Shown here: positions 1 to 64,000 of the stretch, in pieces
Position numbering within the stretch: the first letter of the stretch is position 1
How the letters are laid out: each line of letters starts with the position of its first letter
NCBI RefSeq assembly: GCF_036971445.1
Contig: NC_091470.1
Coordinates: forward strand, 248,310,001-248,374,000
Direction: 5' to 3'
DNA length: 64,000 nucleotides
Origin: Narcine bancroftii
Taxonomy: Eukaryota
Position numbers and translations under genes: made by a program
The notes under the pieces: model-generated
The model's input: only the letters and a program-made list of their open reading frames with translations
Told to the model about the DNA's origin: nothing
Database searches by the model: none

Positions 1-356
1 AGCTGCCCTTAAAAGACAGAAATTAACAACCTTTTAACTGCTTCACTTATCTGTGTGAATGAGATGAACGCGGGATGGTGGGTCATTTTCATCCCGATAA
101 TTACATGCCAAGGTAGGCAGTATCAGAGTCAATGTGTTTCATGTCAGCTCCTGTGTAAAAGGTTTGACCGCCTTCCCTGGATGCTGATGCTGTAATGCTG
201 CAGGTCCAACTCGCATTTGCACCGGGATGCTGGGTTCCTATGTAGAAGGTCGCACTGACTGGCTTTTCTTGGTTCAGTGTGAATGACCCGAGCTGGCTTT
301 AAACATAGGTCGTCGTTCACACTCCAATTAAATGGGATGGCTGTGTAAAAGGGGCC
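1..356. mobile_element. Right end of a putative PIF/Harbinger-like non-autonomous element (truncated by window start)
   Basis: Ends in CTGTGTAAAAGGGGCC followed by TCA. The subterminal motif (C)TGTGTAAAAGG/TGTGAAT recurs at about 51, 151, 238, 275 and 341. The left TIR is not in the window. Confidence 0.35.
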
Positions 357-554
357 TCACGTTGCTCTACCTTAGGAAAAAACTGTGACTATCCATCTTA
401 CCTGTGACTCTATGTTCCAGGGAAAAGAGTTCCAGCCTATTCAATCTCAAGCCGTCCAGCACTTTTAACATCCTTGTGAATCATTTATGGATGTCTCCTC
501 TTCCTCTAAAGTCCGATCATTTACAGAGTCGGAGACCCACATTCAATTTCAACC

Positions 555-820
555 ATGGGTGCTGGCTGTGTAGAGTTTGCACATTCACTCTGTGACTTCC
601 TAAGTTTGGTCCAAGTATTTTGGTTTTCTCCCATATCCTAAAGTCATGCTGGTTGGTACGTTTCTTGGCAGGGGTACCACCAGTGTCTAGGTTGGAAGTT
701 AATGGGCATGTGAGAGAGAATAAGGTACAGGAGAATAAGCAAGAATCTGGGACTGATTGGATTGCTGTGAGAGCTGGCATGGACTTGATGGGCTGTATGG
801 CCTCCTTCTATGATGTAATG
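555..820 (+). mobile_element. Decayed SINE
   Basis: Motifs GAGTTTGCACATTC...GGTTTTCTCCCATATCC and a CR1-like tail GACTTGATGGGCTGTATGGCCTCC resemble the SINEs at 24.4 and 45.8 kb. Confidence 0.5.
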
Positions 821-1220
821 AAATATAAAATGTTACATAGTATGGAGCCTGGAATAAAATCCATCAATGAAGCAGCTGAAAGCATAAACATTTGACAGCC
901 GGCTGAGCTGTTCCAGTTTAAGCAGATTAATCTTTTTTAACTTTGCTTCTGTCAGGGAAAGCTGACAAAAAGAGGCCAGGTTGACCAAAACCACTGTATT
1001 TAAAAAAAAAATGTGTTCACCTTTCAAGATAATTGTCCTTGAATTGAAAGGATCACTGGACACTGAGTCAACCACATTATTGAGTCTGGAGTTACACAAT
1101 GCTCTTAGGGGAATGTGGAAACGAGATACTTTTTTTTCTAGCAGGTTGATAGTCCCTTTTATGGAAATAATTTTTAGACATGCACATGGATTATTATCTG
1201 AAATTGTTAAGGAACAATTT

Positions 1221-2855
1221 AGAGCACTACGGCACAGAACACAGGCCATTCAGCCCTTCTCATCTGTGCTGACTACTATTTTGCTAGTCTCATTAACGTG
1301 CTCTCACTCCATAACCCTCCAGACCTATCCCATCCATGTGCCTGTCCAATCTATTCTTAAGATAGAGCCTGAATTCACCACCTCAGATGGGAGTCTATTC
1401 CACACTCCCACCGCTCTCTGAGTGAAGAACTTTTCCTTAATGTTCCCCTAGACTTTTCCCCTTTCAACTTAAAACTATGACCTCTCATATTTATCTCCCC
1501 CATTCTCAGTGGAAAAAGCCTCCTCGCATTGATTCTCCTTGTAGCTCTGTTAAATTTCCCTTCATTCTTCTACTCTCCAACGAATAAAGCCCTAACCTAT
1601 TTAATATTTCCCTGTAATTCAACTCCTGAAGACCCAGCAACATCCTAGTAAATCTTCTCTGCACTCTTTCTATCTTATTGATATCCTTCCTGTAGTTAGG
1701 CAACTAGAACTGCATGCAATACTCCAAATTTGGCCTCAATCAATGTCTTAAATAACTTCAACATAACATCCCAACTCCTAAACTCAATAGTTTGATTTAT
1801 AAAGGCTAAGATGCCAAAAGATTTCTTTACAACTCTGTCCACCTGTGACACCACCTTCAAGGAACATTGTATCTGTATTCTCTTTGCTCCTCTGCACTCC
1901 TCAGTACCCTACCATTTACACTGTATGTCCTACCTTGGTTTTCCCTTCAAAGATGCATCATGTCACACTTTTCTTCATTAAACTCCTGCTGCCATTTTTT
2001 TAGCCCATTCTCCCAGTTGACCCAGATCCCTCTGCAAGCTTTGAAAATCTTCCTCACTGTCCACTACACCTCCTATCTTTGTGTCATCAGCAAACTTGCT
2101 GATCCAATTTACCACATTATCATTTCGATTATTGATGTAGACAACAAACAACAATAATCCCAACACAGATCCCTGAGGGACACCACTAGTCACAGGCCTC
2201 CAGTCTGAGAAGCAACCATCCACTACCACTTTCTGTTTTCTCCCACTCAGCCAATATCAAATCCAGTTTACAACCTCTCCATGGGTACCTAGTGTCTTAA
2301 TCATTTGAACTAATCTCCTATGTGGGACCTTGTCAAAGGCTTTACTAAAGTCCATGTAGAAAACATTCACAGCCTTTCCTTCATCTATCTTTTGGTAAAC
2401 TCCTCAAAAAACTCTATGATTTGTTAAACATCACCTACCATGCACAAAGCCATGCTGACTGTCCTTAATCAGACTATGGCTGTCCAAATACCTATATTTA
2501 CAATCTCTCAGAACTCCTTTCAAAAATTTATCTACTACTGACATCAGGGTCACCAGCCTATAATTGCCTGATTTAATTTTGGAGCCTTTTTTAAACAACG
2601 GGACAACCTGAGCTACCCTCCAATCCTCTGGCACCTCACCCATGGCTAAAGACATTTTGAATATATCTGCCAGAGCCCTGAAATTTCTACACTAGTCTCC
2701 CTCAAGGTCTAAGGGAATATCATATCTGGCCCAGGGGATTTATCTAACTTTATTTGTTGTAAGGCAGCAAGCACCTCCTCCTCATTAATCTCCATATGTT
2801 CCATGAGACTTCTGTTTGTTTCCCTTCATTCCTTTTCATTATGCCATCTTCGTGA
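1221..2855 (-). mobile_element. CR1 LINE, 5'-truncated, disrupted ORF2 plus 3' UTR
   Basis: Minus-strand ORF pieces EVPEDWRVAQVVPLFKKG, VTSGVPQGSVLG..FADDTKIGG and IERVQRRFTRML; typical CR1 3' end near 1221. Confidence 0.92.
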
Positions 2856-3099
2856 GTTTAAGCTCATGATTTTAGAGCAGCAAGCCAGTAACTTAACCAT
2901 TACACCTTCCTGCACCTAAGACAGCAGGTAATGATTTCCTGGGTCAGAACACCAGAGCATGACATGCATTCATTCACTTTTTGGCCTACATCTATAATTT
3001 ATTCCTCAGTGTCCCTGAGGGATGCTGTCTTTGTGACGTTGGATAGAGAATTTTGAAATTTAGACCTAGGAAAGTTGAAGGAAGTCAGGATGATGTGAC

Positions 3100-3205
3100 T
3101 CGAGAAAGCATCCTGACCCAAAATGTTGACTGTCAACTTGTTCTCCATGGATGCTACCTGACCTGTTGAGTCCAACCAGCTTCTCATTGTTTACTCAAGA
3201 TTTCT
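3100..3205 (+). mobile_element. Penelope-like terminal repeat remnant
   Basis: GACCCAAAATGTTGAC...GGATGCTACCTGACCTGTTGAGT...CCAGC, the same motif family as 25.3, 46.2 and 61.6 kb. Confidence 0.5.
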
Positions 3206-3569
3206 TTGGAATATTGTTTTACTTGGAGAGAAAATTGCAGGGATTGGTGTTCCATGCATCTGCCATCCTGTTCTTCTTGGTGGTAGAGGTCATAGGTTTT
3301 GGAGTAGGTGAGTGACAACAGTGTCTATTGAAAATAGTCCACAGTGTGCTTGTGAAGAAAGGAATTAATCTTTAAGGTGGTGGAAGGGGTATTAATCAAG
3401 CTGGCTGTTTTAACAGGAAGACATTGAACTTCTTCAGTATAGGCTATCTGCAAGTCATGAACAGGTCCTGTTTTTACAGACATCCGCAAGGCAGGAAAAT
3501 CACTTAGTATGACAACCATACCTCTACGTTTTAATGAATGGCATCAAAAGCATATAAGATTGATTATAA

Positions 3570-3895
3570 AAGACTGTTGATCTCATTGAAACCTCCAGAT
3601 TTTGGGGGGAGGGGTGCTTCCCCGAAGAGATGCCAAGTTGATCGTTCTCCTGCCTGAGGTGCTTGAAACCAGGGATCACAATGTCAAAACAAGGGATTGG
3701 CCACTCAGGATGAAGATGAGAAGATATTCTGTAGCCAGAGGGTTCTGAATCTTTGAAATTTTCTAAAAGTAGAGGGTTATTTATGAGAATTAAAGGATGT
3801 GGGTTTAGGGCAGGGAAGTGACATCATAATCTAAGTGCCTGTTGGAGACGGAATGGCTTATTTCTGCATATATAGTTTGTGTTTTTATGTTCTTG
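3570..3895 (+). mobile_element. Old CR1 3' fragment
   Basis: GATCTCATTGAAAC, CCAGAGGGTTCTGAATCT and GGAATGGCTTATTTCTGC match degraded CR1 ORF2 end and 3' UTR. Confidence 0.55.
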
Positions 3896-4429
3896 TGTCA
3901 TTAGATGGTGAAAATGCAGTGAGGGAAAGAAGGTTTCTGAGACCTGGGTGAACAACAGGGTGAGCAGTTCAACTCCTTAAAAAGGAGGCAATCAGAAAGA
4001 TTTTGTTTGTGAGATGCAGGCATCATAAGTATGGTTAGGATTTAACTGCCCATATCTGATAGCCCTGAGAAGGTGTTGATGATCCAACTGCTTGAACTGC
4101 TGCTAACAAATGCATTGGGAGTTCCAAGATTTAGATCCAATATCAAAGAACAAGCAATATATTTTCAAGTTTGGATGGTGTGTGACTTGGAGGAAACCTG
4201 GAGTTGTGCTCCCATCTGTCTGCAGTCCTTGTGCTTGCATTAGAGGTTGCACATTTGGGAGTTCATAGCCAGGGTGAGGGGATCTTTTAGATGGTACACA
4301 GTACACCAGTAAGGTTTTGGTACTGGAGGGAATGAATGCTAAGGGTGAGTGAGAAAGAAAAGCAAAGAGAGGAAAAGAAAAGAAAACAGAAGCATGCATT
4401 TTTGTTAAAAAAATACATAAATACACTCA

Positions 4430-4430
<1 letters not shown>

Positions 4431-4479
<49 letters not shown>

Positions 4480-4481
4480 CA
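4431..4481. repeat. (CA)n microsatellite, about 25 units
   Basis: Directly visible AC run with one GC interruption, just before an assembly gap. Confidence 0.97.
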
Positions 4482-4494
4482 TGCTTGATCACAC

Positions 4495-4674
4495 NNNNNN
4501 NNNNNNNNNNNNNNNNNNNNNNNNNNNNNNNNNNNNNNNNNNNNNNNNNNNNNNNNNNNNNNNNNNNNNNNNNNNNNNNNNNNNNNNNNNNNNNNNNNNN
4601 NNNNNNNNNNNNNNNNNNNNNNNNNNNNNNNNNNNNNNNNNNNNNNNNNNNNNNNNNNNNNNNNNNNNNNNNNN
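4495..4674. other. Assembly gap (180 N)
   Basis: Run of N. Confidence 0.99.
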
Positions 4675-5116
4675 CCACGATACGTCCTGCAAAACTGGGC
4701 ATTAGCGATTTGGATGTTGTGTGATCACCATATTGTTGTATATACATATGGGATACTGAGCGTATGATAAATTAAACTGTTTAATTTTTTATTTCATTTT
4801 TTAAAATTTTAAGTAAACATTTTATTAACCAAATTAACACACAATTTGACAGGGAGGATCAGGATCATCCACATCACTGTTCTCAACTTCCTCATTGTGT
4901 TCCTCATAGTGAGATTGAACAACCTCATTGATGATGGATAGAAAGTACCAGTACAGTACAGTCTACCTTCATGCATCCATAGGCCTTTGAGCTACATGTG
5001 TTGCGTGTGGGAAGTTGTTGTTGCGTACATCCAGTTACGTCTGTGATGTCTCATTCTCGCGTTGTCCGATTGTGATTTCTGAATGAACTCTATTATAACC
5101 CAATTGGATGACAGTC

Positions 5117-5295
5117 NNNNNNNNNNNNNNNNNNNNNNNNNNNNNNNNNNNNNNNNNNNNNNNNNNNNNNNNNNNNNNNNNNNNNNNNNNNNNNNNNNNN
5201 NNNNNNNNNNNNNNNNNNNNNNNNNNNNNNNNNNNNNNNNNNNNNNNNNNNNNNNNNNNNNNNNNNNNNNNNNNNNNNNNNNNNNNNNNNNNNNN
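5117..5295. other. Assembly gap (179 N)
   Basis: Run of N. Confidence 0.99.
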
Positions 5296-5359
5296 AACTC
5301 TATTAAAGCACATTGCAAACTGATAAAATTAGATTCTTACTTATTAATGAGGCACAATG

Positions 5360-5470
5360 ACTACAGACGCTGGAATCTAGAGCAAAGAGAAACTACTGGA
5401 GGAAATTAACAGATCAAGAAGCAAGAGAAAAGTTAGCCAGCTTTTCAGGTCAAGACCCTGCATTGGACAC
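5360..5470 (-). mobile_element. Penelope-like terminal repeat remnant
   Basis: Reverse complement reads CCAATGCAGGGTCTTGACCTGAAAAG...CCTCCAG...TCTAGATTCCAGCGTCTGTAGT. Confidence 0.5.
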
Positions 5471-6437
5471 TTCTTATCAGGGTAGCAGTCATTACAAGTC
5501 ATTTCATAATTGGGAGGCTACTTACAATGTTAAAGAGTTATTGTTTTTACAAACAATTTAATGAATAATTGCTGTCCAAACAAAGCAACCAGAAGGAAAA
5601 GATCCATTTACAACATGCTTGATACTTGTGGTGATCTGTAGGGATTCCTTCCTCTCACAGAATATCTGGTGGATTTGTACATTAAGGATGAGGGAAGAGT
5701 AAATGAGTGTCCGCTGCACTCTCTCGAACGAACTCCCACCCACTGCATCCCACAGTCCACACATCAGTGACCACTGTGTTATAAGTGCACTATAGTAATT
5801 GTCTACCTCCTCGGGGCTTGCCTCAAGACATGATTGGGACAATTTCTGATGGCAGTGGATGTAACGCTGAAAGAACAAAATTCCAAATCGGCAACGTCTG
5901 TGAGACTTGCTTGAGGCAAGAGCTTTGATTAAAAAAAGTGTCCTTTTTTATACCTTCACAATTAATCCATGATTATCTCCAGTAAGTTGAGGCAGGGAAC
6001 ACTGACAGCTTTGTTTTTGTGGTGTATATTTTGTAGATGAACCGACTGTCACTCTAAATCCATCTGGCAAGCAGCTTTTAATATCTGTTCTATTTTCTAA
6101 TTAAAAAAATGTAGATTTTTATTTAAAATTGTGGGCATTTTGCATCTGCCATTGTTTCAACAGGACCTGAGCAAATAAACAAAAACATGAGCTGACTGGT
6201 TTGTATATGGGATGTTCTCTGCAGTCCTAATGTGTCCTCGTGTATTACTAGGTAGGAGGGAGAGCGAGAAAAAGAGAGAGTTACCAGTTCTCAGAGAATA
6301 CAGGAAAGGAAATTAGGCCACAGAAGCTAAATTGGCATCAGAAAGAATCGACAAGGGTTTATTATTCTAAGCAGTACTCCATCAAATCTGGCCCCTGTGA
6401 ACAGAGATCTATCATCATGGGGCATCGTGGGCTTTTA

Positions 6438-6586
6438 NNNNNNNNNNNNNNNNNNNNNNNNNNNNNNNNNNNNNNNNNNNNNNNNNNNNNNNNNNNNNNN
6501 NNNNNNNNNNNNNNNNNNNNNNNNNNNNNNNNNNNNNNNNNNNNNNNNNNNNNNNNNNNNNNNNNNNNNNNNNNNNNNNNNNNNNN
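6438..6586. other. Assembly gap (149 N)
   Basis: Run of N. Confidence 0.99.
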
Positions 6587-7270
6587 CTTCTCGTCAGCTC
6601 TTGTTTGTGAGGCCCTTTTTTTCATTCCTTGCAGCTGCTGAGCAACATTCTGCCCGCACTATTGTCAACCTGAATAGAATTGTGTGGGGAAGAGAAATAA
6701 ACATCCCACACATTACACCTGAAGTGCTATCTTTCCTGCTCAGGTGGGCCCATGTCCTTTTTCTTTTCAAATGGGGGAGCCTCTTTTGCAAAGGCTCCCT
6801 TTCTTCCTCCACCCCCTACACTCTCTCTTTGTCCAAAACTTATTTACACAGTCCACCTTGTGTAAAGCAGTTAATACTCAGGTCTTCAGTTAGGAAGACC
6901 TAACTCCTGAGAATTGGTTACACAAGGTAGGAGCTGTCATTTTGGGTTCAAACATTAGGACAATGTTCCCCCATTATTAAACTGTAGAACTATCTTATTG
7001 TTTCTACGTATCTGGGAGTAGGGTGGGGAAAGAGGTGGAGGGGTCGGTTTTACGTGTTCTCATGACGAATTAAAATATCCTTTTTTTCTTTTATTTGGGT
7101 GGGGAAAGATTTGGAATGGACCTGTTGCTATTGTTTAGTGCATATTTGTGCTCTTAAAAGCTACCCTCTCAGTATAAATAATGGACATTTTTATGACAAA
7201 CTTCACTGTGAGAATTCTTGAACATCAAACATGCATCACAGCTTGGAGGCAAAAGATGGGCATGTGTGAT

Positions 7271-7462
7271 NNNNNNNNNNNNNNNNNNNNNNNNNNNNNN
7301 NNNNNNNNNNNNNNNNNNNNNNNNNNNNNNNNNNNNNNNNNNNNNNNNNNNNNNNNNNNNNNNNNNNNNNNNNNNNNNNNNNNNNNNNNNNNNNNNNNNN
7401 NNNNNNNNNNNNNNNNNNNNNNNNNNNNNNNNNNNNNNNNNNNNNNNNNNNNNNNNNNNNNN
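7271..7462. other. Assembly gap (192 N)
   Basis: Run of N. Confidence 0.99.
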
Positions 7463-9049
7463 TCCATCTAGGGATTTGTGACAAGGAAATGGCATTCAAA
7501 AGCTCAGACATCTGTCGGGGTGGAGAATATTGGCACCTGTCATGCCGCTTCAGTCTTGACTTTTAATAAATCCACTTTCCCTGAGGTAAAATTGGAACTA
7601 TGTGTAATATTAGCTCCAAGCATTTCTTGTTTTTCCTTGAAAGCACTTCCAAGTATATAACGTGGTTATATGAATATCAGGGCAATAATATATTATTGGA
7701 TTGCATTTTATCTCTGTACTTTGCATTTTCTCTTTGTTTTCAAAATGTCCCTCACCCCCCTCCCCTTCCTTCCTTTCCCATGCATGAATTTTTTGCCAAA
7801 TGCCTCCCCTTGCTTGGGGAAAAAATAATCAGCCATTGCCAACATATTGCAAGAGGAAGAGAGAGTCTGTTAATAGAGTAAATTTAGCCCAGGGAAGTAT
7901 GAATGTCATAAAAAAGCTGGTTGGGATTTGTTGCTGTCAGTCAATAAATCAGTCAGGGTTTAATTACCCAACACATGATGGGGAGCAGTGACAGGCGCTG
8001 GGTGTAAGAGACAGCATTCCTAATGGGCCAAACATTGGGGGAAGGGGGAAGGGGGTGAGGGTGGGTAACAAAACATCTCTTCAATTTGTTTTCATTCTAC
8101 CCCTCAATTTGTTTCCACTTTCAATCCTTTTACATTTTTTAAAATCCCCTTCTTTATTAAATTAAAATTTATCATTATAGATAATGAAATGCATTGACTA
8201 TTTAACCGACTTCAGAAGCAGACCACGTATTGCCTCTCCCCCCTCTGCATGACGATCTGCTCTCTGGATCAGACTGGAGGTTCTAATATCTGCAGGCCCA
8301 TTGAAGGAACCTTTGATTGCCAATATGGCAACACCTTGATGTAAATTTACTCAATAATGCACTGAATTTGCTCGGTGTCTTCAACCTTCCAGCTTGTTAT
8401 AACCTGCTACAGGTCTACAATCCTCCTGTGATTCCTGTTCTCCTGGCTGCCTGTGCATTCCTGCTTTCTATTACCCCACCAGCAGCGGGTGTGCCCTCAG
8501 CTGCCAGGGCCCCTCATGTTCCTGTATCCCCTCCCTAAGCATCTGCCTCTCTCTTTACTCCAGGAAGTCATTTTGTTAAAACCCTAATGAGCAACAAAAG
8601 TCTCTGGACCACAGGAGATCACAGCTCTTTCCTTTATGTCTCTAACCAATCTTTTGGGCAATCTTTTTAAGTGGCTCAGTGTTAATATTTGTTAATGAGG
8701 CACTTTGGGACGCATTACTACAAGGTAAGTTGTTGTTTATATGACATGCATAATGAAATATTCCATGCAGGAAAACAATATATTTTCTGTTCGTACCTTG
8801 CAATTCATCACAACCTTTGAATTTGCAAAGGACTTCAGACTGAAATAAATTAATTGAACCTACAGACAAACAAGCCTAGAAATTCTTCCATGCTGGCTGA
8901 GACCCGTGAAACAGGCAGTGAACAGCAGGCCAGAATTCTTTTGTGCAAAAGACGATTGTGTGTAATAGGACAGGCACACAGTGATTATCCTGTCGCTCAG
9001 TCCTTAGGTTTGTTCTGGAGTCAGATGAATCCTTGGCATACAATTGAGA

Positions 9050-9520
9050 TTTGAGTATTGTGTGGGTTTCTGTTTGCCTTATGAAAGCAGGGATGTGGTG
9101 CACTGGAGAGATCTCAGGAGATTCACCAGGTTGTTTCCTGGATTGCAGAACATTTGATGTGGGAGGTGAGTGGTTAAGCTAGGTTTGTTTTCTTTGGAGC
9201 AGAGAGGTCACCTGATAGAGGGATATAAGAATATGAAAGGCATAGATAGTCAAAACCTTTTTCACATGATCAGTGTATCAAAACCAGGAGGGCAAAAGGA
9301 GAGAGAGGAAGGAGTTTTAAAGGGAGGGACAATTTTTAAGCAGAGATGCTGACTTCTGGAACTCACTGCCAGAAGAGGTGGTAAAATCAAATATAATCAC
9401 TGTGTTTAAAAGACATTTAGGCAGGCAGTCGACTAGCCAAGTCATAGAGGACAAAGCAGGAATATGGGATTGGTGTAGAAGAGTCCATTTTCATGTCTGT
9501 ACAATTCTATGACTCCATAA
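9050..9520 (+). mobile_element. CR1 LINE 3' fragment
   Basis: ORF 9170-9352 (KLGLFSLEQRGHLIEGYK); CR1 tail CTATGACTCCATAACTATGA. Confidence 0.8.
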
Positions 9521-9534
9521 CTATGAGTTCATTA

Positions 9535-9835
9535 TCAGTGCAGTACCATATGAATGCTGTCATTGCATGGGATGTTAAAGCAGGCCTTCATATACTGTCC
9601 TAGGTGTCCAGAGGAGGTCCCACAACACCATTTGGCATATTTGTCTCAGGTGTACTGGGCAATATTTCCCCCCTACTACCCACCAATCTTGTGTGTTCAT
9701 TGCTATGTTATTTTGTGAGGGACCTTGCTGCCACCACATTTCTCACATACAACTGATTACAGGTCAAAAGGTCACTGCAGGTTGATTTAGGATGACCTGA
9801 AGAAATGGAAAAAGCGATTTATAAATGCAAATCTT
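9535..9835 (+). mobile_element. Old SINE, Deu-domain-like
   Basis: CAGTGCAGTAC...GATGTTAAA...CTGGGCAATATTT...TGTGAGGGACCTTGCTG...TATAAATGCAA; related fragments near 14.6, 21.0 and 21.5 kb. Confidence 0.45.
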
Positions 9836-9899
9836 TAACTGCACCTGTGTAGGTTGAAGCCATTGGACTTACTCCTTCGATTGCTATCAGAGTTGTGCC

Positions 9900-10190
9900 G
9901 TAGAATTAAAGACTTGTACAACACAGAAACAGGCCCTTTAGTCCACATGGTCTGCACTGAACAAGGTATCCAAATTTAATGAAATCTCTTCTGCTTGCAC
10001 ATGATTAATGTCTCTCCATTCCCTGCATATTCCTATGTCTACCTTGAAGCCTCTTCATTGTTACTACCATACCTGCTTCCACCACTAACCCTGGCAGCCC
10101 ATTCCAGGAATTTACCTCTTCCTGTGTAGAAATAAATTGCCCTGATTATCCTCTTTAAATTTTCTTCCTTTTGCCTTAAATGCATGTCCA
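9900..10190 (-). mobile_element. CR1 3' end
   Basis: CACAGAAACAGGCCC...CCACCACTAACCCTGGCAGCCCATTCCAGG is the reverse complement of a CR1 3' region. Confidence 0.65.
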
Positions 10191-11032
10191 TGGCCTTCTA
10201 AGCCTTCAAATTTTGGACTGCAATTAGGTAAAAAAGTACACTCATCAAAACTAATAACACCAACATTCCAGCCATTTCCACTTTAAAATAAAACAATTAA
10301 CTATTAGTGAATGTAAAGGTGAGGGAATTGTTCACTGTATCATACTCCATATTATATAAGGATAATGAAATAATGTTGACTTCTTAAACAATGCCTCAAA
10401 TCATTGTTTGCACCTTGCTTTTTTCTTTATTTGGAGAAGTTTGCTTGAGTTGAAGGAGATTTGGTAGAGAATGGAGATCAGCCGTGACTTTCATTTGGAA
10501 GTGATACCCCACTGTGCTGACCTCGCTCCTTGTACTCCTGATTGGTTCAGTGTTAAAGTTGATTTGCTGCCAATCATGTGTGAGATAGATTCTGCCCTTG
10601 AATGTTTGCTGGGTGCTTAGGGAAAGAGAACAGATGGAAATTGATTATTTTATTCTTTCCTTTGGACATGTAATATTATATAAAAATATTAGTGGAATGA
10701 AATGCTGGTTATTGGTCCTTGAAAAGGTTCCTTCAGTCTAGGCATAGTATTTATCCAGCTTAAACTTAATGTTTGAGATTGTTTCATTTTAAACTGAACT
10801 AGTATATAATGTTTCAAGTCAGCAACATTAACTTGAATTTATATAGCATCTAAAACATCTCAAAATATACTGCTTCTCAGATACATTAACAGTCAGAATT
10901 TGCTGTTGCAAACATTTGGGAAAAAGGGTGGGAGTTAAGGAGAGGGAAAAATAGGGAAGCACAAAAGCTTTAGGAGGGATGTTTTGGTGTTGAAGGCTCT
11001 GCCAAGAATGATGGGGTGCTCAAATCCAGGAA

Positions 11033-11256
11033 CATAGAAGGATGAGAGGAGACTTAATAGAGGCCTACAAGTTTCTGAGAGACATAGAAAAGATAGACAC
11101 CCAGCATCTTTTTCCCAGGGCAGGAATAGCAAACACTAGGGAACATCTCTACGAAGTGAAGGGAGGAAAGTTCAGGGGAGACCTCAAGGTAAGTATTTTA
11201 CACAGAGTTGTGGGTGTGTAGAATACCTTGCCATGGATAGTGGTAGAGGCTGAAAC
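11033..11256 (+). repeat. Direct duplicate of CR1 segment 12375-12607
   Basis: About 11 mismatches over 224 bp by hand count, plus a 9-nt insertion in the downstream copy. Confidence 0.9.
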
Positions 11257-11259
11257 CAG

Positions 11260-12770
11260 AATCAAGGAATTGGAGAGATCTCAGAGGATTTGAGTTGGGT
11301 TGATGTTTGAGACCTCCTTGTCCATGGGGAGGTGCCGGAGGATTGGAGAATGGCAAATATAGTCCCCTTGTTTAAAAAAAAGGAAATAGCGAGAATCCTG
11401 GGAATTATAGTTTGGCGAGTTTTATGTCAGCAGTGTGCAAACTATTGGAGGGGATTCTTAAGGATAGGATCTATGAGCATTTGGAGAATCCAGTCTACTG
11501 AAGGATACTCAGCATGGCTTTGTGAAGGGAAGGTCATGCCTTACGAGTCTAATTGAATCAAAAGAAATTGATGAAGGTAAGGTGGTGGATGTGGTCTATA
11601 TGGATTTTAGTAAGGCATTTGACAAGGCCCCCCATGAGAAATTCATTCAAAAAGTCATGAGGAGTGGGATCCATGAAACCTTGGCTGTGTGGATTAAAAA
11701 TTGGCTTTCACATAGAAAGCAGAGAGTAGTAGTAGAAGGAAAGTATTCTGCCTGAAGGTCAGTGACATGGAGTTCCACAGGGATCTGTTCTGAGACCCCT
11801 GTTCTTTGTGATTTTTATAAATGACCTAGATGAAGAAGCGAAAGGATGGGTCAATAAGTTGTGGATGACATGAAGGTTGGAGATGTGGATAGTGGTGAAG
11901 GTTGTCGTTGGTTACAAAATAATATAGACAGAATGAAGAGTTGGGCAGAAAAGTGGCAGATGGAGTTCAATCTGGATGTATGAGGTGATGCATTTTTGAA
12001 GGTCAAACCAGAAAGCTGAGTATAGGAATAATGGTTGGATGCTTAACAGTGTGGAGGAACAGAGGGACCTTGGGGATCCAAATCCATACATCTCAAGGTT
12101 GCCTCGCAGATTGATAGGATAGTTAAGAAGGTCTATGGGATGTTGGGCTTCATTAATAATGGGATTGAGTTCAAGAATCGAGAAGTCATGTTGGAAATCT
12201 ACATTTCTGGTAAGACCACACTTGGAGAATTGTGTTCACTTCTGGTCACCTCATTATAGAAAGAATGTGGAAGCTATGGGGAGGGTGCAGAGGAGATTTA
12301 CCAGGATTTTACCTGGATTTGGAAACAAGTCTTATCAGGCAAGATTTGCTGAGCTGGGGCTTTTCTCTTTTGAGCATAGAAGGATGAGAGGATACTTAAT
12401 AGACTTAATAGAGGTCTAAAAGTTTCTGAGAGACATAGAAAAGGTGGACACCCAGCATCTTTTTCCCAGGGCAGGAATAGCAAACCCTAGGGAACATCTC
12501 TATGAAGTGAAGGGAGGAAAGTTCAGGGGAGACCTCAGGGTAAGTATTTTACACAGAGTTGTGGGTGTGTAGAATGCCTTGCCAGGGATAATGGTAAAGG
12601 CTGAAACATTAGAGGCATTTAAAAGACTCTTAGGCAGGCACATGGATGAAAGAAAAATGGAAGGTTACGAGGTAAGATGGGTTTAATACTTTTGTTGGTT
12701 GGAATATATGGGTTGGAACCACATTGAGATGAAAAGGATCTGCACTGTGCCTGTAATGTTTTATGTTCTA
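11260..12770 (+). mobile_element. CR1 LINE, 5'-truncated, disrupted
   Basis: ORF pieces PEDWRMANIVPLFKK, DVVYMDFSKAFDK and LVRPHLENCVHFWSPHYRK; tail TTTTATGTTCTA. Confidence 0.93.
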
Positions 12771-13469
12771 GGGTTATGGAGTTTAATGTGATTACTGAGG
12801 TAGAGGGGATTGAGACCATGGACTGATTTTAAATTAATATGATATTGTTTAATGGGAACTTAAATAAGCAAGCAAGCACAGAGGAGATGGATGAGAGACA
12901 AATGGTGCAAATTAAGTTTACAAGTTTGCAGAGAATAGAATGAGGAAAGGCTTTGTAGGATCAGTATTCCCCTGGTACTTACAATGGACCAGTAATTGAA
13001 TTCTTGCTTGTACTACAGAATTCCTGAGGAAGGATTTTAAGTGAAAAATAAAGCCCAGAATTCTTTCTTCTGGGGTGAATAGCTCTACTCGAAGTTAAGA
13101 GATTACAGTAATTTTAATGTAACTGCTGACTCTCTCTCTCTCTCCACTACCCTTCAGTACTACAAGCTGAATGGTGCATCATTCATGATTGTCTCAGACA
13201 ATGCACTGAGCTGTGATGTATGGTTAGGAACCAGATCACCTCTTCATGACTTGAGTAGCACTAGCTGCAAGAGGTTCTAATCTTTAAGGTAAAATCTCAC
13301 TTGTATAAACAATTGAAATTGCACATTCATCTTTATTCTAATAACAAGTTTCACACTATCTCCAACATCAACCTGAGCAAGCAGGCTTCATTGATTTTCT
13401 CAACACCTGAAAGGGTTTCCATTTCAGACACAGAAGGCACTTGTAATTTCAAGTTTCCCATTCATTAAT

Positions 13470-13785
13470 TGAGACACACAAGATACTGGACATGATGGAA
13501 TCTAGAACAAAAAAACACACTAATGGCTGAAATCTGTCCATGAACTTCCCCTTACTTGTACCCACTTATCACTTTACTGCTTTTACCCAGACAGTTAATG
13601 TTTTGGATTAAACCCCATCCTCTGGACTGAAAGATAGCCAGCATAAAAAGGTGAGGGGGAGTGGTTGAGCAAAACCTGAAAATGATAGGTGGATCCACAT
13701 GAGGTGGAGTTGATTGGCAGATTCCAGTCAGAGGCACTGCCTAACCTGCTAAGTTTTTCTAGAAATTTGTTTTTTGATCTATATA
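13470..13785. mobile_element. Penelope-like terminal repeat remnants in both orientations
   Basis: Minus: GGAATCTAGAACAAAA and AATGTTTTGGATTAAACCCC. Plus: CTGCCTAACCTGCTAAGTTTTTCTAG. Confidence 0.45.
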
Positions 13786-14998
13786 TTAAAGATGATTAAC
13801 AGAGATCAATCCAATGTTCCTAGCTTTCTGTGGAAGTCTCTGCAAAGAATGTAAATTTCAGATCATTGTGGGTGCAGTCCCCACAACCCCCTGACCTCAC
13901 TCAGAACCTCATCTGTGTGCATGACTGTGGACACACATGTGCCTCTTTGGAATGTGAGGCTAGAAAAGACCACACAGTGGAAGAGATAGTAGAACTGGGT
14001 TTGTCTAGATGTGAGGTACTGAGGAGACTGCAAAATGATCAAGATGGAATCCAAGAGCAAGTTCACATTTTGTTAAAGGCTTGGTGAAGGAGTTGAATGC
14101 AGCAATGGGAACAGCTGCCAGAGGATTGTTTTGAAGTTGCAAGTGATTCCTCATTAGGAAGACAAGTTGACCAAATACTCTCTTCTAACTGTGATCAGCA
14201 GGTTGGGAGCAAAATAGTTTTTGCAGAGGATTTTGAATGTTACTTTCAAGGATTCCATCTTTTGTGCAGTTGTAGGTTTGAAGAGGACTTTTGAAAAGGA
14301 CTTTCTGGGGCATTATATCAGGACTTCACCAACACATGTCTAAAAATCCTACAGCTTCATTGATAAAGGGGGAGTGGTGTATTTCTCTATTTTATTGCCA
14401 AGCCCGGAGAAAAGGTACATTAAAAATATAGCAGCAGATTAAACCTCCCCTTAAACCTGCCCTGACATTCAATGTGATCATGGTTGATTTGTCTCAAGCC
14501 TCATCTTCTCCTTTGTTTCTTTTCTCAAATACCCACAAATCCCTAATCTTTCTAGGGTCAAGGATATCTTACCAACTGCCCTAACAGTGGAGAAATTGAA
14601 GGGTTGCCTTTGTCATGATTCTGCCTGCAATAGTAAACATAACATAAACCAGGCCACATGGCTCTTTACGATAGAGATGACCAATATTTATTGTGTAGGT
14701 AAAGTAAAAAGTGTCTCAAGTTATCCAGTCACTTTCATTATGCTGTATGTGGGATCATACTGTGTACAAATTGTCTACTACTCTTCCTGCATTACAAAAC
14801 AGGTCACACCTCAATAAGTCCATGCCCTACATTGAGGAGGCAGTGAAGATTCAACTATATTAGATTCAACTCCCCAGCAGAAGCAATCTCACTTGCTCTC
14901 CACTTAGCCCTGGATCACCTAGGCAAATAGCAAATCATACATCAGATTACTTTTCATCGTCTACAGCTCAACTTTCTACACCATTATACCCTCAGTAC

Positions 14999-16200
14999 CT
15001 TCTCCATTAACAATGGCGTGAAGCAAGGCTGTGTTCTCGCACCAACCCTCTTTTCAATCTTCTTCAGCATGATGCTGAACCAAGCCATGAAAGACCCCAA
15101 CAATGAAGACGCTGTTTACATCCGGTACCGCACGGATGGCAGTCTCTTAAATCTGAGGCGCCTGCAAGCTCACACCAAGACACAAGAGAAACTTGTCCGT
15201 GAACTACTCTTTGCAGATGATGCCGCTTTAGTTGCCCATTCAGAGCCAGCTCTTCAGCGCTTGACGTCCTGCTTTGCGGAAACTGCCAAAATGTTTGGCC
15301 TGGAAGTCAGCCTGAAGAAAACTGAGGTCCTCCATCAGCCAGCTCCCCACCATGACTACCAGCCCCCCCACATCTCCATCGGGCACACAAAACTCAAAAC
15401 GGTCAACCAGTTTACCTATCTCGGCTGCACCATTTCATCAGATGCAAGGATCGACAATGAGATAGACAACAGACTCGCCAAGCCAAATAGCGCCTTTGGA
15501 AAACTACACAAAAGAGTCTGGAAAAACAACCAACTGAAAAACCTCACAAAGATAAGCGTATACAGAGCCGTTGTCATACCCACACTCCTGTTCGGCTCCG
15601 AATCATGGGTCCTCTACCGGCACCACCTACGGCTCCTAGAACGCTTCCACCAGCGTTGTCTCCGCTCCATCCTCAACATCCATTGGAGCGCTTACACCCC
15701 TAACGTCGAAGTACTCGAGATGGCAGAGGTCGACAGCATCGAGTCCACGCTGCTGAAGATCCAGCTGCGCTGGATGGGTCACGTCTCCAGAATGGAGGAC
15801 CATCGCCTTCCCAAGATCGTGTTATATGGCGAGCTCTCCACTGGCCACCGTGACAGAGGTGCACCAAAGAAAAGGTACAAGGACTGCCTAAAGAAATCTC
15901 TTGGTGCCTGCCACATTGACCACCGCCAGTGGGCTGATAACGCCTCAAACCGTGCATCTTGGCGCCTCACAGTTTGGCGGGCAGCAACCTCCTTTGAAGA
16001 AGACCGCAGAGCCCACCTCACTGACAAAAGGCAAAGGAGGAAAAACCCAACACCCAACCCCAACCAACCAATTTTCCCTTGCAACCGCTGCAATCGTGTC
16101 TGCCTGTCCCGCATCGGACTTGTCAGCCACAAACGAGCCTGCAGCTGACGTGGACTTTTTACCCCCTCCATAAATCTTCGTCCGCGAAGCCAAGCCAAAG
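14999..16200 (+). mobile_element. Young RTE-clade LINE, copy 1, 5'-truncated (1202 bp)
   Basis: CpG-rich with an unbroken ORF; 3' end CTTCGTCCGCGAAGCCAAGCCAAAG; at most a 2-bp TSD (AC). Confidence 0.96.
15018..16148 (+). pseudogene. RTE ORF C-terminal half (RT motifs plus CxxC/H finger), no true start codon
   Basis: GVKQGCVLAPTLF, LLFADD, FTYLG, QLRWMGHV and CNRC...GLVSH. Confidence 0.93.
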
Positions 16201-17820
16201 ACTAATCAGAAAGTTTCAAAGTCTGGGCCTCTGTCCCTCTGGAATCTTGACTTCCTCATCGGAAGACCACAGTCAGTATGAAACCATGTCTCCTCCTTAC
16301 TGACCCTCAACACAGGGGCACCTTAAGGATGCATGCTTAGACCACTGCTGCACTCGTTTGACGCCCATGGCTGTCTGGATAAGCACAATTCAAATGCCAT
16401 CTACAAATTTGCTGATGACACCACAATGATCAGCAGAATCATAGCGGCATTGAGGAAATGTACAGAGATAGATCAGTTGGTTGAGTGGTGTCACAGCAGC
16501 AACCTTGCACTCAAAGTTTGCAAAACTAAGGAAATGAATTTGAACCTCAGGAAGGGGAAAACAGGAGGACACAAACCAGTCTCATCAAGGGGTCAGCAGT
16601 GGAAAGAGGTAAGAACTTCGAATGCCACTGTGCTAACATCTCTGAAGATCCATCCTGGGGCCTCCATGTCGATGCAACCATGAAGAAGTTTCATCAGTGA
16701 CTATATTCATGAGGAATTTGAGGACATTTGGGATGTAATCAAAGACTTGTGACAATTTCTACATGTGTACCCTGGATGGGCATTCTGACTGGTTGCATCA
16801 CTGTCCGGAATGGAGGTGCCAATACACAGGTCAGGAAAAGACTACAGAGTTGTGAACTCAGCCAATACCACCACGCGCCCAAGCCTTCGCTCCATTAAGG
16901 ACATCTATATGAGGCAGGGTCTTAAGAAAGCAGCCTTTATCTACACAGGTCACGCTCTCTTCGCTCTGCTACCACAGGAAAAAGGGGCCGGAGGCTGAAG
17001 ATGAACACACAATGGTACAGAAATAGCTTCTTCCCCTCTGCCATCCGATTTGTGAATGGACAATGCACCACAGACACTACCTCACTTTCCCTTTGATTTA
17101 TTTATTTTCTTTCAAGCATAATTTATAGCAAATTTGCACTGTGATACTGCTGCAAAACAAAGAATTTCATGACATGTTCATGACAATAAATTCTGATATT
17201 TCTTATATGTTATTGGGTGGGAGTCACATACAGGTAAATTATTCTTTACTTTATAACTCTTTGATGGGTTTATACTTAGTGCTCGTAATACTGGCTTCAT
17301 TTTAAAAATTAATTTCAGGTGTATTTAATTATTTTAAATTCCCAGTTACAGTGGTGGGATTTGATCTCTTGTCTTAGTATTATTGGTCCAGACTCTTTGG
17401 CTGCTACTTTAACTATCACTGAAAGCAACCAAAAAAAATTGTAAATCCTGGAATTTGGAAGGAAAAAAAAGAAACTTTTGATGAATTAAATGTGATCACG
17501 ACTTATTCAACTCTTCTTCTGTGCCAATTCTCCAACATGCTCAGCTCCCTGATAGAGCTTACTACTGCTCCACTGTACTTGGAGGAAGAACAAAAGGGCT
17601 GTCCTTGCCTGGGTCCCTTCTGCTGCAGCCCTATATGCAGAACCTCTTTCTGAACAAGGGTCAAGGTTAGCTCATGGAAGTCACGTAATCGGCAACTCAA
17701 TCATCACTGTTGACGAGGCTGAAGTTGATTCCAAGAATGCATCTAGAATGCCCCCAAAAGCAAAAATCGAATTGGAGATTCAGCCACACATAATAAATAA
17801 AATGTTCCATGGTTAACTTA

Positions 17821-19229
17821 TAGCAGGAGGAAGCCTGGCAACTATCGGCCTGTAAGTTTGACGTCTGTGGTAGGTAAATTAATGGAGAAAATTCTTAGAG
17901 ATAGTACTTATAAACATCTGGATAGACAGGGTCTGATCAGGAGCACTCAACATGGATTTGTGGGAGGAAGGTCATGTTTGACCAATCTGATTGAATATTT
18001 TGAAGAGGTGACTAGGAATGTGGATGAGGGTAGCGCAGTGGATGTTGTCTATATGGACTTCAGTAAGGCCTTCGATAAGGTACCACATGGAAGGTTAGTT
18101 AGGAACGTGCAGTCTTTAGGTATAAATTTTAAGATAGTCAAATGGATTGAACATTGGCTGAAAGGGAGAGGCCAGAGAGTGGTAGTGGATAATTGTCTGT
18201 CAGTTTGGAGGCCGGTGACTAGTGGTGTGCCTCAAGGATCTGTATTGGGCCCATTGTTGTTCGTTATATACATTAATGATCTAGATGATGGGGTGGTGAA
18301 TTGGATTAGTAAATATGCAGACGATACTAAGATAGGTGGAATAATGGATAATGAAGAAGGTTTTCAAGGATTGCAGAGGGATTTGGGCTGCTTAGAAAAG
18401 TGGGCTGAAAAATGGCAGATGGAATTTAATGCTGATAAGTGTGAGGTGCTTCATTTTGGTAAGAAGAATCAGAATAGGACATACGTGGTAAATGGGAGAG
18501 CATTGAGGAATACAGAAGAGCAGAAAGATTTAGGAGTAACGGTACATCGTTCCCTGAAGGTAGAAACTCACGTGAATAGGGTGGTGAAGAAGGCTTTTAG
18601 TATGCTGGCCTTTATCAATCATTGCATGGAATATAGGAGTTGGGAGGTGATGTTGAGATTGTATAAGACGTTGGTGCGGCCTAATTTGGAGTTCTGTGTG
18701 CAGTTCTGGTCGCCTAATTATAGGAAGGATATAAACAGAGTGGAGAGAGTGCAGAGAAGGTTTACCAGAATGTTACCTGGGTTTAAGCATCTAGAGTATA
18801 GGGAGAGATTGGACAGATTAGGTCTTTATTCTGTGGAGCGTAGAAGGTTGAGAGGGGATTTGATAGAAGTATTTAAGATTATGAAAGGGATAGACAGAGT
18901 GGATGTGGATAGACTATTTCCGTTAAGAGGAGGAAAGATTAAAACAAGAGGTCATGAGTTAAAAATTAAGGGGCAGAGGTTTAGAGGTAACATGAGGGGG
19001 AACTTCTTTACTCAGAGAGTGGTAGCCGTGTGGAATGATCTTCTGGGAGAAATAGTGGCGGCGGAGTCAATTGTATTATTTAAGAAAAGGTTGGACAGGT
19101 ATATGGATGAGAAGAAGATGGAGGGTTATGGGCATTGTGCAGGGAGGTGGGACTAGAAAGGGGTGTTTGGTTCGGTGCGGACTAGAAGGGCCTAATGGCC
19201 TGTTTCCGTGCTGTAATTGTTATGTTATG
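17821..19229 (+). mobile_element. Young CR1 LINE, 5'-truncated
   Basis: Begins at SRRKPGNYRPVSLTSV; short 3' UTR ending GTTATGTTATG. Confidence 0.96.
17858..19156 (+). pseudogene. CR1 ORF2 RT and C-terminal domain, 432 aa without stops
   Basis: QHGF, DFSKAFD, GVPQGSVLGP, YADD, KDLGV and ERVQRRFTRM motifs. Confidence 0.95.
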
Positions 19230-19489
19230 ATGCAATACCAGAGGTACTGACTTTGGCAGAAGTAGTGAGATGGGCAGACACGATGCCTCTGAAGGAATGC
19301 TCTTTTGCTTCTCTTTCTCTTCTTGGTAGGGACATTGGACCAGTGGCCCCTCTTTGTGTGCCATTACAGGCAGAGTAAAGCAAACACATTTTGTGCATTA
19401 TGTTCATGATAGTGAAGGAGACTTAAACCAAGATCCATTGGATGTTTCCTTCGAGGTTCTGGTTTGCTCAAAGAGTCACAATGAGTTAA

Positions 19490-20105
19490 AGGACTAGGTT
19501 GAATTCCCACACCAGGGACTTGTCTGGATGGAGGAAGTGACTCTACTTTCTCAGAAGCCTGAGGAAATTTGGCAAGTCTGCAAGGTCTCTGGCTAACTTT
19601 GACAGATGGATCATAGAAGATATCCTGTCCCGATGCATTACAACTTGGTTCAGGAACTGCTCTGCCCAATACAGCAAGAAACTGCAGAGAGTTGTGAACA
19701 TATTTTAGGCCATCAAGCAAACTAACCTCCCCTTCGTTTACCTCCTGCTGCCAACATATTAAAGGATCCAGCCCACCCTGATCACATTTATTTCTCCAGC
19801 CTTATATCAGGATGAGCTTGAAAACATGAGTCTCCAGATTCAAGCATACCTCTTTCCTGTTGTTATCAAACTCTTAAATGTACCTGTCATTGCTAAAAAG
19901 ATGATGCCCTCGTGCTGTTTTAACTAGACTTTGCACTTTGTCTTTGTAACACTATACCTTGTACACTTGGACCTACCTGTAACCTTACACCATGCAATTT
20001 TGTTTTATTTGGCCCTACCTACTGTACTTAAGTTTGAGTTAACATGCCTGGATAGTATGCAAATCAAGCTTCTCAATGAATGTTGGTACATATAACAATA
20101 AACAA
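19490..20105 (+). mobile_element. Rex1/Babar-like LINE 3' fragment
   Basis: CAAGAAACTGCAGAGAGTTGTGAAC and AAGGATCCAGCCCACCCTG; ends ACAATAAAC. Confidence 0.65.
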
Positions 20106-22143
20106 AACTATTCACAAGTCAATAACTTAGTGGAGAAACTGTTCTCATTTTCATGAGTTCTTTGCTCTCTCAAGTAGGTGTGAAAGATGACAACTGCAGT
20201 GAAAGGAGCCATGAGAGTTCTGACTGGTTTCTTGCCAACACTTATCTGTCAACCAGCAATGACCGGGCACAGATTATCTGGCCACTTATCACGTTGCTAT
20301 TGGAGGACGCTGTCTGTAAGCCGCACTTGCTGATTTACCAAAGGGTAAACTTAACAGCATTGGAAGAGCCCTGTGGTTACAACATATTTCTCAATAACTG
20401 TAGCATTTCTTCACCTCGAGATAGCAGCAGACATTCCACAGCTGGCTTAAACCACAGCAGTAGCTTTCCTATGACATTTAGTGTGCAGCAATTTAATGGG
20501 AGCATTAATCCATGGGTGTATCACAGTTCAGGATTAACACCTGTGTGCAGCGTCTTGCCAATGTGACAAAGTCTTTCAGACATTTAACAGCACCAGAGAT
20601 TTTTTTTTAATCTTGGATACACGGATGCTGTCTGGTTTTTCTGGGCATCTGATGGCTTGTGACAGAGTCTTCTGCAGTGGATGGGGTGAACAACATGAAT
20701 GGGCAATGTAAAAGAAGTATCTTTTGTCATTGTGACTGAATAGCTTAGTGTGTGATCACTCAATGTGTCAGTGACTGGTAGATGGATCTCTTCCTATACT
20801 GGGTCAACTTAATCAGCACATGACTCCTTCATCCTGCTACTGTGCGAGCCAGTCTGTTTGAATACCTTTGTTAACCCTTTCCACTTTCTCTCTCTCTGAT
20901 TTCATTATTTTGTCCTTTTGCTGATTTATTTTGGGTTTGCTTGTGAGGAAGGAGACTACAATTAACAGTACATAAAACTCTCAGCTGACACTTCCAATGC
21001 AGTACTGAGGGAATGTTAGAAGTTGACCTGTCCCAGGAGATATCAAACTGATGCTCCAACTGACCCCTAATGTGGATGTAAAAATATGAATGAATGAAAA
21101 AGAGTTCATTGTCATATACATAAGTACCATGAACAGATTCAGCAAAAGGTTGACTTGCTGCACCTTTCCTGTTATGTAAAACACATGAATGCAAATGTAG
21201 TATAATTAAGATGACATGAAAGGAAAAAAAGATAATAAATGCTAAAGAAAGAGAAGATATAATAAATAATATATATTCACAGTTGGTTCCTGATACACTG
21301 CAGAAACGTGTGGTATCAGTACAGACAGATCCTTGGTAGTCCTGTGGAAGTGTTATAGTTTAGGCGTTATGGGGAGATTCAAGAGCCTGATAGCTTTTCC
21401 CATGATACTATTTTAAACAGCAGAATCCCCCCCACTCCCCCCACCAACCCCCACCCAGACCAATATTTATCTTTCAAACAAAATCAGAGAACAAATAATC
21501 TTATTATCTTTTTTAAAAGTTTATGGCCCTTTCAGTGCACAAATTTGTTTCTGCGTTTCCAACATGACTGGAATCCAAAAGTACTACTCTGGCTGTAAGG
21601 CATTTTAGAATATTCTAAAAGGTGCCATTGAAACTCACATCAATCAGCTGTCTGCCTTGACAAGTCTGCTGTTCTGTCTCTTTGATTGTACTTTGGTCTG
21701 ACTTGTCTCTTGAGTTTGTTATTAACCCACCCCTTTCTATCCAAAGCTTCCACTTCTCCTTCTCCAAAATGATATTGTTTGAAATCTTATGTTATCACAA
21801 AAAAAGCTTATTGCCGATTTAATTAGCAATATGTAAAGAATTGCCACTTCTGCTAAAACTTCAGAACCCAGAAACCTTTATGAGGAACCTTTGTTTTCAT
21901 TTGGATTCTGTATAAATCATCTAAAATGCTAAGCCCTTATTACCTGCTGACTTAATATCAATAAAGCAGATATTTATGAGGTTGGTCACATACGACTGGG
22001 AATGTGGTCCAGCTGTGACTAGCCCAAGGTCTGGTGTGTGATCAGGGTCGTTGATCAGAATGTAGTGTGGAGTGGGAATGGATAGAGCTGGGTTTGGCCA
22101 AAGCAGGGATCCAGATGTTGTCAGTTTTGGTATAGAGTGGTCT

Positions 22144-22454
22144 AGGTGTGGCCAGAGCTGGGGTTTGGGTGTGGTCAGAGCCAGGTGTGGTCAGAGTCAA
22201 GCGTGGTCAGCACCAGGTTTGGTCAGAGCTAGGTATGGTCAGTGCTAGGTGTGGTTAGAGCCAGGCGTGGTCAGAGTCAGGTGTGGTCAGAGTCAGGTGA
22301 GGCCAGAGCCAGGTATAGTCAAAGTCAGGTGTAGTCAGAGCCAGATGCGGACAGAGCCAGCCATGGTCAGAATCAGATGTGATCAGAGTCAGATGTGGTC
22401 AGAGCTAGGCATGGTCAGAGTCAGATATGGTCAGAGTCAGATATGGTCAGAGCT
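22144..22454. repeat. Minisatellite, 16-bp unit GGTCAGAG(C/T)CAGGTGT, about 19 copies
   Basis: Visible periodic GGTCAGAG; it generates the repetitive ORF 22249-22584. Confidence 0.9.
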
Positions 22455-23269
22455 ATTGTTTGGAGTGTGGTCTCAGTGCCAATTCAATTGCCTGCAGTAT
22501 TTTCTGTTATTTCACTATTTTTATTTATATATTTTCTCTTGGGAACAGCATGGACTCAGTAGACAGAATGGCCTCTGTTCATAGCGCAACTTCCTATGAT
22601 TCTGAGGGCAGTATTGTTTTGGAGCATTTTGAAGACATCCATAGAAAATGAAAGGAATGGGAATTAACTTCCAGATAACTGGCCATTGTAGTTTTCTGAT
22701 GTAATATTGTAATCATACCATTTTAATTTTTTTAATTTTTCTTTAAATGTAATTCTCTATTGTATTCATGTTATAAAATTTTAAATAAAGTCTTCAGATA
22801 ACTGGACATCAGTTTTATCATTGGGGAGGTTAAAAAATATTTTGCCAAGTGGATATTTGCATCTTTTTTCAGCTCATATCAGTGAAAACCGAGAAGTTCA
22901 AGTAGCCCTGACTCAGGAATGGTGAGGAGAAGCTCACAAATGAAGATGCTCCTCATGAGTGGAAGGGAGGGTAACAGATTGAGCCATAGTTCCATGCTTG
23001 AGATACTTTAATGCCCAGCAGAACTCTGATAAACACTGTCTGCTTTTCAGAAATCCTGACGGTTCAGCGGTGCTGAGTCCTGCTCTGCTATCCATTCTCA
23101 TGTTCCCATTAATCAGACCCCATTTCCTATACTCTCTTCAAACTTTACTCGGACCCTGTTTCCTGCATTCTCTTCAAATTCACTGAAAAAATATTGTTTA
23201 ACATCTGAAAGAAAAGTGAATGAAAAGTGCGTTGGAATATTCATTGAAGTATTATGAGAAGATTTGGGT

Positions 23270-23655
23270 TAAGAAAGGATGTGCTGACATTGGAGAGGGT
23301 TCAGATGAGATCACAAGGACGACTCTGGGAATGAAAGGTTGTTTTCTAATGTGGGTGAGTCTAGATCAAGAGGCCACAACATCTGCTTAGAACACAGATC
23401 CGGAGGAATTTGTTTAGCCAGAGGATAGTAAATCTATGGAATTTGTTGCCACAGACAGTTGTGGAGGCCAGGTCATTGGGTGTATTTAAGGCAGATTGAT
23501 ATGTTCTTGATTAGCCAGAGCATCAAAGGTTATGTGGAGTAGACTGGACTGTGGGGCTGAGTGGGAAAATGGATCAGCTCATGATTAATTACAGGGGAAG
23601 ACTTGATGGGCTGACTGGCCTATTCTCCTTCTATTACATGGTTTTATGGTCTAAC
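23270..23655 (+). mobile_element. CR1 3' fragment with internal deletion
   Basis: AAGGATGTGCTGACATTGGAGAGGGTTCAG...TTTAGCCAGAGG...GACTTGATGGGCTG...TTATGGTCT; same subfamily as 51235-51548. Confidence 0.8.
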
Positions 23656-23739
23656 ATCCAATAATCTGGGATCTAGCATGTTAGATCATCAGAATTATAT
23701 CGTACATTAAAAATATTGACCTTCTTTAGTCAAGTCACA

Positions 23740-24085
23740 AGGAATTGTTGAATTATACAGTACAGAAACAGCTCTTTCAGCCCAGAGTCCATTTTCCTGG
23801 ATTTGGCTTGTATCCCTCTACACAGTTTCCATTCATGCACCTGTTCGAATGTCAATTAAATGTCATAATCGAACATACCTTAACCACTTCCACTGGAAGC
23901 ATGATCCACGTACCCATTATGCTCGATGTAAACTGACCCCTCAAGTCCCCTTTAAATTTTTTTCTCTCTTACCTTTAACCTATGACCTCTACTTGTAGAC
24001 TTTCCTACATTGGGGCAAGACTGTGGTCGTTCACGTTATCTATGCCCGTGGTGATTTAAAAAAAACTCTGCAAGGTCATCCCAAG
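23740..24085 (-). mobile_element. CR1 3' fragment
   Basis: TACAGAAACAGCTCTTTCAGCCC...CCACTTCCACTGGAAGC...CCTTTAACCTATGACCTCT. Confidence 0.65.
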
Positions 24086-24384
24086 GCAAACATTCATTTG
24101 CTGTTCAAGCCTTTTTCTTTGTTAAATGACATGTTTCCAATTTAGATTTACAGATTCCCTCTCTCTTTCCTCTGAGGCAATTTTCACATCAACATGTTTA
24201 AGGAGTCCAGTTGGCCCTTTGACTCCATGCTTGATGCCCCATATCTTCTTACGATCAGCAGAAATGCCATTACTTTTATCCTTCTCATTACTCTGTGGAA
24301 AATCTAATTCTTGCATTAAAAAAGACTTTTTTATTAATTTTACAACTGTACTCTCCAGTGCTGGGTTTATTACTACCCCAAGTC

Positions 24385-24632
24385 ACATGGTTAGTATAGC
24401 AGTTAGCTCAATGATTTTACAACTCCAGCAACTTGGGTTCGAATCCACTAGTGTCTGCAAGGAGTTTGTCCATTTTCCCCGTGATGGTGTGCTCTGGTTT
24501 CCTCCCACGTTCCAAAGGAGAATGGGCTAGAAGGTTAATTGGTCACATGGGTATAATTGGGCAGCATGGACTTGTGGTTCCAATGGGTCTGTTAAAATGC
24601 TGTATCTCTAAATTTAAAAAAATTAAAATTTA
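24385..24632 (+). mobile_element. tRNA-derived SINE
   Basis: A-box-like TAGTATAGCAGTTAG, B-box GGTTCGAATCC, and an AT-rich tail TAAATTTAAAAAAATTAAAATTT. Confidence 0.75.
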
Positions 24633-25129
24633 ACTGGCAAACAACTACGTACAAGTGTCACATAAAGTAACTAAGTAAAGAATGTTGTTTTGATACGATA
24701 AAATTCCTAATGTGCTTCACAAGCTACCATAAACTCTTGTTGGCATCAGGAAACTAATAGGCGAGAGTGGAACTGATAACCAAAATGTGGACAGAGTTAT
24801 GCTTTTAAAAGGGAAGACACCAGTAGTAACATTTTGGCAGGGAGTTTGGGTCCATACAATTGAAGGCACAACCCATGGTGATCCATTAAAAATCAGGGAT
24901 TCTCAAACTAGCCCAGCTTTGAAGGAACACTGAAATCTGGGAAGGTTGTAGAGCTGGAAGTGGTGGGGAAGGAGGTGAAAGAGAAAAAGAAGAAAAATAA
25001 GGGAATTAAACACAAAAAATGTTAATATTAAAGATTTGTTGGCTTGGAAGCCAATGAATGTCAACTGACAACTGGGATGAGTGAGCAGAACTTGGTTGAA
25101 GTAAGGGTGAAGTGAGGTCTAGGATCTTT

Positions 25130-25395
25130 TCACTCTGCTCTCTCCCCCTATCACTTTTCAGCTTCTTTCCCTTCTGGCTTCACCTGTATCCACTATTACC
25201 TCTTATTTTTAGCCTGTGTTCCTCCCATTTCTTCTTCCACCCTCCCCCTACCTTTGGACATCCTTGATCTTTGATGTTTTTGATGAAGGGCTTAGGCCCA
25301 AATTGTTGACTGCCTTTACTTCCTATAGATTCTGAGTTTCTCCAGCACTTTGGAGTACAGCACTGGACCTCAGTATCTACAGACTTTCTGTTTAC
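25130..25395 (+). mobile_element. Penelope-like terminal repeat remnant with decayed hammerhead-like motif
   Basis: Pyrimidine-rich tract followed by TTGATGAAGGGCTTAGGCCCAAATTGTTGAC...TGAGTTTCTCCAGCA...CAGACTTT. Confidence 0.6.
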
Positions 25396-25779
25396 TTCCG
25401 TAGATTTCAGAACTCAGTGGAAACGTTAGGCATAGAAGTATCAAAGAATTGGAAGGCAAGTTACGATATTAAATGTTTTTTGATATAATTATTTTCATGT
25501 CGCATTTTCTGAATTGATTATGAAATTAAGGAGGCCATTTGCTCCATTGAATTTGAATCAGCTCTCCGAGCAATCCTAATAGACTCATTCCCCAATGGAT
25601 TTCCCTGTAATATATTCCCTCTCACGTGCCCATTATTCTTCTACCATCCATATAATCTAGGGGTCATTTACCAACTAACACACTTTTGGGATGTAGAAGA
25701 AAATGCACACAATGACGGGGATATTGTGCAAACTCCACTCAAACACAGTACTGGAGGTCAGGAGCAATAGTCCCTAGAA

Positions 25780-27367
25780 CAGTGGCTCTCAACCTTTTTC
25801 TTTGCATTCACATACCTCTTTAAGTAATCCCTATGCCATAAGTACTTCTATGTTTAGTAAGGGATTGCTTAAGGTGGCATGTGAGTGGGAAGGAAAGGTT
25901 GAGAATTACTGCTCGAGACCCAATTGTTACTGAAATCTTTTGCTTGAGAAAAATTGTCATTGGCCCATTTCCTTTGGAGTTATAAAACCTTCTCCATTAA
26001 CAATGGCGTGAAGCAAGGCTGTGTTCTCGCACCAACCCTCTTTTCAATCTTCTTCAGCATGATGCTGAACCAAGCCATGAAAGACCCCAACAATGAAGAC
26101 GCTGTTTACATCCGGTACCGCACGGATGGCAGTCTCTTCAATCTGAGGCGCCTGCAAGCTCACACCAAGACACAAGAGAAACTTGTCCGTGAACTACTCT
26201 TTGCAGATGATGCCGCTTTAGTTGCCCATTCAGAGCCAGCTCTTCAGCGCTTGACGTCCTGCTTTGCGGAAACTGCCAAAATGTTTGGCCTGGAAGTCAG
26301 CCTGAAGAAAACTGAGGTCCTCCATCAGCCAGCTCCCCACCATGACTACCAGCCCCCCCACATCTCCATCGGGCACACAAAACTCAAAACGGTCAACCAG
26401 TTTACCTATCTCGGCTGCACCATTTCATCAGATGCAAGGATCGACAATGAGATAGACAACAGACTCGCCAAGGCAAATAGCGCCTTTGGAAGACTACACA
26501 AAAGAGTCTGGAAAAACAACCAACTGAAAAACCTCACAAAGATAAGCGTATACAGAGCCGTTGTCATACCCACACTCCTGTTCGGCTCCGAATCATGGGT
26601 CCTCTACCGGCACCACCTACGGCTCCTAGAACGCTTCCACCAGCGTTGTCTCCGCTCCATCCTCAACATCCATTGGAGCGCTTACACCCCTAATGTCGAA
26701 GTACTCGAGATGGCAGAGGTCGACAGCATCGAGTCCACGCTGCTGAAGATCCAGCTGCGCTGGATGGGTCACGTCTCCAGAATGGAGGACCATCGCCTTC
26801 CCAAGATCGTGTTATATGGCGAGCTCTCCACTGGCCACCGTGACAGAGGTGCACCAAAGAAAAGGTACAAGGACTGCCTAAAGAAATCTCTTGGTGCCTG
26901 CCACATTGACCACCGCCAGTGGGCTGATAACGCCTCAAACCGTGCATCTTGGCGCCTCACAGTTTGGCGGGCAGCAACCTCCTTTGAAGAAGACCGCAGA
27001 GCCCACCTCACTGACAAAAGGCAAAGGAGGAAAAACCCAACACCCAACCCCAACCAACCAATTTTCCCTTGCAACCGCTGCAATCGTGTCTGCCTGTCCT
27101 GCATCGGACTTGTCAGCCACAAATGAGCCTGCAGCTGACGTGGACTTTTTACCCCCTCCATAAATCTTCGTCCGCGAAGCCAAGCCAAAGAAGATAAAAC
27201 CGTGCACATAACAAGTCAATCAGGTAGGATTAAAACAGTGGTTTTCAAACATTTTATTTCCATCTACATCTAACTTTAAGCAATCCCTTACTAATCACAG
27301 AGGACCTATGGCATAGGGAATACTTAAAGTGGTATGTGAGTGGAAAGAAAAAAGTTGAGAACCACTG
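25780..27367. mobile_element. hAT/Charlie-like MITE of two inverted 132-bp self-palindromic units, interrupted by RTE copy 2
   Basis: Left unit 25780-25911 CAGTGGCTCTCAACC...GGTTGAGAATTACTG; right unit 27236-27367 CAGTGGTTTTCAAAC...GTTGAGAACCACTG. Confidence 0.8.
25990..27193 (+). mobile_element. Young RTE-clade LINE, copy 2 (1204 bp), 8-bp TSD ATAAAACC
   Basis: TSD at 25982-25989 and 27194-27201. Colinear with copy 1 at offset 10990 with about 6 substitutions, including a CGA>TGA stop at the ORF end. Confidence 0.96.
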
Positions 27368-27891
27368 CTAACTTTGCAGCAGACAGCACCATTGATGTAT
27401 TAATGTGCATCAAGTTGAGGTCACAATTGTGAGAATATTCTGAAAGGCCATTGTGCTTAGCGTCTGATGTCCTATTATAATAAATGATTATTAAAAATGT
27501 TGTTCAAAAAGCACATCTTGTCAGCCTGGATAGTCAGTATTTGAAGGGTTAATTGATAGGTTCTAGTATTTGAAGGATTAATTGCTGAAAGCAGATCCTG
27601 CTAAGAAGAAGCCAGTTAACCCATAATAGTAAAAGAGAAAAATAAGTTAGTTATGATCACTTCTTCAGCTAATTCTTTGCATCTCCTGCTTTTAACCTGG
27701 TATCTGGTTTTGGTCAGATGAGGATATATTTTAATCCAAGATGGCACAAAGCTTTACTCTTTTGAAATTTAGGGTATTAATTGTATTTAAGAACATTTAA
27801 TAAATTGTACAGGACATTTCCTAGATTCAAATTGTGTTTTGCATATCTCCTTTGCAGCTATCTTGTAAGTGATGATACTGTGGTAAATAGA

Positions 27892-28364
27892 TTTCTTCTT
27901 CTTTGGCTTGGCTTCGCGGACGAAGATTTATGGAGGGGGTAAAAAGTCCACGTCAGCTGCAGGCTCGTTTGTGGCTGACCAGTCCGATGCGGGACAGGCA
28001 GACACAATTGCAGCGGTTGCAAGGGAAAATTGGTTGGTTGGGGTTGGGTGTTGGGTTTTTCCTCCTTTGCCTTTTGTCAGTGAGGTGGGCTCTGCGGTCT
28101 TCTTCAAAGGAGGCTGCTGCCCGCCAAACTGTGAGGCGCCAAGATGCACGGTTTGAGGCGTTATCAGCCCACTGGCGGTGGTCAATGTGGCAGGCACCAA
28201 GAGATTTCTTTAGGCAGTCCTTGTACCTTTTCTTTGGTGCACCTCTGTCACGGTGGCCAGTGGAGAGCTCGCCATATAATACGATCTTGGGAAGGCGATG
28301 GTCCTCCATTCTGGAGACGTGACCCATCCAGCGCAGCTGGATCTTCAGCAGCGTGGACTCGATG
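27892..28364 (-). mobile_element. Young RTE-clade LINE, copy 3 (3' ~470 bp)
   Basis: Reverse complement of the same 3' end with a (GAA)3 tail; ORF from IESTLLKIQLRW to HKRACS. Confidence 0.96.
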
Positions 28365-30319
28365 TAAGCTGTGTATATAACCTTCCAGATTCTAATATAA
28401 GGTGAAGGTAAAGGTTCCATTATTTTCACATAATACTACATTTAGAATGTAATATACATGAAATTCTTTAACTTTTCCCTATTGTAAGGCAGACAGAGAG
28501 TCACCACCTTGACTACTATGAGGAATTGTAACACATTATGCTAATCTTATGGAATTCTTCTGTGCTATGCCTGTTGTTTCTGGGTGAGACAATCATTTTA
28601 CAACACCCCTATTGTTAAGATAGCTCTGTGTTATAATTTGCCAATGTGCTGTGGCCTAAGTCATAAACATTCTTTTATTAGAGAATCAAAGAGATAGTGA
28701 ATGTGAATGTAAATGTTTTTCTTCGATATCTGAGTAAGTGGTTCATCAGTGTAGATGCAAGGAAATTTGTATCAAACCCACTTTGTATTCTGTTAATTAT
28801 GCATTCCCTTTAAAAAGATTTTCCCACTAGTTGGAGTTGTTAAAGACATTGACTCATCTTCCGTAACATGGATAGAATTAACAATATTGAATTTACAGTA
28901 TTGCTGTAGCGTGATGAGACAACACGGTCTTTCTTTCTTACTGTCCTCAATTGCAAGCTATTAAACAAAATATTATTAATATTTACTTCACATTTTTCAT
29001 GTCATCAGAAATACTTCAAAACAATATTGGAAATTGAGTAGTATTCTAGATTTTAGCATTGTGTCCACTAGTGGGTGAGGACATGGGAATCAATGTTCTT
29101 TTTCTTGAGGTTACATTTTATCATTCTGTTCAATAATCAAATCTTCATTTGCCCCATAATCATTGGTGATCTCTGACATGCTCCAAGCCTTGCATCTTGC
29201 ATACCTCAAATTTTAATCATTCACTTGCCTGGATTGCCAGCATTGGATGTACCTCCCTGAAGCTCTCCACCTCTCTTTCTCACTTTCGTCCTCATAAGAT
29301 AGTCCTCCGACCCGCCCTCCAATAGTCACCAGCCTAAAAATTTTTTATGCAGCTTAGAGTCAACTTTTATATGGTACTCAGATTTACCCATCCCCAATAA
29401 ACACTTTGGGAGATGGTGAAAGATGAAAGAGCATGGATCATTTTAATCTCGTGTTAAATAAATAAAAATAGGGTATTTTGTAGTCAGGGATAAAAGTAGC
29501 AAATTTCTTATTGGTACAGTTCTGTCACATATATAACCTTAGCTTTTTATTTAAGCATTACCCTTACCAGTCATCCTTTAAACTAATGGTGTTGTAAATG
29601 TTTCCTTTGGCTTTCAAACTTTGCTTTTGAAGTAGTCATCCGTCTTCTCATTAATGCCATTTTCCTCAAGGGGAGGTGAAGTGAGGAACAAAAAGGAATG
29701 AATCCTCATGGATATTAACCAGTGTTCATCTGAAAATTGGGAAGTACATGTCCAAAGGATTGCAAACTGAAACCATGGGCATCTTGTGTTGTTTATTTTG
29801 AGCTAAGACCGTTTCAGTAGACATTTCCTTTGATATCCACCATATTCACACTACTGCTCGACAAACCAGTGAAATTGTTTAAAAATTAGTGAAGGCAGAG
29901 CAAATGTATTTTTACAAGAGTCTCAATGTTGCTTACAGTCACTGTAGTTTGATGGGCAAACAAGTTAGGTAAAGAATCAAATAAATTTATAGCACAGAGG
30001 TGGCCATTCAGACTAGTATTCTAAGGGGGCTGATGAAGAACTAATCATCTTATTTCCACTTTCCAGATCCATAGCTCATGGATTATGAGGGTTATTAAGC
30101 ATCATTATATATGTGGTGAGAGTTTATTCAGTTACTCTGTGGTTGAACAAAATCTCTCAGGCCCCCTCCAAAAATTTCACAATTATCTTTATTCTAATTT
30201 TTGACCCCTCTGCTAAGGGAAATGGATCTTTCTTATGATTAGTCATGCTATTCCAAACAACAAAAAAAACAATTGCCCAACCATTCTGAGTTAGCGAATA
30301 GGCAGAGAGATGCAAGGTG

Positions 30320-32810
30320 ACAAAACAGAGCAGTCGATGTGGTGCACATAGATTTTAGTATGGCACTTGACAAGGTTCCCCATAGTAGGCTCATCTAGAA
30401 AGTCATGAGGCCTGTGACTCATGCAAACTTGGATATGTGGATTCACAATTGGCTTGCCCAAAGAAGGCTGAAGGCGGTAGTAGATGGAACATAGTCTGAC
30501 CTGAGGTCAGTATTGCATGATGTTCTGTGGGGACCTATTCTGGGGTCCCTGCTCTTTGTGATTTTAAAAAGTGACTTGGATGAGGAAGTGGAGCGATGGG
30601 TTAGTAAGTTTGTAGATGACGCAATGGTTGGAGGTGTTTTGGATAGTACAGAAGGTTGTCATAAGTTACAATGTGGTATAGACAGGATGCACAATTGGGT
30701 GGAGAAATGGTAGAAGGAGTTCAATCTAGAAAAGTGTGAAGTGATGCACTTTCGAGAATCAAACTTGAAGTTCGAGTACAAGGTTAATGGCAGGATCTTT
30801 AGAAGTATGGATGGACAGAGGAATCTTGGAGTCCATCCATAAATCCTTAAAGTTGTCGTGCAAATTAGTAAGGTGGTTAAGAAGTTTATAATGTGGTGGC
30901 TTTCAATAGTCAGGGGATTAAATTCAAGAGCTACAAGGTAAAGTTGCAGCTCAATAAAACACTTATGAGACCACACTTATAGTGTTTTGTATGTTCTGGT
31001 CATCTGTTACAGGAAGGATGTGGAAGCTATGGAGAGATTTACCAGGACGTTGCCTGGATTGGAGAACAAGTCATACAAAGCAAGGTTAACCGATCCACGG
31101 CTTTCCTCTTTAGTGCATCAATGATGAAAGGCACTTAGAGAATCAGAATTTATTATCATTAACAAGTCACAAAATTCATTGTTTTGTGGCAGCTTCACAG
31201 TGCAAACATTTATATAAACCTCCTTACCACAACAATTAAAAATAGTGCACGAAAAGTCAAAGTAAGGCAGTGTTTTTGGTTCATTGATTATTCAGGAATC
31301 TGATGGCAGCGGGGAAGAAGCTGTCCTTGTGCTGTGGAGTGCTCGTCCTTAGACTCCTGTACCTTTTTCCTGATGGTAGCAGAGTGCATGGGCTTGATGG
31401 TGAAGGTCCTTGAGGACAGAGGCTGCTTTTTTTAAGATACCTCCTCTTGTAGATGTCTTCGATGGAGTGAAGTCTGGTGCCCGTGATGTTGCAGGCTGAA
31501 TTAACATCCCTCTATTTTTAACTTGTCCTGAGAGTTGGCACCTCCATACCAGTCAGTGATGCAACTAGCCAGTATGCTCTCTATGGTACACCTGTAGATG
31601 TTTTTGAGAGTCTTCAGTGGCATACCAAATCTCCTCAAACACCTCACGAATAAAGCCGCTGGTGAGCCTTCTTTATGAAGGTATCAACATGGAAGCTCAA
31701 GGACAATACTGAGGGAATAATGGAATTGAAGGGTGAGCTGTAGTCTATGACGAGCACCATTATGTATGAGTTGTTTATTTCGAGGTGATCCAGAGCTGAA
31801 CCAATGATATTTCACCTGCTGTGGAGTGATTGTGGTGATAGGTGAATTGCAGTGGGTTCAGATCTTTACTTAGGTTTGTGTTAATTCTGGCCATGTCCAA
31901 CCTCTCAAAGCATTTCATCAAATTAGATGTTAGGGTCACTGGGTGATAGTCATTGAGGCAGCTCACTCTGTTCTTCTTGGGCACTGGGATGATTAATGCC
32001 CTTTTGAAGCAGTTGGGAACCTCTGACTGCAGCAATGAGAGGTTGAAAATGTTTGTGAACACTCTGGCTAGTTGGTTGGCATGTATTTTCAGTACCTGCC
32101 AGGTCGCCATCAGGGCCTGACGCCTTGACTATCCTTCACCCTCTTGAATGATGTTCTGACATCTTCCTCAGAGACAGGTATCACAGGGTCCTCAGCCTTT
32201 GCAGGGATTCTAGTAGGGTTCCTCTTCTCAAAGCAGGCATAGAAGGTGTTCAGCTTATCGGGCAATGAAGCATCACCGCCATCAATGGTTTTCGCCCTCG
32301 CTTTGGAGGTTTTAATGCCCTGGACTCCCTGCCATAGCTGACATGTATCTGTCTCTGTCTCTAGCTTTCTCCAGAATTGCCACTTTGAATCAGAGATAGC
32401 CATCCGCAGGTCACACCTGGACTTCCTTTGAAGATATGGATCTCTACAAGAAGGAGGTGCATAAGCTTGTGAGAGGCAAAGGTAGAATAGATAGCCAGCA
32501 CTTTTTCCCCAGCACAGAAATGGCCAATACCAGAGGTCATCTGTTTAAGAAAAATTTTAGGGGAGATACCAGAGGTTAGTTTTTAACAGAGAGTGCTTGG
32601 GCGCCTGGAACACACTCCTGGAGGTGGTGGTGGAAGCTGGTGCAATCAGTATATTTAAAAGACTCTAAGATAGGCACGTGGATGTAAGTAAAATGTAAGG
32701 TTATGGGTTGTGAGGGGATGGAAGGGGTAGATTGATAATGGAGAAGGTTTACATCGGTTGGCACAACATTGTGGGCTGAATGGCTGTACTGTGCTGTATT
32801 TTTCTATGAA
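30320..32810 (+). mobile_element. CR1 LINE split by a Rex1/Babar-like insertion
   Basis: RT remnants at 30320-31140 (SKFVDDAMVGG). CR1 sequence resumes near 32450 (GAGGTGCATAAG) and runs to the tail TTCTATG. Confidence 0.85.
31141..32440 (-). mobile_element. Rex1/Babar-like LINE fragment
   Basis: Minus ORFs LPDKLNTFYACFE and FNLSLLQSEVPNCFKRALIIPVPKK..CLNDYHPVTLTS..MKCFERL; 3' end AATAAATTCTGATT on the minus strand. Confidence 0.9.
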
Positions 32811-34066
32811 CAAGTAAATCCCTTCTGCTCTTCCATTAGTTCAAGTTTTTTGTGAAGTCTGTAAAATCAATTTCAAGTTCTACTTTATTGTCACAGTGGA
32901 GTGAGGGGGCAGCAGAGTGGTGGGGCTTTGGCTCAACAGGCTTAGGGGCTAATGAGGTAAGGTAGGTTTACCTGTGTTAACTGCGGACAGAAGTATGTGT
33001 GTGAGGCTAGTGTTCTGTCCTCAGTGTCAGATGTGGGAGGTCCTGGAGTCTCCCAACTCCCTAGAGAGCCATATCTGCACCCAGTGTGTTGAGGTGCAGC
33101 TCCTAAGGGACTGTGTTAGGGAACTAGATTGGAAGCTCGATGACCTTCGTCTGGTCAGGGAGAGTGAGGAGGAGTTATAAGCTGGTGGTCACACTGGGGC
33201 CACAGGAGGCAGACATATAGGTCCCAGTCAGGAGGGGGAAGGGGAAGAGTCGGGTATTAGAAAGTACCCCTGTGGCTGTACCTCTTGACAAGAAGTATTC
33301 CTGTTTGAGTACTGCTGGGGGAGACACCCTACCTTGGGGAAGCAACAATGTCTTTGCCTCTGCCACAGAGTCTGGCCCTGTGGCTCAGAAGGGTAACGAA
33401 AGGAAGAGGAAGGCAGTAGTGATAGGGGTCTCTATAGTTAGGGGTTTAGACAGTCGAATCTGTGGACGCAAGAAAGAAACTATGATGGTGGTTTGCCTCC
33501 CAGTTTCCAGGGTCTGGGATGTTTCAAATTGTGTCCAAGATATCTTGCAGTGGGAGGGAGAACAGCCAGAGGTCATGGTACATATTTGTACCAATGACAT
33601 AGATAGGAAACGGGAAGAGGTCCTGAAAAATTACTACAGGGAGTTAGGAAAGTAGTTGAGAAGCAGGACCACAAAGGAAGTAATCTCAGGATTACTGCTT
33701 TTGCCAAGTGACAGTGAGCATAGGAATAGAATGAGGTGCAAGGGATTGGAGCAGGGCCCAAGGATTTAGATTTCTGGATCATTGAGACCACTTTTGGGGC
33801 AGGTGTGACCTGTACAAAAAGGACAGGTTGCACTTTAATCCCAGGGGGTCCAATATCCTGATGGGGAGGTTTACTAAGTCTACTGGGGAGAGTTTAAACT
33901 AGAATTGTTGGGGGGGGGGAACCGAACTGAAGAAGCTGGGGAAGAGGTGGTTGGATCACAAATAGGGAAAGCTTGGTGACAGTGTGTGAGGGTGGATAGG
34001 CAGGTACAGAGAAGGGATGCGCTCAGACAGATGGTTTGAGATGTGCCTATTTTAAAGCAAGGAGTG

Positions 34067-34584
34067 CAGGTGCTCCTTAACCTACAATGGGGTTGCGTTC
34101 CGGCACACCCATCATAAGTCGGAAAAAAATTGTTGTCGAAAAAGAAATCAGGTATACCTTATATAACTCCGACAGTGCTGTATCAGTTCCCACACTGATC
34201 CCACTGCCCTGCTCTCTCCCCACAGGCCTTTATCATTTGCAACACTGATCCCCCTGCCCCGCTCTCCCCCGCTCTCCCCCACACTTATCCCACTGCCTCA
34301 GTCTCTCCTGACAAAGCTGTATCAGTCCCCACACTTATCTCACTCTCTCCCGACAGCGCTGTACCCTGCAAGCTTTCCAACTGAATTAAAAGAAGTGATT
34401 GACCAAGGAGCTGACAAAGAATTCACCTTAGAGAAATTATCAAAGTTTATTGGAAAATTCAATGATGCTTGTGATGACTTTAATTTAAAGTATTACATGA
34501 AAGTAAATATCGACAGCAACACTATTGTACCATCGTAACTTTGGAAAATCGTAAGTCAGACCATCGTAAGTAGGGGAGAATCTG
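34067..34584. mobile_element. Tigger/pogo-like MITE inside the CR1 endonuclease region
   Basis: TIRs CAGGTGCTCCTTAACCTACAATGG and CCATCGTAAGTAGGGGAGAATCTG; flanks TG and TA (mutated TA TSD). It interrupts CR1 YFKARS|IVNK and holds C-rich tandem repeats at 34170-34365. Confidence 0.8.
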
Positions 34585-34621
34585 TATTGTGAATAAAAGG
34601 GTGAAAAAGGGGTGACCAACC

Positions 34622-34701
34622 TTTTAATTTTTAATTTAGACAACAGGCCATTTCAGCCCATGAGCGGGTCCCGTGGGTGTAGGTTAATTGGGCGGCATGG
34701 A
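34622..34701. mobile_element. Short SINE fragment with internal inversion
   Basis: Minus-strand SINE tail followed by the next SINE segment in plus orientation; compare the SINE at 63330-63570. Confidence 0.6.
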
Positions 34702-37424
34702 TTAAAAATGAACAGGTTGGTACTTAGTGCATGGATTGGTACTCGGAACTATGATGTAATGCTCATTACAGAAACTTGGATGGCTCAGGGACAGGAATGG
34801 TTACTTGAAGTTTTAAGATTTTAGATATTTCAGAAAGGACAGGGAGGGAGGCAAAAGAGGTGGGGGCATGGCACTGTTGATCAGACGTAGTATTATGGCT
34901 GCAGAAAAGGCGGGCGTTATCAAGGGCATGTCTTCAGAATCTCTGTGGGTGGAGGTTAGGAACAGGAAGGGGTCAATACTTTAGTGTGTGTTTTTTTTTA
35001 TAGGCCACCCAATAGGAACAGGTATATCGAGGAACAGATAGGGAAACAGATCCTGGGAAGGTGTAATAATAGCAGAGTTGTTGTGATGGAAGATTTTAAT
35101 TTCCCAAATATTAATTGGCATCTCCCTAGAGCAAGGAGTCTAGATGGGGTGGAGTTTGTTAAGAATGTTCAGAAAGGTTTCTTGACACAATATGTAGGTA
35201 AGACTACAGGAGGAGAGACTGTACTGTATTGGGAAAGGAACCTGGTCAGGAGACAGATCTCTCAGTCCGAGAGCATTATGGAGATGGTGATCATAATTTT
35301 ATCCCTTTACAATAGTATTGGAGAGAGATAGGAACAGACAAGTTAGAAAAGTGTTTCATTGGAATAAGGGGAATTATGAAGCTATCAGATAGGAAACTGG
35401 AAGCTTAAATTGGAAACACATGTTCTCAGGGAAAAATACAGAAGAAATGTGGCCAATATTCAAGGGATATTTGTGTGGAGCTTTGCATAGGTACGTTCCA
35501 ATGAGACGAGTAGGGTACTGTAACCATGGTGTACAAAGGCTGTAATAAATCTAGTCAGAAATAAAAGCTTACAAAAGGTTCAGAGAGCCTGGTGATGTTA
35601 GAGATCTAGAAGATTATAAGGCTAACAGGAAGGAGCTTAAAAAGGAAATTAGGAGAGCCAGAAAGGGCCATAAGAAGGCCTTGGTGGGCAGGATTAAGGA
35701 AAACTTCAAGGCATTCTACAAGTATGTGAAGAGCAAGTAGATAAGATGTGAAATGTAGGACCTAGCAAGTGTGACAGAGGGAAAGTGTGTATGGAACTGG
35801 AAGAAATAGCAGACGTACTTAATGAATATTTTACTTCTGTATTCACAATGGAAAAGGATCTCGGTGATGGTAGTGATGACTTGGGACCAGATGAGATACT
35901 ATGGGAGGTGAGGGAGGAGATTGCTGAGCCTCTTGTGATGATCTTTGAATCATCAATGGGGATGAAAGAGGTACCAGAGGATTGGAGGGTTTGCAGATGT
36001 TGTTCCTTTATTCAAGAAAGGGAGTAGAGATTAGCCCAGGAAATTATAGACCAGTGAGTCTTACTTCAGTGGTTGGTAAGTTGATGGAGAAGATTCTGAG
36101 AGGAAGGATTTATGAACATTTGGAGAAGTATAATATGATTAGGAATATTCAGCATGGCTTTTTTGTCAAGGGCAGGTCATACCTCGCGAGCCTGATTGAA
36201 TTTTTTGAAGCTGTGACTGAAGGAAGAGCAGTAGATGTGGTGTACATGGATTTCTGCAAGGCATTTGATAAGGTACCCCTGGTATACAAGGAGAAAGCAA
36301 GGAGGCATGGGATCCGGGGACATTGCTTTGTGGATTCAGAACTGGCTTGACCACAGAAAGCAAAGACGGGTCAAATTCTGCATGGAGGTCGGTGTCCAGT
36401 GGTGTGCCTCAGGGATCTGTTCTGTGACCTTTACTCTTTGTGATTTTTTATAAATGACCTGGATGAGGAAGTGGAGGGATAAGGTTAGAAAGTTTGCTGA
36501 TGACACAAAGGTTGAAGATGTTGTGGAAGGGTGTCAGAGGTTACAGCAGGACATTGATAGGATGCAAATCTAGGCTGAGAAGTGGCAGATGGAGTTCAAC
36601 CCAGATTTGGTTGGCCAAATATGATGGGAGAATATAGTATTAATAGTAAGACAGTGTGGTGGTGTGGAAGATCAGAGAGATCTTGGGGTCTGAGTCCATA
36701 GGACACTCAAAGCAACTGCGGAAATTGATTCTGTGGTTAAGACATCATATGGGGTATTGGCCTTCAGTAATTGTGAAATTGAATTTAGGAGCCGAGAGGT
36801 AATGTTGCAGGTAATATAGGACCCTGATCAGACCCCAATATGTTCAGTTCTGATCATCTCATTATTGGAAGGATGTGGAAGTCATAGAAAGGGTGCATAG
36901 GAGATTTACAAGGATGTTGCCTGGATTAAGGAGCATGCCTTATGAAAACAGGTTGAGTGAATCCTGCCTTTTATCCTTGGAGCAACGGAGATGAGAAGTG
37001 ACCTGATAGAGGTGTATAAGATGATGAGAGGTATTGATCATGTGCGTAGTCAGAGGCTTTTTTTCCCAGGGCTGAAATGGTTACCACAAGAAGATATGGG
37101 TTTAGGATGCTGGAGAGTGGTTACAGAGCAGATGTCAGGGGTAAGTTTTATATGCAGTGAGCGGCGAGTGCATGGAATGGGCTGCGTGCAATGGTGGTGG
37201 AGGCAGATGTGATTATGTCTTTTAAGAGACTTTTGGAGCTTAATTTCAAAGGATATTTCAGGGGCTAGGCAGATGACCAAAATATAGTAGGTTTTAAAAG
37301 AGCCTTTTCATTTGGTAATTTTGAATATATATCTATTCCAAACCATCCTGGAGTCCTGAGTCAGTACAGAGTTGGAAATGTTCAGTGTCCATGTGTGAGG
37401 AAGGGGGAAGGGAGCCACATGCAC

Positions 37425-38070
37425 AGGAAGAAGAGGTCTTCAAGTGAAAGTTCATTTATTAATATCATCCACTTATATAAGTACAACTGGATGAGACAGC
37501 GTTCTTTAGTACTCGGTGTAAAACATACAAACTCATATATAGACACAGCACACATATTTACAAGCAATCTATATGCAGTACATGTATAAAAATAAACAAA
37601 TATTGTTAAATAAATAGAAGCATATTGGAGGATTGTATAAGCAGTTCATCAGTTATTCAGTAGTCTCACTGCCTGTGGGAAGAAGCTGTTTCTCAACCTC
37701 TTCTTCCCAAGGGGAGTAGCTGAAAGATTCTATGTGTGGGGTGGAAGGGTTCCTTAATAATTTTGCAAACCCTCTTCAGATATTGATCCCAGTAGTTCAC
37801 ATCAATGCGGGGGAGGGAGAACCCCATGATTCTCTCTGTCACTCCTATGGTCCTGTGGATTGTCCTTCAATCCAATGCCCTACAGCAACTGTACCACACT
37901 GTAATGCAGCTAACCAGGACACTCTCACTAGAGGTCCTGTAGAAAGTTGATAGGATTGTGGTCGATAGCCTTTCCCAACTTAATCTTCTCAGGAACTAAT
38001 GCACCTACTTGACAAATGAGGAGATGTTGTGTGTCCAGTATAGTCACTAGTTAAATGGACTCCAAGGAAC
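37425..38070 (-). mobile_element. Rex1/Babar-like LINE 3' fragment
   Basis: GGGAAGAAGCTGTTTCTCAACC, CCACACTGTAATGCAGC and ACTCCAAGGAAC are the reverse complement of the Rex-type C-terminal region. Confidence 0.7.
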
Positions 38071-39939
38071 AAAAAGACAAAAAGGAAGGTGTCTCCAAAG
38101 GGCTGTTCACTGGATTGTTAACCTTCATCTCTGAATACGATATTAAACTTTGGTAGCGAAAATACAACTACCCATTTGGTACCACTGAATAAAACAACAT
38201 GCTCATTTAAAATGGTATTCAGGCACATCATTATTTTATACTTGCACCTCAATAAATAACTGAATTATTTCAATTTATAATGGCATTTTCATGCCTGCAT
38301 TTACTTTCTCCTGATCAGTCGCTTTGAGTGATGTTCGCAACTTTTTCTTTTGTTAGCGGTTTCAAGCTGGAGGAAGCTATATTAAGGTGGCCCAGGGAAA
38401 TAAAGATAAAAATACCCCATTGTGGACAACTATTTAAGTTGTGCAGATCTCAAAACCAGGCCTTAACCCCAACAAATCAACTCTAGCTTTCTTTAAGATG
38501 TATACTTATTGAATGTAATTAACCAAGCTGCAGATAGTTGTTTATTAGGTGCTGGGAATTAGCTCTTGAACCACAAAAAAGACTGAAAGACAGGTAATGG
38601 CTTGTAGCAAGATATTTGGTGGATGAAGCCTGGTTTGATTCGGTTAAAGTGAGTCCCATACTCCAGTGAAATCTTTAGGTTACAGACTTGAAATTCAGTA
38701 GTTCTGGTCTTGTGAACTTAAATCTGTCAACACTCCCTTATATCCCCATCGTCAGTCTGTTAACATCTGCTGTTGGCACAAAGCACCAGGGATTCTTTGC
38801 TCTTGTGTGTTCCAGTTTTTTTTTTCACAGCTTTACATACTTCTTAATTAATAGCAAAGTTAAGATGTAATTCAAAGTGTCAGGGGAACAAAATCTGTAA
38901 ATTGGAAGAAATGGTTTACATACTTTCATATGTTCTAGTGAAGGAATAGTTCTAAATCTGAAAGGCCAACATGAATCATTGGGTCCCTTCAATTTCATAT
39001 GTAATTCTAATTGAAATGTTTGTTAATCCACACTAACTGTGTTCAAGCTGTGCCAATAATTATACACAGCAGCATGGGGTATGAAAGTCACAGAAAGTTT
39101 TTCAGCTAGTGAAGCATTACACATTGCTCTTGTACTGCCCTGTAACCTATTACAATAACATTATTGTCTGCCTGACTTTGATTGCCACTCTGTTAAGTGA
39201 AGAATGTAGCTGACTTCATGGCTGAATGCTGGCACTTTGAACCAATGGTATTTCCAGTTTTATCAAATAGGGAAAAAACAATGCATTTCCTTCTCTCAAC
39301 CAGAAGTCGCATTGCATCCAAACATCGGGAGATGCATGGTTAGTCTTGATATATAAATGACTGATCCCTTGCATTATATATCACCAAGTCCTCAAGGATT
39401 CAAGTTTTATTTAATACATAGGCCACGTTAATTTATTTATGAAGACAAAATGTGAATTTCCTGTATTGGGATCTTCAAGTGCAATTTGTCACACAGCTAA
39501 ATGATGTATTCTTATTCATCTCACTCAATTACAAAGTCATTGCTCTGTGTTCTGTATGTTTGTTAATGAACAGAAATTTGTCTGTTGGTGTAATAATACT
39601 GCTGTTATCAGTGATGGTAGCAGTAATGACTTCTTTAGATTGCGCTGTTTTTTTAGCCACCTGCCAAAATGTGAAAATTATATATTAACAGATTGCTGTT
39701 TAATGTACAATTTCACATATGCTGGTGGACGGATAGAGAGAGTATGACTGTAAGGTTGGGGTTGGGGAGGGTTGTTCATGTTTCTAATCCATGTGTTGAA
39801 CTGTAGACAAAGCTTACTTTACTTATTATAAAACCATTAAAATGTTGGGATTTGTGCTGACAAAAACAACATTTCCAATTCCTATAACATGGAACAATAT
39901 GGGCACCTGCAATGGTCATGTAAACGTCGAGGAGTACAT

Positions 39940-40710
39940 GAGCTCAGTGACTTGAAGTGCATTGAGGGTGTCACCAAGATCAAAATACTTCTCAACCAGG
40001 GCTCAGCAGAAACCATGGTTGGCTGCAGAGGTCCAGGCTCTTCTCAGAACTCACGATGCTGCTTTCAGATAAGATGAAATGAGGATCATCTTCAACTCAT
40101 CACTGCAGCAGTCCATCATTCTCATGGGTTTCAAGATAGCTACCATCATCCTGGAACCAAAGAGGGCAACAGTGACAGGCCTCAATGACTACTGCCTCAT
40201 GGCACTAACCTCCTCCATTATGAAATGCTTTGAGCGTCTGCTAATGGAATGCATCAAAGTGAACCTCTCAGAGACACTGGACCCATTTCAATTCATCTAT
40301 AGATGAAACTGTTCCACTAATGATGGTATAGTCATGTCTCTCCACTCTGACCTGGCTCAACTAGAAAACAACGCCTCATACTCCATCCAGCCTGTTGTTC
40401 ATCGACAAAGGGTAGTGGAGAAGCTGTCCTCGCTGGGACTCCTTGGATCGGAGATCAATCCACAAGAGCATAGGAGTTGCAGACAAGATAACTTGGGTCT
40501 CTCCCTGCACCCCCCCCCTCCATATTGATGTGATTTACTGGGATTGTTGTTTGAAGAGGGTGCACAAATTAGTTGAGGACTCCTACCACCCCACACACAG
40601 CATCTTTCAGCTTCTATTGGGAGAGAGATCCAAGAGTATCAGAGCCAAAATCACTATGCTGAGAAACAGCTTCCCACGGGCACTGAGACTGCTGAATGAC
40701 CCCATTCCAT
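39940..40710 (+). mobile_element. Rex1/Babar-like LINE fragments with internal deletions
   Basis: ORF 40079-40306: IFNSSLQQ..FKIATII..PK..LNDYC.MALTSSIMKCFERL..LDPFQF. Confidence 0.8.
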
Positions 40711-40729
40711 GCTAATAAATCCAGCCATG

Positions 40730-41435
40730 TATGCTTTCGGTGGTGTACCTGCAGAGGTTGTTGAGAAACAATAGGGATGTTGAACTTCCTTCTTCTGAGA
40801 AAGTAGAGGCATTGGGGCACTTTCTTGACTGTGGTTGTCCCATGTTGGTGATCTTATTCCTAAGATTTTGAAGCTATTTACTCTTTTCACTTCAGTGCCA
40901 TTAACGTGGAGAGCGGTGTTGTCTCCCCACACCCCTTCCTGAAGTCAATCCTTCATCTCATTGACATTGAGGGACATTAAACTTTCAATCACTTTCCTGT
41001 ATTTCATCTCATGATATTTCATCTGCGACTGTGGTGTCATTGGTGAATTAAAAGATGGAGTTAGAATGGTATTTGGTTGTACAGTCATGGGAGTAGAGGA
41101 AGTATAACATGCCCCTTGAGGAGTGCTGTTGTTGAGTGTGATCCTTATTACCCATCTTCATTAATTACATTCTGTTAGACAGGAAGTCAAGTATATACTT
41201 GTAGAATGGCGTGCTGAGGACTACATCCTGAAGTTTTGGGTTAAACTTGTGAAAGCAGAGCGGTAGTCTCTGATCAGAAGTCTATCATATTTGTCCTTGG
41301 CACCTAAGTGTGCCAGTGCCCAGTGGAGAGCAAGGGAGATGGCATCTACTATGGATCTGTTTGGATAGTAGGCAAATTTAAGTGGTTCAAAGGTGGATGA
41401 TGGGATAGAGATTATGTGAACCATGACCAGCCTCT
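40730..41435 (-). mobile_element. Rex1/Babar-like LINE fragment
   Basis: Minus ORFs FAYYPNRSIVDAISLALH..DYRSAF and LHVNGTEVKRVNSFKILG. Confidence 0.75.
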
Positions 41436-43884
41436 CTTTCTTTTTAATATATTTTTATTGATTTGGAAGAGAGAAATAGTACATATTACATAGTGAACAT
41501 ACAATAATCGCACAGCTGAATACAATACAATGCAGAATAAGAATCATTAATAATTTATACATTGTCTTGTACACAGTGTTCAAATACAATAGAAATTCCC
41601 TTAGGGAAACTTCAGCTCGTATTCTATTCTTAGAACGTATTCATGATGAATTGTCTAATTAAAATTATCTATTTATAAAGAGAAAAGAAGGAAAAATAAA
41701 AGGAAAAAAGAGGGCTCTCAGAGTGATTCCTGATGGCAGATGACAGAGCCATTGGTCAGTGATCATTTAGACTAGGGAACTCAAAGTTTTTAGACCCTCA
41801 ACCCCTTCATGGAATGCTTGATCCTTCATCAACCTTCCAGGCATGGAATGCCGGCGCTGGGGTTAGGGGTGAGAGGGGGTGTGATGGAGGTGCTGGACGG
41901 TGGTGGTAGTACAAAGAACACATACATCTTTCTTCTGCACTCAGTCCATCCTCCCGTTCACTCTCAATTTATTCAAAGGCTGAAGCCAAATTCAACATGG
42001 CAACCACCAAGAACCACTCTCGCCAGAGCTTGGCTACCACTGCCATAGGCAATATTTTCCATTAATCTACCCCTGCTTTCCACCGCAAAAGTTCAATTGA
42101 TCCTGAACCCCCCCCCCCACCCCGGCATTATTGACCACCCTTTGACTCCTTGGATAGTCCCATTGACCCCCCCCCCCCCATGGGTCAATATCGACTACTT
42201 TAGAGACCTCTGATTTAAATGTATTATTTTGCTTTTCTTTGGTACTGGTATGATTGTGGCCTTCTTGAAGCAAGTGAGGATTTCATCCTGCTGCAGGGTG
42301 ATATTAAAGATACCTTTGAATATGTCAATCAGGTGATCTACGCAGGCATTCAAGACACATCTCGGAACTCCTTCTGGACTAATCGCATTCCACTGGCCAT
42401 CCTGATCCCAGCAGCTGTGACCATGGCTGCCACAGCACTCATATGATTGATATTGATGTCACCTCCCTGCTGGCTGGCTCCCTATTCAAAGCGATCATGG
42501 AACATACTAAACATGTTGGGGAGTGTTGCATTATTACATGCTCTACTGCTCAGCTTTATCTTTGCACTCTCTGATAGCGTGCATGCCCTGTAATAGTTGC
42601 CTCATGTCAATGATATTTTCTTGGGTGTCGTGCTTGTTGCAGCACCTTCTCTCGCCTTCTTTTGGTGTGCCTGACAATTCTTCTTTGGGGAGGCCTGTGT
42701 ACAAACTTGATGTAAAATATATTTTGGTATGCTGTAATGGTGGAAGTCTTGCCCAACACAATTTTGGACCAGTTATACCTGGTTGTGTAATATTTGTCCT
42801 GCAGTTGTAACTAGTCTTGTGTGATTTTCACTCATACTCCCATCAATTTGATTAATGCTTCTTTGCAGCTTTCCAACAAAAATAAGTTTTGAAAGTCATG
42901 ACCTTCAAACTTTTGTTCTTTAACTTCATTGTGAAACCAGAAGCACATCCTGGAGTAAGTCATCAGGCAGACACGAATCCAAGTGATTGGGACATCAATG
43001 TTTTGGTCCCTGCAGAGTCTTTACTGCTCTGTACATTGCAATCATCAGTGCTATGTCTCACAGTGCCTAATGAATATAATCACAGCACACCTATCAGTTG
43101 CAATTTCAGTAGCTGTGTCTTACAGCGACTAGGGATCACTTGCAGCAGGGGTCTTGATTGGTGCCAGCAATGGCTCGTATGTTGCTCATGACACATGTTC
43201 CCCTAGCACCACACCCTGTTCTCTCTCAGTTCCAGCACAGCTTGCACCGCTGCCTCTGGCTTCCAGGCAGCTTGTATGAAGCAGTTGCATGCTCAGCGGC
43301 TGCTGGGAAAGGCACAACCACCATTCTAACCAAGGAAAATGGACACAAAGCTGGCTGAAAAGTGTTTAAAAGGTAAATTTCACCTACTGAACTCCCCTAG
43401 ATGCTGGATCATGAAATACATTCAAGGTTTTTTTTAAGTATGAGGGGAATCAAGATTTTTTGACAATCAGATAGGGAAGTGGAACTGAGATTTAAGATGA
43501 GCTATGATTTTGTGCCTCAAATCTATTATCAGAGTAGATGGACATACAGATAGGCATGGATGCAGTGGACCAAATGACCCATTTCTATACTGTACAACTG
43601 CATGAATCTAGACTCTGTGATCTTATAGAAGAGTAAAGCAGGCTGTGGAGGCTAAATTATCTTCTCCTACTCTTCTTATGGGCTGTTATAAAATGTAGTT
43701 GTGCTCACGTTGAAACAAAGCACCATGAAGAAGTTGATCAGTGCACTGATCGAGATCATACCCTCTGGAGAGAGTGAACAGTGAATGGTTTATTATTGAT
43801 GATATCATCGATAATTGGGAAGACATGGACAGGAAACTCTGACAATACATCACCTGAGAAGGATCAACAACTTTCAAAGCCAAA

Positions 43885-44129
43885 AAGGCCGAGATCGAAA
43901 AGTTTTGAAGTCAGTAAGCTGGTTTCATTAGGCTTATCAGATTCAGCTTTTGTTAGAAACGATAATCATAGAGTCATACAGCACAGAAATAGGTCCTTCA
44001 TGCACAAGGTGACCATTGATACCATTTCCATTTGGTTGTTCTTGGTCCATCATCTTACAAGCCTTGGTGACTCAAGGGTCCAGCTAGATTAGTGAGAGCC
44101 TCTGTCTCCACCAACCCCTCAGGCACTGT
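43885..44129 (-). repeat. Left arm of a 245-bp inverted repeat (derived copy)
   Basis: Reverse complement of 45148-45392; about 13 mismatches and no indels by hand count. Confidence 0.95.
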
Positions 44130-44331
44130 GTGCGGAACTAGAAGAAAAGAGAAGTAAATGGAAAGAGAAGCAGCAACAACCAAAGCCCGATCTGCCATCT
44201 AGAAGTACCTGTCCTGAATACGGAAGATCTTTCAAAGCCAAAATTGGACTCATCAGCCATTTGAGAGCCCATAAATAGATCAACGGAACAAAGTCCATCA
44301 TCCTCGACCTTGAGGGGTAGCCACAACGATG
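44130..44331 (+). mobile_element. Older RTE-clade LINE 3' end, a different family from copies 1-3
   Basis: Encodes ..CPEYGRSFKAKIGLISHLRAHK*; 3' hairpin CCTCGACCTTGAGG; tail ACAACGATG; candidate TSD ATTATTGATGA. Confidence 0.8.
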
Positions 44332-45147
44332 ATTATTGATGAGTACTCTATATTCTCAGTTTGGCAACTCATTGCCAATCAAACTGGGATAAACTGGTTT
44401 CCTAGTAAATTATAGAATTAATATAATCTATAGTATCTTCTGTTACTGAAACATGATGCAGTGTATTAATGATAGATTTATAACTTGTTAATGATTACTA
44501 ATCATTATTAACCTTAAACAAACTTTAATATTTTGCAATGTTAAAAATGAAGAAGCGCAAGAGCTGTTATTATTCAGAATTAATGGGCATCCCCACAACT
44601 CAACATGTTAAATGCTCAGACAAATACTTTAATGGTTGATATCTATTTCAAGCATTTTTTGTGCTTTGTGCAATCTTACTTCATAAATGCCAATTTATAC
44701 AGAATTTCCAAGCTAATGGAATGAAACTAATATTCTACTATTATTCATGGTATACACACCATGTTTTTGCAGATATTTTGAATTGATCAAAATTATTCAT
44801 TCCAATTTGTCCAGGGGATAAAACAGTGATAATCTCTTCTCACTTTTGTTAATTTTCTCTCCTGTTATCCTTCTCTGGAGCTGATTCCTCTTTCTCCATG
44901 TTCCATTCTCCATACGGACCTTGTTGTGGGAAATAATTGACCTTTGGCTTTCAGAATCAAACTTATTCTTGCCTGAAACTTGGCCTCTCAGTGGTCAACC
45001 TGTCACTTTTTCCCCATCCTCCTATCCCTATCCCAAAATAGTCTAATCCTCCTGGACTATTTTCGGAATGTTTAATAGAGGCTTAGGATAAGGAGTAAGG
45101 TGTTTAGAAGGGATATGAGAAAGGAATTTTACATCCAAAGGTGGAAT

Positions 45148-45392
45148 ACAGTGCCTGAGGGGTTGGTGGAGACAGAGGCTCTCACTAATCTAGCTGGACC
45201 CTTGAGTCATCAAGGCTTGTAAGATGATGGACCAAGAGCAACCAAATGGAAATGGTATCAACGGTCGCCTTGTGCATGAAGGGCCTATTTCTGTGCTATA
45301 TGACTCTATGATTATTGTTTCTAGCATAAGCTGAATCTGATAAGCCTAATGAAACCAGCTTACCGGCATCAAAACTTTTCAATCTCGGCCTT
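45148..45392 (+). repeat. Right arm of the inverted repeat (CR1 3' end plus about 80 bp of non-TE flank; source copy)
   Basis: CR1 homology continues upstream of this arm to about 45060, so this is the native locus. Confidence 0.93.
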
Positions 45393-45834
45393 GTGGTGAT
45401 TCTATTGCCGAAATTTTCAGACATTTTGCCCACTCATTTGTGAAGCAACTTTTGGGTCATTCTTCCTGGTACAATGAACCATTGCTGCAATCCTCCATGT
45501 TTCTACAGTGTACCATAGTTATTGCGCCCTCATTCTACTGAAGAAACAGTGGTCAGGTTAGGGGAAAACTGTGCAAATCCCAGAGTTGTTGAGCAATAAA
45601 CTGAAGTAATAAAATAAATCCAGAATTAAAATGTTGGCATCATTATTCATTTTTCAGTGACCAATGACTTATTGCTCAATTTTGATTGTTCCTTGATAAA
45701 GTGTTTGTAACTGAATGGCTTGTTGTTAAGAACTAACTACATGATGAACCAGATGAGCTTCATAACAATGCACCAATTTTTTGTAGTTATTATTTCTAGG
45801 AATAATAATTTTTCCACGTTATTAATGAATTGCA

Positions 45835-46420
45835 TCACAGTGGCATTGCAAGTAGAGCTATTGGCTCACAGCACCAGAGACCAGGGTTCAGTTCTGATCT
45901 GCTGTTGTCTATCAGGAGTTTGTATGTTCTCCCTGTGACAGTGTGGGTTTACCCCAGGTGCATCCCAAAGATGAATGGGTTTGTAAGCTAATTGACCTCT
46001 GTAAATCACCCCGAGTGTGTAATTATGTGGTACAATCTAGGGGAGTGGATAAGAATGTGAGTAAAATTTAAAAATAGGAATAGTGTAAGTATATGTGTGA
46101 AACACAAAAGTCTGCAGTTGTGATTGTAGTAAATACACAAAAATATTGGAGAAATTCAGTAGATCCCACAGCCTCCATAGGAGGCAAAGATATATAGCCA
46201 ATGTTTCAGGCCTGAGCCTTTCAAGGTATCCACAAAAAGCAGGCAGGTGCCTGAATAAAAAAGTCAGGGGAGGAAGGAAGAAGGAGCAGGTGGAGGGGCA
46301 CATGCCAACAGCCAAGAGGCCATAGGTGGACCTGGATAGCAGGGCAGGAGAATAATGTAGGATTAGTGTAAATAAATGGTGCGGACTCAAATGGAAGAGC
46401 CTGTTTCCATACTGCATCTC
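45835..46420 (+). mobile_element. tRNA-derived SINE split by a Penelope-like fragment
   Basis: CACAGTGGCATTGCAAGTAGAGC...CAGGGTTCAGTTCTG...GAGTTTGTATGTTCTCCC; the tail resumes near 46350. Confidence 0.65.
46098..46340 (-). mobile_element. Penelope-like terminal repeat remnant
   Basis: Reverse complement: CCTTGAAAGGCTCAGGCCTGAAACATTGG...TGAATTTCTCCA...TGCAGACTTTT. Confidence 0.6.
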
Positions 46421-47444
46421 ACTAAAACTCCTTGGTTTAATGAATTCCCACATCTGGAGCATCCAGAGGATACCCACATGGCCACAGGGCCAAATTATGA
46501 AATTCACTCTGACTCTGCAGGGATCATGATGGAACCTGGGTCTCTATCACTAAGGGACAGCAACTCTATTAGCTGCATCACCTTGATTTAAGTAATGTTG
46601 GAGCAAGTTATTCCTTTCTTTAATCTGTGACCCAGAATTCACTTGCAACCATCCAGCCTGCTCCATGCCTCAAGCCCCAAGATTGGCTGGAGTTTCATTC
46701 AGCCAGGGGCATCCATAATCTCGGCTGTCCAGGTGCGCAAGCTACCTTGGGGACTGGACCATTGAGTAGTGAGGTGTTACAGGCAGGGAGATTTCATCTC
46801 CCAGCAGCATGTGGTGAAAAGCTGACTCAGGGATTGGCATGCCATTCTGCCAATCAGAGGGTAAACAAAACCAAACAGTTACTCTAGCGCATCGGACTGT
46901 CCAACACATTATTTTCTCCAAGTAAGTCGGATTATGAGTTACACTTGTTCGGCCCGGTTTTTTAACCTCACCTCCCCTCCTACCTTTATTCATAATTCGG
47001 TACAGGTGTCCCTTGTGTCTCATCTTGTCAAGTTAGGGAAATGTGCCCTTACAGAATTCACAAATAGTTGCCCATAAATTTGTTAATTCATGCTCATGCA
47101 ATCCACGTGAAAATAAAATCAATAAGTAAACACAACTTTTCCAGTCGGGAAGAATGTCAATGATGGCACGATTCAGGACACTTGAAAGACAGGAGATGTC
47201 ATAAATTTAGTCAAAAAGGGAAAGGAAGTTTATGTGAGGTTTGGGAAGCTGAAATCAGACAGGCACTGTAAGAAATATAAAGGAAACAGGAACAAACTCA
47301 AACAGAGCACCAGGAGGGCCAAAAGGAAACCTGAAATGTCCTTTGCAAATGGAATGAAGGAAAATTCTTAGACATGCAAGCATTAGCACAAAGCAAGGGA
47401 GAGTTTAGGGAGAGGGAGTGCCATTCAAGGGGGAAATTCGAAAC

Positions 47445-48282
47445 ACAGTCAAATACTATCTACAAATTTGCTGATGACACCATGGTTGTTGGCAGAATCA
47501 CAGATGGCACTGAGGAAGAGTACAGGAGGGAGATAGATCAGCTTATTGAGTGGTGTCACAACAACAACCTTGAACTCAACATTAGCAAAACCAAGGCGAT
47601 GATTGTGGATTTCAGGAAGAAATCAGGAGAACACGAAGCAGTCCTCATCGAGGGGTTAGCAGTGGAGAGGGCCAAGAACTTTAAATTCTGAGGATTTGTT
47701 CTGGAGCCTCCAGGTTGATGCAATCACAAAGAGTGCCTGTCACTGCCTGTACTTTGTAAGGAGTTTAAGGAGATTTCGGTATGTTACTGAAGATTCTCGG
47801 AAACTTCTGCTGGTGTACCATGGAGAGCAGTCTGGCTGGTTGTACCACTATCTGGTATGGAAGTGCCAATGCACAGGACAAGAGAAAACTCCAGAGGGTT
47901 GTTAATTTGGCCTGCAACATCATGGGCACCAGACATCACTCCATTTGTGGACATCTAAAAGAAGCAAAATCTTTAAAAAAACAGCCTCTATTCTCAAGGA
48001 ATACCACCACCAGGCCATGCCCTCTTTACTCTACTGCCATCGGTTAAAAAGTACAGGAGCCTGTAGATGAGCACTCACTGGCACAAGGACAGCTTCGTCC
48101 TCTCTTCCGTTGGATTCCTGAATGAAGAATCAACCATAGACTCTACCTTGCTTTGTCTTTCTCTATTCTTGCACTATTTTTATTTATTTTTGTAACTTGG
48201 TTTATATAAATGTTTGCACTGTGATCCAGCCACAAAACAAGAATTGTGTGACATGTTCATGACAATTCTGATTCTAATTCTG
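47445..48282 (+). mobile_element. Rex1/Babar-like LINE 3' part, preceded by a CR1 fragment at ~47165-47435
   Basis: IYKFADDTMVVG..LNISKTKAMIVDFRK and KLQRVVN; tail GACAATTCTGATTCTAATTCTGA. Confidence 0.88.
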
Positions 48283-48319
48283 AAATGTACAGTATTCCTG
48301 GAGCCAGAGGAAGTGGTAG

Positions 48320-49365
48320 AACATATAGAACATAGAACACTACAGCACAGTACAGGGCCTTCACCCCTTGTTGTTGTGCCAACCCATATATTCCTTCCAA
48401 AATAAAGCACTAAACCATTCTGGCCTCGAATCCTCTATTTTTATTTCATCCAGGTACCTGTCTAAGAGTCTCTTAAATCCCCCTAACGTTTTAGCCTCCA
48501 CCACCATCCCTAGCAAGGCATTCCAGGCACCCACAACTCTGTATAAAAAGATTATCCCTAATGTCTCCCCTAAACTTCCCTTCCTTCATTTTGTTCAGAT
48601 GGCCTCTAGTATTTGGTATTCCTTCCCTGGGAAAAAGATGCTGGATGTTCACCTTGTCTATGCCTCTCAGAATATTGTAGACCTCTAGTCACTGACTCCA
48701 GACAGAATACTTTCTGTCCACTTTCTAAGGGAAAGCTGATTTTTACTCCACGCAGCCAAGGTTCCAAGGATTCCATGCCTCATGACTTTCTGAATGTGCC
48801 TCTCATGGAGGCCATGTTAAGTGCCTTACTAAAATCCATATAGACCCCATCCACCACCCTACCCTCATCAATTTCTTTTCTTACCTCCTCAAAGCACTCA
48901 GTTAGGCTCGTGAGGAATGACCTTCTCTTCACAAAGCCATGCTGACTATCCTAGGGCAGACTGTTCTTCTCCAAATGCTCATAGATCCTATCCAATTCTC
49001 TGGCACTTCCCCAATGGCCAAAGAGCACACTCAGATCATAGCCACTGCCCCATCTATCTCTGCCCTCACTTCCCACAGCAACCTGGGGTAGATTGCAACT
49101 GGCCCTGGAGATATCAATCTTAATGTTTTAAAGAAGATCCAATCCTTCCTCCTTCTTAACTTCATCATCAACCAGCACACAAGCCTGTTCTATTCCATCT
49201 TCACCCTGATTAAGGTCCTTTTTCCCTTGTGAATACTGAAGGGAAGTATTCATATAGAACCTCCTCAACCTCCTCTGCCTCTATAGGCACATGTTGCCTC
49301 CTTTATCCTATAGCAGCCCCATCTTCATTCGTGTCATCCTTCTGTTCTTCACATGCGTATAGTGC
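48320..49365 (-). mobile_element. CR1 fragments (3' end at 48320-48690; internal part at 48720-49365)
   Basis: ACATAGAACATAGAACACTACAGCACAG tail; GCCTTACTAAAATCCATATAGAC and CACAAAGCCATGCTGACT (reverse complement of the DFSKA and QHGF codons). Confidence 0.8.
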
Positions 49366-49506
49366 TACCAAGGGGGAAGAACATAGAGGAAAGTGTGTTA
49401 ATTGTAGGGTTTACTAATTTGAGAGCATGTTAATATAATGAATGAGGAACTACTGGGTCCTCTGCAATAGATGTCCCCACAGCCAAACAGGAAAAATTTC
49501 AAGTTA

Positions 49507-50116
49507 CAGATAGACCCCAACTTATGATGTTCTGACTTACGATATTTTAAAGTTACGATGATCAGAATCCATTTTGAATAAAGGAAAGTCAGAGTTGACC
49601 TGTATCAATGTGGTTTCTTTTACTTCGCTGAAGGAAATGCTTCCATCCAAACAGCGTACGCAGATCGCTTCCCACCATCACTTTTCTCCCCCCTAAACGT
49701 CATCATTTCAGTGCTCCTCTTGTAGTGACGTCAAGGAAACATGCTTTGATGGACCCAACGCTGTTTTTTTAAAAGAAGATGTTTTGGAATGCATGCGCAG
49801 ATTGTCGTCGCTGAGAAGGAAAAGAGATTGAAGAGGGAGAGAGTGCGACACCAATTTGTGCGTTCGTTCCAAATCACAATGTAGGTCGCGAGGTGACACC
49901 GCTGCCCCTAGTTATCCAGCGCCACCTCAGGCTCCTGGCAGGAGCGGCTAGGGAACATCAGCCTCCCAGCAAGAGTGGGTCAGGAGACATCGGCCTCCTG
50001 GCAGGGACAAGGCCGTATGCTATCTGAACAGGTGGACCCCGACTTATGATAATTTCAATTTACGATGCGAGTCCAGGAACCAAACCCTATACGTATATAG
50101 GGTTTATCGGTACCTG
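49507..50116. mobile_element. Tigger/pogo-like non-autonomous transposon with TA TSDs, inside a CR1
   Basis: TA|CAGATAGACCCCAACTTATGAT ... TCGGTACCTG|TA; an internal second left-TIR copy at 50029; CpG-rich interior. Confidence 0.75.
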
Positions 50117-50730
50117 TATTGAGAGAGGTAAGAGAGGAGATGATGGGGGCTTGACAGAAATCTTTGTATCCTCTCTTGTCACAGGCAAGGTTCCAAATGA
50201 CTGGAGAGAACCCAGTTGTTCTTTTGTTTAAAAAAGGGAAAGGGGATAATCCTGCAAATAGTAGGTCATGGAGGATTACAGTAGTAGAAGGCAAGCCACT
50301 GGAGAGGATTCTTAGGGACAAGAATGATTTGCATTTGGAAATGCATGAGTTTATTAGCATTAATCAGCATAGCTTGGTACAGGGTAGGCCCTTTAAGTTT
50401 TTTCAGGGAGAGAATAAAGATGATTGATAAGGGTAGGGCTGAGGATGTTATGTTCACAGATTTCTGTAAAGCTTTTGACAAGCTCCCTCATAGCAGACTG
50501 ATCCAAAAGATTAAAGCACATAGTGAGTTGGTAAACTGGATCAAAAATTGGCATGGCCTTAGAAGTCAGAAGATAATGGTGGGAGGTTGTTTTTTTGATT
50601 GGAAGTCTGCGACTAATTGCATTTCAGGAGGACCGGTGCTGGGATCTATATGGTTTGTAATTTATATATAAATATATGACAAAAATGTTGGTTACCTGAT
50701 TAGTAGGTTTGGAGATAATGTGGTTCGTGA
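50117..50730 (+). mobile_element. CR1 ORF2 fragment (continues from ~49460-49506)
   Basis: VVLLFKKG, LERILRD, DFCKAFDKLPH and GPVLG motifs. Confidence 0.85.
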
Positions 50731-51234
50731 GAAAGTTATCTTCTTTTAAATTTGCTTCTGCATAGATATTTCCAAGCTGACTAGTCCAGAAGACATGGTG
50801 AATTAGTAATGACCTTGAACTTTATTGCATTTTTTTGTAATCTCCAGATATTCCAAATCACGTCATAGCCAGAGAAATCCCTTGAAGTGGCAATATGCAA
50901 AACAAGGTAGTCAATAAAGTGCAAAGAAGGGATTGTGATAATAATGAAATATTGTATTCTTTATGATGAAGATTATCTCTAGATAGAACATCCCTGAAAC
51001 TCTTTCATAGAATCATCGAATAATATAACAGGGAAACAAGCCCATCTCCTCATTATGTACACTTACTCATTGAACACCCATCCTACACTAGGGGGAGAGA
51101 GAGAGAGATTTGGATTGGCTACTTGGGTTCTTTTTGGGGTTGCATTGGGATTAATGTGAGGGGCTCCTAACCTTGGAGTGAGGTGGTGTTGATAATGATG
51201 GTGCTTTGAGCATCTGAGACATCAACCAACAGGA

Positions 51235-51548
51235 GAACAGAAAGGCACAACCTCAGGATTGAAGGGTGCCCATTTAAACAGAGATACGGAGTAATTTCTT
51301 TAGCCAGAGAGTGCTGAACTTCTGGAATTTCCTACCATGGATGGTTGTGGAGGCAGGTTGTTGAGTATATTTAAGGCAGAAATTGATAGGTATCTGAATA
51401 GTCAGGGTATCAAAGGTAATGGGGAGAAGTCAGGGGAGTGGGGCTGAGTGAGAGAATGGATCAGCTCATAATGGAATGGCAAAGCAGACTCAATGGGCCA
51501 AATGGCCTACTTCTGCTCCTATATCTTACCATCTAATGGTCTCATGGA
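51235..51548 (+). mobile_element. CR1 3' end
   Basis: TTCTTTAGCCAGAGAGTG...TTTAAGGCAGAAATTGATAG...AATGGCCTACTTCTGCTCCTAT. Confidence 0.8.
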
Positions 51549-54115
51549 GTAAGATTATGAGGTTTTGCAAGCTGTAGTCTGAGCATTTATTATAGGTTGG
51601 TTCATAATGGATAGTCAGGCTGCATCCAAGCCACATACACATGAATGAAAATAATGGAAGTGGTGTCCACCTGGACAATGGGCACCACAGTGAATCACCA
51701 GGTGACTCTTGGAGTTGATTGGTCAGATACACAGAACATCAGAATGGAAACCATTACTTTAAAATATTTTTCTTAAATGATTTGGTTTCCAAAACCATTG
51801 GTGTTCTCACATAAAAATTGTACAATGCAAGGTGACAGAACCTGTGCTAAAATGGCAGATTCAAGAGCAGTTCACCACCTGCTCAGGCACTGAGGCTCAA
51901 CAAAAGAAATGTAGAGGCAAATATGTAACCTTGCACACATCACCAGTGTTGTTTTGTGCATGCCACGTGGAAGTGTTTATTTAACCTCCCTGAAATATAC
52001 AGTATATGCACATAGGATTGCTCAGTAATTTAGTAAGATTGTGGTTTACTTGTATCCCAACCCAATATGATTCTGTTTTTTCGTAGTGGTAACACAACTT
52101 CTCAACAATTGTATTCTAGATCTCTAGGTATCCTGTGAACTGGAATTTAAAATGCTGAGAGATTGAAGTTGTCCTTTTGGTGATAATTGCACAGAAATGA
52201 AACTTATTATTTCCCAAATAAATGCATGCTCTATGTTTTACAATTATCAATACTTCATGCAGAGAAAAATTACAAGAAGAAGAAACACAAATTAATGAAT
52301 TTAATACATACATCTCAAAAAGCATGTGATATTCTTTTTAATATATAAATGAAACTTTGCAAGTTAGTGGTAAATAACTGCTCCTTGATAATTATTTATT
52401 CGACATGCAAGCCTTACATTTAACATTCTCTCAATACTGATGTGTGTTTTTTTCCTTCTTATACAGAGAGAAGATGCGGAACAAGCTTTCTTGAGATCTT
52501 GCAAACTTTGTGGCCTGTCCTCCTGATGTCCTCTGCTTGCCCCTCAGTCATACATCACTCTTTCTGTCACATTGAACTCCAGATGCTCCTACCCCAGAGA
52601 AATGTTCCGACTCCGGCAATTCTTCTTCATTCTCACTAACAATTTGGTAATGAAATATTGATTTTTAGTTAGATTCATATTGATGCTATTAGGTTTGCAT
52701 CGATAAATCATGTTGGCCTCCTCTGCGAACAGATAGAAAGCACTGCACTGAGCCCTGGAGATTACATTCAAGTACACTGACGTGTTAATTTGATGGATCT
52801 TACACCATTAGAGGGGTAAGAGTGTGTGTCAGGAGATGGGGGGTAGGAGGGGAAGTGATAATAAGAGAGGAAGACTTTATTTTTCTCCTATGTTTTTCTC
52901 CTGCTTTTTTTTAAAACTGCAAACACCTACACTGACACAGTCGTTGCTAGTGAGTGATGTGAAAATGCAAATAAATTAGGAGCTGCACTGGCTGATCTGT
53001 TTGGAGTGAAGGTGACGTGGTCAAGGGAGGAAAGGTCTCAGTCCTCCTCATCTGAGCATGCTCTGGATTCCCTGCATGTGTCTGCGATCTCAGGGCTTGT
53101 ATGACCTTTGCTCCCCCTTCTCAGTTCACCCAGGAAATTAAAGGAACGCAAAAGGACTGTACTATGCAATGGCATGTCTGCATAAACACCAGCCTTCAGC
53201 AGAAAAGGACTGGCATTGGTGGGGATCATAACTCATTATCACTGTGTAAAATCAAGTACACCAGGACTGAATGAAGTGGATCAACAGATTCATAGGTGTC
53301 AATCGGCTGGACATGACTGTCAGTTCTTCTTCCCTCCCAATTCAGGGATGCAGAGAATCCTGGAAATTTACAAATTCATTAGGAGACTTGTTTCCATTGA
53401 GTCCATGCCTGTGATCAGCAGGGACATTTTCATGGCTGCTTCAGGAGGCACTGAACACACAAAGTCAATCTTTCATCCTTGCATCCTGCATTACTGCCCA
53501 TCCATCAGACACTAGGAGATGGAGGCAGCAGATATTTTGTAGGGGTTTGTGCATGGGGTTGAGGGATGAGTGGATCTGGTACAGCAAGGTTACAGCATTG
53601 TCTGAAACAGTCCTGACCTACTGTCATGCTGTCAATCTTGCACTCTATGAAGTGACATAAGACTGAAGATTTACGATCTCAAGCTGTTCAGGACTGGAAA
53701 GGGAATGCATTAAAAATGATGGGTGGGGAAAAGTGATCATTGAATTCGATTAAAAATACTATTTTGGGGATGGATTTGATACAGTAATATTCAGACCAAC
53801 TCACTTTCTGGATCTTGGAATAACTGTGATGAGGTAACCTGAACATAAAGATGAACACTCTGTTGAATCCATCAAGCACTGAATATAAAGGCAATATCAA
53901 AACTATAGTATAGCTGTCCCTACAAGATTAGATCCCAATCATTATGTGCCACATCAACAGAAGCATAGTTTCAGAACACCACTTCGGCTTCTGCTTCTGT
54001 GATCAATGAAATGGCAAGCAATAGAAAATAAATATTATTTCTCCACAATTTTACCTCCTCAGCTGCTATATTTTTCAAATCTCATCCCGCAGCTTAAATC
54101 AGTCCTAGTTGATTA

Positions 54116-54702
54116 CATTGGACAACACATTTTTTTCACAAGGTTGGCTTCCTGACATAAAAATAAAGATTATGATAGGCAACTTCAAGCCAAACACAAA
54201 TATAATTTCAGATTTGCTGCATCCAGTAGGAAGTTGGAGAAACATTAAATGAACTTTTATTGAATTAATCACATCATGATGCTGAAACATTGCGTTAGTT
54301 CAACTGACCTAAAAATGTCTTGCCACTGATTCTCATTTGTACTCAGCATCTGATGCCTTTCATAGTGTCCAACAATAATCAAGTCAGCATTGATGGATTC
54401 CAGTTGCCCTGATACTGCTTTTCCATTGTCGCAATGTCCTGGTGAAACCTTTCATTATGTTTGTCACTAACTGCAACAAGATCAGCAGGGAAGAAGTCCA
54501 AGTGCGAATGCAGAAAATTAATTGTTAATGCATAGTTTTGTATGCTTGAAGACTCAAAATAAGACATGAAATCACAAAAATAGATTATATTTAAAAAAAA
54601 TGCTATGTGATAGGAAGGTTTTACAGTGATTTTCATACAGCAGCCAAAAATCCATAAAATGCACCCAAAAGTGTACAGGAAGAAAATCTTCATTGTCCAG
54701 TA
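54116..54702 (-). mobile_element. Non-autonomous Chapaev3-like (CMC) DNA transposon, internally deleted
   Basis: TTA|CATTGGACAACA ... CATTGTCCAGTA|TTA. Minus-strand transposase C-terminus LHSHLDFFPADLVAVSDKHNERFHQDIATMEKQYQGNWNPSML, then a frameshift, then DYCWTL. Confidence 0.8.
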
Positions 54703-55385
54703 TTATTGAATGTCCTTCTGGATTGCCATGTAACTGAGCATTTGAAATTAAGTGGTAAATGGTGTTCAATGGGTCAGCACATCGGTTTATCATAAATGAA
54801 TGGCAGAAGTGTGTGCTCAGGATGGGTTGTGCACAGGCTTCTGGTGAATAGGAGGTCTTATGTCTGAGGAGTGACCTGCTGTCAGCAGTAACAGTCAATG
54901 TTACCTCATTTCCTTGGTTGACTTGCCCCCAGCTGAATTTGGACAATAATATCAATGGTTTCCCTCCAAGGCATCGATCCATCCTCTTGTAGACGGTAAT
55001 AGCAGTTGGCTGATGTTTCTCCATAACTCACCCTGGAAGGCTTCCTAACAATGTATGCAGACTTGAAGTGGAAAGCTGAGACAGAGGAACCGTCAAACAT
55101 TTCAGGCATGCCATTCTGGGGTAATGAAGCATGCCAGCAAAATATACCCGTACAAGACTTGATAAAGATAAGCTGACATACCAGTCCAAATAGGTTCTTT
55201 TGTGTGTCTTCACACGTCTGTCCATCAAGCCTTCCATCAGGATAGGCAAGTAGCATTCATAGAAGGAACTGCTGGAATGGGAAAGGGTAAAGGGAAGATA
55301 ACATTTAAAATAGCCTCTCTAGTTTGAAACTGAATCAAAATTGTAAGCCTGATTATCTATTGAATCTTTTTTATTTACATTAGTA

Positions 55386-55744
55386 CAGTAAAAGTCTGAT
55401 AATCCAGCATCTGACAGTTGGGCATCTGGCTCACTCATTAGTCCAGAGTATAAGCAGAAAGTGAGGCTTGAGTCAGGGCTCCAGCTGGGCCAACTCCAGA
55501 CTGTGTGATTGGAGCAGGGTTTGGGGTCTGTTTGGTAGGTTTTCCACTGGAGATGGTGTCCAGAGTGGCTGTATATTTTCTGCTCCTTTTAAACTCTCAA
55601 TATTCACTGGAACATTTATTGCACGATTGTGAAAAATATGCAAAAGAAATGTTGTATTATTATTATTAACATCCAATAGTCCAGAAAATCTGCTAGTCTG
55701 GCATTTTCAAAGGCCAAAGTTGCCAGATTATTGGAGTTTTACTG
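55386..55744. mobile_element. Tigger/pogo-like MITE with TA TSDs
   Basis: TA|CAGTAAAAGTCTGATAATCCAGCA ... TGCCAGATTATTGGAGTTTTACTG|TA. Confidence 0.82.
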
Positions 55745-57926
55745 TATATTTTATAACCTGTCTGTTTAATGGCATGACTCAAAATGGAAACAGGTTGATC
55801 TGCCCTTTGGCTCCAGTCACCAGGATTTCTGCCCAGGAAAGTGAACAGCCTATTATTTGTCCCTTGATTTGACCAGTGTCTTCTGGATGTTAAAACTGCT
55901 GTTTATATTAAAGAATGTCAGAATCAAGACTGAAAGAGCTTCAAGTGGTATCTGACCTTGTTAAACTTCGAATGGTAAAGTGGAGCCTACTGACAAATAT
56001 ACAAATATTACACTATTCTGCAAATCTCAAGGTTGCCTCTCTGCAATTTCTAACACATTTGTGAGCTATCTCCAACCACATTGAGAAAATAATTATTCCA
56101 GTCTGTGTTATTTTCATCCACTTACCTTGAGACAAAGGGAATCAGTGTTCAATAGCAGTTTCCTGTTTCCTCTTCTCTCTACTGACCTGTTTCCATTTTA
56201 AATCTCAAGGGTAGCAGAGGGTTCCCTTGTTTCTCTCTCTCTACCAGGGCATGTTGTACATTTACACTCTGAGTACCCTCACAACCAAGATGCAATGGTA
56301 TCTACTGTACTTATGTTTGGATACAATATGTGTTTCCTTACTTGATCTTTTTAGTTTTAAAAAAGTTGAGGAAATGTAATGCTGCACTGCCCCTTTCTGG
56401 GAAGACTATGTACATATGTAATATATTTAAACGTGATAACTTAAAACACTGATTGTAGATTCTACTGTGTTTAAATTTTATTCTTTGCTTCCCCATTGTT
56501 GGTACACACATCACTCTCGTCCCTTTGCAAGTGCACTGTATCTCCTTGCTAGCTATTGACTGCTCTGTAAATTTCCCCCGAGCTCAGAACCACTTTAAAT
56601 TTCCCCCACATTAGTAAGATCAACTTTTAAAAAAATACAATCTGAGACTTTTACTTTGAGCCAGGTGGACTCTTCTGAAGGTGACGGAATATGTAAAAGG
56701 TGGATGCGTCTTAACAACCTGTGCACTTATTTATGAAAATTAAACAAAAGAAAAAAATAATTTGTATGATAAAAATATATATTTAGATTTTCCAAGCACA
56801 ATTCTGAAAAAAAATAAGAAAAAAAAACAATGTCTCTTTTTATGTTTCATAAAGATGTTACTACCATTATGGATCTTTTTTGCAATAACAGGCTTAATAA
56901 ACACTGTAATGATATTTAAGTCACTGTGAATTGTTCTTCATGCCTTGGAGCAAATGAATGGATAAATGTCAGAACATCCCATGCAGTTTTTCAAAATGTC
57001 AAGTCCATCTCCTAAATGGTGTGGTTGTAGGCTGTCTTCAGTGCCACAAACATACTCAAATAACTCCTGTCACTTTTATTTTTAATGATGTAAGCAGAGT
57101 TTGTACTGGTCTCTGGAACGGGTGGCAGATTCATCTCTAATACCAAATATCAGCCTGTTCATCTTCAATCTCTCTCAGTTTCATCTGAATAGAATGAGGC
57201 AGCATGCAGTGTCATTTACCAATACATTTGATTTGAATGGGAACTGAGAGTCTGTAATGGTTGAGGACCGCGTGAACTTTGTGACTGAAATAAAATCCCA
57301 TTGATTGTACCATTCACTTTGTGCAAAGGATGCAAGACTAATTATATATAGTTTTTCAAAGAAATATAGAGCTGATTCTTAATGATAGCTCTTTTAACTA
57401 GAAGCAGTTCTTTCAGGACCAAAACAAGCCATTCAGCCTATCAAACTTGTGCTGGCTCTTTGAAAAAATAGTTAAAGTAGTGCCACTCCTACGCTGTTTG
57501 TCCGCAGCTCCACAAATTCTCTTAAAAGTATTTATCCAGCTCCTTTTTGAAGCATTCTGTTGAATCCAGGTAATTTATTTCATTTCAGAATCTCATATTA
57601 TGACACCATGTTCAATGTGGCAAGATATCCTGTGCAATCAAACACAATTTGGTGACAAGCCAAATGTGGCAGTGTAAGGTATGCTGGCATTTCCCCACTT
57701 AAGTGTTAGCAAGTTCAGAAGGTACACACAAGCTTGAGTGATTGCTGTTGGCTCTGCCCCAGCATTGTCCCAAGTACACCACGATAAAGTCCTAGGGTAG
57801 CACATGAAGTTATAGGTAAGAAGTTCCATAGCATCATAGCTGAAGAATCTACTACAACTGGAGCCATAACTCAACTGCATGGAATCAGCAACCCCATTAA
57901 TTTCAATGAAGGAGAATAGTCTAATG

Positions 57927-58901
57927 CAGTATTTCTCAACCCCCTGTGGGACCTGAACACTGATGTCCTATGAATTTGTTATAGATGGTCTGCAGCAGTG
58001 CAGCAAAGACAAATATTGCCAATAGAACAAGCATAATAAGTAAAGCAAGGTTGGAATTGTGACAACAAATAAACCTAAGTTCAAAATAATTTCCCACTAA
58101 AAAAAACCCAAAGTCCCTTTGGTAGTCAGGAGGAGGCTGGAATGCGCCAGCTCCCCTAATCCCAGTGGTGACCCTTGGGTTTATTATAGGTCAGGGTCGC
58201 CAAACCACGGCTCACGTGCGGCTTGTGGAAATATGTTGACTGAGACAAGAATCGCAAGAGCGGGTGCTCACAACGGTTGTTTTAGTGGGCGTGACCCCCC
58301 ATTTTTGTCCCTGGCCGCCCACCCACTAGATCTCCCGACCACTCTCCCATCCAAACACCCAACCACCCTGCTCATCCGAATTCCTGATGCACCAAACTTA
58401 TTTACCACCTGGTCCCACCGCCAGCCCATTTATCCGAGCTCCTGACCCCTCGAACGTAGACTTGCCACCTGGTCCCAGCTGCTAGCCTCCCCATCCAAGC
58501 TCCCAACACGTCAAATGTCACAGGCACATACTGCAGTCAAAAGATATATGTAAATAATAACCCCCTAAATTTTACACTAAAAATTGGCCACAAAATTGGA
58601 CTATTACATGCATATATGTGGTATGTGTAATTTTTGATGATTGAAACTAATTAAAATCAGCTGTTTAAAAACTACACATATAAATAATATTATATACATG
58701 TATTTCTTCATATTTATATAACTTTTTTGTAACAAAATGTGCATGTAAGAGTAAAAATGTATGCAATTTTTTTTATATCATGCAGCTCTCAAACATCTGA
58801 TGTTATCATATGTAGCTCTACAGCAACTTTGGCCACCCCTGTTCCAGGTAGTCCATGGTAGGTAGAGGAATACTGTGAGAGGAAAAGGTTGAGATTCTCT
58901 G
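57927..58901. mobile_element. hAT/Charlie-like MITE (outer)
   Basis: TIRs CAGTATTTCTCAACC and GGTTGAGATTCTCTG; 8-bp TSD GTCTAATG/GTCTGATG. Confidence 0.8.
58192..58841. mobile_element. hAT-like element nested in the outer MITE
   Basis: TIRs CAGGGTCGCCAAA and TTTGGCCACCCCTG; 8-bp TSD TTATAGGT/TTCCAGGT; degenerate C-rich repeats inside. Confidence 0.78.
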
Positions 58902-59214
58902 GTCTGATGGATGAAAGCAAGTGCCAGAATTTTAGAGTTCTGCAACTTTATTTTATTTAGTAACGTGGAAAATAGCAACTTACGTCCATCCGCACATAGG
59001 ACCAATATTTTTTTAAAATAAAGAAAAAACAATAAACTTGCATGATTAGGGTGAAAACTGGGCCTATGGTGGCAGCCATGTTGGCTGGTGGCCAATCTCT
59101 CAAAAGAGCTGACCTTGGTGGCTGTCATGTTGAGATATTTCACTGCATTTTAACTCGTCCCATTTTTCATGAATCTGTTGCTCAATATTCTGGCAGTCAG
59201 ACTGACTTTATCAC

Positions 59215-59755
59215 AAGATCGCAAGATAAAGGAACAGAAGCAGGCCACTAGGCCCATTGAGTCTGTTCCGTGACTCTACACTAAGCTGAACTATGCTCAC
59301 ATCTAGTTCCATTTTCCAGCCTTTTCCCCATATCCCTTGATACCCTTACTAATGAGATACTTATCCATTTCCTGTTTAAATACTCCCAGTGATTTGGCCT
59401 CCACTGCTTTATGTGGCAGTGAGTTCCACAGACTAAAGAAGTTCTTCATACTTTCTGTTTTAATTGGATAACTTCTAATTTTAAGTCAATGACCCCTTGT
59501 CCTCGATTCACCCATGAAGGGAAACATCTGCATTCACTCTCAAAACTTTTCAAAATGTCTCTATGAGATTCCCCCCCACCGCCCCCCCATCCTCCTATAC
59601 TCCAACGAAAACAACCAAAGAGGTGACAAACGCTCCACCTCTGCCAACCCCTGCATTCCAGGAATCATCCTAGTAAATCTCCTCTGCGCTCTCTCCAACA
59701 ACATCACATCTTTTCTAAGATAGGGGGCCCAAAACTGTACACCAAATGGGGTCTC
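59215..59755 (-). mobile_element. CR1 3' part
   Basis: GGAACAGAAGCAGGCCA tail; CATCCTAGTAAATCTCCTCTGCGCTCTCTCCAAC (reverse complement of ERAQRRFTRM). Confidence 0.85.
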
Positions 59756-59821
59756 ATTTATGTTGCATCACGCTCTGATTTGGAAACTCTAATTGGTGAA
59801 TATCAAACCTAGCTAAATTAA

Positions 59822-60115
59822 TGATGAGCCCCAACTTCTTGTCCGTTGAAGACGGACATTCTAACAGGTGCCTCTATACTACCAATCAACCACAATCAGA
59901 GAGAATCATGATTAATAGGCTTTAATCGCCTTAAAGTGTCAGCACAGACTGCATGTTGCTGGCCCAGTTACAAGGCAAGTACTGAGGGAGGGGTTTGGGT
60001 GTAACAGTCTTTATGGGGATATCTGGGAGGGAGGGAGGGAGGAGTCATAGGTTCAGGGGGCTGGCCAGCCCACACAGTACATACATGTACATACATATAT
60101 AATGGTAACACCACA
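59822..60115 (-). mobile_element. Probable solo LTR (294 bp)
   Basis: Minus strand starts TGTGGTG and ends GGCTCATCA, with CATAAA and ATTAAA in LTR-like order; no matching TSD found. Confidence 0.5.
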
Positions 60116-60595
60116 GCCACTTCAACCTCCTGTGCTTCAAGGAAAACAAGACTATCCTATCCAGTTTCTCCTCATGACTGAAAAAATTGCCCTAGTTTAT
60201 CTTCACTGCACCCTCTCCAGTCCAATCATGTCCTTCCTATATTATGACAACTAGAACAGCATACAGTACTCCAGGTGTGGCATAACTAATGTCTTATAGG
60301 GGTGTCACAAGGTCTTCCTGCCTTTATGCTATTCATGTCAGAAACACATAGACTTATGAAATTCCCTCTCTTTTATCAAAACTGTGTCAATTACAGAACC
60401 AACCCAAACTCTGCATATTTAAGTTGTGCTATCCCAGAAACCAGTCACTGCACTTCCTCTGTGGGAAGAAGATCTGCTTCCAGTAAGGGACCAAAACCGT
60501 CGATTTAAAACATCTATATGAGGCACTGCCTCAAGAGGGCAGCCAACGTCATAAAGGATCCCATCACCCTGGTCACAATCTTCCCTTGCTGCTCT

Positions 60596-61513
60596 TGTTA
60601 CGATCCCAGAGGACTCCAAAACCCAGCAGCAATATAAATTCACCAAGACAGTGGTTACTTAAACAAAAGTTACTTTTAATTTTCTTTAAACATAATAACA
60701 GGACCAATCTTTAACTTATTACTATTAACTTAACCCCCTTCTAATTCTAAGCGCTCGTGTATATATGATCAGGAAAGTTCTCTGCTTCACTGTCCAATCA
60801 TTCATTTTTCACTTTTCCAAGTTCACCCCTATCAAGCAATTCTTATACTATGCACAGAATTTAACATTTATGAATCTTCACCAGGCTCTGGTGCTTAAAG
60901 GTAATTGGTTACCGCTCAGGAAAGTTTTTGTTGGTTTCAGAGAGAAATTTATTGCTCGTTGGACACACACATGGGTTTTCCAAATGATAATCTCTTCTTC
61001 CAGGTCACCACAGAGTTCCTTTTATTTTCCTTATTTCAGGAGAAAAACTCTAGCCAGCCATTTCCTCTTGTAAGGACTAACAGGGTTTTTAACAGGCTAA
61101 AATCAGAACTCAAAACCATCTTCAAAATGGGATCTTTCAACAAGCCTGCCTGCTTGCCATTTTGCAGCCTTAACTGCTGTCTAAAAGAGAAAATCACCTG
61201 TCTGTTATTTTCTCCCTCTGCTTATAAAAACCATTTGACTTCTTACAGGACTCCAAACCCAAACTTTGAAAGATCTTATCAGCCTCTCTGAGTCTGGACT
61301 TTATTGCCCACACAATAGATCAGCATTCTTCATTGCTTCTGAAAAGCCAACTGGAGCTTTAACGTTTAGCTTCAGCCAAACTTTTGCATTTTAAATGAGA
61401 TGTCTTTTGTGAAGTGTTACTCTGTTTCTGAAGTATAACCTACACTAAACCCCCACAATCTATCTCTTTTAAAGACATATTTATCCATACCCATACTGAT
61501 GTAATCTATAATA
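60596..61513. mobile_element. Solo LTR (918 bp), Gypsy-like
   Basis: TGTTA...TAATA termini (terminal CA mutated to TA); 4-bp TSD CTCT/CTAT; it interrupts a contiguous Rex-type sequence. Confidence 0.7.
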
Positions 61514-61564
61514 CTATCTTCAAGTGGAAGGTACGGACGTCTGAAGACCAGCATCTCTAATTTC

Positions 61565-61670
61565 AGGTAAAAACACAATGGTGGAGAAACTCAGCAAGTC
61601 AAACAGTGTCTTTTATATAGCAAAGGTACAAATACATAACCAATGTTTTGGGATTGAGCCCTTTATATTT
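61565..61670 (-). mobile_element. Penelope-like terminal repeat remnant
   Basis: GGAGAAACTCAGCAAGTCAAACAG...AATGTTTTGGGATTGAGCCCTT. Confidence 0.55.
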
Positions 61671-62084
61671 GACTTCTCTAGGTTCAAGACCAACTTTTAT
61701 TCAACAGTTATCAGGCTTTTGAAACTCTCCGTTGTACCCAAACCCTAACCATACATATTCTGGGACCACCAAAAGATCTGAAAATCAGAAGTGTCATTTT
61801 TTTTCTTGCACTAACTGTAATTGTGAATATTTATCTAGCTTTAATTTTATATTTATTATCTCTTTTTCTGCCTCATGGCATATAGTGGTAGTTTAATTTA
61901 AACCATTGTTGGCGTATTTTATGATCTGTTTGGCTACAGCAATTAAGAATTGCAGACCATATGTATAGTGTACTTGCATATATGACAATAACCTCTCATT
62001 TCACCTCACATTTCCTACTCATATACCTGCCAAAATGTCTTTTGAACATTGTAATTGTACAATTGTACTTGTTTCTACCGCTGT

Positions 62085-64000
62085 ATAAAAATGGACCCAG
62101 TACTGATCCCTGAGGCACATCACAAGTCATAGTCCTCTAGTCAGAGAGGCAATCACCTGTTCCCTCTGTTTGGTTTTTCCCGCACTCTAGTTTCTCACAC
62201 TAATTCAGTTTACTACCTCAAAACAAATTAATCTTCTTGACCAACCTCCAATCCGGGATCTTGTCAAAGGCCTTACTAAAGTTCATGTAGACAGCATCCA
62301 CTGCCTTTCTTTCATCAACTTTCTATTAACATCCTCAAACAAACTGTATAAAATTGGTTAATCACGACCTACAATGTGCAAAACCATGTGGACGATCTCT
62401 AATCCATCCTGGACTATTCAAGTACTTGTATATTCGGCCACTTAAGAGGCCTTCCAATAACATCTACTACTGATGTCAGGGTCACTGGCCTAAAATTCCC
62501 TGGGATTATTCTGAGATAATTTCTTAAGCACAAAACAACATTAGCTTTCCTCAAATCTTCCAGCACCTAACCTGTGGCTAAAGATATCTTAAATACATCT
62601 GCTAGGGCCCCTGCAATTCTGCATTAGCCATATTCATGGTCTTAGGGAGTATCGTCAGGAACTGGGAATTATCCACCTTCATTTGTCTTAAGAGAGCAAG
62701 CACCTCCTCCTCTGTAATCTCTCTCAGGACCATGACCTCACTGCTGCTTTGCCTCACTTCTATAGACTCTATGTCCATTTCTCAAGTAAATACAAATGTG
62801 AAAAGTAATTTAAGATCTCTCCCATCTCTTTGGGTTCCATGCATAGATCACGGCCCTGGTCTTTAATAGGACCATATTTGTCCTCTACTATCCTTGCTCT
62901 TAGAATATCTGGAGAAGCTCTGTGGACTTTCCTTCACATTTTCCATCAGATCCACCTTGTGCCTTCTTTTAGCCCTCTTGATTTTATCCACGTTTTTCTT
63001 TTGCATTTCTTATACTCCTCATGTACCTAGTTTATTCCTTGCTGCCTACACTTGCTATGCCCCTCCTTCTTCTTCTGAACAAGGGCCTCAATGGCTCTCA
63101 AAATACAAGATTCTTTAAATCTGTCAGTCTTATCTCTAACTCTGATAAGAATATACTAACCTTGTACTCTCAAAATGTCACCATTGAAGGCCTCCCGCTT
63201 ACCAAGCAAACCTTTGTCAGAAAACAACCTGTCCAAAACAATACTTGCCAGATTCTTTCTAGTACTGTCAAAATGCATCCTTTTCCTGTTTAGAATTTCA
63301 ACCTGATGACCAGACCAATTTTTCCACAATTATTTTAAAATTAAAACTTAAGACAGGCCCTTTCAGCCCACGAGCCCATGCTGCCCAATTACACCCAATT
63401 AACCTACAACTCCACTACAGTTGAAATGGTGGAAGGAAACTGGAGTGCCTAGAGGAAATCCACGCAGACATGGTGTGAATGTACAAATTCCTCACAAACA
63501 GAGCTGGATTCGAACCCCAGTCACTGGTGCTGTAACAATGTTGCACCTACTGCTGTGCTAACTGTGACGGCCATCTTGAAACTATCTTGAAACTAATGAT
63601 ATTATGACCAATTGATCCAAGGTGTCCCCTTACACACACCACTGTCAGCTACCCTGTCTCATTCCCTAATAGGATCCACTATTGCACCCACTTTCATTAG
63701 GACCTCTATATATTGATTTAGGAAACTTTTCTGAACATATTTGACATACTTCAATCCATCCAGTCCTTTTATAGGATGTAAATCCCAATCAACTTGTGGA
63801 AAGTTAAAATCACCTACTATTACAACTTCATGTTTCCTGCAACTGTGTGCTATCTCTTTACAAATTTTCTCCTCCTTTTACCACTGTCTATTGGGAGGTC
63901 TATAATATTAACCTATTAATGTGGTCATCCTTTCTAATCCTCAGTTCCACCCATTGCCTCAGTAGATGAGCCCTCTAGTCTGCTCTGAGCTCTGCTCTGA
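62085..64000 (-). mobile_element. CR1 ORF2 fragment (APE to RT), running off the window end
   Basis: GATCCCTGAGGCAC (VPQGS), TGTCAAAGGCCTTACTAAAG (FSKAFD), GAAAGTTAAAATCACC (GDFNF) and GGAGGTCTATA (YRPP), all reverse-complemented. Confidence 0.88.
63330..63570 (-). mobile_element. tRNA-derived SINE nested in CR1
   Basis: GGATTCGAACCC (reverse-complement B box); same family as 24385-24632; possible TSD TATTTTAAAATTA/TATCTTGAAACTA. Confidence 0.75.

What the first reader, a model, noticed from the sequence alone, without database searches (positions are those of the whole stretch)
14999..27193. Two separate RTE insertions share the same 5' truncation point
Seen: copies 1 (14999-16200) and 2 (25990-27193) are colinear, about 99.5% identical, and both start at (C)TTCTCCATTAACAATGGC in mid-RT. 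Their targets are unrelated: a Rex-type LINE with a 2-bp AC overlap, and a hAT MITE with TSD ATAAAACC. Flanks are not shared, so this is not a segmental duplication. Known: 5' truncation in target-primed reverse transcription is usually scattered along the element. Inference: there may be a fixed 1.2-kb non-autonomous RTE derivative with its own master copy, a defined RNA 5' end (internal start, cleavage or strong RT stop), or local copying of one insertion from the other. Both junctions show ACC, so microhomology may contribute.
Basis: partly seen in the sequence, partly recalled or inferred. Interest (0 to 1): 0.7.

Follow-up and report, generated by a model that had tools for sequence, protein, structure and literature searches.

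The report
Two RTE copies, likely coincidental truncation
Two neighbouring copies of a very abundant jumping gene are cut short at the same spot, but no excess of copies across the genome breaks there, so this is likely a coincidence rather than a special short element, although copying from the neighbour during insertion is not excluded.

Summary
Two 1.2-kb copies of an RTE-type LINE, 11 kb apart and 99.5% identical, both match the family up to the same base and sit in unrelated, intact targets. The proposed fixed 1.2-kb derivative or defined RNA end is refuted. The family has at least 75,809 copies; 18,185 read through this point and only about 50 break there, near the local mean of about 40 per base. 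Those breaks fall in several subfamilies, and 13 of 30 fetched are inversion joints. In 96 consecutive copies the 5' ends are spread out. Chance alone predicts 24-158 such windows in this genome.

What remains odd is that both copies also carry the same young haplotype, for which chance predicts only 0.07-0.29 such pairs within 11 kb. I searched for other twins with different flanks and found none: 0 of 175, 0 of 14 and 0 of 13 close pairs. That only bounds the rate below about 2%.

Best reading: independent insertions joined by 1-2 bp microhomology (0.58). Rivals: junction inherited from the neighbour (0.22) or one RNA used twice (0.14). The scan noted neighbour-shared truncation before, in Tx1 stacks and a lizard CR1.

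The parts
14999..16201 (+). RTE-type LINE copy 1, 5'-truncated in mid-RT, shortest tail (..CCAAAGA); young marker-less haplotype with 3 private changes (+150, +484, +503)
15000..16145 (+). Open 382-aa C-terminal fragment of the element's ORF (second half of the RT domain onward)
   Evidence: Pfam RVT_1, profile 115-205 of 205, E 8e-13
14997..14998 (+). AC, repeated at 16201-16202: 2-bp target duplication or overlap of copy 1
   Evidence: host LINE collinear across the site
16203..17197 (+). Right part of an old host LINE interrupted by copy 1 (its left part ends at 14998); clade not tested
   Evidence: self-BLAST at about 70% to other window copies
25990..27193 (+). RTE-type LINE copy 2, same apparent junction and haplotype; 3 changes, all C>T at CpG (+705, +1111, +1135; the last makes a stop)
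25982..25989 (+). Left TSD ATAAAACC of copy 2; its last CC is also element -2/-1 (2-bp microhomology)
27194..27201 (+). Right TSD ATAAAACC of copy 2
25780..27367 (.). MITE with about 96-bp terminal inverted repeats, interrupted by copy 2
   Evidence: inverted match 25780-25875 / 27273-27367 at 87.5%; empty-site copies
27897..28364 (-). Copy 3 of the same family, broken at +738, other subfamily (822A, 988G, 1122G): a local control with a different junction

Best explanation
The two copies are likely independent target-primed insertions of one young burst of a very abundant RTE-type LINE, whose reverse transcription likely stopped by chance within the same two or three bases. Shown: both are bounded exactly by the element's tail and by their own intact targets; the family is huge; this base is no hotspot. 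Inferred: each cDNA ended at about -2/-1 and was sealed to its own target by 1-2 bp of microhomology (target ..AC with C; target ..AAAACC with CC). This blurs two or three possible end points into one apparent junction. The shared haplotype is inferred to reflect the same burst. The six differences are inferred to be post-insertion changes.
For: At least 75,809 copies, about one per 44 kb. 18,185 read through the site against 235 with another base at -3; 8 of 30 of those inspected are true breaks. A stricter pattern gives 35 in the genome, 29 of 30 fetched being real breaks, so about 50 in all. The surrounding 85 bases give 1,744 matches, about 40 breaks per base, and 0 of the 100 listed break at this base (read by eye). 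Breaks at the site occur in several subfamilies from 0 to 5.3% divergence. In 96 consecutive copies, 2 of 4,560 pairs share a junction exactly and 13 within 2 bases, which gives 24-158 windows per genome by chance. No twin with different flanks in 0 of 175 near pairs, 0 of 14 close pairs in five lists of 100 truncated copies or 0 of 13 close same-haplotype pairs. The copies share no derived change. Short or absent TSDs are common: 26 of 44 at 3 bp or less by a strict rule that misses some TSDs.
Against: Both copies carry the same marker-less young haplotype, whose diagnostic word occurs 5,370 times. For that haplotype chance predicts only 0.07-0.29 same-junction pairs within 11 kb in the whole genome, or a few if all young haplotypes are counted (my estimate). 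Both lie on the same strand and both have A at -3. My twin search covered only about 400 effective copies, so a local process below about 2% would have been missed.
Confidence: 0.58

Rival explanations
1. Junction inherited from the neighbour. A new cDNA would pair with the resident copy 11 kb away, be trimmed or extended to the end of homology (the resident's 5' junction), pick up about one flank base, and then join its own target through ACC or AC. The trimming step (a flap nuclease) is my inference from recalled repair biology.
For: Both junctions read ACC|TTC, which gives a 2-bp (copy 1) or 3-bp (copy 2) microhomology if the other copy was the template, one base more than with the element itself. 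L1 cDNA pairing with nearby homologous DNA is described (bioRxiv 2024.08.27.596794, passage), and homology promotes recombination of L1 cDNAs (bioRxiv 2025.09.17.676864, abstract and Discussion). Unreviewed scan notes report inherited truncation points in Tx1 stacks and in a CR1 pair 22 kb apart.
Against: No base here is diagnostic of the donor: the A at -3 belongs to each copy's own target. No derived change is shared, so the donor had to be brand new. The templated L1 insertions described use templates under 250 bp within 15 bp of the site. No second case in the twin searches.
Confidence: 0.22
2. One RNA, two insertions. A 5'-shortened RNA would be reverse-transcribed twice at nearby sites in one germ cell, or two concurrent cDNAs would pair and equalise their ends, giving linked twins of the same haplotype and age.
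For: Explains junction, haplotype, equal age (3 changes each) and proximity at once. Pfam finds no RNase H domain in a long copy, so the RNA could survive (inference). Concurrent L1 intermediates occur and recombine.
Against: 0 of 13 close same-haplotype pairs share a junction. My paper searches found no such re-use described. The synchronous L1 events described give rearrangements, whereas both targets here are intact.
Confidence: 0.14
3. A fixed 1.2-kb non-autonomous derivative, or a defined RNA 5' end or RT stop at this base.
For: Only the pair itself. The site's rate, about 50 against about 40 per base, may be slightly above the local mean.
Against: About 50 of about 18,400 copies reaching the site break there. 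They are spread over subfamilies, and 13 of 30 are inversion joints. 0 of 29 best relatives, 0 of 96 consecutive copies and 0 of 100 local breaks end here. Positions +10 to +13 hold about 15 of those 100.
Confidence: 0.02
4. Assembly artefact: one copy wrongly placed or polished from the other.
For: No contig bridging a junction or spanning the stretch was listed in the runs available.
Against: Six differences with a biological pattern (three CpG transitions in copy 2), different tails, and precise target ends at both sites. Unique flanks lie at single-copy depth, 6-12.
Confidence: 0.04

Closest known systems
5'-truncated LINE copies joined by microhomology (PMC4245944, passages seen; Zingler 2005 and Ichiyanagi and Okada 2008 seen only as cited there)
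   Same: Intact 3' tail, variable 5' truncation, 1-2 bp microhomology at the 5' junction, target duplication.
   Different: TSDs of 8 and 2 bp are shorter than the 10-12 bp peak quoted for RTE; short TSDs are common in this family.
RTE-clade LINEs (Bov-B and RTE-1 type; names recalled; PMC6007223, passages seen)
   Same: One long frame with endonuclease and RT, A-rich microsatellite-like tail, TSD of copy 2 starting with A as described for animal RTEs.
   Different: Clade placement by a tree was not done.
Templated or chimeric L1 insertions and recombining L1 cDNAs (bioRxiv 2024.08.27.596794, passages; bioRxiv 2025.09.17.676864, abstract and Discussion)
   Same: Would give a new copy that borrows sequence from nearby DNA or from another cDNA.
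   Different: No borrowed flank and no rearrangement here; the distance is 11 kb, not under 15 bp.
RTE-derived non-autonomous elements and SINE bodies (PMC5786205, search listing and start of abstract only)
   Different: Those are amplified units with fixed ends; this end is not amplified.

Membership tests
RTE-clade LINE | Single long ORF with apurinic-type endonuclease followed by RT | tested here: met
   1,159-codon stop-free frame in natural long copy L148 with Exo_endo_phos and RVT_1; that RTE has one ORF is recalled
RTE-clade LINE | Short microsatellite-like 3' tail instead of poly(A) | tested here: met
   (GAA/GAAA)n-type tails after GCCAAGCCAAA; trait described in PMC6007223
RTE-clade LINE | TSD peak at 10-12 bp | tested here: inconclusive
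   16 of 44 at 5 bp or more, 5 of 44 at 10-12 bp, by a strict rule that misses TSDs followed by extra bases
RTE-clade LINE | RT groups with RTE references in a tree | not tested
   no reference set was fetched; the RTE label rests on architecture, tail and recall
Non-autonomous LINE derivative with its own master | Many copies share one fixed 5' end | tested here: not met
   about 50 of about 18,400 copies, near the local mean
Non-autonomous LINE derivative with its own master | Copies with that end form one lineage with shared markers | tested here: not met
   several subfamilies, 0-5.3% divergence
Segmental duplication | Shared flanks | tested here: not met
   alignment limited to the element plus ACC
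Neighbour-templated insertion | Donor flank bases or donor-private changes in the recipient | tested here: inconclusive
   no shared derived change; the one shared flank base is also each copy's own target base
Simultaneous twin insertion | The two insertions always co-segregate | not testable with these tools
   only one sample of the organism was served, as contigs

The most novel reading that the evidence does not exclude
A dispersed, non-site-specific RTE LINE can take its 5' end from a sister copy kilobases away, either by pairing its cDNA with a fresh neighbour or by using one RNA twice in one germ cell. Linked twins with identical truncation and unrelated targets would then be a rare fossil of how 5' junctions are sealed.
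Probability: 0.33. Interest if true: 0.6.

Novelty: already known. Interest (0 to 1): 0.2.

Why it matters
As it stands it is ordinary: a caution that in a family of about 76,000 copies two neighbours will sometimes share a break, and that a shared truncation does not imply a defined short element. If the local mechanism were real, it would show cDNA ends sampling homologous DNA, or RNA re-use, over about 10 kb in the germ line. This genome, with more than 100,000 neighbouring pairs (my estimate from density), would allow a direct test by distance.

Tried and rejected
Close pairs in the list looked like further twins; all 8 copies of the four pairs fetched were read-through point mutants. Same-junction neighbours at C1:115.87-115.94 Mb, 116.08/116.09 Mb, 217.53/217.67 Mb and on C108/C121 share their flanks and are tandem or segmental duplications; they were left out of the count of 14 pairs. 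A pair one base apart at C1:140.27/140.30 Mb is only 93.9% identical.

An apparent pile-up of ends at -1050 to -1170 among the first 29 loci did not recur in 96 consecutive copies. Position +705 as a lineage marker separating the copies was rejected: T occurs in 2 of 69 young copies and is a CpG site. Copy 1's target matches the element upstream at 5 of 8 with a one-base slip, but 133 plain junctions show no general excess of slipped homology, so I give it no weight. Copy 1's short TSD as a sign of DNA-level copying was rejected.

Laying contigs from four runs of the probable source sample and one of another organism showed no bridged junction and no empty allele; this says nothing either way. 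Paper searches for re-use of one RNA or for fixed truncated RTE derivatives returned 0, 14, 1 and 3 papers, none describing this case as far as titles, abstracts and the passages read show. Supplements of the bioRxiv preprints are closed and might hold longer-range templated cases.

Full report
Observation. The two copies align over 1,205 bases at 99.50% without gaps, and nothing outside the element is shared except ACC. With T at 25990 as +1, longer relatives read CTGAACCC|TTCTCC. Both window copies match at -1 and -2 and differ at -3. Copy 2 has the 8-bp duplication ATAAAACC and interrupts a MITE whose other copies run across the site. Copy 1 has a 2-bp AC repeat in an old LINE that is collinear across the site in three other copies. 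Both are therefore ordinary, precisely bounded insertions. A third copy at 27897-28364 breaks at +738.

The family. The window is G000:C5:248,310,001-248,374,000 in a 3.33-Gb genome. A 20-base word near the 3' end occurs 75,809 times. Long copies extend at least 2.2-2.3 kb upstream of the site. One natural copy has a 1,159-codon frame with endonuclease and RT domains. Tails are GAA/GAAA repeats. I call it RTE-type from architecture, tail and recall; no tree was built.

Is the site a defined end? No. None of the 29 best relatives stops there. 18,185 copies read through; 235 have another base at -3, and 8 of the 30 inspected are true breaks, the rest being mutants. A stricter pattern that excludes mutants finds 35 in the genome. 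Of 30 fetched, 29 are real breaks, one of them copy 1. Correcting for the pattern's filter gives about 50. A pattern covering -44 to +41 gives 1,744 matches, about 40 breaks per base after correction; the two anchor words differ, so the ratio is rough. None of the 100 listed breaks at this base, while about 15 fall at +10 to +13 (read by eye). The breaks at the site belong to several subfamilies, 0-5.3% from the reference copy, and 13 of 30 are inversion joints. In the first 96 of the 100 copies listed (80 of 83 regions fetched), 5' ends run from +1049 to beyond -1499 and none is at -2.

How likely is the pair by chance? Among those 96 copies, 2 of 4,560 pairs share a junction exactly and 13 within two bases; pairs of copies running past the reference end were not counted as matches. 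At about 1.06 pairs per 64-kb window this gives 24-158 windows of about 52,000. The scan already has notes on 193 windows of this genome, so one hit is not remarkable. Against this, both copies share a marker-less young haplotype. Copy 2's three differences are CpG transitions, copy 1's three are private, and none is shared. That haplotype's word occurs 5,370 times. Chance then predicts 0.07-0.29 same-junction pairs of this haplotype within 11 kb, and a few if the larger young subfamily is included (my estimate). This residue is why I do not put chance above 0.6.

Search for other twins. Result: 0 of 175 pairs within 64 kb among the 96 consecutive copies. In five lists of 100 truncated copies from different parts of the element, 14 close pairs had different junctions (read by eye), one of them by a single base but at 93.9% identity. 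The same-junction neighbours in those lists shared flanks and are duplications; they were set aside. Of 13 close pairs among the first 100 carriers of the pair's own haplotype word, none shares a junction; two further pairs at 56 and 61 kb were not fetched. Allowing for pattern losses this tests about 400 copies and bounds twins below about 2%. It cannot exclude a rarer process.

Mechanism. Best reading (0.58): two independent target-primed events from the same burst. Truncation with microhomology at the 5' junction is the described norm for LINEs (PMC4245944, passages). Here target ..AC pairs with one C and target ..AAAACC with CC, which merges ends at -2, -1 and +1 into one apparent junction (inferred). 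Short duplications such as copy 1's are common: 26 of 44 young copies have 3 bp or less by a strict rule that misses some TSDs.

Rival 1 (0.22): the new cDNA paired with the fresh neighbour and ended at its junction. ACC would then give one more paired base, but no donor-specific base exists. The templated L1 cases I read use templates within 15 bp of the site (bioRxiv 2024.08.27.596794, passages). Homology does promote cDNA recombination (bioRxiv 2025.09.17.676864, abstract and Discussion). I took this rival more seriously after reading unreviewed scan notes on Tx1 stacks and a lizard CR1 pair; I tested the pattern in this genome, not their data. Rival 2 (0.14): one RNA or two concurrent cDNAs in one cell. 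It fits everything about this pair but has no second example here and none in my searches. A fixed derivative (0.02) and an assembly artefact (0.04; not testable) come last.

Verdict. A whole-genome junction catalogue would settle it.

Noticed in passing
G000, loci L141-L220 and L081-L110: 5' inversions of twin-priming geometry are frequent in this RTE family: at least 10 of 96 consecutive copies and 13 of 30 junctions at the studied site. Earlier scan notes report the same.
   Followed up: partly
element positions +10 to +13, -6/-7 and about -29 (window 15009-15012 for the first): Base-scale preferences in 5' break points: about 15 of 100 breaks in an 85-base stretch fall at +10 to +13 (by eye); similar micro-peaks appear. 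Cause unknown.
   Followed up: no
L037 (G000:C1:110,742,935): A copy broken at this same site whose target itself reads TTCTCCATTAACAATG, a 16-base match to the element: a clear case of target homology fixing the junction.
   Followed up: no
L230/L231 and L232 (G000:C1:116.08-116.09 Mb and 35.74 Mb): The same inversion joint (about -205 to +370) occurs at two loci 80 Mb apart with different flanks and different outer ends; possibly a recurrent microhomology joint.
   Followed up: partly
G000:C1:115.87-116.09 Mb (L230, L231, L235, L236): RTE copies inserted into a satellite of about 78-bp period and amplified with it into an array of at least six copies.
   Followed up: partly
window 25780-27367; L149, L194: The MITE hit by copy 2 is also the target of other RTE copies; its usual sequence at this site, TGAAACC, resembles the element's TGAACCC just upstream of the junction.
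   Followed up: no
window 43885-44129 and 45148-45392: 245-bp inverted repeat at 94.7% identity bounding about 1.5 kb; probably a DNA transposon.
   Followed up: no
window 22168-22453: Short tandem repeat with offsets of 96, 160 and 208 bases.
   Followed up: no
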